Positions 1 to 64,000 of a stretch of 64,000 nt of DNA are shown in pieces. Position numbers and translations under genes: made by a program. This DNA is from Saccostrea cucullata. Lineage: Eukaryota. The stretch is from the NCBI RefSeq assembly GCF_032062105.1, contig NW_026928121.1, forward strand, positions 124,001 to 188,000, in the 5' to 3' direction. Within the stretch, counting starts at the first letter, position 1; the number at the start of each line of letters is the position of its first letter. The notes under the pieces were generated by a model. It did not search any database. It was given only the letters and a program-made list of their open reading frames with translations, and was not told the origin of the DNA.

Positions 1-27700: not shown

Positions 27701-27869
27701 TATCAGCGATGTAAGCTTCTTTGATATGTCGATGTAAAAAATTGACTACCAGGTACTTTTTTATTTTTAGAATTTGGAGATGATGTCACAAGAAATAGTG
27801 CGTCTGAGTAAAACACAGTCGAACAATGTTTCAACCGACCAATCAGGTGCTAGTGCAACAGGGTCATGA
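650..27869 (+). CDS. GRIPAP1: GRIP1-associated protein 1 (GRASP-1) orthologue, 3' part: join(650..745,1119..1265,1707..1820,2071..2214,3301..3375,4232..4288,4430..4529,4811..4862,5137..5203,9167..9277,10846..10939,11904..12055,27771..27869); 5' exons lie upstream of the window
   Basis: 13 exons, all with AG/GT boundaries, join in frame (1308 nt = 435 aa + stop). The coiled-coil peptide has motifs recognised from vertebrate GRIPAP1: AEKRKTMLDELA, AKSWLERRLKETE, LKDLKRQLVSERKRAEKLQDRLQ, QQEKWNLEEKVRHLE, MNRKLQNMLEETLTKNMHLQ, MSQEIVRLSK. Confidence 0.93.
791..1001. mobile_element. Tc1/mariner-type MITE
   Basis: TA-flanked TIRs TACTGTAAACAGGG...CCCTGTATACAGTA with internal GGGCGAA repeats. Confidence 0.75.
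1119..1265 (+). CDS. GRIPAP1: GRIPAP1 exon (VAEKRKTMLDELA...EAAEGEK)
   Basis: gtttAG acceptor and GTcagt donor at 1266 (alternative in-frame donor at 1293); AEKRKxMLDELA motif. Confidence 0.9.
1707..1820 (+). CDS. GRIPAP1: GRIPAP1 exon (SRGSELEK...AKSWLERRLKETE)
   Basis: AG acceptor and GTatgt donor, 114 nt; WxERRLKE motif. Confidence 0.9.
2071..2214 (+). CDS. GRIPAP1: GRIPAP1 exon (ETLQNHISENEKQ...HKAKIQ)
   Basis: tacAG acceptor and GTaggt donor, 144 nt of coiled-coil sequence. Confidence 0.85.
3301..3375 (+). CDS. GRIPAP1: GRIPAP1 exon (ECCDKEESLRQELSASQGEISKLKQ)
   Basis: gacAG acceptor and GT donor, 75 nt; ISxLKQ end matches the vertebrate protein. Confidence 0.82.
3680..3770 (-). mobile_element. 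3' remnant of the SINE family seen at 61307-61665
   Basis: (GATT)n tail plus GAGAATTTTTCAC...GACGCC...CCGGT shared with the full copy. Confidence 0.55.
4232..4288 (+). CDS. GRIPAP1: GRIPAP1 exon (EIKDGTEDKRLHEKKGQTM)
   Basis: ttgcAG acceptor and GTttgt donor, 57 nt; EKKG motif. Confidence 0.88.
4430..4529 (+). CDS. GRIPAP1: GRIPAP1 exon (LKDLKRQLVSERKRAEKLQDRLQEVLSENKMNK)
   Basis: ttAG acceptor and GTatgt donor, phase 0/1; highly conserved LKDLKRQL..ERKRA motif. Confidence 0.92.
4811..4862 (+). CDS. GRIPAP1: GRIPAP1 exon (VEELLASNDGNESLDR)
   Basis: catAG acceptor and GTgaat donor, phase 1/2, keeps the frame. Confidence 0.85.
5137..5203 (+). CDS. GRIPAP1: GRIPAP1 exon (SLSSWSAGNSLVRDSSILSSPQ)
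   Basis: cacAG acceptor and GTagga donor, phase 2/0; Ser-rich linker ending SSPQ. Confidence 0.85.
8764..8866. repeat. Small foldback element with 20 bp perfect inverted arms
   Basis: TGGGGCGCATTCCTCTCGGA (8764-8783) / TCCGAGAGGAATGCGCCCCA (8847-8866). Confidence 0.8.
9167..9277 (+). CDS. GRIPAP1: GRIPAP1 exon (SPDKSFG...LLARLTDVQQEKWNLEEK)
   Basis: gacAG acceptor and GTaaaa donor, 111 nt; QQEKWxLEEK motif. Confidence 0.92.
9685..10690 (+). mobile_element. Penelope-like retroelement 3' fragment (RT thumb and 3' module), interrupted by a MITE
   Basis: DKRDDF...SPAYEVYISQLIQYVRAC...LTNKLMK, resuming after 10477 with FYGR-like sequence and the shared 3' module. Confidence 0.8.
9891..10476. 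mobile_element. MITE with 15 bp TIRs (possibly Kolobok/TTAA-type), nested in the PLE fragment
   Basis: AAAGAGCCAGAGCCA ... TGGCTCTTGCTCTTT (1 mismatch); splits collinear PLE sequence. Confidence 0.7.
10846..10939 (+). CDS. GRIPAP1: GRIPAP1 exon (VRHLETSNAAMAEDLIQKSQIIQHYVMEQRR)
   Basis: gtcAG acceptor and GTggga donor, phase 0/1; MAEDL..KS.II..YVM motif. Confidence 0.92.
11174..11351. mobile_element. pogo/Tigger-like MITE
   Basis: TA|CAGTAAAACTCG ... CGAGTTTTACTG termini. Confidence 0.7.
11904..12055 (+). CDS. GRIPAP1: GRIPAP1 penultimate exon (...NLKEMNRKLQNMLEETLTKNMHLQE)
   Basis: tgcAG acceptor and GTaaga donor, phase 1/0. Confidence 0.93.
12866..14834 (+). mobile_element. Helentron/HINE-type element with ~165 bp tandem array and a probable ~1 kb internal insertion (~13640-14630)
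   Basis: 5' TTTTAGGTCACCTGAG-TAAA-CTCAGGTGACCT palindrome; repeats CTCTACCAAAATTGTGAA..GGGGTCAGGGGTTCT; 3' CTCAGGTGACC, GGCCCGTGGGCC hairpin and TCTTGTT. Confidence 0.8.
15641..16674. mobile_element. Non-autonomous mariner-like element
   Basis: TA-flanked ~28 bp TIRs TGAGGTTTGTTCGAAAAGTTCGTGGAC / GTCGACGAACTTTTTCGAACAACCCTCG, resembling irritans-group (HSMAR2-like) mariner ends; no intact transposase. Confidence 0.7.
17110..17872 (+). mobile_element. Helentron/HINE-type element with 156 bp array (diverged copy of the 35073-36259 family)
   Basis: AGCTCTAC head, GTCC/GTCT microsatellite, AAATGCTACTCC..CTACAGTTTT repeats, ACCAGTAGAGCT tail. Confidence 0.78.
21541..22004 (-). mobile_element. 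DINE-1/HINE-like element
   Basis: Minus-strand head TTATACCCCCGC, CCGTCCGTCTG microsatellite, two ~174 bp units (CCCAAAATATGT.TCAGATCAA); related to 36981-37260. Confidence 0.6.
22822..23228. mobile_element. hAT-family MITE
   Basis: TIRs TAGGGATG...CATCCCTA, perfect 8 bp TSD ATAATTCC (22814-22821 and 23229-23236), subterminal CGATA/TATCG motifs. Confidence 0.92.
25960..26600 (+). repeat. Dispersed repeat, paralogous to ~33990-34340
   Basis: Collinear blocks TTCAAAATCAGTTTA, GCACAAAA.CAGT, ACTTTGACCC, TTTTGAGGATATATT, AGTGTTGGAT in both copies. Confidence 0.7.
26217..26518. mobile_element. TTAA-target MITE (Kolobok-like GG...CC ends)
   Basis: TTAA|GGACAGATGATACAAA ... TTTGTAACATCAGTCC|TTAA; the paralogous host repeat has a single TTAA at 34255-34258. 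Confidence 0.85.
27060..27635. mobile_element. Repeat element with a 108 bp terminal hairpin (possibly a non-autonomous Crypton-like element)
   Basis: 45 bp arms 27060-27104 / 27123-27167 with 1 mismatch; AACCAATCAGATTT...AAAGTATAATAA end; family assignment is from recall only. Confidence 0.5.
27771..27869 (+). CDS. GRIPAP1: GRIPAP1 terminal coding exon (NLEMMSQEIVRLSKTQSNNVSTDQSGASATGS*)
   Basis: Poly-T tract plus AG at 27769-70; SQEIVRLSK matches the vertebrate C-terminus; TGA at 27867-69. Not in the ORF track. Confidence 0.9.
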   Translation, partial: NLEMMSQEIVRLSKTQSNNVSTDQSGASATGS

Positions 27870-29193
27870 CCCTAGAGTCATGAGGTGCAATAGAACATTA
27901 TGTATGATTGAATGATCTTGTACATGTATGATGTGAGTTAAAGGCTTGGAAATATAAGTGCTACTGTTAAAAAGTTAAAGAAATGTGTTGTGCATGTTAT
28001 AAAATTTTTAAAAATGTAATACAGTGTTTTTAAACTGTTTGATATTTATATTTTAGTTGTGGGTTGCAGTTTAGAATAACCGATTTTTGAGTTTAATTAT
28101 TATAAACTTATTTTCTATATGTTTAAATGTAAAAATGTAATAAATCCTCAGCTGTTCTCAATTTTTCTTCAGTCCAAATTTGAATTATAAATAATTCAAT
28201 ATTCTATTTATAGGATACAAAAATTGGAGGATTGAACAAAAAGATAGAAAAAAAAACAGTAAATTATTGGTATAGGAATTTTTTTTTAATTTGGTTCGCA
28301 TTGCATCAATAAGAGGGATACTGGGGATAATATTAATTGTCAAATGTAATTAGAAGAGATCCTTCTCTCTTTTTAATCCCCCCTAAAAATAAACTGAATT
28401 ATCTGTGAATATAGCAAATAATATTAAGCATTATATTTAAGAAAACAAGAAATCTGAGAGCCAGTTTTGTCAAAATTTTAAACATATCGAGTCTTGTTGA
28501 ATGCATTTGCTTCAAAACTTGCAGTTTTGTGTAATACATGCATTTAAAAATTCAAAAATATGATGAAATTTATTTCTTTATAAAAATTACTAGTTTTTGA
28601 AAAAGTTTTTATAATAGTTCTTTGTTATTTTATTGAGTAGCGTTCCGTATCTTCACTTTTGACTTGAGTCTGTTCACAGTATAGTGTCTTAGGGCCAGCC
28701 CTGAACCAGTTCTGGGATCGTGGAACAACTTGTTTTGAGCTTATCAAAATATTTACCTTTGCCCAAAAATATTTCAAATGTAAGCTTAATTTTTTAATTT
28801 GCAGGCAATAAAACTTCAGTGATTTAGTTTTCACTTTTGTTTTATTCTGTACCCGTTGACGTCGATTTTCATGAATAGCACGAGGAAAACTTTGAAATAA
28901 TTTTTTTTTTCATGATTCATATCACTGAAGAGTTAACATATATTATTGCTGGCTTTCAGGTCGAAAGCAAGAATTATTGTATGTTTATTACACTCCTTTG
29001 TTCTGCTTCTTTTTGTATGAGATTACATTACTGTTACATTTTTGAAGGAACACATCATTCCAGGTTAATGTTTCTCTATTTCCTTTCCTTGTTCATACAT
29101 GCAGTGTTTGAAATGAATGAGAATATATGTGCAGTATGGTTGCAGTCAATGATAAAAGAAATACTCTATATATAGTTATTTCAAAATTTAAAC

Positions 29194-29199
29194 AATAAA
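29194..29199 (+). terminator. Candidate GRIPAP1 polyadenylation signal (others at 28139 and 28388)
   Basis: AATAAA followed by U/GU-rich sequence, immediately before repeat DNA resumes. Confidence 0.4.
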
Positions 29200-29293
29200 A
29201 TCTTGTAAACTTAAGAAACTTTATTGTCATATTTTGTTAACATAAGGTTACCAACACTCACTTGTGCCTTTAGGATATCAAAGTTCTGTTACT

Positions 29294-30175
29294 AATGAAA
29301 TATATGGAGATAATGAACAATATTCAAACCTAAAAGTCCATTAAACAATACAAAATAGGAGCAGAGCAAAGATGTACCTCAAAAACATGACGTGGGATCA
29401 GGTGCCTTGGAGGAGAGAGCATCCCCTGCTGACCGGTCACAGCCGTCGAATGCTCCTTGTCATAACTGGAAAATAACGGAAAAGTCCGTCGACAATTCAG
29501 TGTGTAAATAATGGCCTAATAATAAGTATGAAAAATGTCAGTCGGCATTTGACGCAATGATACATTGTATTTGCCGACAAGGTCATTGTATCGACCATTG
29601 AACTTACAAATGATGACTTTAAACGAGATTGCTGGTATACTTGTTTCAGCAACTTGTTTGTCAATAACTGAAATTGTTGTAAAACTGTTTATTCGTAGAT
29701 CATTCTTTTGCATATCGAATCAACTGAAGATATAAACTCCATAGTGCAAGTGATGAAGGTTTATTGCTGCATAAGTAAGGGAAGCAGACAATTGAAAAGT
29801 AAAAGTCATCTCGTTTATCATAAAGCTTGGTTGTTAGATTACCATTAACGTCTTTTTCAAGTAAAATATATAAATATGAAACAGATGTGTAAGACTCTGC
29901 GGTATTATTTATTTCAAGCTCGATATAATATATTGTATCAACATAAGATTTGAAATAACCATTGTTAATTAACAGTACGTCGTCGATATATCAAAATATC
30001 GAGTTGAAGGCCACAGCAAGGGTCTTCTTTTCACGTATAAGATTCTGGACAAATTATTGGATTTCCAATGGACTTTCGGAAAACCCGGTCTCCAGAAATC
30101 ACAACCATATTTTCAATCAAAAACTCAACCATCTTTGTAATGTTATCGTCAGAGGACTTGTGTGGAGTACAATGT
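29294..30175 (-). mobile_element. Penelope-like retroelement fragment (RT through 3' module)
   Basis: Minus-strand degenerate RT: KMVEFLIEN, YIDDVL.INNGY, TKLYDKRDDF, GRYNDLVGKYNVSLRQMPTDIFHTY, then the 3' module. Confidence 0.85.
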
Positions 30176-30204
30176 ACAGAGGTCAGAATGTTTTTTAACA
30201 TTTA

Positions 30205-30539
30205 AAACGTTTAAAGTCATCATTTCGTTAGTTCTACGGTCGATACAATGACCATGTCAGAAAATACAATTTATCATTTATTCAAATGCTGACTGATTTT
30301 TTTCATACTTATCGTAAGTCCATTATTTACACACTAAATTGACGACGGATTTTCCGTTATTTCCTGATCATGACAAGGAGCACATGGCGGATGTGACCGG
30401 TCAGCAGGGGATGCTTATTCATCCATGGCACTTGATTCCATCTCTGATGTTTCTGAAGTCCGTGTTTGACCTCCTCCTATTTGTATCGTTTACTGGATTT
30501 TTTTTAGATTGAATACTGTTCGTTATCTCCATATCATTT
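30205..30539 (+). mobile_element. Penelope-like 3' segment, inverted relative to 29294-29630
   Basis: ~330 bp imperfect inverted repeat of the left arm. Confidence 0.85.
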
Positions 30540-31529
30540 AATTTCTATAAAATACTTGATTCTGATTGGATAAAGAATTCTTTTGATAACTGCATCAATA
30601 AAATCTAAGTTCGGATAGAACTATTTGACATCGGTACATGTGATTCCCCGCTTCCATTACTTTTTGAAGGAATAATTAAATACCTTTGCTTTAATAAATA
30701 TTTTCCTAATTTCGGAACCTGTCCGTAAGCTTCCTGACTTACATTTTACTTTCGTTTCATTTTGAATTATCTTTCTAAACAAATTAAAATCGTCTGCATG
30801 ACGACAATATACAGTTACGGGAATAAAGGGAAGAAATCGTTTAATTGGCATACTTTTCTTAAATGTTTGACTTTGAGATATCTGGTATGTAACAAAAACT
30901 CTGAAAAAATGTTTTATTATATATAAAGAGGGGAAAACCGAAAATCTGTTATCGTGGGAAACAATCGAGAAAAACGACACTGCATGAATTGAGGATGGAA
31001 TTCTTTAATCTTGAACTATCGGCAGCAGACTCTTTCAGGTATTACAGCATTGACAGGATAATACGTATTTATATATTCGGTTTGAAATTCAAATTTGGCA
31101 AATGAAATCCAAAATTTCTGAATGACGTAGAACTGTTAGGATATTTGAGTAGCTTTTTTATATTTACGAACTTAGATAACAGAAAATATTTTCAGAGGGG
31201 ATAACACAACATATTTTTTGTGTTAAAGAACTGTAAATTATTTTGGAGATGGTAATCACACCACAATATGATACGTTTTTCGTTAGCATGGTTAGAGCCA
31301 TTTTGAATTTTCAGCAACGTTAACGTTATGGTATGTATTCTGCGGACTGTTTTTGATACATAAATTTAATAGAAAATAAGAAACTTTAATTTTAATAATT
31401 TAAAATCATAATTAAATGAAAAATGTAATAATTTTTTCTTTAATCAATGGATCAAGAAAAATTTGAAAAACCAATGCGCTACGCGCATTTGAAGTTTTTT
31501 TTTTTTTTAATAAGAAAAAATTATTACAC

Positions 31530-31900
31530 ATGTAAATATTTCAATAAAGTAAATTTGAAAATGACCAATGAAAAAGATAGTAAATGTACGAGTTGCATTT
31601 TTATTGAAAAAGCAGATGTCAATAATTTCATAAGGTAATTCACATTCATTTTAGTTGTTTGAAGAATTTCATTCTTTGAAAGGGAGCTATGAGTATAAGA
31701 AGCATTTCCACTTGTAGAATTAAATCCAATTTCCTCTAAAATAAATTGTATATAATGAGCCTTACAATCAAAGACAAGGATGTTAACGGTATTCTTCGTC
31801 AGCAGGACCATTAAGTACTGATCGTGAACTTTTTTCTCACTTTTTGATTAATGAACGCAGAAGGGTAGAAGGTTTTTCATATTGCCTATCAAATTTTCAT
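31530..31900 (-). mobile_element. Degenerate Penelope-like RT N-terminal fragments
   Basis: ILVFDCKAHYIQFILEEIGFNSTSGNASY...SKNEILQ, plus a CFFNKN segment homologous to 40497-40600. Confidence 0.6.
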
Positions 31901-32289
31901 AAGTTTTGTATGTTAAAAATAATGTTTTATGAATTACAAATGTATTAATATTAGCTCGTGATCTGTAGCTCGCTGATCTAAAAACAGACTCTAAAAATTT
32001 TCAGACGACCTGAAAAAACTTTTTTTTACTTTTTTGATATTTTAATAAGAAAAATATTATTCACAAACATTTGAAAGGAAATGTAAATACTTAAGATACT
32101 TTGAAGAGAAATATATTTTTCTACATGAACAAATTTTCCTTCATGGGTGAGAAGTTTTAATCCGCTACTTGATAAGGTCATCATCTTGTCCAGCATTATA
32201 GTTTTGGTTGGAAGGGTTCGTTTTTGACTGACTTTGTTCATACCAATTGTTAAGCTTTTATTTTTTAAAAATACTGAAATTGATTAACT

Positions 32290-32445
32290 GATCAGTACAT
32301 AGGGCACACGGTGGTTATGACATGTCAACAGAGATGCTTACACCACCTCGGCTTCTGATCTCACCTCTGGAATTGGATGGTGGTTTTGTTTTATGCTTTT
32401 TGAAATATTTTTTATGATCGATCACTATCTATTTTCACCTTTTCC
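32290..32445 (+). mobile_element. Solo PLE 3' module (diverged)
   Basis: GGGCACACGG...GATGCTTAC...CTGATCTCACCTCTG. Confidence 0.55.
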
Positions 32446-33259
32446 ATTTTTATGAAGAATGTTATTCGCTCTAATAGGAAATTGGGATTAGATGTTCCCA
32501 TTTTTATCATGTTTTAAGAATATGAATTCAGCATTCAACAAACGGTAAAACAAAAATGTATCATTTATATGAAAGCACACGTACGTTGTTTGCTTAAGTG
32601 GTTTTGGCCAAAATTAAACATCAAGTATTTATAACAGTTCAGAAAAGTTACAGTTTTGTGAATAGGAAACACGAGATATTCCTAATATATCATTATACAT
32701 GAATGCAAAAGAAAATTAACATGTCACTTCTTCCAGTTTCTTTTTACAAGTATGAGAATCTACAAAACTAGGGAAAATAAGAGAGATACATGTATATAAA
32801 TTATACTATCTAGCATTGATAAAATGTTACTAGGCTACTGCCCTTTGATATGTTAAATGCAATCAATTATTTCCATTTTTTAGTCAACGTGTTTATAAAC
32901 TTTCTTTCCATATTAGAGCGAATTCGGAGAACATGCATGTAATGTTGCGTGATGATCTTCAGTCGCCAAGATACATTTATAAGCAACGCAATTTGGAGAA
33001 AATACAATTTGTATAGCTAAATTTAATAAATATATTTGTTTGAGTGCGTCTCGATCAGGCAAGATAGCTGATTATCTGCTGGTATATTGTATTATCAAAG
33101 AGTAATGGATACAAGTGAGAGAAACTAGCTCGGGGTTACCAACATTATAGCGATCGACTTGAAGAGACATTAGACATCATGAACACTTTTCCATGGACGC
33201 TTTATTAAGCATTATTTAAAACAGTCCATTTTAATAACTTTCTGGAAAATGCTTGAATG

Positions 33260-33432
33260 CACAGTATTCAAGCTTAAAAGTCCATTAAAAATACAAAACT
33301 TACAGCAAAGGCAACACAGACCTCTAAAACATCAAGGTGGGATCAGGTGCCATGGAGGAGTGAGCAATCCCTGCCGACCGGTCACACCCACCTTGGGCTC
33401 CTTGTCATGAACGGGATACAACTGAAAAATCC
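33260..33432 (-). mobile_element. Solo PLE 3' module
   Basis: GGGATCAGGTGCCATGGAGGAG..GCA..CCCTG.CGACCGGTCACAC on the + strand. Confidence 0.75.
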
Positions 33433-34395
33433 TTGAAGTACATGTATAGTTATTAGTCAAAGGAATAAGATAACAACAAAAAACTGTGTAAAATCTTTAA
33501 TTATATACTGGAATAAATAATTTTTTAACATTGATCATAAGTGTTTGATACATAATTTGAGATAAAGTAATTGATATTTTATTCTTGTTTTTCTGTATAG
33601 TTGAAAATGAAATAATTGATTTTGATAAATACAGGTACTGTATACTGTAAACTGTCCATTTTGTGAAAGAAGGGACTAATCAAGGACTGTAGGCCAAAGA
33701 TTAGCTCTTTCTCCGACAGAGTGGACAGTTTGCGGCCTTTCTTCTACTTAAAACATGAATTCATTTATTCTGAAAATTTAAAAAAAAAAGTACAAAACAG
33801 GGAGCACACAAGCAATGAAAAGTTTATTGTCAACAGAATGGACAGTTACAGGTAAGCTTGTGGTGCACAGCAATTTGATGAATAACCGATTGCGTTTCCA
33901 GATGCAAATAACAAAAAGTCTTCTTCGAAAGAATGGACAGTAACTAGTGGATTTCTGGGGATGCTAGTATATACATGTACGATATTAGTATTTTGATATA
34001 TTTATAGATATGCTACACTTCAAAATCAGTTTATGCTTTGCTTTGCAAGGGTAAACATGTTTCCCACCGATATAGACGAAATCGCATTGAAACAAGAGGA
34101 TGCACAAAACCAGTTATAATTGGACCTGGAAACAGGGAATAGTGACACTAGAAGAAGATATTATTCAAACTTTGACCCCCCCCCCCCCTCCAAAAAAAAA
34201 ATCTTGAACAGATAAAAATAATTCGAATTAATGCTGGAAATATTTTATATGAATTTAATTTTTGAGGATATATTAATTGCAGCAGTGTAATGGTGAAATG
34301 CAAACTGTGTTCCAAGTGTTGGATAACCATGAGCCAAAGTGGAAATATTTCACTTTAACACAACCATTTCCCACGATAAATAAAGTCCAGGCTTT

Positions 34396-34995
34396 TTGTT
34401 TACTGGAATTCCCTTGGGCACCAACTGGGCCCCGTTAGTACCTGTAGCAGACCTATTTTTTTATTCTTATGAAGCAGAATTTGTCCAAAATCTTATGCGT
34501 GAAAAAAAGAAAACACTTGCTGTGGCCTTCATCTCGATATTAAGATATATCGACGACGTATTGTCAATTAACATTGGTAATTTCCATTCTTATGTCGATA
34601 CGAAAAATTCTGGTGAGCTTGAGATAAAAGTTACCATCGAATCTGACATATCTATTTAAACATTTTACTTGAAAAAGACATCAATGGTTATCTAACAACC
34701 AAGCTTTATGATAAACGTGAAGAGTTTAAACTTTTCAGTCGTCTACTTCCCTTACTTATGAAGCAATATACATGTACCTTCATTACCTACACACGGGGTT
34801 TATACATGCATTTCTTGGTTGAAAACTCAAGAGCATAAGCTACGTATGAACAATTTCTAAAGCGAGGTAAATTATTTACAAACAAATTGCTGAAACAAGA
34901 ATATCAACAGTCATCATTTCGTAAGTTCTATGGTCGGTACAATGACCTTGTCAGCGAGTAGAATTTATCATTATATTTAATTATGACTGACAGGC
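34396..34995 (+). mobile_element. Penelope-like RT fragment (pseudogenised)
   Basis: GIPLGTNWAP..ADLFFYSYEAEF...RYIDDVLSIN...ELEIK, then TKLYDKR and KFYGRYNDLV with frameshifts. Confidence 0.88.
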
Positions 34996-35072
34996 GTTTT
35001 TTTTTTTCATAAAGCTTTATTTTCAAGCTTATCGGTTAATTGCCCTTACGTATAATTTAGCTAAAAGGTTTA

Positions 35073-36259
35073 TTTTTAGCTCTACTGGTCAGAGACCAGA
35101 AGAGCTTATGCGATGGTAATGCGTCCGTCGTCCGTCCGTCCGTCTGTCTGTCTGTCTGTCTGTAAACAATTTTTCAAAATGCTACTCCTCCTACAGTTTT
35201 GGTCCGATTTCAATATAACCTGGCACAAAAGTAGACTACACCAAGATACATAATTTTGTGCATCGGTTTATGATTTCGAAGAATGGTGTTGCCGTGGTTA
35301 CTAAATATAGAAATTTCTGTGAAATTCTTTCGAAATGCTACTCCTCCCACAGTTTTGGTCCAATTTCAATATTACTTGGCACACAAGTAGACTACACTAA
35401 GATACATAATTCTGTGCATGGGTTTTTGATTTCGATTAACGGTGTTGCCGTGGTTACTAAAAATAAAAATTTCTGTTAAATTCTTTCTAAATGCTACTTC
35501 TCCTACAGTTTTGGTCTAATTTCAATATAACTTGGCACACAAGTAGACTACACTAAGATACATAATTCTGTGCATTGGTTTTCGCTTTCGATGAACGGTG
35601 TTGCCATGGTTACTAAAAATAGAAATTTCTGAGAAATTCTTTTAAAATGCTACTCCTCCTACAGTTTTGGTCCGATTACAATATAATTTGGCACACAAGT
35701 AGACTATACTAAGATACATAATTCTGTGCATTGGTTTTTAGCTCTACTAGTCAGAGACCAGAAGAGCTTATGCAATAGTAAGGTGTCTGTCGTCCGTCCG
35801 TCTTTCTGTCTGTCTGTCTGTCTGTAAACAATTTTTCAAAATGCTACTCCTCCTACAGTTTTGGTCCGATTTCAATGTAACTTGGCACACAAGTAGACTA
35901 CACTAAGACACATAATTCTGTGCATCGGTTTTTGATTTCGATGAATGGTGTTGCCGTGGTTACTGAAAATAGAATTTTCTGTGAAATTCCTTTAAAACAC
36001 TACTCCTTCTACAGTTTTGGTCTGATTTCAATTTAACTTGGCACACAAGTAGACTACACTAAGATACATTAAATAGTGCATCGGTTTTTGATTTTGATGA
36101 ATGGTGTTGCCATTAGTACTAAAAATAGAAATGTCCGTGAAATTCCTTTAAAACATCACTCCTTCTACAGTTTTGGTCTGATTGCAATGGCTTCTTTTCT
36201 TATCCTTTGTTATAAGTACAAACCAGTAGAGCTACAGTCTCGACAGAGACTTCTGGTTT
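35073..36259 (+). mobile_element. Young Helentron/HINE-type composite: two heads (35073, 35736), 156 bp arrays and one 3' end
   Basis: 12 bp subTIR AGCTCTACTGGT/ACCAGTAGAGCT; (GTCC)n(GTCT)n; unit starts at 35181, 35337, 35493, 35649; AGTCTC-GACA-GAGACT terminal hairpin. Confidence 0.88.
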
Positions 36260-36980
36260 GATTACATATTAACAAGAAAAATTGATATTGGTACATCTGT
36301 ACACACAGTTTTTCAAACAAAGCAAGCTATTGATAAAGAAGTTAATGCTGCAAGGATATTAACAGCCCTGTTAAATGTCAAAATTTGGCAAATTATATGA
36401 TTGACAGAAAGACAATTATAGGAAATATAATAAAACATAAAAAAAAACAATCTTCAGAATATTTCCACTGAATAGTTCTATTTTTCAATATATTTTTCCT
36501 TTCCTTAACGCTGGTAAAATACTTGATTATCAAACTTTTGATTTTCATACATTCAAAGCTGTAGGCCTTTTGTACGCCCTTTTTCTATTTTTATATACTT
36601 AAAGGAATTTTATGGTAAATTAAAGGTTAATAACTTAAAAGATTTCCCATTGCTTTACCTCTTGGATCTGTAATAGAAAGCACTTTCTACGCAATAACCG
36701 AAAAACTTAAGATCATTCAGTGCATTACGATAGTATCTATCATGCTCTAGAAAAGTGCAGATGAATATGAGGAGAACAGAAGAAATTTATATTAACCGAT
36801 TTAAATCAATAATTTTTATTGTGGTAACAACATCAAGGGGTTAATTATAAATCCTCGTTCTCACTATGGGGAAAATAAGTTAGTATAATAATGATGTGGT
36901 ACCAAAACAGTCACATCCTGTAACTCAAATGTTGAGCGATAACAACAATGCTGATTAAAGTTTCTGTCACCGTTTTATTA

Positions 36981-37260
36981 TTATACCCCCGGTTGAAAAA
37001 GGGTACATGTATATAGTAATCGGGATGTCCGTTTGCGGTCCCGTCTGTCTGTACGTACGTCCGTCTGATACGCTTTGGGTACATTTACCTATCACGTATC
37101 CGCAATTCCTCTTATATCACTTAATGAAATTCAATGAAACTTTCAAAGAATCTTTATTACATAATTCCATTGTGCACCTTCTATCTTACTTTGGTGTCTT
37201 GATCCGACACGATATTTACCATATATTTACTATATTTCCATTACACTATGTGCACATACA
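36981..37260 (+). mobile_element. DINE-1/HINE-like 5' fragment
   Basis: TTATACCCCCG head, ATCGGGATGTCCGT and (CGTC) microsatellite. Confidence 0.55.
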
Positions 37261-50846: not shown

Positions 50847-53476
50847 GTAAGTACAGCATAAACAATATGTTTTGGCACCATTACCTACATTGCATGACTA
50901 TCTGCTATTGTTGTACACATGAATTCTGTATGCTGCAAGCAGTATAAACAAGATATATAAGCCGATGTCTTCTACCTGTCCGTCAGATGTGGGTGATTGG
51001 AATCACCATCCCCTACCATTACACGTTGTAATGATGTCAATTACTTTAGGTACAAGATGAGGTGAAACAGGTTAATTCTTGTGCATTCCTCCAATATATT
51101 GACAAAACAATTGGTTATTCCAGGCCGGTTTTTTTCTTATATTGATTTTAAAAAGAGAGAAACTTGTTTAATTTTGTATGCCAGTTCGTGACACGCGACA
51201 GGTGAACTGGACCAGTCATATGCAATACTGCGTCTTCGCGATCGGTCGACGCAGCCTTAACTTCGTTCTGGCAAAGAGCTAAAAGCTTTTAGTATCGAAT
51301 TGACAAGCGCCGGAGACTTAAAACATCTGATCCCCCTGAGATCTATAATATTCTTATCATATTCAGAGCAGTCTTTCCGATTTGGGCTTTTTGCATTTTG
51401 TCGTCAGCATTTGAAGAGAACCATTCTAATTAGTCTTCTATACATTGGGTCTAATAAAATCATTCTGAGGTCTTTTATTACATTTTACCACAAAATATTT
51501 ATAAGAAAGTTAAGCGGATAAAACATAATCCTACTTTATGTTTCAGCTATATGTACATGAAAGCTAACTTCTTCATTCTGTAAAGGATTATTCATTCTAA
51601 TTGTCAGCTCAGAAACTCGTTCAAAATTGATTTTTGTGAGAGACTATTATTGTCACTTGTCTTACAGAAAATTAAATTCTAGAAAGAAATCGTTTATGAA
51701 GTGAACCACATGCAGGTGATTACATTGTTTATTGCATAACCTATAAGATGAAATAAACAAGAAAAAAATATCACATTAATTGCAAAAAAAAGTTTATTTC
51801 ATTTTCGTGCTTACATTAGAATGAACGTTCGTGGGTTGCTTTTCATTTTAATTAACTATTATCAGCCGTAAAGATACCACCCATATATTACTGCAAGATT
51901 ACAAAAGCACAAAAAAAAGAAAAGGATTATTATATCTGAGGCACTTGGTGTATGGAGGCAGTTCGATTCATTTTCAAGATTCTCTTATACTCGAAAGAGC
52001 ACGCTGGTAAGAAAGTTAATATTAGAGACGGCCTGTTTAACGATTAGCATCCGACTTTGGCGTCGTTAGATTGTTCTTCAATGGATGGTGTTCACCGTTT
52101 CAGAGAAAAACAAACAAAGAATGAAGAATCAGAATATACATTATTAATTTTGCCGATATTGGATAAGTAATTCTCAGCAAAAACAAATAAAAAAAAGACC
52201 TACATCCTCGGTGCTTTGTATTAAGTCGATTGGTCGGCAGAATCCGCAGGCATATTTCTATTTTCTCCGTCTTAAAACATTGATGGTTATCTACAAGATA
52301 ATCCTGTATATCTCTAATATTTTTAAAATAGAAATTGAGTTCTAAAAACAGACACGGTATGTGCAGTGCAGTAAATGGGGTGGGATATTAGATTCGAATT
52401 CAACAATAAAGTTTGTGGGGTATTTACTTTAGACAGTGTATTGTTTTGAAATTCATTGTTTAATATATATTTAGAAAGTCAGATTTGAGTTTTATGCTTT
52501 TTTTCTAACAGCGTCTAGATCTTTTCTTTTTTTCAAATAAAATTTCATTCGACTCCATTCCAATTACATGCACACCGCACTTGTACCTATATGATTTTTA
52601 TGCAATACCTGTTTTTTTCCGCAAGAATTCTTCATAACAAAAAGAAAAGTGCGCTGTATGATAATTTCACAGTCAATTAAAGACTAGATAATGTTCATGA
52701 GACGGTCACAATGTATTGAACAGTCATTGATTAATTAATGATATCCATATCAATAGACATACTTAATCAGGCAATGCGGCAATTTATTATTCATAAATAT
52801 ATTGGTATTTTTAGAGCCGGTTCTGACCTTTCGATCCCGGTCTTGCATCACAGACTGCATGTGTGTTCATTAAGGCTCAGGATAATTGAATGCCGTGTCT
52901 ATTTATAGCATCTGAAACATATGGTTTGCGTCGGGGAGTTTACCTTGAAAAATGTTCACAATCTGCAGCTAGTTAGGGGTATACAAAATGTGATGTACTA
53001 GATGCAATAGAATCTTATAATAAGGGGGTCAGCAGTCATTATTTTCGATAAGCTGGAGTACATATTGTTCATTACTTGTGTGATTAAAAGGATTTTTTTA
53101 CATGAAATATTACATATATTTTTTTATAACATTATTTAATTCATGTATTAATATTTAGATATACCATTTTTTAAATATATAAGACTTGTGAAAATCCTAG
53201 GAAGAAAAAATATGTCAAGTCGAAAATATTTCTAGGAAACATTTAGTCTTTGATGAACAATGGTGGTAGTAATTCTTTGTGCATCATTCTAATCCCAATT
53301 TGATCACTATATGTGTGGAAATTTAAATAAGACCACTATCTAATCAATTTCTTCTTTAATTATTTAAAAAGATACGAAAATTAAGAATACTGTTAAACGA
53401 ACCCCCTAACAAAAGTTTTACTTTCAATAACAATTTTGACTACACTGATTTATCTTATCTACATACAATGTACATA

Positions 53477-54948
53477 TACTAGTCAAAATTTCTAAGTCCC
53501 CGGGCAAGTTTTTGCTTTACATCGCTCTTATATTGAATTATTTATCAGTTTAATTTAATAAGTGTACAGAATAAAAAAAAGTAGCAAAACAATTTTTCTC
53601 ACTTTTTTTTTTATTTTTTATTTATTTTTTTTTTATATTTATTTATTTCACAAATGCATGTACAATAAAGTGAAACAACAAATCAGCAATTATTTTATAT
53701 ATACATTGCAATGAAGCAAAAATCTTAGGATTGCTGATTGAGAGGAAAGAAAGGAAAAGAAAGAGAGAGTGAGGAGAGAAGCTGCTTATTAACAAATAAG
53801 GGGAAAAAACCTTGTCAGTATAAACATTTATTTGATCTGATACACAGTTGTTGATTCTAAAATCGAGCAAAATTGTCAGAGCCTTCTCATTATAAAAAGC
53901 CAAATTTCCCATTCTTTATGAAAATCTTCAAGTTTACAGTTTTTGGTAGCTATATACTTCAAAGTTGAAAGATGAGTTTTGATATCTATAAGTAGTCCAT
54001 GAATTGATAATTTTTCATTAAGACACCGCTTTTTGTATATGTAGGATTTTTCTCACTTAATTTATTTTATTGAAGCACTTTAACACAATATGCAGAAACG
54101 TTAAGGCACCCTAGAATTCAAAATTCACAACGTTAAATACTGCATTATCCTCCATTCCAACGAATTCACAGCAAGACAACCGTTCCTCAAAGAGTTCACG
54201 CTATTTAAGAAAAGTTCTTTTATTGAATGTATTTCTATGTGGAGACTAGGTCGTCCTATAGTTCCGCTAAATTCTGCTGCTGGAAAAGCTGTCTCACACT
54301 CCGTCTACCTTAAATTTTCCATACATTTTAGTTAAGGTTGAGATTAGGATGACAAGTGGGCCTGAAATTTTCTGCCTTGCTGACAATAGTTACATAATGT
54401 CTCATTACATGTACCATTCCAGTTTGACATTCCTTTACATGATATTTCCGGATAAACTCTAGGATGATTTTGTTGTGTTTGTGAAAATGCGATTTCTAAT
54501 GATGAAAAGGAATTTAGGTATGCTTTGTAGGTTTTTCGGGCAGTAATTATAAAGGTTTTAAGTAAAATAAATTCATACAGTGAAAGGAAACAGAACTCTC
54601 GTTAACTACGACCAGCTTGGGCCATTTCAACTTCACTTGCACATTGTTGTGTGGACATACACCGCATTTTAATCAAACTTTTTTCTGTTTTTCGTTATCA
54701 ATTAAAGATGGAGAACACATGGGAGTAAAAAATATGAAAAATACACCCGAAAAACATAGAAATCGAACTTCATGCTTTTTAACAAAAACGGTCACGGTCG
54801 AATAATTACACATTCGATTACAATTTTTTGGCCTTGACGGGTAAGTATTGCAAATGAAAGGCAAAATTGTAAGCAACTAGTACATTGAAGTTAAGGTTTT
54901 GAAATTTTTGAAAAAACAAAAGTGGGGACTTAGAAATTTTGACAAGTA
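53477..54948. mobile_element. Tc1-like non-autonomous element carrying a nested LINE
   Basis: TA-flanked 25 bp TIRs TACTAGTCAAAATTTCTAAGTCCCC / GGGGACTTAGAAATTTTGACAAGTA (1 mismatch). Confidence 0.85.
53605..54045 (-). mobile_element. 5'-truncated L1/Tx1-type LINE (ORF2 C-terminus, 3'UTR, poly-A)
   Basis: 13 bp TSD ATTTTTCTCACTT (53592-53604 and 54046-54058); poly-T tract; minus-strand AATAAA; open frame YIYKKRCLNEKLSIHGLLIDIK...KYIATKNCKLEDFHKEWEIW, typical of L1/Tx1 ORF2 ends. Confidence 0.85.
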
Positions 54949-57900
54949 TACATCGTTCTCATTTAAAATCCATTTAAATGTAGTCACAAAGTTGCAGGCA
55001 CTAATGTCATAGAAATTTATTTTAGAGACGTAGTATAACTTCATATAAAAAAGGAATAAATTTTAAAACTGAGAAAAATTTAGATTTTAGACCTCTTTCC
55101 CAGTCATTAACCATTAGGTCCTTTACATGTTTGATGTAATGCACAAACGCGAATGGTTATAACAGTAAACCTGTTTTTCCCAGTTGTTGGTATTGTGCAA
55201 AAGATATTGGTAACCCTTGGCCATTTCCATAATGGTGAACACTCAAATTACAGAATTTTACGAGAATATTTAAGTTTGTATTGAGGGCAGTTTCTATAGC
55301 TAATGTCTACGTATTGGGGTTATTTTATTTGATACCCTGGAATTTTGTGATTTATATAACAAAGTTATCTAGAACATTGACTTTAAACAGGGAGAACAGC
55401 CCCAAGGTCAGAGATCCTAATTTCAGCTCTTGAATATATTGTTCGGGTTCGGAATAAAACGATTTTCGTTTCGTTTTGTTTGCCGATTTGGTATGAAAAG
55501 GACGCTCGAACCCTATTCCCTCTCGCAAACTCGCCGAGTTTAAGTATCATTTCTATTAATTTTTATTGATTTTTAACACTAAATGCGAGAGAGAAAACTA
55601 TTATCACGGTATCGTAAATAACATTGAATTGCTTATGACAGTTTTTTCGCCTTAGTAACATCTTAATGAGGGCAGCCTGGTATTGTTGGAGGCTGTCGTT
55701 TTCCTACGATATCATATATTCACTTATTTTTTTTCCCTTGCATCTTCTATGTCCATGTCCAAGAAAAATTACAGAATCAATTTATAGATGAAATGATTGA
55801 AAGGCATTTATAAGTAGGTCAACCTTCACAAGCCTCAATAATTGTTTTTAAATAAGACAACCACTCACGTTCCTAATAAAACTGATACCTGAAGTAGTTA
55901 ATAGATATCAGTCATGGCAGGAGAAATAAAACATTCAAACAGTCTGCCTTTGAATTACCATGTAACTATCTTCTACAGCAGTTGTAGCGGAAATAACGGA
56001 CGTTAGCCTCGCCTTCATGTTTATAATGGTCCACGTAGGAGTGGAGTATACGCCACTGTTTGTTGAGACCATTTTACCCACTTCTCTTTTCGTTTCCTTT
56101 TAAAATATATTGATAAAGGGCATTTGGTACATAATTCTGCACATGTAGAAGACAGAAATAAGAGTAAAGTTTCATGTTTCTTTTTTCACAGTATTTTATT
56201 GTTTGGGCACATACACATGTTATCATGTATAACGTTACAATGTAGCTATGTACAAATATTAACGTAGGTTAAGCTTTGAATTTTGGTATTATTTTACGAT
56301 CTGACTAAACGTTCCTTGAATCATTTCGTACTACATCAAAATATTTATCTTTATCATCTTATGGACTCTAAACAACTATAATAATAAAAGAAATCAAATA
56401 TACATGTACAAAGAAATCAACCATAGTATGTATAGGTAAAACATACCTAATCACCAATCACAAGTCATTTTCAGAAGAAATATAATAGGAAATTCGATCT
56501 AAAATACTTGCATGATTATGAATGCGCAATAAATATGTACATGTATTACAGTACCTCAATCTCAATATATGTAAAGTATACAATGTTCAGCTTTAAAGGT
56601 CACAGTTCTTCAATAACAATTTGTTGGAAAATTCATATAGAATTTTGAGAGCGTGTCATTGCAGCTTTAAAACTTGATATAAACATGTAGCAACTGTTAA
56701 GTTTTTAGTACTTGTATCCCATACTCGTATAAAAAGAAGGCACATACCTGCTGTGTTTTAAACTTAGCTCTATTAGTTAAGTGTGAGGGCGATGTTCTTT
56801 CAAAACCAGTAAGCTTAAAGATTCAACCTTGTGTTCCCCCACATTACTAATTAAGGATTGATCAATGATAAATGGTCTTTCTGGACACAAAAGTTGAGCA
56901 ACAAATAACTTCTTAACAAAGGTAAACCGAAACTTTCTTTGTTCAATTCCTTGCGATTAATGCTATCATTTGCAGCTTCCTGCATGTGGTTTTTTCTTAC
57001 GTGAAAACCGAAAAGAAATGTTACTACAGTGTAGATTTTAAATACTTTGGCTATTATTTTGATGAAAATCAATCAAAATTGGCATTTTGAAGCACGCACC
57101 TGACTTCAAACGTTACATAACTGATTGTACTGTTTAAACTCTAATTAATTGGCAAAAATTAACTTTCATCTCTGGCTCACATTCTGTTTATCAAGAGCAA
57201 TTTCAAGTAATTTTTTCACATTAAAGTGCTGCAGCTTTTTATTATGTGTATAGAATTTTTATGATTGGAGAGCAAACAACAAACAAACGTCAGACGTTCA
57301 GATTCCGATTGGCACAACTTGTCTGTATACAAAATAGTAATGTTAGTAAACCTGAATGTGCCCTTCAGATATGCGTATGATGAGTTAACTTATTTTAATG
57401 CTTTTCTCAAATTGAAAAAGTGGGGATATTTTAACGAAGCCTCATAATAAAGTCCTGTAATACGGTGCATGGTTTAGGAACGTAAATATAAATTTTACCG
57501 AATTATCTCGGATCTATAGTGTTGATTTATATCTGATTTTTTTATCTTTAAGTATACGTGTATGTTGTCTCTATTTGAAAGACACATTTTCACAAGGACA
57601 TTAAACAGATATTTACTCCTACACACTGTAAAAATATTAAATTACAGTCATCTTTCTATGTCTAATGGTATATATATTTTCATACAATAAAGACTTTGTC
57701 TCAAGACACTTGTTTTGCCATAAAAACAAGAGATCCTCTAGATAAATTTCTGAACTTGACCGAGTAGTTATAGATGTGTCTCTCTACATCAGTTTTGGAA
57801 TGCTTTGACAATATAGACATATCTTATTGTCTGCCATGAATCTTCCCATCTAGGAGAAACCTTTCTCTGTCAAGAGATATAATCTGTAACATGTGTTCAG

Positions 57901-58419
57901 GCTAATTTTAGCACTTTTTCGGTATTGTCCCTGAACCCATTCCAAAAGCAATAGAGAAAGGGGTCTTATAGAATTTAACGGTTTATTGTGTTTGACGTAA
58001 TTCAAATAGCAGAAATGAAATGCAATATAAAAACTGTATTATTATTTTTTGCCGTCTTTGCTTTTTATCACAATAGCACTTGGTCCCCTGTCAGCTATGT
58101 ATATATCTATAATAAAGAGTGCACGACTGAAATATTAGAGATGCAGAGTTCGAATGTTTTAAATGCTATAACAATATTTTCGGCTGAATTTTTCTGTTTT
58201 TACCGGGTTACAAAAAAGTAAAAGCTAATCCACCAGGTCAAAAAACCTAAGAGACATTCGAATTTTTTGTCAAGTGTCAATTCGTTTGCAATATCACCCA
58301 AAATATCTTCCAGTAGTATCTGAGGCATTGCGCTTGAAAATCACAGAATATATACAAAATCTCATTTGCTATAAAAAATATATTATGTTTGAATTTCCTC
58401 GAGATTTTCATCAATCAAA

Positions 58420-59100
58420 TAGAGACGCTTTGATATAGTTAAGACGATCAAAGTTATAGCGAGCGCAGCGAGCGTCGCGAAGCGAGCTCAATAGACTAAC
58501 GTGTAAGAGCAGAGGAAATTCGGAATGAAATCTGTACATACGTCAGGCAAATTTCTCTGTGCAACATTCCCAGGATTACTGCACTACCCAATGTCCTTTG
58601 CGCGAATAAATCAAAAATAGTTGAAAAAATAAAGGAACATTGTTTCTTACCGAGAACTTAACGAAATGATTTTGCCTTGCCTTATTCAAAAAAATACCCC
58701 CATGCCACAACACTGGCCTTCACCTTGCCCTTCGGAAATGATACATATGACGTCACCGGAAACTTACGAATTTTGACGATATGCTAATTAAGTCATGTCG
58801 GTTGCTTCCGTGAAATAGATAAATAAATAAACAATAACGTAAAGCATAAAAAGCTTTCAGTTTGTAGAAATCTTTCAAAGAAACAAAAAATAACTCTGCA
58901 ATGTTTTTCGACCAAAATTGTGCTAGGTCTATAGTTTAAACCAGACGCTCGGCCGTTTCCGTAAGCTCCGACGAGCTCCGTGACGTCGTGTGACGTCACA
59001 GCTAGTCAGATGTCTCGTGCGACTTAATGTTTGAAGTGGCTGATCAATTTTTCAAGTGTATTGATGGTACAACTGCGCTTGCCTCAACGGTCACACCGTA
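58420..59100. repeat. Probable unclassified interspersed repeat
   Basis: GC/CpG-rich ends (GCGAGCGCAGCGAGCGTCGCGAAGCGAGC; CAACTGCGCTTGCCTCAACGGTCAC) in AT-rich intron; family not identified. Confidence 0.35.
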
Positions 59101-61306
59101 AAACATATTACCTGTTGACATTTAGTTTTTAACTGGTTATACTGTTATATTAATATAGGCAATTTATGTTTTGTATAAAAACATTCCTTTCCACTCCAAC
59201 GTAACGTCACTTCCGCTGTAGGTGGTTTAGATTTTAGAATGCCAAACCCGACTTCTTTATTTAGAGGTCTCATTAATATTTATCACTTGGCCATACCAGA
59301 TTGTGTGGTACTCACTTTTGTGTTACGGTCACTTACTTAATTTGTTTTACAACTGACACTGGTTAACAAGCATCAATATGAAAATTTTATGATCCACTAG
59401 AGATATTAATAGTTCCAAGTATTTCCGCTACCGGTTCTACAATGTTCAATAGGTGGAGCTGTCAAAAACAAAAGTGATGCAATGTGCAGATGGCACACAC
59501 AGGAAAACGATTCAACTTTTTAGCGAATCAAAATGTATTTTTTGACTCCTAAGCACGGTTCTTGCCAGTCAAACAACATGTATCAATTTTATCGTAGACT
59601 GCATTGTTTTCTTGGTTATTTAAAACCAGACATGACATTTTATGTTTATTTTTGTAAAAGCTTTCTGAATTTGCAACTCAAATCAATGGTCCATGCAAAG
59701 TGCAAATGTCAATAAGGCCTGCTTTACAGGAACAGAAATAGAAAAAGCTGAAGTTTCCTTTGAGCAGACAATCACATGGAAATTATTCAGAATTGATACC
59801 CTTATCATGTCGATAATCTAAATCTGTTTTAAATGAAGCGGAGGGATAGTCTTTTCATGTCGTTTCAAAAGTTAAAGAGTAACGTCAAATCCCATTGGAT
59901 AAAACTGGAAATGGTCACATGTCACTTTTTTGATCATTTAATGGCGGATTTATTTTAGGTAAAGGGCAAAGAATGCTTTTTGATTCTTAAAGTGCTGTAT
60001 TGAAACTTTATTTGTGATTTACTTAGTAGAAAACCTATTTTGCAATCTTTAAAAGAAAAACAAAATGAAGACTCATCAAGTTTTGTATAATTTCAAGCGA
60101 GAATATTGACTTACTTGAGTCATTTTGTACACTTTTTTTTACTTATCTAGATTTTTGGATTAGGATTTTTATCACGATTAAACAAAACTAAACACTCACC
60201 AATGAAGCATTTATTGGTTACCTAACATAAAAATGTTTTAGAATTGTTGAGAAGCATTATTTTCTCCTTCTGTTAAATTGATGCAATTGGGTAGAAAGAA
60301 CATGAAACAAGTTTGTTAGAAAAAAAAAACAGTAAAAAAAAAAAATTCAGAGGAAAAATCAGCCACGATTTTTTAGCAAACCTTTTTCTATTGAGGAACA
60401 ATAAAAAAAAAAAAGCTTTTTCACCAAATGATAGAAACAGCATCGCATGCAGCGGCGAATGTCACGGTGCGGTGCGCTGAGAATTCTCTCGTGGCAGCAT
60501 GATGTGGTCGTCTTTGTGAGAAAAACTGAGAGTTTGGCACCGTTCGTGCAAACCATGCATTATGCACGATTTACCCAATTCTAATTATACTTCACAACAG
60601 CGCCAGCAATCGACAGAATCTTTCATGACTCGTTTTTCATTCTTCCCTCGGGGAAGTTTGCTGTATTAATAAAGTTCGTTGAGAGTGTGCTTCGGAATCC
60701 AGGATAGCCCTATCTCCCTCCCATTTCTACACAGATTTGCATCATACTATTGAACACCGTAGTAAACTCAGAGTAATTTTTTAAACACATATAAATTATT
60801 TATCCCGACCACATTGCCAATCGCGTGTGCTTTCTAAATTCGCTCACAGAAAATATGATTTGGGTGAGTTTTTGGACAAGAGTTATTACGTCAATTCTAA
60901 GTTGGATTTTAATGCCCCAACCTCTTTTCCCATCACCAGAGATTGATAAGAGACCGTATTGTTGTAATAGATTTTTAATTTTTTAGAATGCTTTACTTTA
61001 TCGTCTTTTGTTTGCTAGTGCAATTCGAACGAATTTACGAATTGCGATTCTGTAAACAAGTTTAAAAGTCAAGTAAATTCAACCAGTTCTTCTAAATAAT
61101 AATACAGAAAGTACTTTGAAAAAAAAAACCTTTCTATGCTTTTTGTGTGATTTGCTTGCTTATATTATTTTTTATTTGTCAGGCATTTTACAATTTATTT
61201 ATTGATTGCAAATTTTCCCCAAAATATCATTGTTTAAACTTTTAATCTTTTAAAAAAAATAGTTAATCAGGATTGTCTCCCACGTGAACATATCTAAATG
61301 AGAAAA

Positions 61307-61665
61307 GATTGACTGATTGATTGTTGTTTTATGTCCATTCGAGAATTTTTCACTCATGTAGACACGCCACCATAGACCGGTGAAGGGGCTGGGCTTCAAA
61401 TAATTTTTACCTTTATTTGGCACTCGGGGCCATTGAACAGTGAGGGATCTCTATCGTGCCAATTCCTGCTGTGACATATGACCTCGGTTTTCAAAGTCTC
61501 ACCCGAAGAAATCGCAACTTTCACTGAGAGTGTTGCTAATGAAGCAACAGTTGCAACCCATTTTTTTTTACTGACTGAGGTCAGTCAAGACCGAGATTCG
61601 AACTCACGACCTCCCTATCATGGAGCCAGCGTTTTATAGCTACCAACTAAGCTACCGTGATCGGT
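61307..61665 (-). mobile_element. tRNA-derived SINE (full length)
   Basis: Minus-strand head with Pol III A box TAGCTTAGTTGG and B box GAGTTCGAATC; central GTCACAGCAGG..TGGCACGATAGAGATCCC (Meta-domain-like, from recall); (TCAA)n tail. Confidence 0.85.
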
Positions 61666-62364
61666 GAAGGCGAGTGAGAAATAGTGAGAAAAGGCTTAGG
61701 AATTTGCCCGGTGTACGAAATATTGATTAGGAATAGTATAAAGAGTAAAGAGGTTGAAAAACAAAGCAATTAGATTAACTGGAGACGCCAAGAGTGTTTA
61801 CTGGCGATTAAACAATGCTATACAAACTGGATACGTTAAAGTAATAAGTATTTTGCAACGATTTCTCAAATGAAGATAGTTACATGTCCTAAAGAAGAAA
61901 CTGTTCGGTGGGTGTTTATGAATTATATACATGTGCATGTTCATGCACTTATACACATATAAACGTAAATGTAGGCATATAGACATGAATCAAGGTGAGT
62001 TTCAATATATTTACAGCAACACAAGACGGTGATATTCTTTTTAAGCATTTTTAAAAAAAAACTATATTAATCAAAACGTCTAAAATGCCAGCGTTATGGA
62101 TACATACAGTCATCAGTGTTCATGTTGTCTTGCACTCTCCGGCGCTACGAGCATTCACGTGTAAGAATTGTTTTAAAACTACTCGTATAGATTTTTTCCG
62201 CCTTATAGAGTATTATCTTCAGGAAATATATTCTCTGTATGATTGCAAAATCACCTCGCTCTCTTTCAATCCTTGCCATGCAAAAGAGTTCGAGATCAGA
62301 GATTACAGAGAAAAATTACATGCTCATAACGGATCGTTTTACAACCACTAACTGATAAAATATA

Positions 62365-63223
62365 CCGTATATACTCGCCTATAAGTCGGTCCGCCTATAA
62401 GTCGGTTAATATATGTACTTAAGGTTATCCGATCCTCAGGTTCTGAAAATCAGGCTTTGAGTAATTGAAAATGCCCACAAAGATGTCTCTAAATTCTCAA
62501 ATTAAAATGTATTTACTCACGGTGTTTCTTTAAACTTCATCTTCAAATTTAATCATATTATATAGGGAAAATTTGAAAATCTCAAATAATTTTTCAGGAA
62601 ATACGATTTGAACTACCTTCTGCATATTTTTGAATTGATAATTGATCAAGAAATACATATTAGGAATAAAAATCATAGGTATCCAGGCTTTTAAAGAAAA
62701 CTGCATGAATTTTATACCTATTCGATACTATTGTTTCTCCTATTTACTTCCATTGTTTCATAATGCATAGTGTATGAAGTGTTTCCTTTCAAAGAAAACA
62801 CCGTAAATCACTTCTAATTTCAAATCATGCTTATAAACATTGATAACTAAGGCTCAATTAAAAGAAATTTGATTTTTTAAAATATGCAAGTTTTACTTAA
62901 CTTTATGAGGTACAAATGTAAACTTTTTTAATACCGTTTGTTAAAACTTTAAGGAACATTGAATCATACGTAGAGGCATAAAATGAGAATTGTTGTATTC
63001 AAAAAATTCAATTTAAGCTTTATTTTAAGACTTTTTGAATTAAATTATAAATTAAAGAGTTATCCTTCCTGGCCGAGGATCGTATATCCTTAATAAGCTT
63101 ATATTTCAGATGGACTGACCTCATATAATACCATTATTTTTATAGCTCGCCTATAAGTCGGACACAGAGTTTTAGACCAGATATCAGCTCCCAAAAAACC
63201 GACTTATAGGCGAGTGTATACGG
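62365..63223. mobile_element. Tc2/pogo-type (TcMar) MITE
   Basis: TA|CCGTATATACTCGCCTATAAGTCGGT ... ACCGACTTATAGGCGAGTGTATACGG|TA (26 bp, 1 mismatch); internal CGCCTATAAGTCGG copies. Confidence 0.9.
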
Positions 63224-64000
63224 TAGTTGTTTATGCTGTTAATAAGTGTTCCCACGTGTCGTCAGACACTCACGTGCATTGAACAATTTAAAATGTAGTT
63301 CACAAAAAAAAAAAATAATAATAATACTCTACTGTTCGTGGCCATAATGAAAAGTTTTCGCTGTAGGATTCTTTTTATTGATACAAACCTTTTGTCCTGT
63401 CGACTATTTATCTATTGATTTTTCCCTGTTAATGTGTACATGCAGTGATGTAACAGTTTGTCTCGCGACATTTGAATATACAGTTCTCTTTGATTAAAAG
63501 AAAAATACTACGCACTAATCAATTGCTCAAACACTGCATTACACATGGTTGTACTCTGTGCTTTGGAAATCTTTGTTGTTTTTTCATGCAATACGATAAA
63601 TGTTGACAGTCTTTGGTGCTGAAAGTTGACTTGGTTTATTGCCATTCATGTTATTAATTGAAGTTTTTCAAGGTCTATTTCAGTAAGAAATATAATTTAT
63701 TATAGTCTTTTAAAAGTACTATTGGACTTTTAATTTCTTATAATGTCATTATAGAACTTTTTCATTCTAAAGTATATATATGCTTCTAAAGTAATAAACA
63801 TTTAACATTGCACACAAAGCAGAATCCATGTATCTTCAATCTGTTTTTAAGTGATGCATTTCGGTCATTGTTTCATTACCAAGTTTCATTGATACAAAAT
63901 TACATGTATAGCGAATGTAAGCAAAATCAATTAACAAGCTATTGAAAACTCAGTCCTGTACTTAATATGAAAATTCAATAAGGACCCATAAAGATTTCTT

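Follow-up and report, generated by a model that had tools for sequence, protein, structure and literature searches.

CATGTA at TA dinucleotides in Saccostrea cucullata: a recurrent six-base gain that very probably records excision of Tc1-type transposons

The window analysed here is a stretch of 64,000 nucleotides from Saccostrea cucullata (contig NW_026928121.1, positions 124,001 to 188,000). It contains a decayed retroelement copy in which the letters CATGTA follow a TA dinucleotide (scar 1, the focal site; Table 1). The resulting word, TACATGTA, lies within a decayed RT fragment, is in frame with the retroelement ORF and adds His-Val to it. By inspection the insert brings no stop in any frame and reads as His-Val, Tyr-Met or Thr-Cys. 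An earlier note on this DNA had placed CATGTA in the copy at 34761 and none in the paralog at 41021, and both window sequences bear this out: the paralog (~41022-41040) has the same flanks as scar 1 without the hexamer. The window also includes a large exon of a Shal (Kv4) potassium channel at 49681-50850, with Shal-type, BTB_2 and Ion_trans domains and devoid of TACATGTA, and short, near-perfect, TA-bounded inverted repeats at 38809-38923 and 27060-27167.

Table 1. Scars, host repeats and resident elements (positions are those of the window)
Feature	Position	Strand	Description
Scar 1 (focal)	34769..34776	.	TACATGTA; target TA 34769-34770, gained CATGTA 34771-34776
Scar 2 (probable, mutated)	34803..34810	.	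TACATGCA; TA + CATGCA, net +6 against the family
Scar 3	34439..34446	.	TACCTGTA; TA + CCTGTA, one mismatch from CATGTA
Host copy	34380..34995	+	Decayed Penelope-like retroelement (likely Naiad-type), 3′ fragment; approximate boundaries
Paralog fragment, same retroelement	40445..41420	+	Empty site, TA 41028-41029; boundaries approximate
Scar in another interspersed repeat	41878..41885	.	+6 against its family
TACATGTA near end of HINE-like repeat	37004..37011	.	A scar only if ~5 bp were also lost alongside
Elements resident at the focal TA			L139-141 (three near-identical contigs, counted once), L142, L152, L100, L138

The host repeat is a Penelope-like retroelement, likely of the Naiad type. 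Its 619-aa frame finishes past the RT thumb, has a CxC-like motif ahead of the RT and lacks a C-terminal endonuclease, and Pfam RVT_1 gives a weak match to it (E 0.0017, below the cut-off). Naiad elements, as described in passages of Craig et al. 2021 (PMC8557442), likewise combine a C-terminal RT with an upstream CxC-like motif and lack a C-terminal endonuclease. They also have an N-terminal GIY-YIG, which is unseen in the host repeat because the copy extended is 5′-truncated and the sequence reached does not include that part.

Three scars, one of them probable, are found in this single 0.6-kb retroelement copy. The second, which had been proposed as a mutated scar some 30 nt further on, stands as probable: the fixed anchors around it are 18 nt apart against the family's 12, and the net gain of six requires three nearby substitutions. 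The third is absent from the earlier note; 67 of 78 spanning homologs are shorter there by 6 nt. Two further cases had been put forward in other interspersed repeats, presumably HINE elements as they were then labelled. The one at 41878 holds, the inter-anchor length being 6 nt in 30 of 38 repeat-unit matches and 12 in the window unit. The one at 37004 is ambiguous: its 11 closest homologs are only 0-1 nt shorter overall (one, L234, has an insert of its own), so that a 6-bp gain would require a compensating deletion of ~5 bp.

Throughout the window TACATGTA occurs 24 times, against a shuffle mean of 1.36 and a maximum of 4, and most of these copies lie outside this retroelement. For 19 of the 24, the 1.1 Mb of sequence compared holds no spanning homolog. 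The unique DNA of the window occurs only once in the assembly, and among the matches listed for window 32500-39000 in public contigs, which are partial, there is no 6-bp scar difference. Thirteen of the 24 copies fall inside 12.7 kb, at 32787-45391 (scan p=0.006), possibly through local hopping; across 30 other stretches of ~10 kb the dispersion of TACATGTA is 1.26, near Poisson.

Comparison of family sites confirms the hexamer as a gain of 6 bp at a TA, because the 26-nt empty site has 3,784 exact matches genome-wide and the version with CATGTA has 41, ~1% of exact family sites. The earlier reading of the event as a gain is thus sustained, with carriers that are polyphyletic, and the opposite case that it named, a family consensus containing the hexamer with deletions in the other copies, fails on the same counts. 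The gain sits at a TA and closes with a second TA, the form of a footprint. When inserts of 1-22 nt are allowed, the focal site yields 180 matches, of which 100 were listed and counted by hand. Six-base gains number at least 42 in the matches listed: 25 exact CATGTA, 5 one mismatch off, 5 of CTAGTA type, 4 CCGGTA and 3 others, so the sibling palindromes CTAG and CCGG are also found at the focal site. Gains of 8 bp between two TATA are seen there as well, and TACCGGTA nearly always adjoins another TA (14 and 14 in a 308-kb sample).

At other positions in the family, the 141 kb covered by 259 aligned segments contain 39 six-base inserts against 23 five-base and 9 seven-base inserts, after removal of 67 focal-site and 46 reference-specific inserts. 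Ten of the 39 are exact CATGTA at ten different TAs and 13 lie within one mismatch of it. CATGTA is the sole 6-mer that recurs at different positions in this set. The prediction that it would dominate 6-bp inserts therefore holds in part: it is the commonest, and at the focal site accounts for 25 of the 42 gains in the matches listed, but elsewhere (10 of 39) it has no majority.

Phylogeny indicates that the six extra letters arose many separate times at the focal TA. The tree comprises both window copies, 30 of the 41 carriers and, as empty copies, the first 30 by contig order; the search pattern was masked. For its 31 carriers and 31 empty copies, 14 label changes are required. A single clade of carriers is rejected (p-AU 9.2e-5), and therefore the gain recurred. 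One carrier differs by 1.8% from a copy that belongs to the youngest subfamily and is empty. Carriers are older, with a median of 10% from the column majority versus 5% for empty copies (p=7e-4), and the carrier label is somewhat clustered on the tree (as low in 1 of 500 shuffles). Two carrier pairs, 0.9% and 5.3% apart, are common in origin. None of the 12 strongest allele differences places an allele enriched in carriers within 100 bp of the focal TA, and this speaks against conversion tracts. At the same site, a +2 (CA) variant tracks one retroelement subfamily (L093, L098, L099, L103, L108, L109, L112, L115, L117) and so was inherited, unlike CATGTA.

The focal TA is found empty in some copies, with a scar in others and, in a third state, occupied by elements that have TA on either side and CA...TG ends. 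Two patterns were used to look for occupied copies: the site with CA plus one more base after it (43 of 71 matches examined) and TG-TA ahead of the right flank (18 matches, all examined). Five separate inverted-repeat elements were found, each with CA...TG ends and TA on both sides, measuring 3,452 bp (in three near-identical contigs), 1,886 bp, 3,231 bp, ~1,190 bp and 1,320 bp (L138). CATGTA directly adjoins the ~1,190-bp element. L138 contains pieces of HTH_SB, HTH_Tnp_Tc3_2 and DDE_3 and is a Tc1 transposon. A family sampled as six copies at different loci is 92.6% identical to it; these copies are 99.6-100% alike and have an open 357-aa DD34E frame. In the other four elements 42 frames gave no Pfam match, so their superfamily is unproven. 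The ratio of scars to resident elements at the focal site is ~10:1, a rough figure since the search patterns differ and several long inserts are excluded. Two other contigs (L145, L146) have at the focal TA a 4,468-bp insert without inverted repeat that ends in a second retroelement left flank; in L150 and L156 the focal site holds a CAGG-ended inverted-repeat element of 3.35 kb, flanked on the right by something other than a plain TA.

DDE_3 was matched in all 150 candidates scored, of 1,183. From 50 DDE_3 loci examined, 29 distinct TA-flanked insertions could be resolved, 20 of which start with CA and nine with TA. The D..E spacing is 34 at 16 of 20 loci, and the genome contains a cognate DD34E transposase with HTH domains, and at least five young CA-ended families have open transposase frames. 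The inner letters of the scar are the termini of the resident TA-flanked elements (CA...TG). Very young intact DD34E families (L254-L273), with frames of 357, 349, 370 and ~420 aa and copies 99.3-100% alike, suggest current Tc1 activity. A separate Tc1 group (L163-L166, L171, L172, L184, L266) has TACT after the TA at its ends; the scar expected from it, TATATATA, is 4.5-fold enriched.

The flanks of scars and of Tc1 insertions have A at -3 and T at +3 in common. A at -3 is found in 80% of 40 Tc1 half-sites and 56% of 208 scar half-sites; over all TA the background is 36% (Fisher p 3e-8 and 7e-9). The focal site and the flank data agree with the A at -3 pattern of the Tc1 target consensus, given as CAYATATRTG in a passage of PMC9635669. 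The commonest Tc1 half-site is ATG-TA (10 of 40), which is contained in every scar. Stacked cases in which a Tc1 adjoins a full scar (L170, L181) are also found, as are double scars.

CATGTA is very probably a recurrent scar left by excision of Tc1-type cut-and-paste transposons. This reading is the most likely because a Tc1 still occupies the very site in another copy and the assembly has ~360,000 TACATGTA. An element with CA...TG ends, such as those observed there, would insert at a preferred TA and duplicate it. The transposase would later excise the element and, by analogy with C. elegans Tc1, leave each flank with a 3′ overhang made of two terminal bases of the element. End joining that retains and fills both overhangs would produce TA-CA-TG-TA. 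Passages of PMC4490562 describe non-complementary 2-nt 3′ overhangs at Tc1 excision, and in PMC3878927 the footprint is described as the repaired overhangs plus the duplicated TA, made by end joining. Excision, if it takes place in the germ line, would leave scars that are inherited and so accumulate with age, as is observed. Re-insertion at scars is probable because each offers ATG-TA, the commonest half-site of the resident Tc1s; a few stacked cases point the same way. Contributions probably come from several DD34E families as well as from their non-autonomous partners, and the CTAG and CCGG forms would derive from elements that end differently. The connection between element and scar is drawn comparatively, across paralogs.

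It is improbable that footprints of this type came mostly from another TA-targeting group, such as pogo-like or unclassified 2-bp-duplication elements, and not from DD34E Tc1. Four of the five resident elements are CAG- or CAC-ended and without a Pfam match, and pogo-type transposases lay outside the search; however, a true Tc1 occupies the focal site, at least five young CA-ended families have open transposase frames, and the scar flanks agree with Tc1 flanks. Still less credible is an origin of TACATGTA through slippage or template switching, or under selection as a binding site for a protein such as MYB or an Irx-type homeodomain. The word is reported in passages of PMC3520976 as a preferred Irx site and a Phytophthora promoter motif, and it appears in the abstract of a MYB paper (PMC11134190). 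Selection offers no route to a 6-bp insertion, though, and the gains are in dead retroelement copies, at TA and with transposon-like flanks, while slippage or template switching would find neither CATG nor TACA to copy in the empty site. It is possible that some scars were later co-opted. Least tenable of all is the spread of one insertion among copies by descent or short-tract gene conversion, which would fit the two close carrier pairs and the subfamily-tracking +2 variant but is largely refuted by the rejection of a single clade, and is further opposed by the lack of a linked carrier-enriched allele, by the ten CATGTA gains at ten other positions and by the 24 copies in the window, most of them outside this repeat.

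Scars of the kind attributed here to Tc1 excision would be abundant. In the 1.17-Gb assembly TACATGTA is counted 362,932 times, ~1 per 3.2 kb; a reversed control word is also frequent (125,227), and together with the near-duplicate contigs this makes the genome-wide count an upper figure. In the 308-kb sample TACATGTA is 9.1-fold over a second-order Markov expectation and is the top 8-mer after a C run. TACCGGTA and TACTAGTA, the sibling CCGG and CTAG palindromes, are enriched 6.8-fold and 4.7-fold, and TACAGTA, a footprint of the 5-bp type, is not enriched (1.1-fold). Scaling of the sample expectations gives an excess of at most ~300,000 TACATGTA, since near-duplicate contigs in the assembly can inflate it.

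Scars build up with the age of the retroelement copy: in bins of rising divergence their density is 0.23, 0.62, 2.08 and 2.58 per 10 kb, a trend drawn from 15 scars (1, 3, 8 and 3). Against 14,122 substitutions this amounts to ~1 scar per 1,000. Near-identical contig pairs totalling 193 kb have 61 scars in both members and one that is clearly one-sided, so that at least some gains would be recent. Affine realignment of these pairs gives seven six-base indels, with one clear and one possible CATGTA. Such pairs (e.g., C19203/C11821) are 98-99.9% identical with many 1-bp indels and are probably redundant contigs. Transversions exceed transitions in them, so much of the difference may be assembly error, and the pairs do not date the process.

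The footprint mechanism is known; its scale and uniformity here are unusual. The C. elegans Tc1 footprint taCATGta shares with the present scar its sequence, TA target, CA...TG ends, DD34E transposase and A at -3 with T at +3 (passages of PMC3520976 and PMC4490562). In C. elegans, however, taCATGta is called rare in PMC3520976, citing Eide and Anderson 1988, and the germ line yields a great variety of Tc1 footprints (26 kinds in 103) according to PMC4490562, whereas here the same form is the leading product, inherited and present at ~1 per 3.2 kb. A single dominant product would thus need a different repair balance. Sleeping Beauty and Frog Prince leave C(A/T)GTA, according to passages of PMC3878927, which resembles the scar described here in combining overhang letters with the duplicated TA through end-joining repair, as supposed here; theirs is a 5-bp gain from 3-nt overhangs, whereas here 6 bp are gained and the 5-bp type is a minority. 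Passages of PMC1636448, PMC3509143 and PMC520745 bear only on primers and the known Sleeping Beauty footprint. Motif-1 of Phytophthora is the same abundant palindrome, TACATGTA. Its authors, in passages of PMC3520976, take it for a transcription-factor site and, given its abundance, dismiss the idea of a footprint, whereas here abundance and insertion origin coincide. In the literature searched, with subscription papers mostly outside the scope, no animal was reported to have TACATGTA scars genome-wide. What is added here is a three-state site together with a young intact Tc1 family.

Taken as a whole, the evidence leans towards a joint reading in which ~300,000 uniform Tc1 scars would form a germ-line transposition odometer invisible to repeat annotation, advancing ~1 per 1,000 substitutions and ~10 per resident element at the sampled site. 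The germ line would join the breaks cleanly, not by polymerase theta as in worms, each scar would seed insertions, and the same origin may underlie TACATGTA 'regulatory motifs' of other eukaryotes. Because scars log the transposition events of departed elements, past activity at the sampled site would be about ten times what resident copies alone suggest. A single dominant product would imply that germ-line repair follows a route different from the one in C. elegans and testable in natural variation. Since the frame is kept and no stop is added, the insert could add two residues to proteins. An abundance of TACATGTA in motif searches need not mean a transcription-factor site, and the young intact Tc1 families provide a direct handle for an excision assay.
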